Positions 1 to 64,000 of a stretch of DNA of 64,000 bases are shown piece by piece. The notes beneath the pieces were generated by a model, which searched no databases, was not told where the DNA came from, and saw nothing but the letters and a program-made list of their open reading frames with translations. The DNA lies in NCBI GenBank assembly GCA_965233585.1, contig CBDDTI010000745.1, forward strand, positions 32,001 to 96,000. Direction: 5' to 3'. The translations under genes were made by a program, and so were the position numbers. Positions within the stretch are counted from its first letter, which is position 1. The number at the start of each line of letters is the position of its first letter. This DNA comes from a bacterium (GTDB taxonomy: Bacteria; SAR324; NAC60-12).

Positions 1-2
1 CT

Positions 3-656
3 ATTGCAAATCTCAAAAATGCTGTTTGTGCTGTGTGTCGTGATGACGTGCATCAAGTAGGAGTAGAGGCAGGAAGAGATTTTCCAATGCCTGAATTGAC
101 AGATTTATTGCTGGCTCAAGCTGGCTTCACCTCACCCAACAATCAACCTTTAAAAGCCACAAAAGGCATAGAACTTGGGCATATTTTTAAACTTGGCACC
201 AAGTACTCTGATGCACTACAAGCAGGTGTACAGGTAAACAACCAATTCCGCCCTTTTGTGATGGGGTGTTATGGCATTGGTACAACACGCATTGCTAGTG
301 CCTTCATTGAACAAAACCACGATGAGCATGGAATTATCTGGAATACAACCTTTGCTCCTTACCAAGTCGTTTTGATTCCAATCAAATTCCAAGATGATGC
401 AGTAGCTCAAGTGGCTCTTGCACTTTATCAAGAACTGAAACAACACAATGTAGAAGTATTACTTGATGACCGTGATGTCTCTGCAGGCATCAAGTTTAAA
501 GATTCTGATATGTTAGGCTTTCCAATCCAAATCGTCTTAGGTCAGGGATTAAAAAACAACAAAGTAGAATTGAAAATCAGAAAAACAGGACAAAAACAAG
601 AAGTGTTACTTTCAGATGCTACCAGCCAGACTTTGGAAGTGTTGAAGTCATTGTAA
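3..656 (+). CDS. proS: Prolyl-tRNA synthetase, C-terminal part (5' truncated by window)
   Basis: GIELGHIFKLGTKYS and MGCYGIG motifs plus anticodon-binding domain (VLLDDRD..G.KFKDSD..G.P); frame open from window start. Confidence 0.95.
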   Translation: MANLKNAVCAVCRDDVHQVGVEAGRDFPMPELTDLLLAQAGFTSPNNQPLKATKGIELGHIFKLGTKYSDALQAGVQVNNQFRPFVMGCYGIGTTRIASAFIEQNHDEHGIIWNTTFAPYQVVLIPIKFQDDAVAQVALALYQELKQHNVEVLLDDRDVSAGIKFKDSDMLGFPIQIVLGQGLKNNKVELKIRKTGQKQEVLLSDATSQTLEVLKSL

Positions 657-752
657 GAACACTCATTCGTCATTTCAAACTAACAACACTTGACTTGAGA
701 AAAAACCAATCAGCTAGACGCTTTGCATTGTCCCTGACAATGACAAAGACGT

Positions 753-2930
753 TTAGGAATGAGCAGGTAGTTCAATGCGGAAGTTTGAACCACCTGTTTG
801 GACAGGGTTGTAGCGAATAAAGCCAAGGTGGTCTGATACAATTTGAAGCACGATTGCCAGCCCTAGACCTGTCCCATTTTCCTTGCCTGTGACATAAGGT
901 TCAAAAATTTTATTACGCATTGCAACAGGCACTCCTGTTCCGTTATCTTCCACCTCAATCATTGCCATACTCAAATCTTTGTCAAAGCGTGTTCTCAAAT
1001 AAATGTCCCCTGTATCCACGATAGAAGCAGCGGCATTGTCAATCAAGTTCACTAATGCTTGTTTCAACTGTTCCGCATCAATATTCAAATCAGGAAGGCT
1101 TTCATCAGTTTCAATATGCAACTGAATATTTTTTGGAAAAACGTTTGAGAAAAAGTTTGCAGTTGCATGAATCACAGCATTTAAATCTCCTTTTTGTAAA
1201 ATACATTCAGGCGTTCTTGCAAATTTAGAAAACTCATCAACCATCATTTGCAGTTGATTGACTTCTTGAACAACCATAGTGCAATAACGTTTCAAAGTAG
1301 TCGCATCTTGAACTTGGGTTGAGTATTTACGTTGAATGTATTCTGCAGAAAGGCGAATGGGAGTGAGAGGATTTTTGATTTCATGGGCAATGCGTCTGGC
1401 AACATCACGCCATGCTTTAACCCTCTCAAGCCTTTGGATTTCAGACAAATTTTCGCAAACATACACACAACCCAAAAAATCTTTATCTTCGTGAGAATCT
1501 GCTAGCTTCAGGCAAGTGATTGTCAAATGCAAAGGTTGTTTGTCTGGATTGAGAACCAAATCTTGACGGTGGTGGTTTGACCTATCATCAAAGTTTCTCA
1601 TGGATTCAAGTTGAACAAAAACCTCCTGATTCAATGCACTTTCCAGTGATTGACCGACTTGAAAGTCTGCTTGAAAAAATTCTTTTGCCGCACGATTGGC
1701 GGTGGTCACAATTCCATCAGGTTGCATAGAGATGACCCCAGATTCTATGTGTTCAAGAGTGAGTTCAATGAAATGCAGGTTTTCTTTGAGGCGTAAGCGA
1801 TGGGCAAGAAGCTCCGCACTCATAAAGTTAAACGATGTGATGAGTCTTTCAAAATCTGTGTTGCTGTATGAATTTTTGTCTAATCGCAGTTGATACCCAA
1901 GCCCTTCTTCTTTGAGCAATTCCTTAGTCGCTTCTGACAAACGTTCAATAGGATAGACAAAACGTTTGGCAAGATAAAATGCAAACCATGTCGCACCAAA
2001 CAAAAGCAAGGCTGTCATAAATAAGAAGCCGCTGGTGTAATACACTCTCAAAAAACGTTTAGATTTTTGCAGTGATTCAGATTTGGAATATTGCTCATCA
2101 AGAATCCACAATGATTGTGCAACTTCAGGGGAAGACTCTCCAAAGGTTTCTATAATTTTTTGAGAGTATTGAGAGATGAGAAAATAACGAAAGATAAGCC
2201 GTGTGTGTGATTTTTGAGCCAAAAATAACCAGCCTTGTTGTTGTAGTTTTGATTTTTCTTGGGTAGATAAAGGTGACCATTCACGCTCTAACGATTCTGA
2301 TTTAGTCCGTTTGGCAATCAACTCATGCTGAAGACTATAAAAAGCAATTCCCTTAATTTGAAATTGTTGAATCACCTCATTCAATTCTTCCAACATAAAA
2401 GACTCATTTCTCATGTCAACAACTTGTGCCTGATTTTTGAGTAACTGAAACATGGTGAAGCTGTATCCCGAAGAAATGCTTTGCGATTGAGTACGTGCCT
2501 GTTCGTATTGATGATTCAACCAGTTATCCAGAAAATAAAAGTTAAAGCCTGATGCTAAAAAATGAGCAATGATGGCAGGGACAGAAATGAAAATGAAAGC
2601 AAAAGTTAAGTTAGCTTTGAAGCTCCTTTTACGACTGGATAAGTCAAAACGAAGTTTGATGATGTTTCGTAGAAATGAATAAAATGCAAAAAAGGCAAAC
2701 AGAAAATTGAGATTGAGGGTGACAAAATGCCCGATACTTTCTTCGGCATCATCAGGGGTGATTTGACCTAATTCTATTTGGTAGAAAATGAAAAAGAGAA
2801 TGAAGACAAGGAAGAAAGTTGCCTTGAGAATGCGTTGATATTCTCTGCGGGAGAGTAAGAAGAGGTTTTGAATCCTTATAACAACAGAACGGAATTGTAA
2901 GAGAACAAAAGAGAGTAGAAAATGTAGCAA
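753..2930 (-). CDS. NtrY-like membrane sensor histidine kinase (HAMP, PAS-like, HisKA, HATPase)
   Basis: AW.DVARRIAHEIKNPLTPI.LSAE H-box typical of NtrY family; NLIDNA, DNG.G and GTGLGL boxes. Confidence 0.88.
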   Translation of the reverse strand: MLHFLLSFVLLQFRSVVIRIQNLFLLSRREYQRILKATFFLVFILFFIFYQIELGQITPDDAEESIGHFVTLNLNFLFAFFAFYSFLRNIIKLRFDLSSRKRSFKANLTFAFIFISVPAIIAHFLASGFNFYFLDNWLNHQYEQARTQSQSISSGYSFTMFQLLKNQAQVVDMRNESFMLEELNEVIQQFQIKGIAFYSLQHELIAKRTKSESLEREWSPLSTQEKSKLQQQGWLFLAQKSHTRLIFRYFLISQYSQKIIETFGESSPEVAQSLWILDEQYSKSESLQKSKRFLRVYYTSGFLFMTALLLFGATWFAFYLAKRFVYPIERLSEATKELLKEEGLGYQLRLDKNSYSNTDFERLITSFNFMSAELLAHRLRLKENLHFIELTLEHIESGVISMQPDGIVTTANRAAKEFFQADFQVGQSLESALNQEVFVQLESMRNFDDRSNHHRQDLVLNPDKQPLHLTITCLKLADSHEDKDFLGCVYVCENLSEIQRLERVKAWRDVARRIAHEIKNPLTPIRLSAEYIQRKYSTQVQDATTLKRYCTMVVQEVNQLQMMVDEFSKFARTPECILQKGDLNAVIHATANFFSNVFPKNIQLHIETDESLPDLNIDAEQLKQALVNLIDNAAASIVDTGDIYLRTRFDKDLSMAMIEVEDNGTGVPVAMRNKIFEPYVTGKENGTGLGLAIVLQIVSDHLGFIRYNPVQTGGSNFRIELPAHS

Positions 2931-2933
2931 AGA

Positions 2934-3395
2934 TTATTGTGTGATGAGGGTCTGGTAATAATTTGACTGATCTTTTTTCTCATCTGCAATGGTGTATTCC
3001 TCACTGTGCTTGACCAACAACTGTGAGGCATGAAAGGTCTCACCGTCCCATTTTCCCTCTACAACAACACCTTGACCTTCTTTGAACATATCAGGCTTTG
3101 CCCCCTGATATTTGACAGGAATTAACAAAGAAGTACTTACAACCTGTGAAGGGACAGGCATTTGGTCGGTGATTTGAAATGATAAATTTAAAGTACGAGG
3201 TTCCCACTGAATGCTGCCTTGTTCTACCAAAGCACCAACGCGAATGGTTTGCGATTTTAATGTTGTACCCTTTTCAATCAACTCTGCTGGTGTATAAAAA
3301 AACACAGTTTTTTCCTCAAGAGTTTGCAAGGATAATGCTATGATGGCTAGAAAAATAATACTGCCACCAATCAAAAATTTATAAGTTGTTTTCAT
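2934..3395 (-). CDS. ccmE: Cytochrome c maturation heme chaperone CcmE
   Basis: FFYTP.E, IRVGALV..GS, PDMFKEGQGVVVEG, KH.E.Y motifs. Confidence 0.93.
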   Translation of the reverse strand: MKTTYKFLIGGSIIFLAIIALSLQTLEEKTVFFYTPAELIEKGTTLKSQTIRVGALVEQGSIQWEPRTLNLSFQITDQMPVPSQVVSTSLLIPVKYQGAKPDMFKEGQGVVVEGKWDGETFHASQLLVKHSEEYTIADEKKDQSNYYQTLITQ

Positions 3396-3507
3396 TGTTT
3401 GATTTGGAATATTTATAACGTAGCTTTTTCACTCTGACCACATAAACTAAAACAGTCAATATCCAAATGCCATAACATGCAATAACATACTCTACATTTC
3501 CACTCAT
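3379..3507 (-). CDS. ccmD: CcmD-like small membrane protein, 42 aa (not in ORF track)
   Basis: Own translation MSGNVEYVIACYGIWILTVLVYVVRVKKLRYKYSKSNNENNL; Y-V-x-x-x-Y-G, one TM helix, basic tail; lies between ccmC and ccmE. Confidence 0.8.
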   Translation of the reverse strand: MSGNVEYVIACYGIWILTVLVYVVRVKKLRYKYSKSNNENNL

Positions 3508-3533
3508 AACGTTTATCCAAAAAATTCCATTTC

Positions 3534-4223
3534 TTAGTCTAATTTTGTTTGAAGTTGTGCTAATTGACGATGATATTTGTCTTTGATCTGTTCTGTTTGT
3601 AGCCTTAAAACTAGTAAATAAGCATACAGAATAAACATGGCAAGCACACTAGCAACGAGAGGGTAAAGCAGTTCAGGGGGCATAGCAGGTTTTTCAGCCT
3701 TGAATAATGTAGAGGGTTGATGCAGAGTTCTCCACCATTCCACCGATTTATGAATGATAGGAATGTCAAGAAACCCAATGATTCCGACAACTGATGCTAA
3801 TTTTGCCTCCACATGCCTTTCTGTTGAAAATGCACGAAGCAAGAAATATCCACAGAAAATCAAAAATAACAACAATGTTGTTGTCAAACGTGCGTCCCAA
3901 ACCCAATAAGTTCCCCATGTCGGTTTGCCCCAGATAGCCCCTGTAACCAATGTCAATCCGCAGAAAATTAAACCAATTTCTGCAGAAGATTTTGCAACAT
4001 AATCAAAGCCAAAACTTCTCTTCCACAAATACATGAAGCTATAAACAAAAGTGACGAAAAATGCCAAGTAAGTGACAAAAACCGATGGGACATGCAAATA
4101 CATAATTTTTTGAACAAATCCCATTTCAAGATTCAAAGGAGTCCATAAGAAAATCCATAAGGAACAACCTATCAAAGAAACCAGCGAGGCTAATTCAAGG
4201 GGGACAATCCAACGTTTCATCAA
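3534..4223 (-). CDS. ccmC: Heme exporter protein CcmC
   Basis: YLHVP, WGKPTWGTYWVWDARLT (WWD domain), WWRTLHQ. Confidence 0.95.
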   Translation of the reverse strand: MMKRWIVPLELASLVSLIGCSLWIFLWTPLNLEMGFVQKIMYLHVPSVFVTYLAFFVTFVYSFMYLWKRSFGFDYVAKSSAEIGLIFCGLTLVTGAIWGKPTWGTYWVWDARLTTTLLLFLIFCGYFLLRAFSTERHVEAKLASVVGIIGFLDIPIIHKSVEWWRTLHQPSTLFKAEKPAMPPELLYPLVASVLAMFILYAYLLVLRLQTEQIKDKYHRQLAQLQTKLD

Positions 4224-5650
4224 TCTAAATATTTTTTAAGGAGTTGATTAATAGTTGTAGGGTTGGCTTGCCCTCGTGAGGCTTTCATCACTTGACCTAC
4301 AAAAAAGCCAAACACTTTAGTTTTACCCTCACGATATTGTGTCAGTTGGTCAGGAAATTGAGCAATGATGTCTTGCACCATTTTTGACAACTCGTCTTCA
4401 TTGCTGACTTGTTCCAAGCCTTTGTCCTTTGCAATCTTACTTGCAGACTGCTTGTTTCCTAGCATTTCTGTCAACACCACCTTTGCTGCAGACGAACTAA
4501 TTTTCCCTTGTTCAATCATTTGCAAAAGCTCGCTTAAACGTTCAAAACTAAGCACCTTGTCCAAATCTTCAGATTCAGGAGATGCCACATGAGTTAAGAC
4601 TTGAAGTGTCCAGTTGTATGCTAGTTTGGCAGATGTTCCACTATTGACCAAATTTTCAAAATAATTAGAAACATAACGTTGTTTTGCAAGAGATTCTGCA
4701 TCTTCAAACTTCATTTTGTATTGATTGACAAACCGTTCCATTCGTTTGTCAGGTAGTTCAGGCAAAGACTTTTCAATAGACTCCAACCAGTCTTGCTCAA
4801 TGGTAACAACAGGCAAATCGGGGTCTGGAAAATAGCGATAATCGTGAGAGTCTTCTTTGCGTCTCATCATGTAGGTCATCTTTTTACTCTCATTCCAAAG
4901 ACGAGTCTCTTGCAGAACCTGACCCCCAGAGTTTAAAATGTCTTCCTGCCTAACAATTTCATAGTCTAGTGCTTGTTGTAAGAAGCGGAAAGAATTGAGG
5001 TTTTTGATTTCTACACGTGTACCAAAAGCTGTCTCTCCAACAGGACGCAACGAGATATTGGCGTCACAACGCAAATTCCCCTTCTCCATGTTCGCATCAG
5101 AAATTCCCAAATACACCACGAGCGAACGGACTTTTTCCATGTACAATCTTGCCTCTAGTGGAGTTTGCAAGACGGGGTTACTCACAATTTCCAAAAGTGG
5201 AGAACCCGCACGATTGAGGTCAATCAAACTCTGTCTTCCACTGGGGTCGTGAACCAACTTGCCTGCATCTTCTTCCATGTGAATATGGTGCAGGCTAATC
5301 TCTTTGGCTTGCTGATTAGGATAAATAGTGACTTGACCACCAATGCAGATAGGTCGCTCATCTTGAGAAATTTGATAACCTTTGGGAAGGTCGGGGTAAA
5401 AATAATGCTTGCGTGCAAATTGAGAGCGACGGTTGATGGCGCTTTTGGTAGCTAGCCCCAAAAGCATAGCTGATTCTACAACTTTTTCATTGAGAACAGG
5501 CAAAGTACCGGGTAACCCATAACAATATTCTGATGTATTGGTATTGGGTTCATGGCTAAATTCTGAAGGTGCAGTAGAAAAGATTTTGGAGTGTAACGAC
5601 AACTGCACATGAATTTCCAGCCCGATGACAGGCTCAAAATTAACAGGCAT
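4220..5650 (-). CDS. gatB: Asp/Glu-tRNA amidotransferase subunit B
   Basis: VIGLEIHVQL, RKHYFYPDLPKGYQISQ, HMEEDAGK, VEIKNLNS; ATG at 5650 taken as start. Confidence 0.97.
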   Translation of the reverse strand: MPVNFEPVIGLEIHVQLSLHSKIFSTAPSEFSHEPNTNTSEYCYGLPGTLPVLNEKVVESAMLLGLATKSAINRRSQFARKHYFYPDLPKGYQISQDERPICIGGQVTIYPNQQAKEISLHHIHMEEDAGKLVHDPSGRQSLIDLNRAGSPLLEIVSNPVLQTPLEARLYMEKVRSLVVYLGISDANMEKGNLRCDANISLRPVGETAFGTRVEIKNLNSFRFLQQALDYEIVRQEDILNSGGQVLQETRLWNESKKMTYMMRRKEDSHDYRYFPDPDLPVVTIEQDWLESIEKSLPELPDKRMERFVNQYKMKFEDAESLAKQRYVSNYFENLVNSGTSAKLAYNWTLQVLTHVASPESEDLDKVLSFERLSELLQMIEQGKISSSAAKVVLTEMLGNKQSASKIAKDKGLEQVSNEDELSKMVQDIIAQFPDQLTQYREGKTKVFGFFVGQVMKASRGQANPTTINQLLKKYLD

Positions 5651-5696
5651 AGATGAAGAATGGAGAATCAAACGAGTTAAACTGAAATAGACAGAG

Positions 5697-6659
5697 TCAT
5701 GTCATTGAATGGTTTTGAGCATACTGCTCCAATTTTTCCAAATCACGGCTAAAAAGTCTAATCCCTTCTGCAATTTTATCGTTTGCCATAGCGTCCTCAT
5801 TGATTGCCCAACGAAACGTCTCTTCATCAAAAGACAGCCTTTCTAGTGATTTGTCACATTGGTCTGAACTTAAACGTTGTGGCAAGTGTTCACTGGTATT
5901 TTGGAGTTCTTCTAGCAAAGTAGGGCTAATAGTCAGATAATCGCAACCTGCAAGCTCTGTGATTTGAGAAGTACTGCGGAAACTTGCCCCCATGATGATT
6001 GTTGGATAATCACACGTTTTGTAATAATTGTGAATTTGTTTGACTCTCTCTACACCGGGGTCAGAAACTGGGTCGTATTGAAAACTCTCATCATGCCTCT
6101 TATGCCAGTCCAAAATCCTTCCAACAAAAGGTGAAATCAGAAAAACTCCAGACTCTGCACAAGCCACAGCTTGCGCAAGATGAAACAAAAGCGTTAAATT
6201 GCAATGAATGCCCTCACTTTCCAGTTGTTTTGCAGCCTGAATGCCTTCCCACGTTGCCGCAATTTTGATTAAAATACGTTCTTGCTCAACACCCCTTTCT
6301 TTGTAAAGATCAATCAGCCTTCTCGCTCTCAGATAAGTTTGTTTGGCATCAAATGAAAGCCTTGCATCAACCTCCGTTGAGACTCGCCCGGGTATATGCT
6401 TCAAGATTTCCACGCCAAAAGTGACGCTTGCTTGGTCTAAAACATTTTTGAGGTATGCTTCTTGACCTCCTCCTTGCTGATCTGCCCACTCAACAGCCTG
6501 AGTCAGTAAAGGAGCATATTCGGGCATCTGTGACGCTTTGTAAATCAGGCTTGGGTTCGTTGTTGCATCTTGAGGTTTGTATGCCTCAATCGCTTGAATA
6601 TCCCCAGTATCTGCGACAACAACCGTTATTTGCTTCAGCTGTTCAAGTTGACTCTTCAT
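5697..6659 (-). CDS. tal: Transaldolase
   Basis: [49 protein letters not shown]; start set at MKSQLEQLK because the longer ORF overlaps a tRNA. Confidence 0.96.
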
Positions 6660-6715
6660 ACACCCCAAAGAAAGGGAAAAAGCAGGACAAAGAAGTTGAT
6701 TTGATTTGAAAGGAG

Positions 6716-6791
6716 TGGCTCCCCAACGCGGACTCGAACCACGGACCCAGTGGTTAACAGCCACTTGCTCTACCAACTGAGCTATTGGGGA
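6716..6791 (-). tRNA. tRNA-Asn(GTT)
   Basis: TCCCCAATAGCTCAGTTGGTAGAGC...CTGTTAA...GGTTCGAGTCC...GCCA cloverleaf with encoded CCA. Confidence 0.97.
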
Positions 6792-6808
6792 ACTCAATGA
6801 AACGCAGG

Positions 6809-6837
6809 ATTATACGAAAACGTCTTCCGTAAGTCAA
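6809..6837 (-). promoter_or_regulatory. Sigma70-type promoter for tRNA-Asn (and possibly tal)
   Basis: TTGACT-17 bp-TATAAT on minus strand just upstream of the tRNA. Confidence 0.8.
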
Positions 6838-6845
6838 GGATTTTT

Positions 6846-7337
6846 TTACTTGCGACGATGCCCCTCAATCATTTTTTTAAATTTTTGTAAATTAGCCCAA
6901 AAATGGACATCTTGAGTGGGGGAAAGCATTGGTGATTCTGCATCAGGAAGTGATTTTGTCTCAGGAGTATGAAGAATCAGGTGACGCAGTTGATTCAGTC
7001 CTTTGCTAAATTCTTCAAATTCTTGTGAATCTTCTGTTAGTTTTTCAGATTTTTTGCAGGGTTGATGGGATTGAATCAATTTTTTTAGGTTTTGTAATTG
7101 GAGGTCAAAACGGTCATATTTTTTTTCTGCCACCTCAGTCGTGTTCCTTCTTTTTGAAGGATTATGGCAACGAATCAAAGCCTTGAGATTTTGCAACCGA
7201 TTATAAAAAACAACGTGTTCTTCGTCTGAGTTTTCAAGGTCATCGGGGGGCCAGCTTGCAAGAAAACAGGTCTCATGCAATGCCATTCCCAGATCACCGA
7301 GCGACTCTAAAAAATCTTCTTGTTGGGGGTTCGTCAT
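6846..7337 (-). CDS. Hypothetical protein with repeated amphipathic helical motif
   Basis: ORF between tRNA-Ala and tRNA-Asn; 4-5 copies of F-x3-L-x2-L-x2-(L/M)I motif. Confidence 0.6.
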   Translation of the reverse strand: MTNPQQEDFLESLGDLGMALHETCFLASWPPDDLENSDEEHVVFYNRLQNLKALIRCHNPSKRRNTTEVAEKKYDRFDLQLQNLKKLIQSHQPCKKSEKLTEDSQEFEEFSKGLNQLRHLILHTPETKSLPDAESPMLSPTQDVHFWANLQKFKKMIEGHRRK

Positions 7338-7343
7338 AAGAAG

Positions 7344-7419
7344 TGGTGGAGACGAGGGGGATCGAACCCCTGACCTCAACGCTGCCAGCGTTGCGCTCTC
7401 CCAGCTGAGCTACGCCCCC
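7344..7419 (-). tRNA. tRNA-Ala(GGC)
   Basis: GGGGGCGTAGCTCAGCTGGGAGAGC...TGGCA...GGTTCGATCCC...ACCA; G3:U70 identity pair. Confidence 0.97.
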
Positions 7420-7447
7420 CAATCAAAATGAAACAAAGGTAAAAAAT

Positions 7448-7523
7448 TGGTACTCCCAAGGGGATTTGAACCCCTGTTGCCGCCGTGAAAGGGCGATGTC
7501 CTAGGCCTCTAGACGATGGGAGC
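7448..7523 (-). tRNA. tRNA-Glu(TTC)
   Basis: GCTCCCATCGTCTAGAGGCCTAGGAC...CTTTCAC...GGTTCAAATCC...ACCA. Confidence 0.97.
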
Positions 7524-7553
7524 ATGTCTTGTAAGGAATAAGAAAAGCCAAAT

Positions 7554-7582
7554 ATTCTAGCTGACAACAATTTGGCTGTCAA
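7554..7582 (-). promoter_or_regulatory. Sigma70-type promoter for tRNA-Glu/tRNA-Ala
   Basis: TTGACA-17 bp-TAGAAT on minus strand. Confidence 0.8.
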
Positions 7583-7614
7583 GCAAAAATCTAAATTAGC
7601 TTTCCTTGTGGAAT

Positions 7615-8046
7615 TTAGTGAGAAGAATTAACAAGTTCTGTGTGAGAAAAAAAATAATGAATCTCAATCTTTGCATTTTCAAGGCTATCAGACCCATGCA
7701 CTGTGTTTTCTTCAATACTCTCTGCATATTGCCTACGAATTGTCCCTTCTTCCGCATCTTTAGGATTAGTTGCCCCCATGATTTGACGATTTTTGGAAAC
7801 AGCTTCTTCTCCCTCTAAAACCAATGCAACAATCGGCTTTGATGACATCATCGTTGTCAAGTCGTCAAAAAAGGGACGTTCCCGATGCACTGCATAAAAT
7901 CCTGCTGCTTCTTTTTTGGAAAGATGAATCATCTTCATTGCAACAATTCTCAATCCATTCTCTTCAAACTTTGACAAAATTCTCCCAACAAAATGACGTT
8001 TCACTCCATCAGGTTTAATCAACGATAACGTTTGCTCTAATGCCAT
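7615..8046 (-). CDS. ndk: Nucleoside diphosphate kinase
   Basis: [34 protein letters not shown]. Confidence 0.97.
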
Positions 8047-8170
8047 CACCTATTCCTCTAATAAATTGTAAATAAAAACCCGCCATTTTCTCAAAACCCA
8101 TTATGAAAAGCAAGGGTTAAGATGACTTTTCAAGACTAAGTTTCAAACTTTCCCCTCACCTTGCGTTTAA

Positions 8171-8255
8171 GTCATGGTTGACCTTGGAAACCATCATTGC
8201 TCACCTTGATCCGCAATCTCTACACAACCGTCATTGCGGACTTCCTCCGCAATCT
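8171..8255. repeat. REP-like palindrome cluster 1
   Basis: TCATTGCTCACCTTGATCCGCAATCTC and CGTCATTGCGGACTTCCTCCGCAATC, matching other clusters in window. Confidence 0.8.
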
Positions 8256-8302
8256 TGGTTTTTTCTCTTAACTTCTTCATTTTCAATTCCCCTCCACTGA
8301 AG

Positions 8303-9070
8303 GGCAGTGTTCACTCGGTATTGCATTGTGAGAGTGAATTTGAGGAGTGGAGATGAGAAGTTGTCATCATTGTGCAAGTAAGAGTTATATAAAGAATGGT
8401 TGTTACAAAGGAGTACAGAGAGATGTTTGCCAATCTTGTGGGAGGTCATTCAGTTCAAATGGATTGAGGAGACCACTAGAGACGAAGCGTCAAGCTTTAG
8501 AAATGTCTGTCAATAGTGTAGGCATCAGAAAGATAGCTCGTTTTGTGCAGGTATCTCCAACTTCAGTTCTCAACTGGATCAAAAAAGCCAGAGTGTCTCA
8601 AGTCGCCAAAGGAGCAGCAAGTTTCAAAGAGCAAGTAGATAGTATAGAGATGGATGACATCTATACTTTTGTTCAAAAAAAAGCCAAAGAGTAGCCGTTT
8701 GGACAGCCTATTCTCGTCAAGAACAATGTGTGATTGCCTTTGTGGTAGGCAAAGGATTGGCAGCTGCCCAAAAGTTGTATGCACTAGTCAAAGAACAGCG
8801 ACCTAGAATGAAGACGATCTATACCGATGCCAACTCATGCCATCAAGTGGCATTTGCTCAATGACAAATTCCAGAGAACCACGAAATAGGCAAGAGAAAT
8901 ACTCATCTCATTGAATCTTCTAATTCTTCCATCAGAGATAACCTAGCTCGCTTGATGAGAAAATCTAAACGACATTCTAAAACTTTTGACATGCTGAATC
9001 ACACTCTCCAACTCTTCTTTGACTATAAAAGGTTTCAAAAACATGATACCAATACCAAGTGAACACTGCC
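8303..9070 (+). mobile_element. IS1-family element, probably inactive (768 bp)
   Basis: Terminal IRs GGCAGTGTTCACT(C/T)GGTATTG; InsA zinc finger + HTH at 8347-8694; A-run frameshift near 8675; InsB frame (VWTAYSR, IYTD, THLIE.SN) has in-frame TGA at 8862-8864; no TSD seen. Confidence 0.88.
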
Positions 9071-9109
9071 CAAAGGGACGGGGTGTTTCAATTCCCCTCT
9101 CTTTTTTCT

Positions 9110-9215
9110 GTCATTCCGTGCTTGAAACGGAATCCATCGTCAAACATCGCATGGATTCCTGCTTTCGCAGGAACGACGGCAGTAGAAAGATTGTGGGTCA
9201 AGGTGAGCAATGACG
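9110..9215. repeat. REP-like palindrome cluster 2 (inverted doublet)
   Basis: GTCATTCCGTGCTTGAAACGGAATC...GGATTCCTGCTTTCGCAGGAACGAC. Confidence 0.85.
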
Positions 9216-9244
9216 GGAAGTTTGCTTGTTCTGATTCATTTCAA

Positions 9245-11182
9245 TTAACTGACATATTTATCATAAAGTTGTTCTAATTGTTCTTGCAATTTGTCATGAA
9301 CATGATGAGTATGAGAGTTATTGTAAAAATCTTTTCTTAGTTTTTCAAAATCTTTTTCAGGTAAAAATTCACCATGATTAAGTAATCTTTCTAAACGAAA
9401 GTATAAATCTTCATAGTTTGTAGCAACTAGATATTCAGGATACTTTAAAGCATATTGATTGGTTGTCATTCCAAAAAAGTCGTAGATAAAAGTAGGTTTT
9501 CCATAACTCAAAAACTCATCAATTAAAGATGTATAAGCACCTATACAGTAATCAGAAATATAAATTAATTTTTCAGGTGTGATTTCTTCCAAATCCTTGA
9601 CAATTTCAATATTTGGTAAGTGAGTAATAATTTCTACAATATCTTCAAATAATGGATGAGTTAAAACTGATGAATCTTTTCCTTTAATTAAAAAATAATC
9701 ATTCTTAAAACAAAGTGATAGTTTAATAATATCTATGTATATTTTTTTAGATATCCTATATGTAGGACATGCTGTTTTCAATCTATTTTCCTCATCAGAA
9801 AGTGGAAGATTAATACTCAGGCAAGCAATGATGCTTCTATGTTTTTGCTTGATTGCTTGACACCATAAGTTTTCTTCTTGATCTTCGTGACAGAATTTCA
9901 CTGCATCATCTTTTATATTTCCAATGATTATAGATTTTTTTCTGACTAGATATGTGACCTTTCTATTTTGTAAAAAATTTAATACTTCTGGACCTGTCAC
10001 AAAGTGATAATCAACAGTAACATTACCAATAGGGTATGTACGATCTTGAACAGCAATAACAGTAATCTTTTTGAGATATAATGAAAAATATAAAGATGGA
10101 GGAAAGAGGGAATCATAACCTACCAAAGCAAGTTTAACAGATGTCAGTTTTTCTAATGCTGATAAATTGTAACATATAGCTCTAAAGTATTTAAAAAATA
10201 ATATGATTTCAGAAATAGAAAATGTGAAAGCATAGGCAAAACATTTTTTTCTATTTAATAAAAGAATTTTGATAAATTTTAATAATGAAGTAGTAACTCC
10301 TTCTGAATTTAGCTGATTTAAATCAGTATATTGTATCTCACAATGATTCTTTTTGTTAAAAGAGTCACATGTTTTTTTAAGAAACTCTTTATAGTTTTCT
10401 ATAGCAATATGCAAAATATTATTAGGATAGAAATGAGATTGATCATCTTGATTATAGTAAAAAAATTTATTGTACAAATGACCATATGAAATTCCTTTGT
10501 GAGGGAAGTATATTATTTTATAATGAGAGTATTCCTTGCTATTTTTTGGCAAACTTAAATGATCTCTTTTTTGATTTAAAATAACTTTTGATGAAGAAAA
10601 TTTTCTTACAAAAATTTTATTCAAAATAAAAAATATTACATACAATTTTTTAAAAAAATAAACTAAACCCGTACATATAAAATAAATATAATTGATAAAA
10701 TTAAGACTGTGTACAAAATATCTTTTTTGTACTAAATAGGTATATCTTTGATAAGGATAGAAGATAAAAGGATTTATCTTCTCAGTATCTTGCAGATAAT
10801 GAATAAATAAGGATATTTTACAAAAATCCTTAATCACATCCCATGTTATATCTAAAAAAGAGCTTCGCATGATTTTATTTTCTAAGTCTATTCTAAAAAA
10901 AGATGCGATAGATTTATAAATAAAATGTGTTGTAACATGGTGATCCATTAAATAAGTTATATAATGATGACCGTGTTGATTTAATCCTCCATAATGATAC
11001 CTCATTAAATCTGAATGAATGGGATAAAAGTTCTTAACTTTATCTAATATGAAGAAAGTAGATTTTAAAATGTGATAATAATAAATTTTATAACCACGTA
11101 GTGATAAATAAAGAATAAACCAAATGGATATCCAATCAGCTTGATAAAAAACAGCAACTCTTTGATTTTTCTTTTGTTTCAT
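9245..11182 (-). CDS. Very AT-rich hypothetical protein, possibly surface-polysaccharide / GT-B-like
   Basis: 645-aa ORF in DNA visibly more AT-rich than flanks; C-terminal SDYCIGAYTSLIDEFLSYGKP resembles GT-B C-terminal motif. Confidence 0.55.
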   Translation of the reverse strand: MKQKKNQRVAVFYQADWISIWFILYLSLRGYKIYYYHILKSTFFILDKVKNFYPIHSDLMRYHYGGLNQHGHHYITYLMDHHVTTHFIYKSIASFFRIDLENKIMRSSFLDITWDVIKDFCKISLFIHYLQDTEKINPFIFYPYQRYTYLVQKRYFVHSLNFINYIYFICTGLVYFFKKLYVIFFILNKIFVRKFSSSKVILNQKRDHLSLPKNSKEYSHYKIIYFPHKGISYGHLYNKFFYYNQDDQSHFYPNNILHIAIENYKEFLKKTCDSFNKKNHCEIQYTDLNQLNSEGVTTSLLKFIKILLLNRKKCFAYAFTFSISEIILFFKYFRAICYNLSALEKLTSVKLALVGYDSLFPPSLYFSLYLKKITVIAVQDRTYPIGNVTVDYHFVTGPEVLNFLQNRKVTYLVRKKSIIIGNIKDDAVKFCHEDQEENLWCQAIKQKHRSIIACLSINLPLSDEENRLKTACPTYRISKKIYIDIIKLSLCFKNDYFLIKGKDSSVLTHPLFEDIVEIITHLPNIEIVKDLEEITPEKLIYISDYCIGAYTSLIDEFLSYGKPTFIYDFFGMTTNQYALKYPEYLVATNYEDLYFRLERLLNHGEFLPEKDFEKLRKDFYNNSHTHHVHDKLQEQLEQLYDKYVS

Positions 11183-11738
11183 AAAAACTTCTATGATTTA
11201 AAAATAATTAAACTCCTCGCTTGCTTTGAGTATCAAAGCAAATAAAATAGTTGATATTTTTGAAATTATTCAAAATTGAAGAATTGACATGAGGGTTACT
11301 TTGTTAGGTATTCTAGGATGCAGGAACATGAGAAACTTTTATTAACAGAAGAAACATTCAATGTAGATAACCCTGACCCTAAACTTTTGGATTGATTTTA
11401 CTTTAGACGTGTAGAATGGACAAGGATCAATTAAAGTTGACGAAGGACACCGGCATATTGCATCATTAGAAGGATCATTTGGTAAAACCAAAACCATGCC
11501 CTGTCTATATTTGATACAGATTACAATCTTCAAAAAAAACTTATTTTCAAAAGCTGACCTGCTTGTTTCTTTGACTTTTCGCTCAAACCATTAAAAATAA
11601 TTAAAAAAGATGATTTTAAAAGTTGCATTTGTTTTTCAAGGTTTGCTAGAATTATAATCTTGTTTTTGTTCATTCTGATTAACCATTTATCAAAGGAGAT
11701 TTTTATGTTAGAACAAATCAAATCCATTCAAGATTCTT

Positions 11739-12935
11739 TTGTCAGGGGGTGTTTTTTATGACAAATCAATCGTTTTCTTGACACTTCTGGTCTTGGCAGG
11801 TTGTGTGCCACCTGCTGAAGAAAGTGAGGAGGAAAACACTCAAAATCAAGCCATGTGCGAGGTTGCCTCTGACAATTCTATTACAACAGGTGAGGAACTG
11901 GTTGCCAATTTCACTTGCAAAGTCTCAACCATTTATCAAGGTAAGAAGTTAGACATCGCTTATGATGAAAGTTTGACTTCCTTGAAGCTGGTCGTGTCAA
12001 AAGGAGAAGAAACAGAAGAAACGGTTGGGCAAGGTGGAGAACTGGCTTACATTTTACCCAGACAAGAACAATTTCAAGCCAAGCTGAAGTTGACAGGAGT
12101 CACAGCAGGCACAGGGCAACTGCAATTCAAAATCTTGAGAGAAGAATCAAACTGGGATTTTACAGTGATACAAGGGGGACCAGAAGGATTGACGCTGGGC
12201 GCTGCAGTCACCTCAACTGCTTTTACTAAGATGCAAGACACAGCAGGCAAAGCCTACGGACGTTCCGTGATGAGACTAGACACTTCTCAAACCCTAGTTT
12301 CTAATGACGAGGCAGTTTGCGAAGATACTCCTTTGAATGCCTTGCTTGTCTCATCAGATGACTTTGTCACCTGTGAAAAAGTGTTTGTTCAAAAAGGCGT
12401 TAGAACCAGTCATCTTATCATTCCCAAACAAACTTGGGGCTTGAACAAAACTTACAAAGTGGCAGTCAAAACGGCTGGCGGTGCTTCTGCTTTCAATCGC
12501 TCTGGCAACCCTGTGTCCTTCACCACTAACAATGCCAATCACAACACTACCGCTCACATCACAGGCTTTGATGTTGGGCAAAGACCTAAAGTGTTGAGAA
12601 ATCACTTCCACTTAGAAAAAGATGGAGAGCTTTGGTATTACATCAACAAAGGAGACCTTGTGCCAAGGTATGACGCCAGTGAGTGTCGGACAATCAACTA
12701 CAAGGCGGCAGATGATACACAGTTCAAAAATCTTAATAGTGGTAATTCTGCTGATAGAGATTTTGCTCGAGCTGTTTTTGGAAATACAAGTCGTTTTTAC
12801 ATTGGCAGTTTTACCGGTGGTTTTAATGTTTTACGGAATCACAGTAACGGTGTAATAACAAGATTCAGTACAGGTACTATCGCTCCCTCAGACATCCATT
12901 ATTTCTGTTCTATGAAAATTCCAGAACGTGCTTAA
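11739..12935 (+). CDS. Lipoprotein with Ig-like domain and unknown C-terminal domain; start probably frameshifted
   Basis: Lipobox VLAGC; SSDDFVTC...LNKTYKVAV beta-sandwich-like segment. Confidence 0.65.
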   Translation: MSGGVFYDKSIVFLTLLVLAGCVPPAEESEEENTQNQAMCEVASDNSITTGEELVANFTCKVSTIYQGKKLDIAYDESLTSLKLVVSKGEETEETVGQGGELAYILPRQEQFQAKLKLTGVTAGTGQLQFKILREESNWDFTVIQGGPEGLTLGAAVTSTAFTKMQDTAGKAYGRSVMRLDTSQTLVSNDEAVCEDTPLNALLVSSDDFVTCEKVFVQKGVRTSHLIIPKQTWGLNKTYKVAVKTAGGASAFNRSGNPVSFTTNNANHNTTAHITGFDVGQRPKVLRNHFHLEKDGELWYYINKGDLVPRYDASECRTINYKAADDTQFKNLNSGNSADRDFARAVFGNTSRFYIGSFTGGFNVLRNHSNGVITRFSTGTIAPSDIHYFCSMKIPERA

Positions 12936-12963
12936 ACGTTTTCGTTTCTTTTTCCTTCCCCTT

Positions 12964-13254
12964 CGTCATTGCGGGCTTGACCCGCAATCTCAAACTTTCT
13001 CATTTTAAAAAAGGGGGCGTCCTGCTCCCTTTGTCTTCTTGCCTTTGTTTTCAAACACCATTCCGAGACTTCTACTTGGTCATTGCTCATCTTGACCCGC
13101 AATCTCAAGAGCGTTTGACGGGAGTTGTCATTCGGAGCGAAAGCAGGAATCCATGCTTGGTTTGGTGATAGATTCCGTGTCAAGCACGGAATGACTAGGG
13201 GAATCGTCATGCTCACGTTGTTCTTTAGTCATTGCGGTTTAAACCCGCAATCTC
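12964..13254. repeat. REP-like palindrome cluster 3
   Basis: CGTCATTGCGGGCTTGACCCGCAATCTC, GTCATTCGGAGCGAAAGCAGGAATC, GATTCCGTGTCAAGCACGGAATGAC. Confidence 0.88.
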
Positions 13255-13341
13255 AAACTTTCATCTTTCCAAAAGCCATATTTTCAAAAGGCACACCTGT
13301 TGCTAATGTTATTCTTATTTCTTTTTTTGGCTAGATAGACC

Positions 13342-13590
13342 ATGTGTAAGTCAGACAAAACATGTAAAGTGTTGCTGGAACTCCCCCAAATCACGTTGAA
13401 GCATCTGGACACTTTTGCCAAAGAGCAGGGCATGTCCCGTGCTGAATGTCTTCAATCACTCTTAGACTCACATCAGCAAAAAACTTCTTCACAAGCTGAT
13501 AGAACTTTACTTGATGACCTCAAAAAGGTGTATGATGGCATCAGACTCTTGAAACATTCCCAAACTCTCCTTGTCCCAAAAACAATATGA
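13342..13590 (+). CDS. Small ribbon-helix-helix (CopG-like) DNA-binding protein
   Basis: VLLELPQ..LKHLD.FAKEQGMSRAE pattern. Confidence 0.6.
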   Translation: MCKSDKTCKVLLELPQITLKHLDTFAKEQGMSRAECLQSLLDSHQQKTSSQADRTLLDDLKKVYDGIRLLKHSQTLLVPKTI

Positions 13591-14378
13591 CCCAAACCGC
13601 TTCAACAGACCTCCAACAACGGTATCAACTGGCAATAGAGCTTGGCAGGCAAGCAGGCGAGCTTGCCCTTGATTTATTTACCAGACGGGAGCAACTTCAA
13701 GTGGAAAAGAAAGGAAGGCAAGATTTTGTCTCTGAAGCAGACCGTGCGGTAGAGACCTTGATTCGCCAACAGATTGCCAACTCTTTTCCTGATGATGGCA
13801 TGCTTGGTGAGGAATTTGGCATCACAGAAGGCAAGCAAGGTCTTTGGGTCATTGACCCCATTGATGGCACCACCAATTTTTTAAGGGGTCTTGAACACTG
13901 GAGCGTCTCTATTGCTTATTGGGCAGACCACCAAATCCAAATTGGCGTTGTGAGTTCGCCTTGTTCTGAGAGCCTTTACCATGCTCAAAAGGGGCAAGGA
14001 GCATTTTGCAATCAAACCAAACTGCACGTTTTAGATGACATGTTGCATGAAGATATTTTGATAGGTGCAGGAAGTTTTCATAAGCATTTAGACGAGCTGA
14101 TGCCTTTTTTGAGGCAGTGCAAAAGTAACCTTCGCTGTTTTGGCTCTGCCGCCCTTGCGATTGCACAGACCGCACAAGGTGCCTTAGATGCCTACTACCA
14201 AAAAAGACTCAGAAGCTGGGACGCACTAGCAGGATTACTCATTGCCCGAGAAGCAGGAAGAAAAACCATCGGCTTTGACTCAACAGACTCACTCCAACAA
14301 AAAGAACTTGTGTTGGTCTGTGCAGAAAAACTTTTGCCTCCTTTTCAAGACTGGATTCAAGGGCAGAACATCTTATGA
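13587..14378 (+). CDS. Inositol monophosphatase family protein
   Basis: DFVSEAD, LGEE, WVIDPIDGTTNF, GSAAL, WD.LAG. Confidence 0.93.
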   Translation: MTQTASTDLQQRYQLAIELGRQAGELALDLFTRREQLQVEKKGRQDFVSEADRAVETLIRQQIANSFPDDGMLGEEFGITEGKQGLWVIDPIDGTTNFLRGLEHWSVSIAYWADHQIQIGVVSSPCSESLYHAQKGQGAFCNQTKLHVLDDMLHEDILIGAGSFHKHLDELMPFLRQCKSNLRCFGSAALAIAQTAQGALDAYYQKRLRSWDALAGLLIAREAGRKTIGFDSTDSLQQKELVLVCAEKLLPPFQDWIQGQNIL

Positions 14379-17113
14379 AGTGGCTCACAACCTTTTTGCG
14401 TGTTGTCACTCTCATTTACCTCATTTTTGGATTCTCTCATAGTTTAGCAAATGAGCTGATTACCCGTCATTTTTTCAAACTCCCCGGAGACACTCCTCAA
14501 CAGGCAGACTTTAGCCTAGATGCCCAACATCTCATCACCCTATCGGGTCTTCACACCCTTGAAGTTCGTCAAACTTCAAACAGCGAAGTCCTTTTAAACA
14601 TTCCCACAGGAAGTCACCAAGCCTTGACATTTCTGCAACACCCATCACAGCCCCTTCTCATCACAGGCGGAGCAGACCAAACTATCAAAATATGGAGTAT
14701 GGACTCTGGGCAAGAGTTCACCACACTGCGGGGACATTTAGGCGCTGTGCAAGCACTGGACATCACTCCTGATGGAGAATTTTTAATTTCAGGCAGTGCC
14801 GATGGGACAATCATCGTCTGGAATCTTGAAAGGCTGAGCCCTCAATTTTCAATATCCCAAGCTCACCAACAACAAATTTCAACCCTTGCTCTCTCCCCTG
14901 ATGGAAAGTTGTTTGCCAGCGGAGGAGCTGATGATGCAGTCAGGCTTTGGAGACTAGAAAGAAAGGAATTGCTAGCTGAATTTTTGGAACATGAGAAGTC
15001 AGTCAATGAGGTGCAGTTTCACCCCAATGGACAGCTGATAGGAAGTGTGTCAGATGACGGAACTGTCAAACTTTGGGATTGGAGGAAGACACAATCTGAT
15101 GCCTCTTTCAATCCTCATCAAGAAGCTATGGCATCACTGCAATTTGACAGTTCTGGTCGTTTAATCTTGTTGGGATCAAAAAATGGAGTGATTAGCCTGT
15201 GGGATTTGAACGAACAACAAAGCGCTTTAACCCTCAATTTAGGCAATAGAGACATGCTCATGTCTCGTATGGATTCGCAAGGTTATTATGTCCTTGCACT
15301 CACCACCGTTGGCATCGTGCAAGTTTGGGAGTTAAGCCAATCTGTGGTGGCTGGTCAATTCCAACCGCATCAGAGAGATGTGTTAGCCATGGACTTTACG
15401 TCTAATGGACGTTACTTAATCACCTCTTCGCTAGACAGAAGCATTCGCTTTTGGAACGTCCAAGAACAAACAGAAGTCAGGTCTTATGAGCTGAACAATC
15501 TTGTTGCCTTTTCCGTGGCGATTGCACCAAATAACAGAACCTTTGCAACAGGCAATCAAGATGGAAGTGTCAGGCTGTGGGACACACAAGAAGGCAGGTC
15601 TTTGGCTTCACTCAAACGGCATAAATCACCAGTTATCTCCTTAGATTATCACCCCAGCGGCGAGGCAGTCGTTTCTGTTTCTAAAGACCATCGTTGGGTC
15701 GTCTGGGATTTAAAAAAGAAGTATCAAACCAAAGAGATTAAAGAGAAAAATCTGACCTTTGTCCGCTTTGACCCCAAAGGAGATGAATTTTTAATCGGCT
15801 ATGACAGTGGGGATTTACAAGTTTGGAGCTTTCCGCAAGGTGCTTTAAAGCAGGAGTTGAAATTGAGTCAGTCTGCCATCTCTTCTTTTCAATTCCACCC
15901 TAACGAACCTTTGCTTGCCATTGGAGACGTTGGGGGACAAATCCATTTAGTCCAAAAAAAAGAGTCCTACCAAAAAGTGTATTCCATCAGCGCCCATTAT
16001 CAAGCAGTGAGTGGTGTCTTTTTCACAGGAGATGAGCAATCTTTGATTTCTGTGTCTCAAGACAAATCTGCACGTGCTTGGAATTTTAGAAATGGAAATC
16101 TGATTCGTGGACTGCGTGATGAAGAGTCAACGATTATGCTTGGCACATCTCACAAAGACTTGATTGCTTTTGCCACATCCAAACCTGAAGTCACCTTGTT
16201 ACGTTATTCTGGCAATGCTCAAACCAGTTCCAGTACGCCTTTAAGTTCTTTGGGTAGTTCTTTGCCTGTTTTAGCCAACGAAGCACCATTGATTCCCTTG
16301 CAACAGGGTCAAGACGTTCGCAACTTACTGAATGCCGTTTTGGCTAAAAATCAAAATTGCTATGAGATTTCTAATCTTGAAGAACTCGTCTTTCAAGGAT
16401 TGTTAGACTATCCCAATGATTTGGGGTTGTATCATGGATTACTGCAGATTGCTCTTGTCAGGAACGACATGCAACTGCTTTTTTTAGCAGTGAAATTTGG
16501 ACAGCATGCCGACTTTGATGCAACGTTGTATGACTATTCGCAAGAAGTGGACATCAGACTGCAATTTGAAAAATGGCGTCATTTGTGGGACCAAAGCACC
16601 TCAAGGCGTGAAGACCGCTTTGAAACTTCTTTGATCAGTTGCTCTTCAAGCTCCATGCTTCAGCTAGATTCCCCCTTGACCTTGTTGGATTTACCGCATG
16701 AGTTTATTGAAAAAGTGATGACGACCCCACGCTTGATAGACTTTCAAGATTTTCAAGGTCTTTCAGGAGTAGAGTTTATCAACCGACTTTTTTCACAAAT
16801 AGAATCCAGTTTAAAACGTGAGGTCGGCTTCCCTAAATCCCGCGTGTCTCTCAATGCACAAATCAAAACACCTTCTGTCCCAACAGGGGTGCTATTCCTG
16901 AGCTTTCCCAAAACACAATTTTTTGGAAACCCCTTGAGTTTTGAATTTCAAATCCGTAACTCGCAAAATCAATGGCTCACCTACACTTCTGACCAAGATA
17001 AACAAAAACGGATTCTCCTGCCTGTTGACAACTACTATCTCAAACTCAATGGCAAACTGGTCAAAACGTTTCAAATCAAGCAAAATGAAGAACACATCAT
17101 CAGTGATGAATAG
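14375..17113 (+). CDS. Secreted WD40-repeat protein with C-terminal unknown domain
   Basis: Signal peptide then many GH...SGS.D..I..W repeats over roughly the first 610 aa. Confidence 0.9.
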   Translation: MKWLTTFLRVVTLIYLIFGFSHSLANELITRHFFKLPGDTPQQADFSLDAQHLITLSGLHTLEVRQTSNSEVLLNIPTGSHQALTFLQHPSQPLLITGGADQTIKIWSMDSGQEFTTLRGHLGAVQALDITPDGEFLISGSADGTIIVWNLERLSPQFSISQAHQQQISTLALSPDGKLFASGGADDAVRLWRLERKELLAEFLEHEKSVNEVQFHPNGQLIGSVSDDGTVKLWDWRKTQSDASFNPHQEAMASLQFDSSGRLILLGSKNGVISLWDLNEQQSALTLNLGNRDMLMSRMDSQGYYVLALTTVGIVQVWELSQSVVAGQFQPHQRDVLAMDFTSNGRYLITSSLDRSIRFWNVQEQTEVRSYELNNLVAFSVAIAPNNRTFATGNQDGSVRLWDTQEGRSLASLKRHKSPVISLDYHPSGEAVVSVSKDHRWVVWDLKKKYQTKEIKEKNLTFVRFDPKGDEFLIGYDSGDLQVWSFPQGALKQELKLSQSAISSFQFHPNEPLLAIGDVGGQIHLVQKKESYQKVYSISAHYQAVSGVFFTGDEQSLISVSQDKSARAWNFRNGNLIRGLRDEESTIMLGTSHKDLIAFATSKPEVTLLRYSGNAQTSSSTPLSSLGSSLPVLANEAPLIPLQQGQDVRNLLNAVLAKNQNCYEISNLEELVFQGLLDYPNDLGLYHGLLQIALVRNDMQLLFLAVKFGQHADFDATLYDYSQEVDIRLQFEKWRHLWDQSTSRREDRFETSLISCSSSSMLQLDSPLTLLDLPHEFIEKVMTTPRLIDFQDFQGLSGVEFINRLFSQIESSLKREVGFPKSRVSLNAQIKTPSVPTGVLFLSFPKTQFFGNPLSFEFQIRNSQNQWLTYTSDQDKQKRILLPVDNYYLKLNGKLVKTFQIKQNEEHIISDE

Positions 17114-17149
17114 TCGTCAAGCAAAGTAGCTTTCAAAACACTCCTTTAG

Positions 17150-17310
17150 TCATGGCTGACCTTGTCCGCAATCTCTTCTTTTTTCCCAAACGACTTTTGT
17201 TTTTTGAGATTCCGTGTCAAGTGCTGAATCTATCTTAAACCAAGCACAGATTCCTGCTTTCGCAGGAATAACGGCAGTATAGAGGTTAGGGAGCAAGGTG
17301 AGCCATGACG
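17150..17310. repeat. REP-like palindrome cluster 4
   Basis: GAGATTCCGTGTCAAG, AATCTATCTTAAACCAAGCACAGATTCCTGCTTTCGCAGGAATAAC, CAAGGTGAGCCATGACG. Confidence 0.8.
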
Positions 17311-17446
17311 AAAGGCAAAATTTTCAAGTGGGAGGGGTTAAACTTACAAGAATAGTTGAAGTTTTTTTGCATTAGTGATATTGTTTACATTTTTTGTAAG
17401 ATCTTTTGGACAATTTATTGAAACACACTCACTCACAAAACTTGCT

Positions 17447-19378
17447 ATGACAGAACTATACACACCATCAAAAGAAACAAGGGAACGTGCCTATCTCAAT
17501 GCCCAAGACTATGAAAGGCTTTATGAGGAGTCTATCCACAATCCTGAACAATTTTGGAAGAAACAAGCAGAGCGATTAGACTGGTTCAAGATGCCTAGTC
17601 AGGTGACGAATTGCGACTACACCAAAGCACAAGTGGAATGGTTTGCAGATGGTCAGCTGAATGTGTCTTACAACTGCTTAGATCGGCATCTTGCCAAGAG
17701 GGGAAATCAAGCGGCTTTGATTTGGGAGGGGGACACACCGCATGAATCCTTCACTTACACTTACCGTCAGTTGCACCGTGAAGTCTGCCGTTTTGCCAAC
17801 GTTCTCAAACGTTTCAAAGTGGGTAAAGGCGACCGTGTTGTGCTGTATATGCCTATGATTCCAGAACTTGCCATTGCCTGTTTGGCGTGTACTCGCATTG
17901 GTGCAATTCATTCTGTGGTTTTTGGGGGCTTTAGTGCAGAGTCTTTAAGGAATCGTATTTTAGATTGTCAGCCTAAATTGGTGATTACAGCAGATGGAGG
18001 CTTTCGTGGTGGTGGAACAATTCCACTCAAAGACTGGTGTGATGAAGCGTTGAAAAACTTGACTGACATCACCGTGATTGTTGTGAAGAGAACAAACCAA
18101 TCGGTTCAGATTGACCCTGCACGTGACCACTGGTGGCATACAGAAATTCAATCACCTGCCATCTCTAATCAATGTCCCCCTGAAGTGATGAATGCGGAAG
18201 ACCCCTTGTTCATTCTTTATACATCAGGTTCAACAGGCACTCCTAAAGGAGTCTTGCATACCACAGGAGGCTATTTGCTGTACACCAGTCTTACGCATCA
18301 CTACGTTTTCAATTATGAAGAAGGAGACACTTATTGGTGTACAGCAGACATTGGTTGGATTACAGGGCATTCTTACGTGTTGTATGGACCGCTTGCCAAT
18401 GGTGCAACGACTTTGATGTTTGAAGGCGTGCCTCAATATCCCAAATGGGATCGTTTTTGGAAGGTGGTAGAAAAGCACAACGTCAACATCTTCTACACGG
18501 CACCTACTGCGATACGTGCCATTGCCAGACATGGCGATGAACTGGTCAACAACTGCAACCTGACTTCATTGAAAATCTTGGGGACTGTCGGAGAACCGAT
18601 TAATCCAGAAATTTGGCGTTGGTATTATCAGATTGTGGGTCAAGGAAACTTGCCGATTGTAGATACTTGGTGGCAAACCGAAACAGGTGGATTTATGATT
18701 ACTCCGCTACCTGGTGCCATTCCTACCAAGCCCGGGTCTGCCACGAAGCCTTTCTTTGGCGTCCAACCTGTTGTCTTAGACCACGAAGGCAAAGAAATAG
18801 AAGGCGTTGCAGAGGGGAATTTGTGCATTAAGCAGTCTTGGCCCGGGCAGATGCGTACCGTTTATGGAGACCATCAACGATTTTACGACACCTACTTTAG
18901 CCAGTTTGCAGGATATTATTTTACTGGAGATGGTTGCAGAAGAGATGAAGATGGTTACTATTGGATTACAGGACGTGTAGATGATGTTCTCAATGTGTCA
19001 GGGCATCGTTTGGGGACTGCTGAAATTGAGTCTGCCATCATCTTACATCAAGACGTTGCAGAGGCAGCAGTCATCGGTGTTGCCCATGAAATCAAAGGTC
19101 AGGGAATTTATGCCTTTGTAACGCTCAATGCGGATGCCGAACCTAGCGAAAGTTTAAAGTCAGAGATCGTTGCCAAAGTGCGTCAAGAGATTGGTCCCAT
19201 TGCCACACTTGATGCCATTCAATGGGCGCCAGGACTGCCAAAGACACGAAGCGGAAAAATCATGAGGCGGATTTTACGAAAAATTGCAAACCACGAAGAA
19301 GCAAGCATTGGCGATACTTCTACCCTTGCAGAACCAGACATCATTGAGCAATTACTGGCAGAGCGGGTCAATTTGTAA
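17447..19378 (+). CDS. acs: Acetyl-CoA synthetase
   Basis: [48 protein letters not shown]. Confidence 0.97.
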
Positions 19379-19500
19379 ATGTGGACAAATTGGTCTGGTA
19401 TGACAGTCGTTTGAGTATTTTGAGCCTTCCAAAAGTTTGTTTTCTTCTGGTTTTGCATGGAATTTTTCAACACTTGTGAAGGTTTCAAAAAGAAAAAAAT

Positions 19501-19530
19501 TTGACAAGCAATTTTGGGTTAGTCTATAAT
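19501..19530 (+). promoter_or_regulatory. Consensus sigma70 promoter for tRNA-Gly/tRNA-fMet
   Basis: TTGACA-18 bp-TATAAT followed by GC-rich GTGCGG discriminator. Confidence 0.85.
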
Positions 19531-19543
19531 GTGCGGTTTTGTT

Positions 19544-19619
19544 GCGGGAGTAGCTCAGTTGGTAGAGCGTCAGCCTTCCAAGCTGAATGTCGCGAGTTCG
19601 AGCCTCGTTTCCCGCTCCA
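19544..19619 (+). tRNA. tRNA-Gly(TCC)
   Basis: GCGGGAGTAGCTCAGTTGGTAGAGC...CTTCCAA...AGTTCGAGCC...TCCA. Confidence 0.97.
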
Positions 19620-19638
19620 CAAAATCCAATCAATACAA

Positions 19639-19715
<77 letters not shown>

Positions 19716-19837
19716 ATTCCTTCTTTCATTGCTGACCAATTCCATTGCTTTAATTTTCTTTCAAAAGTCTCTCAAACATGGATTTGACTCTCTCTACGTA
19801 AACAAATGAAACTCACACTTCAGCCTTTCTCGTTGTT

Positions 19838-21391
19838 ATGTCATCAGTGATTTCATGGGTTCAAGATGAAGCAGACCGACTTTTAAAAAACTTGCCTAGT
19901 GATGTGCAAACTGTCAGATTCCAAACAGGCTATGGTCCTTCTGGTTTGCCTCATCTTGGGACGTTTGCTGAGGTGGTGCGTACCTGTTTCATTCTCAAAG
20001 CAATCAAGCACAAAGCACCCCACCTTAACACTGAACTGATTGCCTTTTCTGATGACCTTGACGGCTTGCGGTCTGTTCCTGAAAATGTAGAAGGCAAAGC
20101 GCATCTGAAGCAATACATGGGAGTTCCTCTGTCTGCCATTCCTGACCCTTACGGACAGTTTGAATCCTATGCAGACTACATGAATCATCAACTTCAGCTT
20201 TTTTTGGATTCCTTTGGCTTTGAATACACGTTTGTTTCTTCTACCAAAACTTATCAAAGCGGGCTTTTTGACCCCTATTTGCAAAAGATTTTGGAACACT
20301 ATGACCAAATCAAAGAAGTCTTCACACGTCAGATTGCCAAAGACAAACGTGAGGCATGGAGTCCATTCTTTCCCATTTGCGAAGCCTGTGGAAAGATTTA
20401 CACGACCCAAGTCACAAAAGTAGATGCAGACTCAAAGCTCATTCATTATCAATGCACCCAAGACCAATGGAATCCATGCGGTTATGAAGGAGTCATGCCC
20501 CCCGTTGGTGGTAAACTGAAAGTGGGTTGGAAGATTGACTGGGGAATGCGTTGGGCAGCGCTTGGAATCCATTATGAGATGCACGGAAAGGACTTGCTTG
20601 AGTCAGTTCCAGTCAGTGCAAAAGTCTGTCAAATTCTAGGTAAGACACCACCTTTGACGTACAAGTATGAACTCTTTCTTGATGAAGCGGGGCAGAAGAT
20701 TTCTAAAAAAATTGGCAATGGAATCTCTATGACACAATGGTTAAGTTATGCACCGCTTGGGGCATTACTTCACTTTTTATTGGGGAATCCAAACAAACCT
20801 AAAAAAATGGGACTGCCTATTCTACCAAGACTTGTTGATGACTTTTTCCGAAGTACTCAAGACTCTGAAACAGAGTTTTCTGCTTTGTGGTTTCTGAAAC
20901 AATTTGGCAGGGGAGACAAGCCGATTGTGCCTGATGCCCCGCCTAAACTTTCTTATGCACTGCTTGCTAATGTTGCAGAAAGTATTGGGATTCAATCTGC
21001 AGATTTGTTGATGAATTATGTCAAGAGATATGACCCTCAAGCCAGCCCTCAATTTTATCAAGGACTTTGTCAGTGTGTGATTCAATTTGTGCAAGAGTAT
21101 CAAAAAACGCTTCCTGCTGAAGAAGTTTCGTTGGGGGACATAGACACCTCATGGCTTCAAAAAATACGTGATGGTCTGCATGAGATAGATGAGTCAGACT
21201 TTCAAGATGGTGAGCGATTACAAAGTTTTCTCTTTGCCATTGGTCAAGAGGCAACTGCTGATCAAAAAAAGTGGTTTGAATTTTTATACTCTGCTTTGCT
21301 ACATAAAAAATCAGGTCCCAAACTTGGTCCATTCTTGGCAGTATTGGGCAAAGCTGAAGCCATCAAACTTTTTGAAGACGTCCTTCTTTAA
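19838..21391 (+). CDS. lysS: Lysyl-tRNA synthetase, class I
   Basis: TGYGPSGLPHLGTF.EV.RT, WKIDW.MRW, YEM.GKDL, KISKK.GNG. Confidence 0.95.
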   Translation: MSSVISWVQDEADRLLKNLPSDVQTVRFQTGYGPSGLPHLGTFAEVVRTCFILKAIKHKAPHLNTELIAFSDDLDGLRSVPENVEGKAHLKQYMGVPLSAIPDPYGQFESYADYMNHQLQLFLDSFGFEYTFVSSTKTYQSGLFDPYLQKILEHYDQIKEVFTRQIAKDKREAWSPFFPICEACGKIYTTQVTKVDADSKLIHYQCTQDQWNPCGYEGVMPPVGGKLKVGWKIDWGMRWAALGIHYEMHGKDLLESVPVSAKVCQILGKTPPLTYKYELFLDEAGQKISKKIGNGISMTQWLSYAPLGALLHFLLGNPNKPKKMGLPILPRLVDDFFRSTQDSETEFSALWFLKQFGRGDKPIVPDAPPKLSYALLANVAESIGIQSADLLMNYVKRYDPQASPQFYQGLCQCVIQFVQEYQKTLPAEEVSLGDIDTSWLQKIRDGLHEIDESDFQDGERLQSFLFAIGQEATADQKKWFEFLYSALLHKKSGPKLGPFLAVLGKAEAIKLFEDVLL

Positions 21392-21393
21392 GC

Positions 21394-22374
21394 ATGCTCT
21401 CTCCTCCGCCAAAAAAACGTTCTAAACCTAAAACACTTCTCAAAGCAGTGATGATCCTTGCTTTGCCTTTGTTAGGCGGGGTGGCAGGTCACAAAAATTA
21501 CCAATATTTACAACGTAAAGGGTGTTTCCCCCTGCCCCATGATTACGTCAAGATTCAATTACCAGAGAGGGACACGGTGCGATTTCTTGTCTTGGGAGAC
21601 ATTGGCTCTACCGATGGGAAGAATTTGCGTCAAAGACGGATAGCAAATGAGGCATTGAAAGTTTGTAACCAAAAAGGCTGTGATTTCGCACTGCTTTTGG
21701 GGGATAACTTTATGCCCAATGGCATTGAATCTATTGACGACCCTTTAATTGAAGAAACCTTTGACAACATTTATCAGTCCTTTGACATTCCATTTATTGC
21801 CGCTTTGGGAAACCATGACGTCAAAGGCGATGTCTTGTCTCAGGTCATTTACAGCCTAAAAAATCCAAAATGGAAGATGCCCAATTATTTTTATCAATTT
21901 CAGGCAGGGTTGGTCTCGTTTGCCTCTATCAACACCAGTTGCAACATTTGGGCATGGTTGCAGTTGGAGAGCATGGTCAAAAAACACCCAAAAGGCTGGT
22001 CTATCCTCATGGGGCATCACCCGATCTATTCTTCTGGTGTGCATGGAGACAATGAATTGCAAAACATCTGGTTTTGGAATTGGGTGTTAAAAAAACGTTT
22101 TGATTTTTATTTGGCAGGACATAATCATCATTTAGAGCATCTGCAAAAGGAAGGAGACGACACCGAATACATCATCAGCGGTGCGGCATCAAGCAATTAT
22201 GAAAGTTCAAGCAACCGTCAAAGGAACAAAACCTCACAAGCAAACACATTGTTTGCTCATCAGAGCAATGGTTTTATTCACATGCAGGTTTCCCTTGAAA
22301 AAGCAAGAGTAGAATACTATGACCTGACTGGAAAGCTCCTTTATCATTTTGAAAAAAAACGCTCACTCTTTTGA
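21394..22374 (+). CDS. Metallophosphoesterase (purple acid phosphatase-like)
   Basis: GD.G, GDNF, GNHD, GHHP, GH.H motifs. Confidence 0.9.
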   Translation: MLSPPPKKRSKPKTLLKAVMILALPLLGGVAGHKNYQYLQRKGCFPLPHDYVKIQLPERDTVRFLVLGDIGSTDGKNLRQRRIANEALKVCNQKGCDFALLLGDNFMPNGIESIDDPLIEETFDNIYQSFDIPFIAALGNHDVKGDVLSQVIYSLKNPKWKMPNYFYQFQAGLVSFASINTSCNIWAWLQLESMVKKHPKGWSILMGHHPIYSSGVHGDNELQNIWFWNWVLKKRFDFYLAGHNHHLEHLQKEGDDTEYIISGAASSNYESSSNRQRNKTSQANTLFAHQSNGFIHMQVSLEKARVEYYDLTGKLLYHFEKKRSLF

Positions 22375-22394
22375 CCAATTCTTCTAAACTCCTT

Positions 22395-23060
22395 ATGTTC
22401 CCCAAAATCAAAGCGGTCATTTATGACATGGACGGCTTGTTGCTTAACACTGAAATTTTTTATTCCCAAGCCTCAAATGCTGTTTTTAGCCGCTACGGCA
22501 AAACCATGAGCGATGAGCTGAAGTCTCGTGTCATTGGAAGACCAACGATGGAGTCTGCCAAATTACTGGTAGAAGAGCTTCAACTTCCTCTTTCACCTGA
22601 AGAATATTTAAAGCAACGCAATGAGATTTTAACAACACTCATGCCAGATGCCCAAGCCATGCCCGGTGCCAAAGAACTCACTCACTTTCTGCATTCGCAA
22701 AACGTCAAGCAGGCTGTGGCAACCAGCACGCAAACGCCTTTCTTTCACATCAAAACTCAAAGTCATCAAGACTGGTTTGCCCTTTTTGACACAATCATTT
22801 GCGGAGACCATCCTGACATCGTTCATGGCAAACCTGCACCTGACATCTTCTTGATTGCTGCAAAACAGTTGGGAATTGCCCCAGAATCCTGCCTTGTTTT
22901 TGAAGATTCCCCTGCAGGTGTCCAAGCTGCCAAGTCTGCAAACATGTCTGTTGTGGCTGTCTTAGAAGACTATGCCAATCCCAAATACTACACACAAGCA
23001 GACCAGATTTTGCATTCCCTAGAAGACTTTGATGCCGCTCAATGGTCTTTGCCAACCTGA
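22395..23060 (+). CDS. HAD-superfamily phosphatase
   Basis: DMDGLLL.TE, GKPAPDIF, FEDSP.G. Confidence 0.92.
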   Translation: MFPKIKAVIYDMDGLLLNTEIFYSQASNAVFSRYGKTMSDELKSRVIGRPTMESAKLLVEELQLPLSPEEYLKQRNEILTTLMPDAQAMPGAKELTHFLHSQNVKQAVATSTQTPFFHIKTQSHQDWFALFDTIICGDHPDIVHGKPAPDIFLIAAKQLGIAPESCLVFEDSPAGVQAAKSANMSVVAVLEDYANPKYYTQADQILHSLEDFDAAQWSLPT

Positions 23061-23280
23061 AGCATTGAACAATCTTGCTCAATGCAAAAAAGTAAGGATT
23101 GCATCGGGATTGCCCTCCCTCTGAAAAAATGGCATTTTTTCATGTCATCTGTCCTAATCAATCTGCAGTAAGGAAGCCAAACGTTGACTTCAAAAATCTC
23201 AATTTTGTTTAAGATTCGCAATCGGAATCAAAGTTTGGTATCATGGTCATCTTTGCCTTGATTTAGTCTTTGGAGGAAAT

Positions 23281-23728
23281 GATGTCAAAAATTTTATTAC
23301 TTAATGGTCCCAATCTGAATTTACTGGGAAGTCGTGAACCCGAAATTTATGGATATTCTACCCTTGAGGATATTGAGCAATTAGTTGTCAACCTTGCCGA
23401 GAAAGCAGGATTATCTTGTGAGTGTTTTCAGTCTAACCATGAAGGAGTGTTGGTAGATTGGATTCATCAACACCGCACAGGTGAGTTTTTAATTTTCAAC
23501 CCCGGCGCATTTTCTCATACAAGTATTGCGTTGCGTGATGCAATGAGTGCTGTCCAGATTCCATTGATTGAATTGCATCTTTCCAATGTTTACCAACGTG
23601 AGACGTTCCGTCATAAATCTTATTTTGCAGACATTGCAGTAGGAGTATTGGCAGGTTTGGGAGTCAAGGGATATGAGCTTGCTACTCAATTTGCAATAGA
23701 TTGGATTCACCAAAAAGCGAAGCTATGA
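23281..23728 (+). CDS. aroQ: Type II 3-dehydroquinate dehydratase
   Basis: [38 protein letters not shown]; start approximate. Confidence 0.96.
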
Positions 23729-24792
23729 TGCAATCAGTTGTCAAACTTTTGTTAGAAGAGAGGACTCTCCGCATTGTGTTTGCAGTGTCAGGTCTTGCTT
23801 TGGCAATGGCATTGGCTTATGGGTCAGGAAGGCTAGGCGGGCTTTGGGTCAGTGCCAACATTCTCAAACTCCCTCCTCCACAAGCCAAATTGCCTCCTTT
23901 GCCAAATCAATCAAGTCTTTCTGATGTTGGCTTTACTAGCACTTACTTCAAGGATATTGTGGAACAAAATGTTTTTGATGCGGCAATAACTCCAAAAGAA
24001 GAAGTTGCAGAGCCAGAATTGCAAGAAGAAGCACCCCCTACACAAGGGCAAACTGAACAGACTGTTGAAACTTTACAAATCAACTTCCAGCTTTACGGCA
24101 CAGCGATTTTAAGCAATTCCTCTTATGCTTGGCTAGGACAGGATTCACCAAACAATGCCAGCATTTTTTACAAAAATGACTGCTTTTCTGGGGAGCTAGA
24201 TTTTTCTAAAGTCTGTGATGACAGTACATTCAAGCTATCAAAAGTGGAAAAAAACCGTGTAGCAATTCTGGTCAATAGTAAAGAAATTTGGCTTGAACGT
24301 GTTCAGGAAGACCAGCTTGCCTCAGTAGAAAATCTTTCAGAACAAAATGAGGCTAAAGAAAGAGTCAAGCCTGCACAACCCCTGACTTCTGACCCAAATC
24401 CAGCACCCCAAATCCAACCTGAACAAGAAGTTACAACACAAGTAGAAACACCTCAACCACAGACCGACAGCCAACAAGAGATTTTTCAAATCCAACGTGT
24501 TTGGGTTGACGAGCAGTTGGCAAATTTTGGTCAAATTTTACAAGATGCCCGTGTGATTCCAGAGATAAAAGGAGAGACAACGCTCTTTAAATTTGACTGG
24601 ATTAGAGAAGACAGCATGTATTCAAGGCTTGGTCTGCAACAAGGGGACATCATTCTTTCTATCAATGACATCATCATTGACAACATCGCTAAGGCGATGG
24701 GATTACTCAATAAGTTGCAATCAGAACGAGAGATTAAATTAGAAATAGAAAGAGAAGAACAACGCAAGCTGCTGCAGTATTACATCAATTAG
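23725..24792 (+). CDS. GspC-like type II secretion protein with C-terminal PDZ domain
   Basis: N-terminal TM, QNVFD, L.GT HR-like domain, S.Y..LGLQ.GDII.SIN PDZ. Confidence 0.75.
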
Positions 24793-24801
24793 GAAAAGGC
24801 G

Positions 24802-25515
24802 ATGCAAACGAAAGAGTCTATTGTCATTTTGACAGGTGCAGGGATTTCTGCAGAATCGGGTATTGCGACTTTTCGTGCGTTGGGTGGTTTATGGGAACAA
24901 GAACCGATTGAAAATGTGGCAACATACGAGGGGTATGAAAAAGATGCTCATCGTGTGCATAGTTTTTACAACAAACGAAGGCAACAGCTACTTGACCCTA
25001 GCATTGCACCAAATGCTGCACATTTTGCACTGGCTAAGCTGGAGCAAGAGTATCAAGGCGCTGTGCTGGTGGTGACACAAAACATTGATGATTTGCATGA
25101 ACGTGCAGGCACACAAAATTTGATCCATATGCACGGAGAGCTTTTGAAGTGCCAATGCGAGCATTGCTTAACTGTCAAAGAAATCAGAGAGGATTGTTTT
25201 CCTGAGACGTCTTGCACCCATTGTGGGGCAACTGGCAAGATTCGTCCTCATATTGTCTGGTTTGGTGAGGAGCCTTTTCAAATGGAAGACATTTATGACG
25301 CCTTTCTCAAGAGTAAGATTTTTGTTTCTATTGGAACATCAGGTCAAGTGTATCCTGCAGCAGGCTTGGCTCACCTTGCCAATCAAAATCAATTCTCACA
25401 AATCATTGAAATCAATTTAGAAGAGTCATCGGTTGCCAATGAATTTAAAGACCGTCGTTATGGTAAGGCAACCGAGCTTGTGCCTCAACTTGTTGATGAA
25501 ATCCTTGCTTCTTGA
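24802..25515 (+). CDS. cobB: NAD-dependent protein deacylase (sirtuin)
   Basis: LTGAGISAESGI.TFR, TQNID.LHERAG, HMHG, GTSG.VYPAAG. Confidence 0.95.
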   Translation: MQTKESIVILTGAGISAESGIATFRALGGLWEQEPIENVATYEGYEKDAHRVHSFYNKRRQQLLDPSIAPNAAHFALAKLEQEYQGAVLVVTQNIDDLHERAGTQNLIHMHGELLKCQCEHCLTVKEIREDCFPETSCTHCGATGKIRPHIVWFGEEPFQMEDIYDAFLKSKIFVSIGTSGQVYPAAGLAHLANQNQFSQIIEINLEESSVANEFKDRRYGKATELVPQLVDEILAS

Positions 25516-25528
25516 ATGAGCTTTTTGA

Positions 25529-26770
25529 ATGGACGCTTTACAAGCACTTCGGTCACAAGGCAGAATCCACTTTGCACAGGCTCTTGAAGAACTAGCTGAC
25601 ACCACTGCACAAAGCTACTCCGAAAGTTTATTTTCACACACCAGCCACTCTCCCCTTGAAACAACTCTTCAAGATTCTTTCAAACACTATTTTGACAAAC
25701 ATCTCAACAAACAAGACTCACAAGATGCCTTAAATGAGCTTTGGCAACATCGCACTTTGCAAACGACAACACATGTCACCCTTTCTGAAGGGGCAACTTT
25801 TTTTGCAACGCATTGGCTAGCTTCCTGTGGTCTTGATTCCAAACGTCCTTATCTCATTGCGGCATTTTCTGGCGTGCCTTTTTCTAACCAAGCATGGTCT
25901 GGCTGCCTGAATTATGGGCATCAGACGAGGTTAGAACAGGTTTTAAAGCCAAGTTCTGCCTTTTTCAAAGACTCAAAGCTGGCAGAAAAAAATCGCATGA
26001 AAGATTGCAGTGACAAGAGGCTTTCAATGCTGACTGGTCAAATGCGGGACGCCTTAGTTTACCAAAGTCATCTGCCTGAAAGGTTGTTGCAGATGTCTGA
26101 TGACTTTCAAAATCCTTTGAGTGAGTTTGTGCCACCATTCCAAAGTGAGTTTTTCACAGATTGGGCGATGCAATTTTCTCAAAATTTAACAAGGCATCTT
26201 TTGCCTCAAGTCAGGTCTATTTATTTTGACATTAATCAGGTCATTGCCAATTATTTAGTGCAGGTTTTGACAGACAAATTGCACCCCGTTTGCCTGATGC
26301 TTTATGGTCAAGATTCGTTAAGACATTTGTCAGGAGTGAATCTGTTTTGCTGTCCCAGTCCCAATGGTCAAAAGGTTTTGCAGATTCAAAGGCATCAACT
26401 CCCTCAAACTCCTGATGAGTTATGCGAAAAAATCTTACAAAACCGCTGGTGTCCTGCCCCCTTTTTAGTGTTCTCCGTGCTTACAGGATTGAATCAATTT
26501 TGTTGTTTTGGGGGATTTGAGCAAGTAGAATACTTTGCAAAATTTCAAAAAATCTGGGAATCTTTGGAAGGCATGAAACCTTTGAAGCTGAGACCTCAAC
26601 AAATGTTGACGACTGGACGCTTTGTGGACTCACAAGGTTTGGGAGTCTTTCCAATAGATTTGATTGTCAATGAATCAGTCAAAGCATCGTGGTCTCTGCC
26701 TTCCAAAAAAAGTCCAGTCAGCCTTCTCATGCAACCTATTGTGAAACAACTTCTTGCAACATGTCCCTGA
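25529..26770 (+). CDS. Hypothetical protein, possibly remote BshC-like fold
   Basis: 413-aa ORF overlapping the gloB start; function is a guess from weak motif resemblance. Confidence 0.6.
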   Translation: MDALQALRSQGRIHFAQALEELADTTAQSYSESLFSHTSHSPLETTLQDSFKHYFDKHLNKQDSQDALNELWQHRTLQTTTHVTLSEGATFFATHWLASCGLDSKRPYLIAAFSGVPFSNQAWSGCLNYGHQTRLEQVLKPSSAFFKDSKLAEKNRMKDCSDKRLSMLTGQMRDALVYQSHLPERLLQMSDDFQNPLSEFVPPFQSEFFTDWAMQFSQNLTRHLLPQVRSIYFDINQVIANYLVQVLTDKLHPVCLMLYGQDSLRHLSGVNLFCCPSPNGQKVLQIQRHQLPQTPDELCEKILQNRWCPAPFLVFSVLTGLNQFCCFGGFEQVEYFAKFQKIWESLEGMKPLKLRPQQMLTTGRFVDSQGLGVFPIDLIVNESVKASWSLPSKKSPVSLLMQPIVKQLLATCP

Positions 26771-27519
26771 AAATTTTACCCATTCCATGTCTAAGCGACA
26801 ATTACGCTTATTTGTTGACTTGCCAACAGACCCATCAAGTCGCAGTGGTCGACCCCAGTGAGGCAAGTCCTGTGCTTGATGCCCTAAAAGGAAGGACACT
26901 TCATGCCATCTGGAACACTCACCATCATTGGGACCACGTCGGTGGGAATGATGAGCTAGTGCAAACGTTTCCTCATGTCAACGTCTATGGATTCCACACA
27001 GACGAAGGCAGGATTCCCCGCCAAAATGTCTTTTTAAAAGATGGTGAAAGGTTTCAATTTGGGACATGGCAAGTAGAAATCTCACACAATCCGGGGCATA
27101 CATCAGGGGCATTAACCTATTACATTGACAACAATGCTTTCACAGGAGACACATTGTTTTCAATAGGTTGTGGTCGTGTGTTTGAAGGGACTTATGAGCA
27201 GATGTATAAATCGTTGAATCATGTGATAGGGGTGCGTGAAGATTCAATGAAAATTTATGCAGGGCATGAATATACCCAAAAAAATCTTGAGTTTGCAAGG
27301 TGGCTTGAACCTGAAAATCAAGACGTCATTCAAGCACTAGCAAGTCTCCGCTTGCCTTGTAGTATGCCTAGCACTTTGGGATACGAAAAACGGGTCAACC
27401 CTTTCTTACGTGTCCAATGTCCCAAGTTGAGGCAAGCTGTGGCAGCCCATGTTCAGCAATATCCCAAAAACAACTTAGAAACCTTTGCCTTAATTAGAAA
27501 ACTAAAAGATAGTTTTTAA
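26761..27519 (+). CDS. gloB: Hydroxyacylglutathione hydrolase (glyoxalase II)
   Basis: DNYAYL, THHHWDHVGG, PGHT, FTGDTLF..GCGR.FEG, GHEYT..N, EK..NPFLR. Confidence 0.95.
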   Translation: MSLKILPIPCLSDNYAYLLTCQQTHQVAVVDPSEASPVLDALKGRTLHAIWNTHHHWDHVGGNDELVQTFPHVNVYGFHTDEGRIPRQNVFLKDGERFQFGTWQVEISHNPGHTSGALTYYIDNNAFTGDTLFSIGCGRVFEGTYEQMYKSLNHVIGVREDSMKIYAGHEYTQKNLEFARWLEPENQDVIQALASLRLPCSMPSTLGYEKRVNPFLRVQCPKLRQAVAAHVQQYPKNNLETFALIRKLKDSF

Positions 27520-27571
27520 GTTGACGTTTCGTGTTTGAACACTTAGACTAAATCATTTTATTAATTTTTTT

Positions 27572-27979
27572 ATGACGGAGGATATGATGAAAATCTGGGG
27601 GAATATAAAAATCTGGCAAAAAATGTTGGTTGTCGCTTTTGGAGCTTTGGCAGCAGGTTGTACTACAAACAGCTTGTCAGGTCAATTTACAGCAGTCTCA
27701 TCATTCAATGTCAGAAATTTGAAGTATGACATTGCAACCGATACGACAACTCAAACCAGAGGAGAATCTTGTTGGTCTTATGTTCTGGGAATCAACATTA
27801 ATAAGACAGACATCAGGTTGCAACGTGCCATAGACATTGCTATCAGAAAAGGTCAAGCTCAAGGAATTGATGGAGACCTCTTGACCAATGTCCGTGTTTA
27901 TAACGAGGTCTCTTCTTATCTTGTTTATTCTTCTGATTGCATCATTGTAGAAGGTGATTTGGTCAAGATTCTGCCTTGA
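27572..27979 (+). CDS. Small lipoprotein
   Basis: Lipobox LAAGC; GESC...G and V.G features reminiscent of TRL-like lipoproteins. Confidence 0.65.
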   Translation: MTEDMMKIWGNIKIWQKMLVVAFGALAAGCTTNSLSGQFTAVSSFNVRNLKYDIATDTTTQTRGESCWSYVLGININKTDIRLQRAIDIAIRKGQAQGIDGDLLTNVRVYNEVSSYLVYSSDCIIVEGDLVKILP

Positions 27980-28364
27980 CTTTCTGCCTAATTCTTTTGG
28001 CAAGTGTCCAATGCAGATAAAAGACCACTGAAGCAATCACAAACACGACAGAAATCACAGCCATTCCTTGCTTTCCTGAACGTTGCTTTTTGACAAGGTC
28101 ATTTTGATATTTTGCAAGTCTCCTGCGGGTGAGTTCCTCACCTGTGGGAAGGTCTTCTTTGTTCTTATCATAATACGTGCGACTTTTGAGGCAATCTTTG
28201 TAATTCTCATCAGATTGGTAGCAACTGTAATCATAAGAACTCATTGCAAAATCAGGAGCTAGCCACTCAATCATTGCCCACGACCCAAACCCTGAAATCA
28301 CCACAAACACCACTACCGACACAAAGCACACTGCTAAAGCATACACTTCTAATAAATTCTTCAT
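27963..28364 (-). CDS. Two-TM hypothetical membrane protein
   Basis: Hydrophobic N- and C-terminal helices; purine-rich RBS upstream. Confidence 0.7.
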   Translation of the reverse strand: MKNLLEVYALAVCFVSVVVFVVISGFGSWAMIEWLAPDFAMSSYDYSCYQSDENYKDCLKSRTYYDKNKEDLPTGEELTRRRLAKYQNDLVKKQRSGKQGMAVISVVFVIASVVFYLHWTLAKRIRQKVKAES

Positions 28365-28427
28365 CGCTTCCTTCCCTTCAAAATTAAATTAAAAATGAAT
28401 TATTTTGATGTTTAAATTAAAATTTTT

Positions 28428-29187
28428 GGCATTGTTAAGTAATAAGTGATAGTTGATTATTCCGTTTTGCCATGAACAAAAGAACAGAATATTGTAATGC
28501 TTTAAGAGACTTGCTGTAACATTTGGTTTTCCTTCTCATTCTTGCCAAGAAATGTCTCAAGAGAGAATTATACCCTTCTATCGTGTATGTTTCTGCCTTG
28601 GAACATGTATGAATTTCTTTGGGAATGACTTGTTTGTAAGCCTTGCAGTGATCAGTCATCACCTGAAGAGGTTTTGTTTCCTTGACCTTGTCCCATAAAT
28701 GCCTACAGGCTTTTGAGTCTCTGTTTCCAAGCACACAATTGATAAATTGCTTCCCACATCTATCAACAGCAATCCAGAGCCAGCAGTAGTTTTTTTTGAC
28801 TGGATGTAGGTGTGCATTTCATCAATTTCCATAATTTCAATGTCTGTGTCCTTTCTTAATGCCTTGAGCTGTTCGCCAAAACTACAGACCCAATTATAAA
28901 CTGAAACATGAGAACAATTCAGCAAACGACCGATTGACCTGAAACCAAGACCCTCCAAATACAACTCTAATGCTCTTCTTTTGATCTGTGGTGAGATTTG
29001 ACCACGATAGGACTTGGTATATTGATAGTTGCAGGCATTGCAACGCCTCCTCGGTTTACCATATAAAAAACCATTCTTAACCATCTTCTCACTTTCACAT
29101 CTAGGACACGACTTCATTGCTACACCATGACTATCAATTCAATTAAATGAACTTAATATCGCATATCACTTATAGTTTAACAATACC
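28428..29187 (-). mobile_element. IS1-family element, apparently intact (760 bp)
   Basis: IRs GG(T/C)ATTGTTAA...ATAAGTGATA; 8-bp TSD AAATTTTT at 28420-28427 and 29188-29195; InsA 28659-29117, A8C frameshift site near 28789-28797, InsB ends 28435. Confidence 0.93.
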
Positions 29188-29282
29188 AAATTTTTCAATG
29201 AAAAATATCAAAACGTTCATGCTTTCCTAAAGAGGAGAAATACACAACAAGTGACCAAAAAGCCAAGCCTACAAACTCTCTC

Positions 29283-29723
29283 CGTCATTCCGCACTTGAT
29301 GCGGAATCTCAAAAAAATAGAGATTGCGGGTCAAGTCCCGCAATGACAAAGAATGTCTTCATTTTTCACGTCATTCCGCACTTGATGCGGAATCTCAAAA
29401 AAATAGAGTTGTTAGAAAAAAGACAAAGAAGATTGCGGGTCAAGGTGAGCCATGACGGGGAATGAGGAAAAGAGCAAACTCCTCTCAGTCATTCCGCACT
29501 TGATGCGTAATTTATCACCAAACCAAGCACAGATTACTACATGACTGGATTCCTGCTTTCGCTCCGAATGACAATAGTTTTCATTGCAGAATTTGATTCA
29601 GAATGTCAAAGCCTCCGTCACTTGAGTGCCTCTCTTTGTCATTCTGCACTTGATGCGGAATCTCAAAACAAGAGAGATTGCGGGTCAGGTCCCGCAATGA
29701 CGGTTTTTAAGGTGAGCCATGAA
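29283..29723. repeat. REP-like palindrome cluster 5
   Basis: Four GTCATTC(C/T)GCACTTGATGCG copies and GAGATTGCGGGTCA(A/G)GTCCCGCAATGAC copies. Confidence 0.9.
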
Positions 29724-29773
29724 AAAGACAAGGGGTGCTTGCCATCAGCAAGCAAGGTATGTTTTGACAATGT

Positions 29774-32728
29774 TCAAGGACCAAATGCCCAGACATCGTT
29801 TTGGTAGTTAGAAAAACTTCCACTACTTGAATCAGCTCCTCCTAGCACCCAGATTTTGTCCTTAAAAACAACGTTGGCATGACTCAGACGTGCTGACCAA
29901 CCTGCTGAAGCAGTGACTTTTGTCCAATTTACTCCGTCAGAAGAACTCCAAACATCGTTTTTGTGTCCGCTACCATATCCTCCCAGCACCCAGATTTTGC
30001 CATCAAACACAATACTGCTGTGCCTATCCCTTGCTGACCAACCTGCTGAATTAGTCTCTCTCGTCCAATTCTTTCCATCGGAAGAACTCCAGACATCGTT
30101 TTTGAATCCGCCATCATCTCCTCCCAGCACCCAGATTTTGTTTTTGAAGACAACGCTGGTGTGGGCAAGTCGTTTTGACCAACCTGCTGAATTGGTCTCT
30201 CTTGTCCAAGTTTGTCCATCAGAAGAACTCCAGACATCGTTAAATTTGTTATGGTTCTTCATTCCCCCTAGCACCCAGATTTTGTTTTTGAACACGACAC
30301 TTGTATGACGACTTCGTCCCCAGTTTGCTGAATATTTTGTCCAAATTTGTCCATCAGAAGAGTTCCACACGAAGTTTCTGCCACTATGCCCACCAGTATC
30401 GCCTCCTAGTAACCAGATTTTGTTTTTGAACACGACACTTGTACCAAGATGAAGGTTAGACCGACCTGTTGAACTGGAGACCCTTTGCCAACTCACACCA
30501 TCAGAAGAGTTCCACACATCATTTTTATTATGCCACCCTTCCATGACCCAGATTTTGTTGTTAAAAACGACGCTAGTATGCCCCCAACGGTCTGACCACC
30601 CCTGGTTATTATTGGCTTTGATTTGCTTCCAAGTGTATTTTGAGACGTCAACTGATGGATTGGAAGATTGAGAGATGAGGACGTCATCAAAGTGATTGAC
30701 AATGGTAGAGTGGTTGAAGCTGTCAAAGCGAATGCCTGCATCCTGTCCCCAGCTATTCCATTGATAGTTTAGATCTACTTTGTCAGTGTCGTCTTCACAG
30801 AGGTATTGGTTGTTGACGTACTTTTTGACTTTTTTGGTAGAAAAATCAAATTCCATTTTGAGATGAAACCACTGACCAGAAGCGACTTGACCTTTTTCTC
30901 CACCTTTACAAACGACCTCAATCTGACCGTTGCTTTGACGAGTGATGCCAATGTGTCCTGCCTCTTCTGCTTGGTTCTTTAGTTCTATCCCCCCAAGGTA
31001 GCCATTGCTTCCTGCACTGACGAACTTCATTTTTGCTGAAACGGTGGTTTTTTGTGGGAAGTCAGTGCTGAAGTCTTTACGGATTGCCGCCACCCAGCTT
31101 TGCCTGCCAACCACTCTGAAGTAACGATTCCCTGCAGACTCTTCTACCCGTTGATGTGAAGACCCTAAACCACTGTAGATGATTGCATAGCCGGCTGGTC
31201 GTGTGTTGACACTCACTGATTCAAAGTCTTGGCTATAAATGGCTTGACTATTGGAAGAAGAAGTCGTTGGAAACTGCACCTCATCAATCCAAGTGGCATC
31301 GCTTCCTTCACTGCTAGAGCTGTCTTTCTCGTAGCACCATTTGAAGGTGTGGCTTCCAGCAGAGACATCAAAACTGGCTTGTGTCCAGCCAATCGTGCCA
31401 CTTTTGTATAATTTTTGGCTAGAATCAATGTAAAAGCGGAGCCAGTCCCAATTTTGTTCTGAACTCACTTTGTAGTGAAACTTAATCTGTCCAGCTGAAA
31501 CGGTTTGGGTAGTTTGAACACAAGTTTCTTGGTCGTCACTGATGCTTGATGACTTCAAACTTTTAAAGGTGTTATTTGCACCCCCCATGACCACCGACCA
31601 GTTGCCACTTAAACCATTAGGCTTGTAGCCATTGTCAAAATTCCAAGTGGTGACTTGACCTGAAGAATTAGCTTTGGCAGAAATGGCTTGGTCGTAGCAA
31701 GTCCAGTTTGATGCGGGAGTGTTGCCAGAGGCTTTCACACGGACGCACAGCTTGCCTGATGCGATGGCATCATCACCAAAAGCAAAGGGACTGGTGCAGC
31801 TACTTGGACTTGTGCCACCATTTTTAGAGCATTCATAGCTGTTGCCTGAAGTTTTGTTAAAGGTGAGGCTTCTGCCAGACACAGCAAGGGAAGTTGGTGC
31901 ACTGGGCAGAGTGTTGACAGCAGAGCTTTGTTGGTAAGCACTCCAGTCTCCGTCATCATCTTTGGCTCGGACTCGGAAGGTGTAGCTGGTGGCAGGTTGA
32001 AGGGATTGAAAGGTGTAGGTCGTGTTGGCTGTCGTACTTGTGCCTGACCAGAATCCATTGCCTATTTTGTAGGAGACTTCATAGCCTGAAATGCTACCGT
32101 CAGAGTCTGTGGCTGCAGTCCATGAGACTTTGATGCTGTCTGCAGTGACATCGCTGGTGCTGATGTTGCTCGGTTTTTCAGGTGGTTTGTTGGCAGCATA
32201 AGAGTCTGGAAAGTTGACTTCGTCAATCCAAGCGGCATCGCTTCCTCCGCTTACGTGGTCGTCTTTCTGGTAGCACCATTTGAAGGTGTGACTTCCAGCC
32301 GAGACAGCATAGCTGGCTTGTGTCCAGCCGATGTTTCCACTTTTGCCACCTAGCTTTTCAGCAGAGTCAATGTAGAAGAAGAGTTCGTCATAATTTTGTT
32401 CTGAACTGACTTTGTATTGAAATTCTACGTTTCCAGCCGAGACATTGCGTGTGGTTTGGACGCAGGTTTGTTGATTGTTGCCAATGTTTGCAGACTTGAG
32501 GCTTTTGGAAGTGTTGTTTGCCCCGCCAGAGACAACAGACCAGTTGCCTGTTAAGCCATTTGGCTTATTGCCGTTGTCAAAGTTCCAAGTGCCTGCTTGG
32601 CTGACTTCGTTTTCTTCTTCTGAAAATTTTGAAAAACCTGAAGTTTCTGAAGTGTTGAGATTATCCCAGTTACAACCACCGAAGACTAGCACGATTAAAA
32701 ACGAATAGATGAAAAATTTCATGTTCAT
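29774..32728 (-). CDS. Surface lipoprotein with two beta-sandwich modules, FN3 and C-terminal Kelch-like propeller
   Basis: Own signal peptide and lipobox MNMKFFIYSFLIVLVFGGC; FN3 (SYTFRVRAKD); repeats HTSVVFKNKIWVLGG...NDVWSSSDG. Confidence 0.8.
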   Translation of the reverse strand: MNMKFFIYSFLIVLVFGGCNWDNLNTSETSGFSKFSEEENEVSQAGTWNFDNGNKPNGLTGNWSVVSGGANNTSKSLKSANIGNNQQTCVQTTRNVSAGNVEFQYKVSSEQNYDELFFYIDSAEKLGGKSGNIGWTQASYAVSAGSHTFKWCYQKDDHVSGGSDAAWIDEVNFPDSYAANKPPEKPSNISTSDVTADSIKVSWTAATDSDGSISGYEVSYKIGNGFWSGTSTTANTTYTFQSLQPATSYTFRVRAKDDDGDWSAYQQSSAVNTLPSAPTSLAVSGRSLTFNKTSGNSYECSKNGGTSPSSCTSPFAFGDDAIASGKLCVRVKASGNTPASNWTCYDQAISAKANSSGQVTTWNFDNGYKPNGLSGNWSVVMGGANNTFKSLKSSSISDDQETCVQTTQTVSAGQIKFHYKVSSEQNWDWLRFYIDSSQKLYKSGTIGWTQASFDVSAGSHTFKWCYEKDSSSSEGSDATWIDEVQFPTTSSSNSQAIYSQDFESVSVNTRPAGYAIIYSGLGSSHQRVEESAGNRYFRVVGRQSWVAAIRKDFSTDFPQKTTVSAKMKFVSAGSNGYLGGIELKNQAEEAGHIGITRQSNGQIEVVCKGGEKGQVASGQWFHLKMEFDFSTKKVKKYVNNQYLCEDDTDKVDLNYQWNSWGQDAGIRFDSFNHSTIVNHFDDVLISQSSNPSVDVSKYTWKQIKANNNQGWSDRWGHTSVVFNNKIWVMEGWHNKNDVWNSSDGVSWQRVSSSTGRSNLHLGTSVVFKNKIWLLGGDTGGHSGRNFVWNSSDGQIWTKYSANWGRSRHTSVVFKNKIWVLGGMKNHNKFNDVWSSSDGQTWTRETNSAGWSKRLAHTSVVFKNKIWVLGGDDGGFKNDVWSSSDGKNWTRETNSAGWSARDRHSSIVFDGKIWVLGGYGSGHKNDVWSSSDGVNWTKVTASAGWSARLSHANVVFKDKIWVLGGADSSSGSFSNYQNDVWAFGP

Positions 32729-32850
32729 TGTGTTGTTTTGAATTAAAAATTTAAAGAAGCAAAAGATGTTTGTGCACATTCCCCTCTCTACATTCTCTTG
32801 CAGTCTAGCACAGGTACAAAAAAACACAAGACTAATCTTAGGATAAAAGT

Positions 32851-34795
32851 GAGATTGTGGGTCAAGTTCAGCAATGGCATCATCGCCAAAACTAAAGGGG
32901 CTGTTGCAGTTGGTTTTGGTTGTGCCAGCATCTTTGGAGCATTCATAGCTGCTGCCTGAAGTCATCATAAAAGTCAGGCTTCTAGCAGAGACAGCAAGCG
33001 CAGTTGGTGCATTGGGTGCAGTGCTGACAGCCGTGCTTTGTTGGTAAGCACTCCAGTCTCCCTCGTCATCTTTGGCACGAACACGGAAGGTGTAGCTGGT
33101 GTTAGGCTGGAGTGATTGAAAAGTGTAGGTTGTGCTAGCTGTCATGCTTGTTCCTGTCCAGAATCCATCACCTGCTTTGTAAGATATTTCATAGTTTGCA
33201 ACAATGACTCCGTCAGAATCTGTGGCAGCAGACCATGAAACCTTGATACTGGAGCCTGTCACTTGGCTGGTGCTGATGGTGCTTGGTTTGCTGGGTGGTT
33301 GATTGGCGGCTTCAAGCGTCTGGACAGGCTTGCTTTCTTCATAATCACTCCAAGCATTTTCATCATCTTTGGCACGGACACGAAAGGTGTAGCTGGTTTC
33401 TGCTTGCAATCCAGAGACGATGACGTTTGTTTGAGTGGTGTCTGTGCCGACTTGCCAGTTTCCGTTGCCTGTTTTGTGAGAGACCTCATAACCTGTCACC
33501 TGCCCGTCAGCGTCTGCAGAAGGTGACCAACTGAACTGCAAACTATTAGAGGTCACTTGGCTAATCTTCAAGTCTTCTGGCTTCTCTGGCTCTTGATTCT
33601 TCGCAACAACGGCATTGACCAAGTCCTTCGTCAGCGTCAAATTCTTGTTCAATGTAAACTTCACATTCGTGTTTTTGTCTAGTTTAAAAGGCTTACTCCG
33701 AATCAAAGTTTGACCTGTGTCTAAACTGACCACAGAAAAGAAGAAGTCATTAGCATTCCCGTTAGGATAATGCCTTCCGTTGACTAAAATCATCTTGAAA
33801 TTGCTATCGTCCTTGTTCAAATCTGGACAACTGCATTCTACATTAAACAACGCCTCATCGCTGTTTCTCACGGTCAGCATCACATCTTGGTCAGAAGAGT
33901 TGAGAAAGTTGATTTTTGCCACGCTCAAGACTTGTTGTTCAGGAATGATGACTCGTTTTTTGTCATCTTTGTTAAAGACTAGATTCTTCACAAGGACAGG
34001 ATTTTGGAAGTCAATCTCTCCTGCATCTGTGTGCGGATAAAACATCAGCAGTCTAGCACCGACAGGAATCTTGATTCGGTAGTTCAGTTCCTTGCTAGCA
34101 ATGACGCCAATTTGCTGATTCTGCGAACTCCCTTGAAAAATAGAGACCTTCTCATCACGATTGTTTCGCACCAGCAAGATGCCATAGTCTGACTTGGACT
34201 CCTCAGTGCCTATCACAAAACTGGATTTGGCTGATGGAATGAACCCACTTTGCATAAAAGCCGTTGGCATTTGGGAATCCTCGCAGTCTGCTTTAAAATA
34301 GTCTTGCACGGCTGGCATCTTGAAGGCGAACACGGTGACGATGGAACTCGTTCTTTTGGAAACGTCCACTTTGACCCCTTTCTGCTTGGCGCCAATGACA
34401 GCAATCACATCGTCAGTATTTAGATTGCTGGAATACGAAAGCAGGACATCTTGACCCAGTGAATTGAAGATGGCAAGGTTGCCTGTGCCTTGCGTCAGGG
34501 CTTGGGGAATCTCCAGACACACCGACTCGCCTGACTCTTTTTCTTGCGTCGCAGCGGTGTGTTTGGCTGACACTGACACAGCACCATCTTCACCGCAGCC
34601 AATCAAAACACTGAAGCACAGCAGAAGCGAACATTTTTTTAAGAATGTTGAGGGTTTGAGGAACGATGCCAGAATCTTTTTGACATCAATCTCCTTTCTG
34701 TTTTTCAAGAAGGAGGGTTGAGGGAACGATGCCAAAGCATCAGTGCAGGACACAACTGCTTGGGAAAACATGTTGATTGTACGAAATGCAAACAT
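32851..34795 (-). pseudogene. FN3-containing lipoprotein truncated at a REP remnant and read in frame into the next gene
   Basis: Lipobox VLIGC, two FN3 domains; homology to the downstream paralog stops at FGDDAIA where CATTGCTGAACTTGACCCACAATCTC begins. Confidence 0.7.
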
Positions 34796-34816
34796 TTGAT
34801 GGACTCCATGAGAGGT

Positions 34817-34850
34817 GAAACAAAACAACAGCACCCCCTGCGGGTGCTGT
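34817..34850 (-). terminator. Intrinsic terminator-like hairpin upstream of the FN3 gene
   Basis: ACAGCACCC-GCAGG-GGGTGCTGT followed by TGTTTTGTTT on minus strand. Confidence 0.55.
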
Positions 34851-35135
34851 CACACGAAAAACTCCCCTCTTGAAATGAAAACCTCATTTGTTTTCAAGAT
34901 GAGAGTTTTGCGAAAAGCCAAAACGGGCATTATGCACGTACAAAAAAAAAACAAGCCAACGTTTTTAATTTTTGGGTCATTTTTTAGTTTTTTAAGGAAT
35001 TTTGAAGATTTTTTGTCAAAGGAATGTCTTTGGGAAGTCAGGAAAGATGCGGGTTAAAGACATTCCGAAAAAAATTTAAGGAATTTTGAAGATTTTTCAA
35101 AAAAATTGGAAAATTGAATAGGTTGGGAGAAAAGA

Positions 35136-35454
35136 GAGATGGCGGGTCAAGGTGAGCAATGAAAGGGGGAATGAGGAAAAGAAGAGATTGCGGGTCAAGC
35201 CCGCAATGACGGTTTTCAAGGTGAGCGATGACGAAAAGACACGCCTACAAAACCTCTCAGTCATTCCGTGCTTGATGCGGAATCTATCCTAAACCAAGCA
35301 CAGATTCCTAACTTGACTGGATTCCTGCTTTCGCAGGAATGACTAAGTTCAAGGTGAGCAATGACCAAAGACAAGGTGTTTCAATTCCCCTCTGACAAGA
35401 GGCAGTGTTCACTGAAGGGGAATAAGAAGACGAAAAGACAAAGCCCGCAATGAC
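35136..35454. repeat. REP-like palindrome cluster 6
   Basis: GAGATTGCGGGTCAAGCCCGCAATGAC; GTCATTCCGTGCTTGATGCGGAATC...GGATTCCTGCTTTCGCAGGAATGAC. Confidence 0.9.
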
Positions 35455-35480
35455 AAAAAGACAGTTTTTTGATTCAAAAA

Positions 35481-38189
35481 CTATTCTTTCAAAGACCCAT
35501 CTGCTTTTAACTTCAGCACCCAAACATCGCTTTTACCTGCCCCTTTGCTTTCCGTGCTTCCTGCCACTGCCAAGCCTCCATCTGCCGTCTGAATGATGGA
35601 ACGAGCCACGTCCGAAGACCTTCCACCGAATGTTTTGTCCCAGATCAAATTGCCTGACTTGTCTAACTTCAAAACCCAAACATCACGAAAACCTGCCCCT
35701 TTGCTGCCAGTGTACCCTGCAATGGCAAAGCCTCCGTCTGTTGTCTGAATGATGGAATGAGCCTTGTCCTCATTACTTCCGCCAAAGGTCTTGTCCCAAA
35801 GCAAGTTGCCTGATCCGTCTAACTTCAGCACCCAAAAATCCCAATCACCTGCCCCTTTGCCGTAAGTGTAACCTGCAATGGCAAAGCCTCCGTCTGTTGT
35901 CTGAATGATGGAATGAGCCTTGTCCTCATTACTTCCGCCAAAGGTCTTGTCCCAAAGCAAGTTGCCTGATCCGTCTAACTTCAGCACCCAAACATCTTCT
36001 TGACCTGCCCCTTTGCTGCCAGTGTACCCTGCAATGGTAAGTCCTCCATCTGCTGTCTGGGCGATGGAATAAGCACTGTCCCAATCACTTCCTCCGAATG
36101 TTTTGTCCCAAAGCAAGTTGCCTGACTTGTCTAACTTCAGCACCCAAACATCGCTTTTACCTGCCCCTTTGCTTTCCGTGTACCCTGCAATGGCAAGTCC
36201 TCCATCTGCTGTCTGGGTGATGGAATAAGCCCAGTCCGAATTACTTCCGCCAAAGGTCTTGTCCCAGAGAAGCCTGCCTGACTTGTCTAACTTCAGCACC
36301 CAAACATCACTAAAACCTGCCCCTTTGCTTTTAGTGTAACCTACAATGGCAAGTCCTCCATCTGCTGTCTGAGTGATGGAATAAGCCTTGTCCTCATTAC
36401 TTCCGCCAAAGGTCTTGTCCCAGAGTAAGTTGCCTGACTTGTCTAACTTCAGCACCCAAATATCATTATAAGAGGAATCTTTGCTCGTGACTCCTGCAAT
36501 GGCAAGTCCTCCATCTGCTGTCTGAATGATGGAATGAGCCTTGTCCCTCATATTTCCGCCAAAGGTCTTGTCCCAGTTCGGTAAAAATAGGATTTTTTGT
36601 TGAAGTTTTGCGATGGTGGTTGGGTCTGTACCCGCTTTCTCTAGTTCTTGAATAGATTGCTTGGCTTGTTTGAAGTGTCCTTGGGCGATATAGAGTTCAA
36701 TTTGAGCGATTTGAAAGAATTGAGGGTCGTCTCCTTCAATCTCCCAGTCCAGCAGAAAGTCAGTGGCTTCGTCAAGTTTTTGTTCTCTGATGAGCTTTCT
36801 GAGGTTGGCAAGTTTGAGTTGCCTTGCCTGCAAGTTTTTTTCACTTTGTGAGAATCGTTTGCCCCAAGAACTTGCTAGCTCCCAGTTGTCTTGCATTCTG
36901 TCAGGGTATCCTTGTTGAAAGTTCTGCTCTGCCGCCATCAAATCCAGCTGAATGGCTAAGGCAAACAAAGCCACCACATGCGGATGCTGGGCATGGTGTT
37001 CTGCCAAAGAGTCAAGTTTGTTCCAAAGTGCATTGTCTCGTTCTGATTCAAAGTTGATTCTCTTTTTATTGTCAGAAAGTTGGTAACGGATGGGATTTTG
37101 GTTGTTGATGCGTGTTTGGAGGTCTTGTTGAACGGGGTTGATGACAAAGTTGCGTGCATAGCCTGATTGGGGGTAATCTTTGATGAGCGTTTGCTTAGCA
37201 GATTCTGCTCGGTCGTTTAAGTTTTTCTTTTTGGCAAGCAAGTATCGTTTGTAAAGTTTGACTGCTTGCGGGTCTTCGTTGCTGGCATTGGGTGGAGGTG
37301 GAGGTGGCAAGGCAGTTTGCTGTGCAATTTGTTCTTGTGTGATTGCTGTGTTTTCTGCTTCTTGCGGTTGACTTTGCCAGTGAGTGAGTTGTTCGTCTGC
37401 TTGCTGGCGGAGAGATTCGTCTTGTGTAGAAAAAGGGTTGTTTGCCTGATAGCTTTCTTTGAATTGTTGCCACGTTTGAATCTTGAGTTTGGTAGCAATG
37501 TTGCCTTGTTGCATCTGTTGGATTTTGTCAAAGTTTGCTTGCATCTGTTGTTGCCAGAGTTGCCACTCTTTTTTGATTTGGGTGAGTTGTCTGTTGGCTT
37601 GGTCTTGTTGCTGTGCTTGTTGCAAGAGAGTTGTCAGGTCTTCGTTGGTCTGGGCTTTGGGTGCTTTGCCAAAGCTGAGTCTGATGCCGATGCGGTCGTT
37701 GTCATTGTTATTGTTATTGTCAGGAGTTTTGTCTTTTTGGCATGCGGGAGTGTCGTTGGGATAGGTTTGGCAGATGTCTTTGCGTTTGTCAGGCAAGGCA
37801 CGGTGCAGTGCCTGAAGCATGGCAGGTTGGAATCCGCCTGAATCGCTGGCATAGCCATTTAATCCCTCCCCACGCAATGCGACTAAAACCCCAGATTCTT
37901 CTTGCGAGGCAAAGACTTCATAAAAGCAGGCATCTGCACTGGCACCTCCTGCGGGAATCGGTTGCACTTTCTTCACAAATTGAGAGATTAGCGAAAGCGA
38001 GACGTTCGCCAGCTTCTGCTTGTCAAAATGTTCTGCCTTAGCTTGTACCGCCACGTAGCAGGTTTTTGCCAATGCTGTTGATGGTGTCATCAAGATTGAC
38101 GATGCGACGAATGATGAAGCTGTCCCTAATGAAACAACAAAGGTTTTGGTGATGAAAGTTTTGGTGATGATTTCTTTTAGTGTTGTCAT
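35481..38189 (-). CDS. Secreted protein: Q-rich helical region plus seven 49-aa beta-propeller repeats
   Basis: Signal-like ..PSTALA; repeats WDKTFGG..D.A.SI.QT.DGG.AIAG.T..KGAG..D.WVLKLD.SG. Confidence 0.85.
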   Translation of the reverse strand: MTTLKEIITKTFITKTFVVSLGTASSFVASSILMTPSTALAKTCYVAVQAKAEHFDKQKLANVSLSLISQFVKKVQPIPAGGASADACFYEVFASQEESGVLVALRGEGLNGYASDSGGFQPAMLQALHRALPDKRKDICQTYPNDTPACQKDKTPDNNNNNDNDRIGIRLSFGKAPKAQTNEDLTTLLQQAQQQDQANRQLTQIKKEWQLWQQQMQANFDKIQQMQQGNIATKLKIQTWQQFKESYQANNPFSTQDESLRQQADEQLTHWQSQPQEAENTAITQEQIAQQTALPPPPPPNASNEDPQAVKLYKRYLLAKKKNLNDRAESAKQTLIKDYPQSGYARNFVINPVQQDLQTRINNQNPIRYQLSDNKKRINFESERDNALWNKLDSLAEHHAQHPHVVALFALAIQLDLMAAEQNFQQGYPDRMQDNWELASSWGKRFSQSEKNLQARQLKLANLRKLIREQKLDEATDFLLDWEIEGDDPQFFQIAQIELYIAQGHFKQAKQSIQELEKAGTDPTTIAKLQQKILFLPNWDKTFGGNMRDKAHSIIQTADGGLAIAGVTSKDSSYNDIWVLKLDKSGNLLWDKTFGGSNEDKAYSITQTADGGLAIVGYTKSKGAGFSDVWVLKLDKSGRLLWDKTFGGSNSDWAYSITQTADGGLAIAGYTESKGAGKSDVWVLKLDKSGNLLWDKTFGGSDWDSAYSIAQTADGGLTIAGYTGSKGAGQEDVWVLKLDGSGNLLWDKTFGGSNEDKAHSIIQTTDGGFAIAGYTYGKGAGDWDFWVLKLDGSGNLLWDKTFGGSNEDKAHSIIQTTDGGFAIAGYTGSKGAGFRDVWVLKLDKSGNLIWDKTFGGRSSDVARSIIQTADGGLAVAGSTESKGAGKSDVWVLKLKADGSLKE
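35490..36576 (-). repeat. Coding tandem repeat, ~147-bp unit x7
   Basis: Recurrent TTGTCCCA...GTCTAACTTCAGCACCCAAA at ~147-bp spacing. Confidence 0.9.
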
Positions 38190-38497
38190 GGCTTTTTGAA
38201 ATGATGATGCTTGATGATGGATTTTTTTTGATGCCTTGATGATAGACTTTTTGGTTTCTTTTTTTTGGATTTGAGAGTTGAGTTTTGGGTGTTGTCATCG
38301 TTTCACATGTAAATTTTGGCAAAAAAGGTTTCAGTGTATTTTGTTTGATTTTGGATTTCAAGGTTTTGGTGGTGTCTTGGCAGATGATTTGAATTTGGAC
38401 AAATGTTGTGAAGCCTACGTGAAATGAAGACAGTTTTTGCAATTTGGGCAAAAAGTGCTAACATCATTAGTAGTCAACCCAGTACAGAGAGTATCAA

Positions 38498-40600
38498 ATG
38501 CCTCTTCAATATTCTGTTTCACAAATTGAGCAAAAGTTAAGAACTTATCTTTCTCAGCATTCTTCAGTAGAGGAACAGAAGTTATTGGGCTATGCTTTAG
38601 AAGACATCAAGCATCATCATAATAACTTCCGCAAAGATGGGTCTCCGTATTATTTGCACCCCATGAGGATTGCGTTGAAAGTCTGTGAATATGGATTTGA
38701 AGGCAGGGTTGTCATTGCCTCTCTTTTGCATGACTTGCTGGAAGACACGGCTGTTGATGAAAAGACGATGCGTGAGCGATACGGTGAATGGTATGTGCAA
38801 ACCGTAGATGGTTTAAGCAAGGTCAAAGCTCATCTGTCAGAAACACATCACAAACTGCTCTACACTTCTTTTAAGCATTCGTCTGCTGTCTTTTTCATCA
38901 AGCTCTTTGACCGTTGGGATAACTTGAAGGATATGAAGCTCATTAGAACAAGTAAAAGGAAGCGGATTGGCAAAGAATCGCTTTACGGCTATTTGCCAAT
39001 TATTCGTGGGTTGGGCTTGGAAACCATGTCATACGACTATGAGAAGGTTTGTTTTCGCTACATGTACCCCAAGACGTTTACTTATCTTGAGAAAAAACTT
39101 TTAACGTTAAGGCAAGAGCAAGCGACCCGAGTGTGGGAGTTGACCCAAGGTTTACAAAAATTGATGAACTCTGAAGGCATTGAAGGGAAAATCTTGATTC
39201 AATGGTTTCAGCCTTCAGATTTTTTAAGAGACCAAGAGACTTCTGAGACGTCTTTAAGGAAAGTAAAACGAGTGTTGAAAGGTTTGCGAATCATTGTAGG
39301 TTCTAAGAAGGAGTGCTATCAAGTTTTAGGCATGGTTCACTTGAATCATCAAGTGTCGCCAAGACAAGCAAGGGATTACATTGCTAACCCCCTTTATAAT
39401 GGTTATTGCAGATTGCAAACAGAAATCATTCATCATCTAAGTCCTGTCAGGATTGAAATTGCAGACTACCATTCTAACGAATTGAGTTGTAAGGGCATCA
39501 TTGCTTATTGGCAATCTAATCAAGATGCCTCTTGTTATCAAAATTATTTGGCTGAACTAGAATCTCTTTTGACTTCGGATACTAAACATTTTGATTTAAG
39601 AATTGCCGAGCTTTTTAAACAATCTCAACAAGGTCGTATTCAAGTGCTTGTCGGAGAAGAGGGTCAAAATGTCTCCTTACCTCAAAATGCAACGGTGCTG
39701 GATTTGGCATATTATGTTTCAACCGAATTAGGACATCACTGTGCAGGTGGTTTGTTGCAAAAATCTGGAGTGCAAGAGCGTGTCTCAAGGGGTTTTCATT
39801 TACAAGATGGGCATTGGATCAAAATTTTGCAAGATGAGACGTTGCTAGCCAATGAATCGTGGCGTGTGCATACCTCAACCCAATATGCCAAGTTGCTTTT
39901 AGAAAAGCGATTGGATCAACAAGCCTCATCAGAGGCAGAAAGGCTGGGGAAAAAATTATTTGATGCCTTTTTGAATAACAAGGGTAAATGTCCTGAAGAA
40001 GTGAGGCAAAGCCTGCAATTTCAAGAGATTTTAGAAGAGAAGGGTTGGGATCTTGGGAGTTTTTTTAGAAAGATTGGCAGAGGGAATCTGGGAGTTTCAA
40101 GATTTTTATACGAGCATCAAATTCTTATGAAAAGAAAAGTGTTTGTTCTGCCATTTCTAACCAATGCTGACCAAGAAACGGTGGCAATTAAAGATTTGGG
40201 GCTTTCTTTGCTTAACTTTGCCAAGTGTTGCCAAGTGTTGCCGAATGATGCTTGTTTGGGAGTCCGCTATCATGCTGCTGAAGAGTTGGAGATTCACCGC
40301 AGGAGTTGCAAAAAAATACCTGAATTTTCTGACGCTATTGCGATTAAATGGAGTCTTAAAGAAAGGCAACTTGAAGACAAAGAGATTATTTTGGTGCATT
40401 CTAAACGCCGTGAAAACTTGTATAAAATCTGGGATATTTTGGGAAATGTACAATGCCATTACTTCAAATCTTCTATGCTTTCTGATAAAGAAATGAAAAC
40501 GACCCTCCAAATTCAAAACATCTCGCAAACAGCACTCATCAATCTTTTGAAGAGATTTAGAAGAATGAGGTCAGTCAAACGTTTCTCAGTGTCTTGGTAA
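38498..40600 (+). CDS. Long RelA/SpoT homologue, likely (p)ppGpp hydrolase with degenerate synthetase domain
   Basis: RKDGSPYYLHP, LLHDLLEDT, IKLFDR.DN; TGS-like LPQNATVLDLAY; AKCC...IHR.SC zinc-finger domain. Confidence 0.85.
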   Translation: MPLQYSVSQIEQKLRTYLSQHSSVEEQKLLGYALEDIKHHHNNFRKDGSPYYLHPMRIALKVCEYGFEGRVVIASLLHDLLEDTAVDEKTMRERYGEWYVQTVDGLSKVKAHLSETHHKLLYTSFKHSSAVFFIKLFDRWDNLKDMKLIRTSKRKRIGKESLYGYLPIIRGLGLETMSYDYEKVCFRYMYPKTFTYLEKKLLTLRQEQATRVWELTQGLQKLMNSEGIEGKILIQWFQPSDFLRDQETSETSLRKVKRVLKGLRIIVGSKKECYQVLGMVHLNHQVSPRQARDYIANPLYNGYCRLQTEIIHHLSPVRIEIADYHSNELSCKGIIAYWQSNQDASCYQNYLAELESLLTSDTKHFDLRIAELFKQSQQGRIQVLVGEEGQNVSLPQNATVLDLAYYVSTELGHHCAGGLLQKSGVQERVSRGFHLQDGHWIKILQDETLLANESWRVHTSTQYAKLLLEKRLDQQASSEAERLGKKLFDAFLNNKGKCPEEVRQSLQFQEILEEKGWDLGSFFRKIGRGNLGVSRFLYEHQILMKRKVFVLPFLTNADQETVAIKDLGLSLLNFAKCCQVLPNDACLGVRYHAAEELEIHRRSCKKIPEFSDAIAIKWSLKERQLEDKEIILVHSKRRENLYKIWDILGNVQCHYFKSSMLSDKEMKTTLQIQNISQTALINLLKRFRRMRSVKRFSVSW

Positions 40601-40684
40601 CGTTGACCTAGAATTTTAGTGCATCAATGACACTTTTCTTGAATCTCATGCAAATCAGGCTTCTTTCAATCTACATTATGTGTC

Positions 40685-41143
40685 ATGCGTCAGATTAGGG
40701 TGATCACAGTTGGGAAACGTCAGTCTGATGATTTGCAAGTAGGAATTGACAATTATTTGGGAAGAATCAAACATTTTGCTGACATTGAGTTGGTCTATTT
40801 GAAGCATCAGTCTGGCAATCTCAAAAAGCGTCAAAAGCAAGAAACCGCTGCCATTTTAGAAAAGCTGAATGCCCAAGAAATCTGTTGTATTTTAGATGCA
40901 CATGCCCCACAAAAGACGTCAGAACAATTTGCCTCATGGATTCAAGACCAATTTTCAACCCATTCGTTGTGTTTTGTCATAGGTGGTGCGTATGGTCTTG
41001 ACCTGACCATGTTGCAACACCATCAACACCTCAGTTTGTCTTCAATGACTTTCACCCATCAAATGACCCGCCTGATTCTTGTAGAGCAGATTTATCGTGC
41101 TTTCCAGATCATTGAAGGCACGCCTTACCATCATTCAAACTAA
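40685..41143 (+). CDS. rlmH: 23S rRNA pseudouridine-1915 N3-methyltransferase
   Basis: FVIGGAYG, LSLS.MTF.HQ..R.IL.EQIYRA..I..G.PYH. Confidence 0.95.
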   Translation: MRQIRVITVGKRQSDDLQVGIDNYLGRIKHFADIELVYLKHQSGNLKKRQKQETAAILEKLNAQEICCILDAHAPQKTSEQFASWIQDQFSTHSLCFVIGGAYGLDLTMLQHHQHLSLSSMTFTHQMTRLILVEQIYRAFQIIEGTPYHHSN

Positions 41144-41144
41144 T

Positions 41145-42326
41145 ATGCGTTTTCTGCTCAAATTCTGTTTATTATTGACTCTTTTGACATTTTTAGGATA
41201 TTGGAGTTTTCTCAATCAACGTACGGTGGCACTCGGAGTGATAGGAGACCACACTTTACATCTGCCCCTTTGGTTGATTGTCATCTCTGGCTTTCTTTCA
41301 GGCTTCTTTTTGTGTTGGATTCTCAATGTTTGGAGAATGCCTTCCCGCTTCCTTCAAAACTGGAGGCAAAGGCAACTTGCCAAAAAATCTTTGCAAGAGT
41401 CAGATTTGTTGCAATCGTTAAGGCAAGCCTGTTTGTCTGGTGATGTGCGTACGGCAAAAAGAATTGGGTCAAGGTTTCACATTCAAAAATTGCCGCTGAT
41501 GTCTCGTACGTGGCTGCTTGACGTTCGCTTTGCCTTTGAACCTGCTCACAGCATCTTTGCAGAGTACAGAGCCTTGCGTCAGCAGTTTCCCAATCATTTG
41601 GAAGTGTTATTGCCTTATCAGCGGCTTGCTTTACAGCTCAAGGATTGGAGTTTAGCCAAAATTCTGGGGCGTGAGATTTTGGAAATTGAGCCGAAGCATC
41701 CGCAGGCTTTACAAGGTCTTGCTCAGGCGGCAAGGTCTTGTGGGAATTGGCACGAGGCAGAGTCTTGGTATCAGCAGTTGTTGGCACATTATCCTGATGG
41801 TGCATTGGCAGAGCTTGTGCGTCCTTTGTATGAAGATTGTTTGGAGAAGCTTTTGGAGCATTCTATTTTGCCAAATCGTCAAGAAGGGGTTCTGGTTCAA
41901 ACACCTTCCTTTTCCAAGATTCAAGCAAGACAGGAGTTAGCCAATCAAAATTTTTTAAAGGCGGCAAAAATTCTGCAAGAGGCATACTATCAAACCCTTT
42001 CGCCAAGTTTGTTGTCAGAGCTGGAGGAGGTGTTTTTTCAGTCAGGAGAACATCAGAAGATTCAAAAAATCCTTGAGACTATTTTCAAAAAATTGCCTTC
42101 TATTGCAACCAAACTCTCATCAGCAAGACTACTCTTTCGCCAAAAACAGCTTCATGCAGCTCAAGCTGTTTTGCATGAAGTCAAAGACCAGTATGCAAAC
42201 CTTGCCAAAGAATATTATGAACTTTGCTACAAGATTTCATTACATCTTGACGATTCACAAGGTGCGTTAGAGGCGGCAAATCATTTGTTGAACCCACCAC
42301 CTGCATTAACCTACCATGCTGTTTGA
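41145..42326 (+). CDS. LapA-like membrane anchor fused to TPR repeats
   Basis: FLNQRTV.L...LPLW two-TM N-terminus; TPR-like helices (EPKHPQALQGLA). Confidence 0.65.
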   Translation: MRFLLKFCLLLTLLTFLGYWSFLNQRTVALGVIGDHTLHLPLWLIVISGFLSGFFLCWILNVWRMPSRFLQNWRQRQLAKKSLQESDLLQSLRQACLSGDVRTAKRIGSRFHIQKLPLMSRTWLLDVRFAFEPAHSIFAEYRALRQQFPNHLEVLLPYQRLALQLKDWSLAKILGREILEIEPKHPQALQGLAQAARSCGNWHEAESWYQQLLAHYPDGALAELVRPLYEDCLEKLLEHSILPNRQEGVLVQTPSFSKIQARQELANQNFLKAAKILQEAYYQTLSPSLLSELEEVFFQSGEHQKIQKILETIFKKLPSIATKLSSARLLFRQKQLHAAQAVLHEVKDQYANLAKEYYELCYKISLHLDDSQGALEAANHLLNPPPALTYHAV

Positions 42327-42981
42327 TGAGGTCTGTCGTATCTTAAAAGAGTTTCAAATTAGCATCTCTCCACAGCAAAAAAAATCGTTACTTGCCTATC
42401 ATTCAACTCTTTTAGAATGGAACACGAAGGTCAATTTGATTTCTAGGAAGCATGAGTCATTATTTTGGGAGCAACACCTTTTGCATTCTTTATCACTTTT
42501 AGCATATTTCCCGATTGCTCAAGGTGCATCAGTTTGCGATTTTGGCACAGGTGGAGGTCTGCCCGGTCTTCCGATTGCCATCGTGCGTCCTGACTTGCAA
42601 ATGACTTTGTTGGACTCTATTCAAAAGAAAACAACAGTTTTAAAAGACATATTGCGAACACTGCATTTGCAGGGTCTTGGTTTGTTGAATGTTCAAGTGG
42701 CATCGGGTCGTGGGGAGGATTTGGGAAGGCAAAGTCAGTATGCTCGCAAATTTGATGTAATTTTGGCTCGCGCAGTGAGTTCCTTGAGCAACATAGAATT
42801 ATGGACAAGGCATTTACGCAAGCCTCATTCTACTATTTATGCTTACAAGGGGGGTGATTTAAGCCAAGAGATTCGTGAGTTGAGACAGCAAACCTCCCGC
42901 TTCAAAACCATTCAAGAACAATCTATTGAGTTTGCAATGTTTGCAGAAAGTGACAAAAAAATTGTGGCACTCCATTTTTAG
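42316..42981 (+). CDS. rsmG: 16S rRNA m7G527 methyltransferase
   Basis: WN.KVNLIS, H.L.SL, DFGTGGGLPGLP.AI, LLDS..KK, ARAV, YKG. Confidence 0.95.
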   Translation: MLFDEVCRILKEFQISISPQQKKSLLAYHSTLLEWNTKVNLISRKHESLFWEQHLLHSLSLLAYFPIAQGASVCDFGTGGGLPGLPIAIVRPDLQMTLLDSIQKKTTVLKDILRTLHLQGLGLLNVQVASGRGEDLGRQSQYARKFDVILARAVSSLSNIELWTRHLRKPHSTIYAYKGGDLSQEIRELRQQTSRFKTIQEQSIEFAMFAESDKKIVALHF

Positions 42982-42994
42982 CTCATTTTAGTCC

Positions 42995-43339
42995 ATGAAC
43001 AGCATCGTTTTAAGTCTTATTTTCTTTGGGGTGTTTGGTGCGATTTGGGGAAGTTTTTTAAATGTTTGCATAGACCGTTTGTTGCACCATTCAAAGAACA
43101 CTTCCAAACGTGCGATGCCTGAAGGCTGTAGGTCCTTGATGATTCCCACACGTTCTTTTTGCTTTGCCTGTGGCAAAACGCTTGCGTGGTATGACAATAT
43201 TCCGATTGTCTCTTATGTCATTTTGTCTGGCAGATGTCGTCATTGCCTTGTTCCGTATGGAGTTCGTTCTTTATGGACTGAATTATGTTGCCTCTGCTTT
43301 TTTGCCATTTTTGGAACGTTTTTGACCCAAAACTTTTAA
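42995..43339 (+). CDS. Prepilin peptidase N-terminal zinc-binding domain only
   Basis: GSFLNVCI.R, RSFC..C...L.WYDNIPIVSY..L.GRCR.C; ends before the peptidase domain. Confidence 0.85.
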   Translation: MNSIVLSLIFFGVFGAIWGSFLNVCIDRLLHHSKNTSKRAMPEGCRSLMIPTRSFCFACGKTLAWYDNIPIVSYVILSGRCRHCLVPYGVRSLWTELCCLCFFAIFGTFLTQNF

Positions 43340-43346
43340 CGCTGTT

Positions 43347-44330
43347 ATGACCAAAACAGTTCTCATTCAGGTTGCGAAATTCTCTTTAGTTGGTGGGATT
43401 CTCTATTATTTGTATGCTACCGATAGGTTGAATTTAGAAAAACTCTTACTTTTAGCCCAGTCGGGTTTTTTATTGGTGGCAATTCTTGGCACTTTTTTAT
43501 TTGTGCTTTTGCCCCTCAATACACTGCGTTGGAGTCTTTTGCTAAAAGGGCTGGGGGTCAAGATTCCCTTCAAATCTGCATTTTTGCTCACATGGACAGG
43601 GTTCTTTTTTAACACGATTCTACCCGGTGCTGTCAGTGGAGATGTCGTGAAAGGGTATTACTTGGACAAAATGAAGTTGGGCATGAGTAAAACAGAGCTT
43701 GTCGTGTCGCTGGTCATTGATCGTTTAGTGGGGCTTTTTGGGTTAATTTTTATTGGAATGATTGGCTTACTTTCTAACTTGGAATGGATTCAATCAGACG
43801 TTGCTTTGATGAAACTTGGGGCAATTTTGGTGTTTTTGTTTGCAGGCACTTTGACTTTTTATGCGGTGATTCTCATGCCTTCTTTGAGGAAAAATCGGCA
43901 TCGCAAAGTTGTCAAATATTTAACAATGTTGCCCATGCCTAAGTTTTTAAAAAAGGTCTATCTGGCTTTCAAAAAATACGAACATCACAAAAGCATCTTA
44001 CTTTACACATTACTGCTTTCTATTGGCATTCATCTCATCACGTCTTTAATCTTTATCTATCTTGCAAGGGAGATAGGAATTTTGATTCAGTTAAGCTCCC
44101 AAATGACTTTGATGCCTCTGGGACTGATTACTATTAGTCTTCCCATTGCCCCTGCTGGAATTGGGGTTGGGCATATTGCATTTGAGACACTTTATTCACT
44201 GGCAGGCAGTCGTGGCGGTGCAGATGTCTTTAACTTATTTGTGGCAACACAGGTCAGCATTTATCTTTTAGGATTCATTCCCTATCTTTTGCTCAGCCGT
44301 CTTTATCCTAAAAATCAAACAACACTATGA
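43347..44330 (+). CDS. Lysylphosphatidylglycerol synthase TM-region / flippase-like protein
   Basis: RW..LL, FFN.ILPG.V.GD.VK, DRL.GL, LPI.P.G.G. Confidence 0.88.
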   Translation: MTKTVLIQVAKFSLVGGILYYLYATDRLNLEKLLLLAQSGFLLVAILGTFLFVLLPLNTLRWSLLLKGLGVKIPFKSAFLLTWTGFFFNTILPGAVSGDVVKGYYLDKMKLGMSKTELVVSLVIDRLVGLFGLIFIGMIGLLSNLEWIQSDVALMKLGAILVFLFAGTLTFYAVILMPSLRKNRHRKVVKYLTMLPMPKFLKKVYLAFKKYEHHKSILLYTLLLSIGIHLITSLIFIYLAREIGILIQLSSQMTLMPLGLITISLPIAPAGIGVGHIAFETLYSLAGSRGGADVFNLFVATQVSIYLLGFIPYLLLSRLYPKNQTTL

Positions 44331-44788
44331 AACTTGGAACATTAACTTATTTGGAACACCAAAATCAAACGTTGCTCCTGCATCGTCAAAAAGATGACGA
44401 ACATCAAGGACTTTGGCTTGCACCCGGTGGCAAGGTAGAACCTCACGAGTCTCCTTACGAGGCTGCCATTCGTGAAGTACAAGAAGAAACAGGCTTGCAT
44501 GTGTTGTCTATGACATTAAAAGGCATTCTGACCTTTCCTGATGAACACGGCAAGTCTCCTTTTGGCGATTTATGGCATGTCTTTGTGTTTCATTCTTCAA
44601 AATTTAGGGGCAGGCTTCAATCTTCATCAGAAGGTCAAGTTTGTTGGATTGATCTTGACAAACTGGAGCAACTTCCTATGTGGGAGGGAGATTATCTTTT
44701 CACCAAAAAAGTTTTTGAAGAATCCCTGTTTTTTGGAAAGTTTCAATACGAAGGCACGACTTTGTTAGAACAACAATTTTGGAGTTGA
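44327..44788 (+). CDS. NUDIX hydrolase (MutT/MutX-like)
   Basis: GGKVE..ESP.EAA.REV.EETG; EG...W; LPMWEGD. Confidence 0.92.
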   Translation: MKLGTLTYLEHQNQTLLLHRQKDDEHQGLWLAPGGKVEPHESPYEAAIREVQEETGLHVLSMTLKGILTFPDEHGKSPFGDLWHVFVFHSSKFRGRLQSSSEGQVCWIDLDKLEQLPMWEGDYLFTKKVFEESLFFGKFQYEGTTLLEQQFWS

Positions 44789-44834
44789 TGGATTAATTAT
44801 TGATTGATGAATCGGTCTTCTTTTTCCAGATGAC

Positions 44835-45143
44835 TCAACACCCTGACTTTCCTTGTTCCTTCATCAAGGCATCTTGACGAATTTTCTGAATGGCTCGTTT
44901 GTAGTTACTTTCTGGGAAAATTTCTTGCTGTCTTGTGTCTTGCACACTTGATTCTTTTTCAATTTGCAGATGACATGTTGCACAAAGCGGAATCAAATTT
45001 TCTTCATGATTATTCTTGGGGTTGCCGTCTATGTGATGCGTTTGCAACAAATCGCTTGAGGCACACCTCGCACACTTCCACCCAAATTTTTCTCTGATGA
45101 GTTTAGAAATCGTGTCCCATTCAGGGTGATAGCGATGATCCAT
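44835..45143 (-). CDS. Small standalone HNH endonuclease
   Basis: C..C...HHID....NN...NL..LC..CH. Confidence 0.85.
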   Translation of the reverse strand: MDHRYHPEWDTISKLIREKFGWKCARCASSDLLQTHHIDGNPKNNHEENLIPLCATCHLQIEKESSVQDTRQQEIFPESNYKRAIQKIRQDALMKEQGKSGC

Positions 45144-45248
45144 AAGACACTTTTTATAAAAATTTTTAAGGAAGTCTTTCAGAATGGACTGATTCTAGCA
45201 TAAGGGGCTTTTAAAAGCTATTTCACAGAGAAAAATGGAGAAAATAAG

Positions 45249-46439
45249 ATGGCACAAGAAGACAAAGACTTAGACTTAGACTCATTGGATTTAGATGCTG
45301 ATTTTGATGGGTTGGGAGATGATGACTTTTCTCTTGATGATTCAGGAGACGATGCCCTTGCAGGAGAAGATTTTAACTTTGAAGACTCTGATGAGACTGG
45401 TTTCAGTGTTGATGACCTTGACTTTCAAGAAGCAACAGACTCTGATGATGAAGGCTTAGAACCAGAGCCTTTTGGTTTAGGAGAAGATTTGGAAGAAGAT
45501 TTAGGGTCTTTTGATGATGGGTTGTCGCTTGATGACTTGGAAAGTGGCGATATGGAAGACGTTGGTGCTGAACCAGAGCTTTCTGCACAAGACGAAATTG
45601 GAGATTTTGAAGATGACTTTGCTCTGAATGATGAGGAAGGTGTTGATGAGTTTTCAATGGATGCCGAATCTTCTATACAAGAAGATGAGTTTTCAATGGA
45701 GACAGAGCTTGATGCAAGTGTAGAAGATGAGTTTGTGTCTGACGATCAAGTGATGGAGCTTTCAGAGGAAGACCAAGAACCTTTGCAGTTTGATTTGGCA
45801 GGAGAAGCTGACGAATTAGAGCAAGGTATAGAAGTAGAAAGTTTAGAAGAATTGGGAGATTTGTCTTTAGCTGATGACGAATCAACGCTTCTTCTTTCAA
45901 ATGAAGAAGTTGCAGATGAGTTTTTGGAAGATAGTGAGTCGTTGGGTTTTCAAGATGAACCTTTGGAAGATAGTGAGTCGTTGGGTTTTCAAGATGAACC
46001 TTTGGAAGAAGACGTTTTTAGCGTCGTACAAGAAGGTGGTTTGTTAGACTTAGATAGTCCTTTTGAAGAAGTCAGTGCAAATGACCTTGACCTTGATGAC
46101 CTTTCTTTGATTCCTGAGGAACTAGATGAACCCGCTACCATTGACCCAACACCAGGCTTAGGGCTTGCAACTGCCGAAGTTGAAGAGCGGTCTGAACAAA
46201 AAATTGCCCCAGAACTTTTGATGAGTTTGGAACACGAGATTTCCATAGAAGTAGGCAAAGCCACCTTGAAAGGCAATGAGATTGCAGACCTTTCTTATGG
46301 AAGCGTCATTCTTTTAGACAAGGAGGCAGGAGATGCAGTAGATTTAACCTTGAACGGACAAGTTCTTGCTCATGGTGAAGTGGTCTTGATTAATAATGAC
46401 AGGCTTGGGGTGCGTGTCATCGGTTTAAACGCAGGGTAA
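45249..46439 (+). CDS. FliN/SpoA-domain protein with very long acidic N-terminus
   Basis: C-terminal ISIEVG...GSVILLDK..GD.VDL..NG...A.GEVV...LGVRV; ~310 aa D/E-rich region. Confidence 0.8.
   Translation: MAQEDKDLDLDSLDLDADFDGLGDDDFSLDDSGDDALAGEDFNFEDSDETGFSVDDLDFQEATDSDDEGLEPEPFGLGEDLEEDLGSFDDGLSLDDLESGDMEDVGAEPELSAQDEIGDFEDDFALNDEEGVDEFSMDAESSIQEDEFSMETELDASVEDEFVSDDQVMELSEEDQEPLQFDLAGEADELEQGIEVESLEELGDLSLADDESTLLLSNEEVADEFLEDSESLGFQDEPLEDSESLGFQDEPLEEDVFSVVQEGGLLDLDSPFEEVSANDLDLDDLSLIPEELDEPATIDPTPGLGLATAEVEERSEQKIAPELLMSLEHEISIEVGKATLKGNEIADLSYGSVILLDKEAGDAVDLTLNGQVLAHGEVVLINNDRLGVRVIGLNAG
45924..46009 (+). repeat. 39-bp coding tandem duplication (LEDSESLGFQDEP x2)
   Basis: TTGGAAGATAGTGAGTCGTTGGGTTTTCAAGATGAACCT twice in tandem. 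Confidence 0.9.
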
Positions 46440-46443
46440 ACCA

Positions 46444-47337
46444 ATGTTGTCCAATCAAAAATTTCAGTCCGTAGAGCCGTTCCAACTGGCACAATCCCAA
46501 ATCACTGTTGGCAAATTTCCAATCCTTGATGTCATCGCCAAACGTTGGGGACAGTTTGCTGAAAATACTGTTTATCAACAAACGGGGCTGGCATGTGATG
46601 TCTCTGCGTTTCCCGTAGCTCATCAAAGATTTGCAGATTATTTAGGAGACCATTCTGAACCAAGTCTGACTTATCTACTGGAATTGAACAACTCTGCTAA
46701 AGCCTTGTTTCACATAGAACATCAGCTCGTCAATGTTCTCAACTCCCATTCAAAAGTGTTGCGATTTGTCGGGTCGCTTCTGCTTGATTTTCAAAATTCG
46801 TGGTATGGCATCAGCACTCTTCACATCTCTGTTCAAAAGACGACCAAACGTGCAAAAATCATGTTGCCTTTTGAACACTGCTTGCGTTTCATTCTGGTCT
46901 TGGAGTTTGAGCATTCAAAAACTTTGATTGAATTTTGCTCACCTTATTCTGCCTTGGATTCTACTTTAAAATTAGACTCGTGCCGTTTATTACCCAGCTT
47001 GTCCATTCATCAAAAACAAAATGAACACCGTGCGAGGTTAGAACATCTTCTTGAAAACTGTCAGTACCCCATTCACGCAGAACTTGGATATGCTGTTTTG
47101 CCGAAAAAAGGCAACGCTTCCTATCTGAAAGTGGGAGACGTCTTGCCTGTTTATTCTGCAGTAGGAGACCAAGCGACTGTCAAGGTTGCTCAACAAGCAT
47201 CGTTTTCAGGCACTGTTGGAATGACTGAAAATCATTACTCTATTCGCTTGAATGCAAACTTCGTTGAAAAAGAACAAGAACATCGGACACGTCTCAAAAA
47301 ATTTGCCCCTGCTATTTGGCCCCAAGTTTCTGTTTGA
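46444..47337 (+). CDS. Divergent FliM-like protein
   Basis: FP.LDVI...W, F.DY, C.PY, AELG...LKVGDVL C-terminal SpoA-like domain; next to FliN-like gene. Confidence 0.65.
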   Translation: MLSNQKFQSVEPFQLAQSQITVGKFPILDVIAKRWGQFAENTVYQQTGLACDVSAFPVAHQRFADYLGDHSEPSLTYLLELNNSAKALFHIEHQLVNVLNSHSKVLRFVGSLLLDFQNSWYGISTLHISVQKTTKRAKIMLPFEHCLRFILVLEFEHSKTLIEFCSPYSALDSTLKLDSCRLLPSLSIHQKQNEHRARLEHLLENCQYPIHAELGYAVLPKKGNASYLKVGDVLPVYSAVGDQATVKVAQQASFSGTVGMTENHYSIRLNANFVEKEQEHRTRLKKFAPAIWPQVSV

Positions 47338-47393
47338 AAAAATTTCTCTCACATGAGAGAATGGAAGTTTTTGCTTAATTTTCCGAGTTCAAC

Positions 47394-47528
47394 ATGAAAC
47401 GCACTTATCAACCAAATAACCGTAGAAGAAAAAAGAAGCACGGATTCCGTGCGCGTATGGCAACACGTTTTGGAAGAGCCATTATTCGCCGCCGCCGTGC
47501 TAAAGGAAGAAAACGTCTGACAGTTTGA
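47394..47528 (+). CDS. rpmH: 50S ribosomal protein L34 (not in ORF track)
   Basis: Own translation [44 protein letters not shown]. Confidence 0.98.
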
Positions 47529-47878
47529 TGCCCTCTTCCACATTCCCTAGATGTTTAAGACTGTCAGACAAGCAAGCCATTAGCCTGCTTTTTCAAAACG
47601 GGTCGTTTTTTCGTTTAGGTTGTTTTTCAGCCAAATGCCGTTTGACTCAACACCCTCACAGCCGTTTTTTAATCACAGCCAGCAAAGCATCGGGAAACTC
47701 TCCTCAGCGCAACCGCTTCAAAAGACTCATCAGGGAAGCTATCCGTTTGAATCAGCACCGTTTACAACAGAGCTACGATATTTGCGTCTTTATTAAAAAA
47801 AAGCCGACGTTTGCCTTGACGTTGCATTTTGTAGAGCGACAAATTTTATGGCTTTTTGACAAACTGAACGCTTTTTGA
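47528..47878 (+). CDS. rnpA: Ribonuclease P protein component
   Basis: RNRFKR.IREA.R motif; follows rpmH. Confidence 0.92.
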   Translation: MPSSTFPRCLRLSDKQAISLLFQNGSFFRLGCFSAKCRLTQHPHSRFLITASKASGNSPQRNRFKRLIREAIRLNQHRLQQSYDICVFIKKKPTFALTLHFVERQILWLFDKLNAF

Positions 47879-47895
47879 CTCTCTAAAAATCATCT

Positions 47896-49623
47896 ATGGA
47901 AAAAAACTCACTTTTAGCAATCGTTTTATCTGTTTTGGTCATTGTTGGTTGGAGCTGGTTATTTCCCCCACCACCCCCTGTTCCGACTGCCCCAACACCA
48001 CAGCAAAGCACCCAAAACCAGACTGCCTCAACCCAACCTACACCCCAGCAGGCACTGCCAACAACTTCAGAAACTGCACCCTTACCGAACTTAAATTTAT
48101 CCTCAAATCAAGCAGAAAACATTACGATTGAAACTGAGCAATACATTGCGACTTTGTCTTCCCAAGGTGGTGTGCTTTCCAGTTTGCTTTTAAAAAATTA
48201 TGAACATTTCAAAAAAAATACAGGATTAGCAAATTGGATTCCACAACTTGAGTGGGTGTTTGGTCAATCTTCTCCTGACTTTCAGACTTCACAAAATCGT
48301 GTGGAAATGGTCAAAAAGCATTTTGACATTCCAACTTTAGGCGTGATTTTCCCAGACTCTCCTGAACTGACAAGAGAATTTAATGCACTGCCTTTTTATA
48401 GCAATACCTCTACTGATGAGCTAAAAACTTCAGATTTTCCCAAACAAGTTGTATTGACCTCTCCTGTGCATCGTGGTTTGCAAGTGATGAAAACCCTCAC
48501 TTTTTCAGCAGACAATTTTATTCTGAATTATGACGTTGCAGTGATCAATCGTTCAGAACAAGCCCGTCCAACTCAAATCCGCTTACAATTAGGAGAGGGC
48601 AGAATCCCTGAACTTGCTAAAAACCGCCCCATTGGTTACACGCACATTGGTCCTATGTATCTCATGGAAGAGGTAGAAACCACAGATTTTGATGAGTTAG
48701 TCGTCAATGATTTTGCAGTGCCACTGCAAGCAAAGTGGTTTGGGTTGACTGACCAATACTTCATTTCTGTTGCCAAAGCATTGAGTCCTATTGAGGGGGG
48801 GGTATTTTCTGCAAAATCTTCATCGGGTCGGTTAGTCAGCGAAACAGAAGCCTATGTCGGTGCTAATTTGCCTGCTGTCATCATTCAACCCAACAAAATG
48901 GTAGAGGCAAAGTTTCTGCTGTATTATGGACCAAAGAACCAAGATGACATGCAAAGTTTTGGAGACAAGCTAGAGCTTTCAATGGATTTGACGCTTGAAG
49001 TGGTGGCAATGCCTTTGCTTCAGTTGCTTCTTTGGATTGAGTCTTATGTTCATAACTACGGTATTGCGATTATTTTATTGACTGTGATTGTGAGAGTGGT
49101 GCTGTTTCCTATTACCTATCGTGGTTCAAAAAACATGAAACGTATGCAACAGCTTCAACCCAAAATCACCAAATTAAGAGACCGCTACAAAGATAAAAAA
49201 GAAAAGCTGAATACAGAGATGATGAGCCTTTTTAAACGAAACAAGGTGAATCCTGTCAGTGGCTGTTTACCAATGCTTTTGCAAATCCCAATCTTTTTTG
49301 GGTTGTATAGTGCGTTGTCTAGTGCAGTAGAATTGAGACATGAGCCATTTTTCTTATGGATGCACGATTTGTCTGCCCCTGATGGCTTTGGTGTGCTTCC
49401 TGTGGCGATGGGAGTCAGCATGTATTTTATTCAACGTATGACCCCAACAGGCATGATGGATCCGATGCAAGTGAAGATGATGCGGCTGTTCCCTTTGATT
49501 TTTACCGTCTTCACTTTTGGCTTTCCTGCAGGACTCACGCTTTATTGGGTCACAAGTAACATTTTGTCCATTGGGCAACAGTATGTCATCAATCGCATCA
49601 AACTCCCTGATGCCAAAGACTGA
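47896..49623 (+). CDS. yidC: Membrane protein insertase YidC
   Basis: NYG.AIILLT..VR, GCLP.LLQIPIFF.LY, W..DLS.PD, P.GL.LYW. Confidence 0.96.
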   Translation: MEKNSLLAIVLSVLVIVGWSWLFPPPPPVPTAPTPQQSTQNQTASTQPTPQQALPTTSETAPLPNLNLSSNQAENITIETEQYIATLSSQGGVLSSLLLKNYEHFKKNTGLANWIPQLEWVFGQSSPDFQTSQNRVEMVKKHFDIPTLGVIFPDSPELTREFNALPFYSNTSTDELKTSDFPKQVVLTSPVHRGLQVMKTLTFSADNFILNYDVAVINRSEQARPTQIRLQLGEGRIPELAKNRPIGYTHIGPMYLMEEVETTDFDELVVNDFAVPLQAKWFGLTDQYFISVAKALSPIEGGVFSAKSSSGRLVSETEAYVGANLPAVIIQPNKMVEAKFLLYYGPKNQDDMQSFGDKLELSMDLTLEVVAMPLLQLLLWIESYVHNYGIAIILLTVIVRVVLFPITYRGSKNMKRMQQLQPKITKLRDRYKDKKEKLNTEMMSLFKRNKVNPVSGCLPMLLQIPIFFGLYSALSSAVELRHEPFFLWMHDLSAPDGFGVLPVAMGVSMYFIQRMTPTGMMDPMQVKMMRLFPLIFTVFTFGFPAGLTLYWVTSNILSIGQQYVINRIKLPDAKD

Positions 49624-49668
49624 TTGGGTTAAAGGTCTGTCGCTCATTCTCATTCAATATGAGCATTT

Positions 49669-51516
49669 ATGAATTTAGAGTCAAATTTTTTCCGTCCTGT
49701 CAGGCAGTTTTTTCAAACTGACATCTTCCAATCCCGCCCTTCCTCCGATATTCCTAACACATTATGGACATTCATTTGGTATTACACTTGCCAATTTAAA
49801 GCACTTTTGTTGGCGATGGTCTTTCTATATGGTGGCTTAGCCATCACCAATAGCACTTTGTTTTGGTATGTGGGGGAATTGGTGCAAGATGGTCAATACA
49901 CATTGGCAATGATTGTTTTAGGGGTAGGTGTCATGCTCGGTTGGCTTTGCTTTCACTTCTTATCTGACGTGACCAATCTTTTGGTTTTTAGACCTTACAT
50001 GAGCAATCGCATCTTCCGTCAACTTTACTGGCATACTTGCAAACACAGCATTGCTTATTTCCAAAATGACTTTTCTGGCAGGCTTTCTACCAAAGTCAAT
50101 CAAACTGCCAATTCTGTGCGTGAATTTATTTTGACCGTGGTGAACGTCTTTTTATACATTGGCACGTTTTTCATCACCAACATCTGGTTCATGCAGAGAG
50201 TACACATGGCTTTTGCAGTCGCTCCTCTTCTTTGGGGAATTGGGTTTATCATCGTCATCAAGTGGCTTTCTTCTAAGTTGCGTCGGCGTGCCAAAGAACA
50301 AGCAGAAAGCACCAGCATTTTAAGAGGACATGTCGTAGATAGCTTTTCTAACATCATTGCCACCAAATATTTCAATCGCGGGGACTTTGAAGAAAGCCGC
50401 ATGATTCGCTTGTTAGAAAACCAGAGTCATGCCAACTTTAGAACGATGTCTGTCATGTGGTCTATCAGCACCCTCGTCAATGTCTTGAATACCTTTTTAT
50501 TGACTGCCACCGTGGCTGTTGGATACTGGTTGATTGAGTATCAACAAATCGTGGGCATTGAAAGTTTAGCCATGACTCTTCCTATGATTTTACAATCAGT
50601 CATGCAGTCCAGAAGATTGATGTTTGAAGCCTCTCGCTTGTCAGAAACAGTTGGCACGATAGAAGATGGCGTTCACACCTTGCTTGTTCCACACACCGTG
50701 CAAGATGAACCTCATGCCAAAGACTTGCTTATCACTCCACAAACGGCATCTATTGAATTTCAAAACGTCTGTTTTGCTTATCACCAAGCCAGTGAACCTG
50801 TTTTGAAGGATTTTCATCTGACAATCAAAGCGGGGGAAAAAGTTGGTTTGGTTGGGTCAAGTGGTGCAGGGAAAACAACACTCATCAATCTCATTTTACG
50901 TTCTTACGACATTGATTCAGGTCAGATTTTGGTAGCAAACCAAGACATTGCTCACCTCAAACAAAATCATCTACGTTCTCATATCAGCATCATCACGCAA
51001 GAAAGCTACCTATTCAATCGGAGTGTCAAAGACAACATTGCTTACGGAAGAAGCGATGTGAGTGATGATGAAATCATTGATGCGGCAAAACAAGCCTTTG
51101 CACATGAATTTATCATGGAACTGCTAGACCATCGTGGAAACAAAGGCTACGATGCAAGAGTTGGCGAACGGGGCGTCAAACTGTCAGGCGGACAAAAACA
51201 AAGGCTTAACATTGCACGTTCCATTCTTAAAAATGCCACAATCCTTTTGATGGACGAGGCAACCTCTGCTCTTGATAGCGAAAGTGAGTATGCCATTCAA
51301 CAAGCTCTGTCTTCTATCATACAAGGTAAGACTGTTTTGATGATTGCGCATCGGTTAAGCACTTTGTTATTGATGGACAAATTGGTTGTCATGGATCAAG
51401 GACAAATTGTAGAAATGGGGTCGCATCAAGAACTCCTTCAAAAAACTGACGGAATCTATGCAAAACTTTGGGCGATGCAGTCAGGGGGCTTTCTTCCTGA
51501 ACCTGACACGTTGTAA
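49669..51516 (+). CDS. ABC exporter, fused permease/ATPase
   Basis: Walker A GSSGAGKT, LSGGQKQR, LLMDEATSALD. Confidence 0.93.
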   Translation: MNLESNFFRPVRQFFQTDIFQSRPSSDIPNTLWTFIWYYTCQFKALLLAMVFLYGGLAITNSTLFWYVGELVQDGQYTLAMIVLGVGVMLGWLCFHFLSDVTNLLVFRPYMSNRIFRQLYWHTCKHSIAYFQNDFSGRLSTKVNQTANSVREFILTVVNVFLYIGTFFITNIWFMQRVHMAFAVAPLLWGIGFIIVIKWLSSKLRRRAKEQAESTSILRGHVVDSFSNIIATKYFNRGDFEESRMIRLLENQSHANFRTMSVMWSISTLVNVLNTFLLTATVAVGYWLIEYQQIVGIESLAMTLPMILQSVMQSRRLMFEASRLSETVGTIEDGVHTLLVPHTVQDEPHAKDLLITPQTASIEFQNVCFAYHQASEPVLKDFHLTIKAGEKVGLVGSSGAGKTTLINLILRSYDIDSGQILVANQDIAHLKQNHLRSHISIITQESYLFNRSVKDNIAYGRSDVSDDEIIDAAKQAFAHEFIMELLDHRGNKGYDARVGERGVKLSGGQKQRLNIARSILKNATILLMDEATSALDSESEYAIQQALSSIIQGKTVLMIAHRLSTLLLMDKLVVMDQGQIVEMGSHQELLQKTDGIYAKLWAMQSGGFLPEPDTL

Positions 51517-51543
51517 GCAACAGTGTTCAAAGGATTGCTTGAG

Positions 51544-52560
51544 ATGCTGTTCAAATGTCTCCAATTCCTTACCTTCCTTTTCCTTTTTCATCTTTTTTTG
51601 AAACAGACAGCCGATGCTACTGAGTATGGAGGGCTGGAGTGTTTTACTGTTGCATTGGCAGAGGGTTATGTTCCAGGGGCAGGTTATCTTTACACGAGGC
51701 AATGGGATAAAGTGGCAGTCTTTGGCTCTGTCCGTTGGTTAGCAAGACTCAAAAAAAGTGAGTTACAAGCAAAAGATGACTTCCAAAAGAACGTTGAGAA
51801 TAAGTACATTGAATATTTAGAACACCAAGAGACTGATGATGATGAAAATCCCGGAAGAACACATTACTTTTTCAATCGTTCTACTATGGACTTTCACGCT
51901 TACGATAACTTTGACGCCAAGATGGGTTGGGGAACAGGCTGGGATATTTATGCCCACGACTGCCAAAACAGCCCAGAGGTTTATGGTGTTATTGCCTCTC
52001 CTTTTGATGTCAAGCATTGGTATAGCAACTGGATGGTCTGGACGGGACTGGCTGTTGCCGTTTATGTAGGTATGAACAATGATGAATATCTCCATTTAGG
52101 AAGTGGTGCAACCCTCCAAGACTATTTGCAAGGGCAAACGTTTAGCTCAGTTGCCAATGGTTTTGGTGAAGAAGCTCTTTTGAGGGGCAGGATTCAAAAA
52201 GGCATGTCCGATTTTTTTGGTAATAGGCATATTGGCATTTGGGCGTCAAACTTTCTTTTCATGCTTCTTGACCATCAATACGGCATGCAAAATAGATTGG
52301 GTAACGCTTTAGTGGGTGTCTATTTCGGATATGTTTACCAGCCTAGTGACCAAGAACATGACTTAAAATCTGCTGTGGCACTGCACAGCTGGTGGAGCTT
52401 TATCCTCTATTCTTACCGTGCTAAGATGTACGAAGAACGTCAGGAGGCTTTTGATACTGCAAAAGATGGTAAGGAACTCACCAGAGACTTTTATGCAAGG
52501 CAAACCAAAATCCGTCAGACTCAAAAGTTTCAATTCATCAACTGGACTCTCACATTTTAA
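51544..52560 (+). CDS. CPBP/Abi (CAAX) intramembrane metalloprotease-like protein, copy 1 (motifs altered)
   Basis: EEALLRG present; FMLLDH and HSWWS deviate from FxxxH and HxxxN. Confidence 0.75.
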   Translation: MLFKCLQFLTFLFLFHLFLKQTADATEYGGLECFTVALAEGYVPGAGYLYTRQWDKVAVFGSVRWLARLKKSELQAKDDFQKNVENKYIEYLEHQETDDDENPGRTHYFFNRSTMDFHAYDNFDAKMGWGTGWDIYAHDCQNSPEVYGVIASPFDVKHWYSNWMVWTGLAVAVYVGMNNDEYLHLGSGATLQDYLQGQTFSSVANGFGEEALLRGRIQKGMSDFFGNRHIGIWASNFLFMLLDHQYGMQNRLGNALVGVYFGYVYQPSDQEHDLKSAVALHSWWSFILYSYRAKMYEERQEAFDTAKDGKELTRDFYARQTKIRQTQKFQFINWTLTF

Positions 52561-52564
52561 TCGT

Positions 52565-52711
52565 ATGAAACTCAAAACATTATTTTTACCCTTTAAACAA
52601 CTGTTGTCTGTCATCTCTTCAATGGCAACTTTGTCTTGCACACTGAGCTATGACCCTTTAAGCCAAAGAAAAAACTGTTTGAGATGCTGTTCAAATGTCT
52701 CCAATTCTTGA
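52565..52711 (+). pseudogene. 5' fragment of the 53693 lipoprotein gene carried along in a tandem duplication
   Basis: MKLKTLFLPFKQLLSVISSMATLSCTLSYDPL matches MKFKTLLLPLKRLLSIIPSMATLSCTLTYDPL then diverges. Confidence 0.8.
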
Positions 52712-53688
52712 CCTTTCTGTTCTTTCTCAATGGTCTTTTGAAACAGACAACCGATGCGGCTGAATATGGGAAAGTAGAGTGTTTTTCTGCTGCAGTGGTA
52801 GAGGTTTTTATCCCAGGAGTCGGTTATCTTTACACGGGACAATGGGATAAGGTGGCAGTCTTTGGCTCTGCTCGTTGGGTAGCAAAAGTCAAAAAAAGTG
52901 AGTTACAAGAGAACGATGACTTTCAAGAAGACATCTTGAGTTTGGAATACCAAGAGACTGGTGATGATGAAAATCCCGGAAGAACGCATGGCTTCTTGAA
53001 TCGTTCTACCATGAATTTTGACGCTTATGACAACTTTGACGTCAAAATAGGTTGGGGAACAGGCTGGGATATTTATGCCCACGACTGCCAAAACAGCCCA
53101 GAGGTTTATGATGTCATTGCTTCTCCTTTTGATATAGGGCATTGGTATGACAACTGGATGGTTTGGACGGGGCTGGCGGTTGTCATTTATTCAGGCATGA
53201 ACAGCGATGAATACCTCCACTTAGGAGGTGGTGCAACCCGTGAAGAATATTTACAAGGGCAGGTGTTCAGCTCATTGATTGCCAATGGTTTTGGTGAAGA
53301 AGCCCTTTTTAGAGGTGGACTGCAAAAGTCTCTGTTTGATTGGTCTGGCAATCGGCATGTTGCTATCTGGACGTCAAACGTTGTTTTTGGGCTTGCCCAT
53401 CAGACACACAACACACAGGACAAAATTGGTGCCGCCTTGATTGGTGTCTATTTCGGATATATTTACCAACCTAACGAGCAGGAATATGATTTAAAATCTG
53501 CTGTGGCTTTGCACGGCTGGTGGAACTTTATTCTCAATTATTATCGTGCTAAGATGTATGAAGAACGTCAGGAGGCTTTTGATACTGCAAAAGATGGTAA
53601 GGAACTTACCAGAGACTTTTATGCAAGGCAAACCAGAATACGGCAGACTCAAAAATTTCAACTCATCAACTGGACTCTCACATTTTAA
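52684..53688 (+). CDS. CPBP/Abi (CAAX) intramembrane metalloprotease-like protein, copy 2
   Basis: EEALFRG, FGLAH, HGWWN motifs all canonical. Confidence 0.8.
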   Translation: MLFKCLQFLTFLFFLNGLLKQTTDAAEYGKVECFSAAVVEVFIPGVGYLYTGQWDKVAVFGSARWVAKVKKSELQENDDFQEDILSLEYQETGDDENPGRTHGFLNRSTMNFDAYDNFDVKIGWGTGWDIYAHDCQNSPEVYDVIASPFDIGHWYDNWMVWTGLAVVIYSGMNSDEYLHLGGGATREEYLQGQVFSSLIANGFGEEALFRGGLQKSLFDWSGNRHVAIWTSNVVFGLAHQTHNTQDKIGAALIGVYFGYIYQPNEQEYDLKSAVALHGWWNFILNYYRAKMYEERQEAFDTAKDGKELTRDFYARQTRIRQTQKFQLINWTLTF

Positions 53689-53692
53689 TCGT

Positions 53693-54334
53693 ATGAAATT
53701 CAAAACACTACTTTTACCCCTCAAACGTTTGTTATCAATTATCCCTTCAATGGCAACTTTGTCTTGCACACTGACCTATGACCCTTTAAACCAAGATTAT
53801 GAGAAGATCCAATTCACTGTCAAAGGGCAATGTGCAGAAATGTCTGGCGTGATTGATAGTCAGATCTTGGACAAACTGAAAGCACTCAAAAAAGACGCCC
53901 CTCAAGTTCATACCATCATCATGCTTGACGTACCCGGGTCATTAGATGACGATGCCAATCTTGAGGCTGCTGATTACATTCGTAGCAAAGGGTTCAACAC
54001 ACATTTACCTGCACATGCCGAGATTTCTTCTGGTGGGACAGACTTCTTTTTGGCAGGGGTTCAAAGGAGTGTTGAAAAAGGAGCAAAAGTAGGTGTACAT
54101 TCTTGGGCAGGACAAGACGATGACGGCAACTGGATTTTTGCCAAAGACATTCCCAAAGATGATGAATCTCACCAACTATTTCTTGACTATTACAAAAAGA
54201 TAGGAATCTCTGAAGATTTTTATTGGTTCACTTTAGACGCAGCACCTGCTGATGACATACATTGGATGAACTGGGAAGAGATGCAAAAATATTCAGTCTT
54301 CAATTCATCAACCCCTCCCAACTGCAAAGAATAA
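53693..54334 (+). CDS. Lipoprotein with ClpP/crotonase-like domain (COG3904-like)
   Basis: ATLSC lipobox-like; PGS.DD, SGGTDFFLAG..R, VGVHSW. Confidence 0.7.
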   Translation: MKFKTLLLPLKRLLSIIPSMATLSCTLTYDPLNQDYEKIQFTVKGQCAEMSGVIDSQILDKLKALKKDAPQVHTIIMLDVPGSLDDDANLEAADYIRSKGFNTHLPAHAEISSGGTDFFLAGVQRSVEKGAKVGVHSWAGQDDDGNWIFAKDIPKDDESHQLFLDYYKKIGISEDFYWFTLDAAPADDIHWMNWEEMQKYSVFNSSTPPNCKE

Positions 54335-54378
54335 AGCCATTCTGGAAAGCCTGATTCCTCACTTTTTCCTCACTCCCC

Positions 54379-54790
54379 CGTCATTGCTCACCTTGACCCG
54401 CAATCTCCCTTCGTTTCATTCTGTTTTCACTCGTTTTTGAGATTCCGTGTCAGGCACCGAATGACAATAGTTGTCATTCCTGCGAAAGCTCCGAATCTAT
54501 GCTTGGTTTGGTGATAGATTCCGTGTCAGGCACGGAATGACTTAGAAGGTGCAGGCTTATCTTTTCGTCATTGCGGGCTTGACCCGCAATCTCACTCTTG
54601 TTTTTTGAGATTCCGTTCAAGCAAGGAATGACGGAGGGCGTTTGCAGGCTTGACCTGCAATCTCTTCTTTTCTCAATCTTCCCTTTTTCTTTTCTTCGTT
54701 GTAGGCTCGTTTTTTTGTCATTCCTGCGAAAGCAAGAATCCAGTCATGTAGGAATCTGTGCTATGTTGACGATGGATTCCGTGTCAAGCA
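54379..54790. repeat. REP-like palindrome cluster 7, last hairpin cut off at cas1
   Basis: CGTCATTGCTCACCTTGACCCGCAATCTC, GATTCCGTGTCAGGCACGGAATGAC, CGTCATTGCGGGCTTGACCCGCAATCTC. Confidence 0.9.
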
Positions 54791-55233
54791 GAGTGAAGGC
54801 AGATTCTATTAATTGTTTGCTGGATATTGGCTATACTTTGTTGTTTAACTTGATTGAGGCTCTTTTGCAGATTTACGGGTTTGATTTGTATCGTGGTGTG
54901 TATCACAAAGAGTTTTTTCAACGCAAGGCGTTGGTTTGTGATTTGATAGAGCCGTTCCGTCCTTTGATTGATTACAGGACACGCAAGGCGTATCAGCTGG
55001 GACAAGTGAAAGAAGAAGATTTTAAGGTCATCAACAATCAATATAAACTTTTTGGCAAAGACGCCAAGCCTTACACTCAACTTTATATGGAGGTTTTGCT
55101 GGAGTATAAGATAGAGATGTTTTTGTATATGCAAAGTTATTATCGTTCTTTTATGAGGGACAAGCCCATTGCGGACTACCCTGTTTTTAGCATGAGGCGT
55201 CAGGCAAAGAATGAAACCAAGCAAATTCAATAG
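54790..55233 (+). pseudogene. cas1: cas1 3' remnant (~147 aa)
   Basis: D.IN.LLDIGYT.LFN, G.YH..F..R.ALVCDL.EPFR..ID; upstream in-frame residues are translated REP DNA. Confidence 0.9.
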
Positions 55234-55245
55234 AGGAGGTATGAC

Positions 55246-55521
55246 ATGTTGATTGTGACGTATGATATTTCAGAGACACCTTTGCGGACAAGGTTCTCAG
55301 AGTTTCTTAAAAAATTTGGCTACCGTCTGCAATATTCAGTCTTTGAGATTGAAAATAGCAAACGAATTTTGGACTTGATTGAAACGCAGATAGAGACAGA
55401 CTTTAGCAAATCGTTTAGCCAGTCAGACAGCATCATCATTTTTAATTTAAGCCAACAATGCAAAATCACACGTTTTGGTTATGCCAAAAATGATGAGTCT
55501 GATTTGATAATGATCTCTTGA
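55246..55521 (+). CDS. cas2: CRISPR-associated Cas2
   Basis: MLIVTYDIS...RT.F..FLKKFG.RLQYSVFEI; GAGGAGG RBS. Confidence 0.95.
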   Translation: MLIVTYDISETPLRTRFSEFLKKFGYRLQYSVFEIENSKRILDLIETQIETDFSKSFSQSDSIIIFNLSQQCKITRFGYAKNDESDLIMIS

Positions 55522-55794
55522 CTTGTGAGATAAGAACGTTTAGAATGGCTGACTTGTCTATTAGGCTAAAGTCTATCGTGCTTTTTTAGGCAATTTTGGT
55601 CGCACTTTTAAAAGCCTTCTTTGGGTCTTGACTGTTGTCAATGTGTGGGGTGCGAAGTGAGGAGTGATACCGCTGATGGATCGCTTCTTTCTTGAAAAAT
55701 TGCAAACCTCGGTCTTAATGGCAGAAATCGCTCAAAATTCGCACTTTTGTCTTTGTTTTTTCACCAAGATATGCGGGTTGCAGGCATGTTATCT
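55518..55794 (+). promoter_or_regulatory. CRISPR leader with sigma70 promoter
   Basis: TTGACT(55518)-17 bp-TAGAAT(55541); non-coding region between cas2 and first repeat. Confidence 0.75.
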
Positions 55795-58716
55795 GTCTAA
55801 TAGACTTATTTAATTTCTACTGTTGTAGATACAGATTAGTTTTCAATTTGTCAAAAAAGTCTAATAGACTTATTTAATTTCTACTGTTGTAGATATTTTG
55901 TTTCCTTTAGTTTAAATTTTGTCTAATAGACTTATTTAATTTCTACTGTTGTAGATAAAAAATGAAACATGTTGTTCTCCTTGTCTAATAGACTTATTTA
56001 ATTTCTACTGTTGTAGATTAATTGGGACTTCAGGCAGTGAATCGTCTAATAGACTTATTTAATTTCTACTGTTGTAGATGGATTCTCTGAAAGCTGGAAA
56101 AGTAAGTCTAATAGACTTATTTAATTTCTACTGTTGTAGATATCATCTGTGTCTTTCATTAGATGATGGTCTAATAGACTTATTTAATTTCTACTGTTGT
56201 AGATCCTTTAGTTTTATGGTTGTTAAAATCATGTCTAATAGACTTATTTAATTTCTACTGTTGTAGATTTGAATCGGATTGACTGATTCAATGTTGTCTA
56301 ATAGACTTATTTAATTTCTACTGTTGTAGATGCTTCAGCTTTTTCTCGCTCTTGATAAAGTCTAATAGACTTATTTAATTTCTACTGTTGTAGATCAAAT
56401 ATTGAGACTAATGATGTTAATGTCTAATAGACTTATTTAATTTCTACTGTTGTAGATAAATGACAGTTTGCCGTTGATTCATCTGCGTCTAATAGACTTA
56501 TTTAATTTCTACTGTTGTAGATCATAGTGCATAAATTGCAATATTCGTGTCTAATAGACTTATTTAATTTCTACTGTTGTAGATTTCACAGAAAAAGAAA
56601 GGACTAATTTGTCTAATAGACTTATTTAATTTCTACTGTTGTAGATATGAGGTATTCTACTCTAATACCGTCGTCTAATAGACTTATTTAATTTCTACTG
56701 TTGTAGATACAGACCTACGCCTTTAAATTTTGATGTCTAATAGACTTATTTAATTTCTACTGTTGTAGATTTGGTGTAAACAATGCAGGATTTGCCTGTC
56801 TAATAGACTTATTTAATTTCTACTGTTGTAGATAAACCTAGATGCGTCAAAATTTAAGGGTCTAATAGACTTATTTAATTTCTACTGTTGTAGATACTTA
56901 TCTTATATTCTTTTCAAGTCGTCTAATAGACTTATTTAATTTCTACTGTTGTAGATAGGTAAACATGAAAGAAAAACTAAACGAGTCTAATAGACTTATT
57001 TAATTTCTACTGTTGTAGATAACAGCTCCAACCTAGTAATATAGTTTTTGTCTAATAGACTTATTTAATTTCTACTGTTGTAGATAACACTAGTTTTACA
57101 TCATACATATTGTCTAATAGACTTATTTAATTTCTACTGTTGTAGATATAGTCCGCCTTTTAATAATATTCAAAGTCTAATAGACTTATTTAATTTCTAC
57201 TGTTGTAGATGTGGTATGAGTCTTTTGGTTTTGAGCGTCTAATAGACTTATTTAATTTCTACTGTTGTAGATATCTATAAAAACCTTCAAGACTTAGAAG
57301 TCTAATAGACTTATTTAATTTCTACTGTTGTAGATAGAAGTCAGGAAAATAGTTACTTGACCGTCTAATAGACTTATTTAATTTCTACTGTTGTAGATAG
57401 AAGTCAGGAAAATAGTTACTTGACCGTCTAATAGACTTATTTAATTTCTACTGTTGTAGATCACGTCCAAACCAGTAATCTTAAAATGTCTAATAGACTT
57501 ATTTAATTTCTACTGTTGTAGATAGTGGGGGGTCTGGGGGATTCATCCCCCGTCTAATAGACTTATTTAATTTCTACTGTTGTAGATCTACCCCGTCCAA
57601 CACCAACCCGATAGCGTCTAATAGACTTATTTAATTTCTACTGTTGTAGATGTGATCTTTGCACTCTCGCTAAACTTGTCTAATAGACTTATTTAATTTC
57701 TACTGTTGTAGATAGTACTCAACCCTAAAACGATCTATTGGTCTAATAGACTTATTTAATTTCTACTGTTGTAGATAAATATGTATATCATCAACCCGCT
57801 AATGTCTAATAGACTTATTTAATTTCTACTGTTGTAGATATAGCTACCCAGCCCCCATCATACCCACGTCTAATAGACTTATTTAATTTCTACTGTTGTA
57901 GATGCCATCATGCCTGCCTGTTGATGAGAGTCTAATAGACTTATTTAATTTCTACTGTTGTAGATTGCACTGAATAGTGAGAGTAAAGTCGTGTCTAATA
58001 GACTTATTTAATTTCTACTGTTGTAGATCGTTTAACAGATTAAACAAAATCAAGGTCTAATAGACTTATTTAATTTCTACTGTTGTAGATATTCCTGAAA
58101 TGTTTTTGATTTTTCGAGTCTAATAGACTTATTTAATTTCTACTGTTGTAGATATACAGAAGACATTGACATATATCTAGTCTAATAGACTTATTTAATT
58201 TCTACTGTTGTAGATAAATCAAAGAAGGCGTAAGCCACTATGGTCTAATAGACTTATTTAATTTCTACTGTTGTAGATTGGGATGATGATACAGATGACT
58301 CTTTTGTCTAATAGACTTATTTAATTTCTACTGTTGTAGATCGTTTAACAGATTAAACAAAATCAAGGTCTAATAGACTTATTTAATTTCTACTGTTGTA
58401 GATATTCCTGAAATGTTTTTGATTTTTCGAGTCTAATAGACTTATTTAATTTCTACTGTTGTAGATATACAGAAGACATTGACATATATCTAGTCTAATA
58501 GACTTATTTAATTTCTACTGTTGTAGATAAATCAAAGAAGGCGTAAGCCACTATGGTCTAATAGACTTATTTAATTTCTACTGTTGTAGATTGGGATGAT
58601 GATACAGATGACTCTTTTGTCTAATAGACTTATTTAATTTCTACTGTTGTAGATATAGTTTTTACCTTTATTTAAAGTTAGTCTAATAGACCTATTTAAT
58701 TTCTACTGTTGTAGAT
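55795..58716 (+). CRISPR. Type V-A (Cas12a-type) CRISPR array, 47 repeats / 46 spacers of 25-29 bp
   Basis: 36-bp repeat GTCTAATAGACTTATTTAATTTCTACTGTTGTAGAT ending in the Cas12a handle AATTTCTACTGTTGTAGAT; last repeat has one substitution; counted by hand. Confidence 0.98.
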
Positions 58717-58880
58717 AAGATATGGGGTGAAATTATAATAGAGAAATTTTTGCATTTTCAAATTTTTTCAAAATAAGCTAACAGTAAAAAATCAGTTTCC
58801 ATAAAATTATGTTACTTAATTTTTATCTTTAAATCTCAAAACCTAAATCATCTTTTTTAGCATCAAGTAAGCCTTTTTAT

Positions 58881-59165
58881 TTATATTTTTTCAAACATAA
58901 TTTCAAATAATTTTAAAAAAATTTTCAGAATTTTATAGTCTCTTTCGTATAGTTCAAAGATGTTTTTATTTGCTTTGAATAAGTTACGCTTTTTACAATC
59001 TTTGACTAAATTATCAATAGCGTCTGGTTTCTCTTTTGAATTTGAAATCTTGTGTTCCCATTCAATAGAATCTTTCAATCCATAATAGGCATATGAATCA
59101 TCAGAATTGACCAAAAGTTTGTTTTCTCTCAATAAACTTGAAGGAGATAAGTCCCTTTCTATAAA
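58881..59165 (-). pseudogene. AT-rich gene fragment of unknown function
   Basis: Short open frame without a convincing start, in AT-rich DNA after the array. Confidence 0.3.
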
Positions 59166-59256
59166 TCAAGACGTTGTAACAATACCTGTAACAAATCAAC
59201 AATGAAAAAACTTTTAAAACCTCAAGAAACTTTTGATGTGAAGAAGTATGGTTTTA

Positions 59257-59355
59257 GCTTAAGTGTTCTTAGCTTGAGAACAGCGGTCAAGCTTAAATGG
59301 TTGAGACATTGTTTTGAGCGCTTAAGCGTTCTTAGCTTGAGAACAGCGGTCAAGC
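59257..59355. repeat. 36-bp direct repeat pair separated by 27 bp
   Basis: GCTTAAG(T/C)GTTCTTAGCTTGAGAACAGCGGTCAAGC at 59257-59292 and 59320-59355. Confidence 0.95.
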
Positions 59356-62177
59356 AGATAAAGGATAGAAAAATAAGGAATCCCGCTTTGTTCGCTTAAT
59401 CCAATTTCACATGAAATACTGTTAGAAAATCCTTCTTGACACGTTTGGACTTCACCTTTGAGATTGATAAGAGCTTGCTCATTCAATTCAGGATTGAAGA
59501 AGCCTTTGTCTCCCGCAAAACCACAACACGTTACTTCTTTAGGTTCAACAATTTCGCTTGCACAAAGCTGGGCAATATGTCGTAAGTCTTGACCGATTCC
59601 TAGCTTTTGACCACTGCATACATTGTGAAGAGCCACCTTCGTTTGTCTCTTAGTGATTTGAAACTTGTCAAGAAGGAATTTCCTAGCAAATTTAACTGCG
59701 TCATAGATGTTCAAGCGGCTGTCCAAAGTGTTCAACATGGTATAAGTGCAAGGGCTAATATCAACGCAGATTGGATAAACACCCTGATTGGAAGCCACTA
59801 AAAGAGCCTGTTCCAGTTCTTGATATTTGATTGATGCAGCCTCATCAAATCCCTTTGAAGAAAAAGCCATACCACAACAAAGCGATTTTGTATTTTCAGG
59901 ATAAACGACCTCATAATTTGCTTTTTCAAAAAGAGAGTGCATCACCTCTGGTAAGGTTCTTTGGTCTTGATGATAACTTGTAGGAGCAAAGAGCCGAGAA
60001 AGACAACTGGGAAAATAAACGACTTTTTGTGTGTGAAGTGAAGCAGAAATTTTGGGAGTTTTGAAAGGTTGAATCCTGCTACTGGGAGTGTATTGCAAAA
60101 AAACGGGTGATCCTAAATGTTGATGGCTTTTTTGAGTCAGTGCTTTCAAATTTCGCTTTCCTATGACACTAGAAACCAAGTCTATTGTTTTAAGACCTAC
60201 CTTTGCTCCAAAAAGCACAGAACTAAAATTTCTGGCAATCAGTTTTGCTATTTTGTGTTGTGTTGAAGAATGACGTTGTTTTTTGAGAACTTTGATCAAT
60301 TTTCCTGTGTCAATAGAAACTGGGCAGACCGTCTCACAAAGTCCGCAAGTCGCACAAGTGGCATTGCCATCATACTGATAGACTGCATCTAGCTTTTTGA
60401 ATGCTTCTGGGCTGTACTTTGCCTTAAAATCTTCTAGGTAACGATTGATTACAATTCTTTGTCTAGGTGTGAAGGTTAGTTGTTGTGAAGGACAAACCCG
60501 CTCACAAAAACCACATTCAATACATTTATCAATCAAATCGTGGGTGGTGGGCATTTCCTTAAAATTCTTGAGATGGACTTTTTGGTCATCATTCAAGATG
60601 ACACCCGGATTGATGAGATTGTCAGGATCAAAAAGTGCCTTGACTTCTTTCATCAACTGATATGCTTCTTTTCCCCATTCTTGTTCCACAAAACCTGCCA
60701 TATTGCGACCTGTTGAATGCTCGGCTTTGAGAGAACCATTCAGTTTAAGAGTCATTGCAACTACATCTTTTATGAAGGCTTCATAACGTTCTATTTCACT
60801 AGCAATGGTGAAATCTTGACAAATGACAAAATGGACATTCCCATCTAGCACATGACCAATGACGATTCCATTGTTATAGCGATGCTTGACAAACAAATCT
60901 TGTAGTTGTTCTACGCCAGAATTTAATGATTCAATAGGAAAAGCAATGTCTTCAATCAAATAGGTTGTTCCTAGTTTTCTAATCTGACCAAGAGAAGGCA
61001 TGATGCCTTTTCTGATTTTCCAGTAATTTCCATAAATCTTGGCATCTTTTGTAAATTCTATGGGTTGTAAATGGTTCAAACCTTCAAGGTTTTGAGTGAT
61101 AGTTTGAATCTGTTGGTTTAACGTGTCTTGTTGATTAGAAACGGTTTGCACCAATAATGCACAAGCTCCTTCAGGTAATGTTTTAAAATAACTAGGTGCA
61201 ATAGGTTGGTCTTCAGCCGAACGCAGAGCGGAACGATCCATCAATTCTGCGGCATTGACAATGCTTCTGATTGTGTTGAGTTTCTCTGCTGCCAGACAAG
61301 CGGTACTGACAGAATCAAAAATGACCAATGCACTAGCTTTATGAGTGGGTTCATCTACTGTTTCCAAAATCACTTCTAACAAAACTGCTAGAGTTCCTTC
61401 TGCTCCTACAATCAGGTGTTTCAAAATTTCAAAGGGGTCTTCAAAATCAACAAAAGCATTGAGGCTATAACCTGTCGTGTTCTTGATGGCATACTTTCTT
61501 TGAATTTTTTCTTTCAATGGTTGATTCTTCTCAATCCTTTGCGCAATGTCTGCTAATCCTTTTAATAAATGTTGATGAGTTTTTTGAAAAGATGCCTTGC
61601 TGTCTGCATCAGCAGTATCCAAAACACTTCCGTCAGCAAAAGCTAACTTGGCGTCCTTGATTGTCTGATAGCTATTTTGAGTGATTCCACAACACATGCC
61701 ACTGGCATTATTGCTGACAATACCACCAATCATCGCTGAAGCAAGAGAAGCAGGGTCTGGTCCGATTTTCTTCCCTAAAGGAGCTAACAGCTCATTGACA
61801 TATTCGGCTCTCAAACCGGGTTCTAAACGGATCGCTTTGCCTTCTTCTAAAATCTCATAATTTCTAAAGCCCCAATCTAGTGCAATCAAAACCGATTCAC
61901 TCAAGGTTTGACCACTTAAAGATGTTCCACCTGCCTTGATAGTGAAAGGCAAATGAAATTCCAAGGCAGTCTTAATACAGAGCATCAATTCTTTTTGATT
62001 GAGCGGTTTTAGCACAATTTGGGGAGTGATTCTATAAAGCGAAGCATCTGTTCCATACGCCAAAGTATGCACAGGGTCAGAAAAGACGCGTTTTGTGTCC
62101 ATTTGACTACGAATGGACTGTTCAAAATTTTGGTAAGATTGCATTGATTTTGATGAGGTTTCGCGAGCAAGAGACAT
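59322..62177 (-). CDS. FAD- and Fe-S-containing oxidoreductase, Dld-II-type D-lactate dehydrogenase
   Basis: YGTDASLYR, GGTSLSGQ, GPDPAS, KAEHSTGRNMA, CIECGFCE.VCP, C..CGLC..VCP, CCG domains. Confidence 0.88.
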   Translation of the reverse strand: MSLARETSSKSMQSYQNFEQSIRSQMDTKRVFSDPVHTLAYGTDASLYRITPQIVLKPLNQKELMLCIKTALEFHLPFTIKAGGTSLSGQTLSESVLIALDWGFRNYEILEEGKAIRLEPGLRAEYVNELLAPLGKKIGPDPASLASAMIGGIVSNNASGMCCGITQNSYQTIKDAKLAFADGSVLDTADADSKASFQKTHQHLLKGLADIAQRIEKNQPLKEKIQRKYAIKNTTGYSLNAFVDFEDPFEILKHLIVGAEGTLAVLLEVILETVDEPTHKASALVIFDSVSTACLAAEKLNTIRSIVNAAELMDRSALRSAEDQPIAPSYFKTLPEGACALLVQTVSNQQDTLNQQIQTITQNLEGLNHLQPIEFTKDAKIYGNYWKIRKGIMPSLGQIRKLGTTYLIEDIAFPIESLNSGVEQLQDLFVKHRYNNGIVIGHVLDGNVHFVICQDFTIASEIERYEAFIKDVVAMTLKLNGSLKAEHSTGRNMAGFVEQEWGKEAYQLMKEVKALFDPDNLINPGVILNDDQKVHLKNFKEMPTTHDLIDKCIECGFCERVCPSQQLTFTPRQRIVINRYLEDFKAKYSPEAFKKLDAVYQYDGNATCATCGLCETVCPVSIDTGKLIKVLKKQRHSSTQHKIAKLIARNFSSVLFGAKVGLKTIDLVSSVIGKRNLKALTQKSHQHLGSPVFLQYTPSSRIQPFKTPKISASLHTQKVVYFPSCLSRLFAPTSYHQDQRTLPEVMHSLFEKANYEVVYPENTKSLCCGMAFSSKGFDEAASIKYQELEQALLVASNQGVYPICVDISPCTYTMLNTLDSRLNIYDAVKFARKFLLDKFQITKRQTKVALHNVCSGQKLGIGQDLRHIAQLCASEIVEPKEVTCCGFAGDKGFFNPELNEQALINLKGEVQTCQEGFSNSISCEIGLSEQSGIPYFSILYLLDRCSQAKNA

Positions 62178-62356
62178 ATTTTTGAAATGAAAGAGTTTTG
62201 AAGTTTTAGCAATGATAGGACAATTTTATAAGATTTAAAATATTAAAAAGCTTGACTTTTGATTCAAAATGTTGTAAACATATCAATTACACTCATTTTT
62301 TTGTTAGGCTTGGGGGAGTGTATCTTAATTTTTCAACTTTTTGCAATGGTTTCTAC

Positions 62357-62752
62357 ATGATAAAAATGATTCATTCCATGATTCGGGTCAAAAATCTTGA
62401 AGACTCGGTCAAGTTTTATGAACAGGTCTTGAACTTTAGAGTCAAAGATCGTTTTGACTTTGATGGATTCACTTTGGTGTATCTGGGTGATGAAAGTTCT
62501 CACTTTGAATTAGAATTGACTCACAATCACGATAACACTGAGGGTTATGAATTAGGTACTGCTTACGGGCATCTTGCTGTCACCACAGAAGACTTAGAGC
62601 AGGCTTTTAAAAAAGCTCAAGATTGCGGTGTAGAACCTACACCAATCAAAGAGTTTTTTCGGGAGGGGCAGTTGATGGCAAGATTCTTTTTTGTGCAAGA
62701 CCCTGATGGTTACAAGACAGAAGTTTTGCAACGGCATGGACGCTATGTTTAA
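62357..62752 (+). CDS. gloA: Lactoylglutathione lyase (glyoxalase I)
   Basis: HSMIRV..LE.S..FY, FTLVYL, ELELT.N, Y.LG..YGHLA, DPDGYK.E. Confidence 0.88.
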   Translation: MIKMIHSMIRVKNLEDSVKFYEQVLNFRVKDRFDFDGFTLVYLGDESSHFELELTHNHDNTEGYELGTAYGHLAVTTEDLEQAFKKAQDCGVEPTPIKEFFREGQLMARFFFVQDPDGYKTEVLQRHGRYV

Positions 62753-62814
62753 CGTTCTTTTGGGACTGAACAATTTTTTTTGAAAACTTGATAAACAATT
62801 CATCTAAAGGAGTT

Positions 62815-63312
62815 ATGATGAAAAATCAAACTACTCGTATTGACCGGAGGACTTTTTTCAAAGGTTCGGGTCAGGTCATTGTTGGACTCTCTGCTAGCTC
62901 ATTGATTCCACAGCTAGCTTGGGCAAAAACCGATGAGGTGGAAACTTTAGCTCAATTGATTTTTGAGATGTTTCCCCATCCACAAGTGCCAATGAAATAT
63001 TACAAACAAACGGCTCAAAGTCTTTTTGATCAAGCCAAAGGCAAGTCTGAATTGCAAAAAACACTTGGGCAAGGCATACAAACGGCTCATTCCTTTTATG
63101 GAAAACCTTTTAACACTTTGACTAGCCGTAAGAAAGAATTGGTCATGGATCGCTTACGTCCTACTGATTTTTACAGCACAGTTCGTGGTCATACTGTGGG
63201 CTACTTTTACAACATTCAAGGCGTTTGGTCATACTTCGGTTACGAAGGTTCTTCCTTTGAAAAAGGTGGTTATATTGACCGTGGGCTTGATGATATTTTT
63301 TGGTTGAATTGA
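62815..63312 (+). CDS. Tat-exported dehydrogenase small subunit (gluconate 2-dehydrogenase subunit 3-like)
   Basis: DRRTFFK twin-arginine signal; VW..FGYEG.S.EKGGY..RG; precedes GMC oxidoreductase. Confidence 0.75.
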   Translation: MMKNQTTRIDRRTFFKGSGQVIVGLSASSLIPQLAWAKTDEVETLAQLIFEMFPHPQVPMKYYKQTAQSLFDQAKGKSELQKTLGQGIQTAHSFYGKPFNTLTSRKKELVMDRLRPTDFYSTVRGHTVGYFYNIQGVWSYFGYEGSSFEKGGYIDRGLDDIFWLN

Positions 63313-63344
63313 AAATACCCTAACACAATACAGAAGGAGAACCC

Positions 63345-64000
63345 ATGAAAAAATTTGATTTGAACAACGGCGATGTTGTAGTGATTATCGGCTCTGGCGC
63401 AGGAGGTGGAACTCTAGCCCATGAGCTTGCAGAACGTGGAATTGATACGATCTGTTTGGAAGCAGGAAAGCATTTGAATTGGCGTACTGATTTTGCCAAT
63501 GATGAATGGGATATGTTTGGAAAAACTGCTTGGTTGGACAAACGTACTACTTCTGGAACTTGGCGAGTGGCTCAAGATTTTCCAAACCTACCTACTTGGA
63601 TTTGTAAAACTGTGGGTGGGTCAACTTTACATTGGGCAGGAGCGAGCTTGAGATTCCAAGAACATGAATTTAAAGCGAGGACGCACTATGGCGATTTGAA
63701 AGGTGCAAATCTTTTGGATTGGCCTATTGAATTGGCAGACTTGGAAAAATACTATACCCGTGCTGAAGATAAAATGGGAGTTACGCGTACTCACAACATT
63801 CCTCCCTTGCCTGAAAGCAACAATTATAAGGTCTTTGAAGCAGGAGCTAAGAAGATGGGCTATAAAAAGGTGCATAATGGCAGAATGGCGATAAACTCTC
63901 AGCCACGAGATGGACGCGGAGCTTGTCGTCAATTAGGATTCTGTTTTCAAGGCTGCCGTATGGGAGCAAAGTGGTCTACACTCTATTCCGAAATTCCCAA
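63345..64000 (+). CDS. GMC-family oxidoreductase, 3' truncated by window (not in ORF track)
   Basis: Own translation MKKFDLNNGDVVVIIGSGAGGGTLA.EL...LEAG, VGGSTLHWAG. Confidence 0.9.
   Translation, partial: MKKFDLNNGDVVVIIGSGAGGGTLAHELAERGIDTICLEAGKHLNWRTDFANDEWDMFGKTAWLDKRTTSGTWRVAQDFPNLPTWICKTVGGSTLHWAGASLRFQEHEFKARTHYGDLKGANLLDWPIELADLEKYYTRAEDKMGVTRTHNIPPLPESNNYKVFEAGAKKMGYKKVHNGRMAINSQPRDGRGACRQLGFCFQGCRMGAKWSTLYSEIP

Follow-up and report, generated by a model that had tools for sequence, protein, structure and literature searches.

A 27-nt segment flanked by two copies of a 36-nt sequence in a SAR324 bacterial genome is very probably a real ectopic Cas1–Cas2 integration of a self-derived spacer. 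The structure lies in the window analysed here, a continuous stretch of 64,000 nt, which also carries a type V-A CRISPR array. The first copy (target copy 1, the redundant copy; 59257–59292, plus strand; GCTTAAGTGTTCTTAGCTTGAGAACAGCGGTCAAGC) and the second copy (target copy 2, the native 3′ end of a gene; 59320–59355, plus strand) were identical at 35 of 36 positions, with T and C, respectively, at position 8, and their starts were 63 nt apart. Between them lay the ectopic spacer of 27 nt (59293–59319, plus strand; TTAAATGGTTGAGACATTGTTTTGAGC), with copy 1 on the side adjoining its PAM-proximal end. The bases immediately bordering the copies differ (left, a/c; right, t/a), which limits the duplication to exactly 36 nt, and the sequence confirmed the sharp borders, single mismatch, and 27-bp insert described in the earlier note. 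An exact-string search of the 12.0-Mb assembly (747 contigs) found each 36-mer only once and the 27-mer exactly twice. The 36-27-36 structure is far beyond chance; the duplication has the length of the resident CRISPR repeat, and the insert falls within the length range of the resident spacers. The scar is located approximately 540 nt from the end of the array (58716), and the ectopic spacer is on the plus strand, in the same sense as the native array spacers. The chance of a random site falling that close to any end of the three arrays in the genome is about 0.0003 (a post hoc estimate from n = 1), and this proximity hints at a local bias.

The insert could be traced to a source within the same genome. 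When positions 58720–60000 were used as the query in a DNA search of the organism's own genome, the sole unexpected match besides the window itself was a 27/27 match at C729:40144–40170 on the minus strand, which covered exactly 59293–59319. The source reads ...ACGTTGAATTTTA, then TTAAATGGTTGAGACATTGTTTTGAGC, then TAGTAAAAAA..., and the identity ends exactly where the insert begins and ends. By chance, a particular 27-mer would be expected about 1e-9 times in the 24 Mb of both strands (from 4^27). At the source, TTTA is directly 5′ of the protospacer, whereas the opposite orientation shows ACTA; a TTTV motif precedes 2.7% of the positions in this genome. The identity of the PAM as TTTV was drawn from the type V-A literature and not from this system's own spacers. 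According to the accessible sections of two studies, Cas4 in type V-A adaptation selects spacers directly downstream of 5′-TTTN/TTTV (PMC13034035, PMC9419969). The search of phage, plasmid, and host sequences for the 27-mer and the check for a 5′ T-rich PAM, both proposed earlier, thus yielded a host source, with one extra copy on C729 and TTTA immediately upstream. No exact match to the 27-mer was found in viral contigs, and a plasmid search with the scar region and the source region returned nothing meaningful.

The 27-mer lies over the beginning of the gene for a 239-aa GntR/FCD regulator, taking in its start codon and first five codons (MSQPF); this gene heads an operon with ABC-transporter, gluconolactonase, and PdxA-like genes. 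The 136-kb contig C729 has a GC content of 39.9%, compared with 39.8% for the genome overall, and shares a genome-specific palindromic element with C745–C747. Because the GC content, the palindromic element, and the ordinary operon context all match the genome, the spacer is self-derived and chromosomal. No tRNA was found near the C729 source. An AbiEii-family toxin gene (L041 13518–14183, corresponding to C729:43518–44183) is situated within the ABC-transporter operon, downstream of the donor regulator.

The enzymes that could have made such a scar are encoded in the same genome. The array in the window (55795–58716, plus strand) consists of 47 repeats of 36 nt (GTCTAATAGACTTATTTAATTTCTACTGTTGTAGAT; the last repeat carries one substitution) and 46 spacers of 25–29 nt, and array parsing bore out the previously described proximity of such an array, 540 nt from the scar. 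Upstream of it are a 273-nt leader (55522–55794, plus strand), the last 40 nt of which show no difference from the main type V-A locus leader, cas2 (55246–55521, plus strand), the protein of which is 100% identical to that of the main-locus cas2, and a truncated cas1 (54598–55233, plus strand), which covers positions 182–316 of the 317 in the model and shows homology to the full cas1 from 54789. Further upstream in the window are yidC, an ABC exporter, and CPBP proteases. A domain search detected neither cas12a nor cas4 at this locus. A complete type V-A locus occurs 314 kb away on the same contig (C745 ~404.9–411.6 kb, minus strand), where cas12a has an uninterrupted frame (model positions 1–1287 of 1288) and cas4 (236 bits; cut-off 70), type V cas1 (384 bits; cut-off 300), and cas2 are placed at C745:404.9–406.9 kb. 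A Pfam Cas1 search of the whole assembly identified only two cas1 sequences, the window fragment and the full main-locus gene, and the sole full-length cas1 is type V. Because the locus in the window lacks cas12a and cas4 and its cas1 is truncated, the working integrase is encoded 314 kb away, and intact adaptation genes (cas4, cas1, and cas2) are present in this genome.

The main locus adjoins a 198-repeat array, the two together lying at C745:391545–411607, and a third array of 17 repeats is found on C109. Between the window and the main locus, the cas1 fragment, cas2, and leader show 2 differences in 1042 nt, with proteins that are 100% identical, and no spacer is common to the window's array and the 198-repeat array or shared between any of the arrays. 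The array in the window has therefore expanded on a partial copy of the module that is of recent origin, with the proteins supplied in trans, and the sizes of the three arrays (47, 198, and 17 repeats) indicate that adaptation has been very active. Of the 259 inter-repeat intervals in the three arrays, 255 were 25–29 nt (25 nt, n = 14; 26 nt, n = 119; 27 nt, n = 85; 28 nt, n = 29; 29 nt, n = 8). The remaining four, in the 198-repeat and C109 arrays, were 143, 143, 839, and 1816 nt and represent insertions or rearrangements. In the window's array, a five-unit block occurs twice in tandem (58008–58633; spacers 36–40 = 41–45), spacers 25 and 26 are identical (57344–57463), and comparable block duplications occur in the 198-repeat array. 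A palindromic element around GTCATTGCGGGCTTGACCCGCAATCTC was found at approximately 100 sites across the genome (for example, at 54363–54790 in the window and on C745, C746, C747, C729, and C295); immediately upstream of the truncated cas1, the sequence consists of repeated palindromic-type elements, and spacer B_big_27 matches the palindromic element with two mismatches. In addition, positions 2204–2245 of the phage record MK496734.1 (a capybara microvirus) are 98.8% identical over 42 nt to part of the type V-A repeat and may represent a solitary repeat in a virus.

The duplicated sequence itself is ordinary genomic DNA, the conserved 3′ end of a gene, and not a CRISPR repeat. The gene (59322–62177, minus strand) encodes a GlcD/YdiJ-like protein of 951 aa in which a FAD-linked oxidase (FAD_binding_4 and FAD-oxidase_C domains) is joined to 4Fe-4S dicluster and CCG domains. 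It had been described as an Fe-S D-lactate dehydrogenase, a name that is unproven because every NCBIfam match (GlcD, YdiJ, and others) fell below its cut-off. The product is a GlcD/YdiJ-like 2-hydroxyacid dehydrogenase, for which D-lactate dehydrogenase is a likely name. Copy 2 contains the last 10 codons (LDRCSQAKNA), the TAA stop codon (59322–59324), and 2 nt beyond it, so that the target comprises 31 nt from the end of the coding sequence, the stop codon, and 2 nt downstream. LDRCSQAKNA aligned with the C-termini of 15 distant homologues, which share the motif YL-D-C-T/S; these were taken from 30 protein-search loci after partial and near-duplicate ones were left out. In 14 of the 15, the protein terminated at this point or no more than a few residues from it, and in one (L028) it was approximately 10 residues longer. 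Because these C-termini align, copy 2 is the native gene end and copy 1 the redundant product, which upholds the earlier claim that the gene end was regenerated by the duplication.

Over its full length, the target matches the CRISPR repeat at only 7 of 36 positions, consistent with the earlier statement that the two sequences are unrelated. That statement needs a refinement for the ends of the target. In the orientation set by the PAM, the target's six leading bases, GCTTAA, match those of the repeat, GTCTAA, at four of six positions (background 4.1%), and the target ends GCTTAA...TCAAGC form a 5/6 inverted repeat (background 0.64%), compared with an inverted match of 4/6 at the ends of the native repeat. 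In the accessible text on the Francisella novicida type V-A system, integration is guided by the initial six bases of the repeat together with a palindromic motif present at each of its ends, and both sequence and a ruler determine the second integration site (PMC13034035). The end motifs of the target fit these signals, a link that we infer by analogy. The hairpin or cruciform potential of the 36-nt target was like that of shuffled sequences (z = −0.8 and −1.3).

From the geometry, the source of the insert, its PAM, the intact cas genes, and the native gene end, we infer the following enzymatic steps. A prespacer would have been cut from the organism's own chromosome directly downstream of 5′-TTTA, across the GntR/FCD regulator's start codon on C729, and trimmed to 27 nt. 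Cas1–Cas2 would then have missed the leader–repeat junction and performed two staggered strand transfers 36 bp apart at the gene end, after which gap filling would have doubled the 36-bp target around the insert, as it does the repeat in normal acquisition. Under this scheme, the selection and trimming of the prespacer would have been normal and the choice of target alone would have failed, the actors being the organism's own type V-A Cas4, Cas1, and Cas2. The event was neutral for the gene because the gene-proximal copy restores a complete end. The ectopic acquisition originally proposed for this site is thereby supported by the traced source, the PAM, the repeat and spacer lengths, the intact cas genes, the native gene end, and four contig sets that carry the structure. 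The copies differ from one another by one mismatch and the insert differs from its source at 0 of 27 positions; the single inter-copy mismatch suggests that the scar is not brand new, and its age is compatible with the extent (0.2%) to which the duplicated cas module has diverged.

Template switching during replication or break repair, in which a nascent strand leaves the gene end, copies 27 nt from C729, and re-anneals 36 nt upstream at a microhomology, thereby doubling these 36 nt, is the sole rival with any positive evidence. To the left of copy 1, the 9 nt ATGGTTTTA, followed by GC, resemble the 3′ end of the insert (ATTGTTTTGAGC) at 7 of 8 positions with a 3-nt gap and could serve as the re-annealing site. 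However, the first junction has no microhomology (...GTCAAGC in the window versus ...AATTTTA at the source), and the template would have had to be reached at a distant locus. Moreover, this process predicts neither a duplication of repeat length, an insert of spacer length, nor TTTV at the source (2.7% background), and neither symmetric target ends (0.6% background) nor a position approximately 540 nt from an array. We therefore consider template switching improbable.

That the copies are terminal repeats of the adjacent array that have decayed, with the 27 nt as an old spacer, is far less plausible still, although several features of the site resemble the array. The terminal repeats of CRISPR arrays are known to degenerate, the last true repeat already carries one substitution, and the unit has the 63-nt period and strand sense of the array, 540 nt past the last repeat. 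Nevertheless, copy 2 encodes a conserved C-terminus that aligns with those of 15 distant homologues, the two copies are 35/36 alike but match the repeat at only 7 of 36 positions, and the 540-nt interval between the array and the scar contains no repeat remnants and has no second copy in the genome. A mobile-element footprint, either the target duplication of an excised insertion sequence or an att duplication left by a lost integrative island, is similarly very hard to credit: integrative elements often target and regenerate gene 3′ ends, but the 27-nt insert has no terminal inverted repeats, integrase, or transposase and exactly reproduces the start of a chromosomal gene, and 36 nt is far longer than the usual target duplications of insertion sequences. 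Tandem duplication by slippage was rejected, as 59293–59319 is unlike 59356–59382 and the repeated part is the 36 nt alone.

An assembly or sequencing artefact, in the form of a chimeric join or a collapsed repeat, might be suspected in a fragmented assembly of 747 contigs. All four separately built public contig sets (two samples from one study) spanned the 1.2 kb at 58700–59900 as an unbroken sequence without joints and with 0 differences, and the one-base difference between the copies is unlike a simple duplication artefact. The possibility of an artefact was addressed in contig sets, and 4/4 of them carried the intact structure; these sets may include the source data of the assembly, and contigs drop rare variants. 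A one-off assembly artefact is excluded by the four contig sets, and an artefact of any kind is extremely unlikely. In the contigs of the four runs, which hide rare variants, only the filled allele was present.

The ectopic integration reading also predicts what an unoccupied site would look like: the pre-integration allele would read ...GGTTTTA, followed by a single 36-mer and AGATAAAGG.... A DNA search of 40 related genomes, none of the same genus, gave three weak matches of 38–49 nt and no alignable locus. Protein-guided searches identified 14 loci in metagenome contigs (34–58% identity) and 16 loci in species genomes (34–46%). Among the 40 genomes and the 30 protein-search loci, there was no close relative showing the empty allele.

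We also scanned the genome for further scars of this kind. A first genome-wide scan yielded 339 isolated short-range direct repeats, 40 of which had repeats of 30–42 nt and inserts of 15–45 nt. The insert recurred elsewhere in five of the 40: three were whole-unit repeated elements, one had an insert of 15 nt, and the fifth was the scar described here, the only one to combine a spacer-length insert, a second genomic copy of that insert, and unique flanks. Two other candidate inserts, at C746:558633 (perfect, 37 + 25) and C295:219548 (37 + 27), had no viral match. In a second scan, restricted to sharp-bordered 36-nt duplications with at least 32/36 identity and inserts of 10–44 nt, 56 duplications were detected. 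The insert measured 25–29 nt in nine of them, compared with approximately eight expected if the lengths were uniform. When inspected by eye, five of the nine were tandem repeats, and those on C389, C646, and C731 were assigned neither way. The suggested genome scan for 36-nt repeats around 25–29-nt inserts therefore did find such cases (9 of 56), but not in excess of the approximately eight expected, so that the scar represents a single event and not a class; neither genome-wide scan revealed a second traceable scar. Arrays with a 63–64-nt period on C540 (19446–27168, 107 units) and C679 (11770–16777, 57 units) were rejected as CRISPR arrays and are satellite-like, with no variable spacers, as is a tandem array of 107 units of 54 nt at C260:18–6990; in all three, the entire unit repeats, which shows that they are not CRISPR.

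In the accessible part of one study, chromosome-derived spacers were lost when Cas12 was present, with lethal self-targeting in type V-A adaptation (PMC9419969). The Cas12a handle hairpin TCTACTGTTGTAGAT is present in all 262 native repeats but absent from the 36-nt copies. Because the flanking copies lack this crRNA handle, no guide RNA would be expected from the unit, and because no guide RNA should arise, a PAM-flanked self-spacer could persist without autoimmunity. When all native spacers were compared with their own genome, perfect self matches were found for three spacers of the 198-repeat array (at C747:994729–994755, C745:258859–258886, and C746:814425–814449), and none of the three had TTTV in either orientation. 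That the perfectly self-matching native spacers lack TTTV is in line with the harmlessness of the scar. Like self-targeting array spacers, the ectopic spacer comes from the host's own chromosome; it has a proper PAM but, unlike them, lies outside an array. This pattern illustrates survivorship, in which a PAM-bearing self spacer persists only where no guide RNA is possible and self matches within arrays lack the PAM. Among the native spacers, B_big_20 appears to be slipped by two bases (8 nt upstream, ATTTTAAG), and B_big_57, with a one-mismatch self match at C746:51754, appears to be slipped by one base (upstream, TTTTTTAT). Comparison of the spacers in the window's array with phage records gave only chance-level or repeat-derived matches.

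Off-target integration by Cas1–Cas2 is already known and is well demonstrated in over-expression and in vitro systems, but natural fixed examples are few. Nivala, Shipman and Church reportedly described off-target integration producing "neo-CRISPR" units in Escherichia coli with over-produced type I-E Cas1–Cas2 (Nat Microbiol, 2018), and a preprint that cites this work calls the support from natural genomes of two other species "circumstantial evidence". For most natural examples the evidence is circumstantial, since it is usually not known where the insert came from. The scar resembles the reported neo-CRISPR units in having a spacer-sized insert outside an array and a repeat-length target duplication, the proposed first step in the birth of an array. 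It differs from the E. coli work in involving a native type V-A system in a wild population, in which it is fixed, judging from contigs, and in having its protospacer and PAM in the same genome.

The scar also shares several features with canonical type V-A acquisition, as set out in the accessible portions of the F. novicida studies (PMC13034035, PMC9419969): a 5′-TTTV/TTTN PAM, a spacer of 25–29 nt, a ruler-set duplication of 36 nt, and the importance of the first six target bases and of palindromic ends. It departs from canonical acquisition in that the target is not a leader–repeat junction, matches the repeat at 7 of 36 positions, and has no adjoining leader, and in that the product, without the TCTACTGTTGTAGAT hairpin, cannot give a Cas12a guide. 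Off-target integration has been described in vitro for Pyrococcus furiosus Cas1–Cas2 (PMC6698737) and for a type V-C mini-integrase (PMC13034035). In the available text of these reports, the non-CRISPR sites used, like the present target, share some sequence features of the repeat; those cases come from laboratory plasmid assays, whereas the event described here is chromosomal and was kept in nature. No natural type V-A off-target case was found in the literature searched, which lay mostly outside subscription journals.

What sets this scar apart is its complete provenance, the donor site, PAM, target, duplication, and enzymes all being found in one genome, and it therefore constitutes a natural experiment for type V-A adaptation. 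It implies that PAM-dependent prespacer selection and trimming work normally despite a failed choice of target and that the 36-bp ruler still operates where the target sequence has no relation to the repeat. For capture, a short symmetric motif at the two ends (GCTTAA...TCAAGC) may suffice. The scar also provides a concrete site that could be rebuilt to determine what type V-A integrases recognise.

Whether the unit has any function is a separate matter. It follows the array downstream on the same strand at a distance of 540 nt, with no terminator-like site found between them in a search of 58700–59500, so that read-through from the array would carry the 27 nt. Read in this way, the 27 nt would be perfectly complementary to the part of the GntR/FCD regulator gene on C729 that contains the ribosome-binding region and start codon. 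A read-through unit might then act as an antisense regulator made by a CRISPR integrase or, if the copies were re-targeted, as the seed of a new array, but we regard this as very doubtful. An Rfam search gave no family match.

Several minor observations concern the sequence of the scar. On the minus strand (59259–59309), the ATG of the regulator, brought by the insert, opens a 16-codon ORF (MSQPFKLDRCSQAKNT) that enters copy 1 in frame, directly behind the dehydrogenase stop codon; this ORF is probably meaningless. No 3′-end motif was seen across the native spacers. One native spacer (57211–57236) and the ectopic spacer have identical last 9 nt, GTTTTGAGC, for which the chance expectation is approximately 1e-3 over the 231 unique spacers, and the bases to the left of copy 1 (ATGGTTTTA) are similar to this shared 9-nt spacer end.
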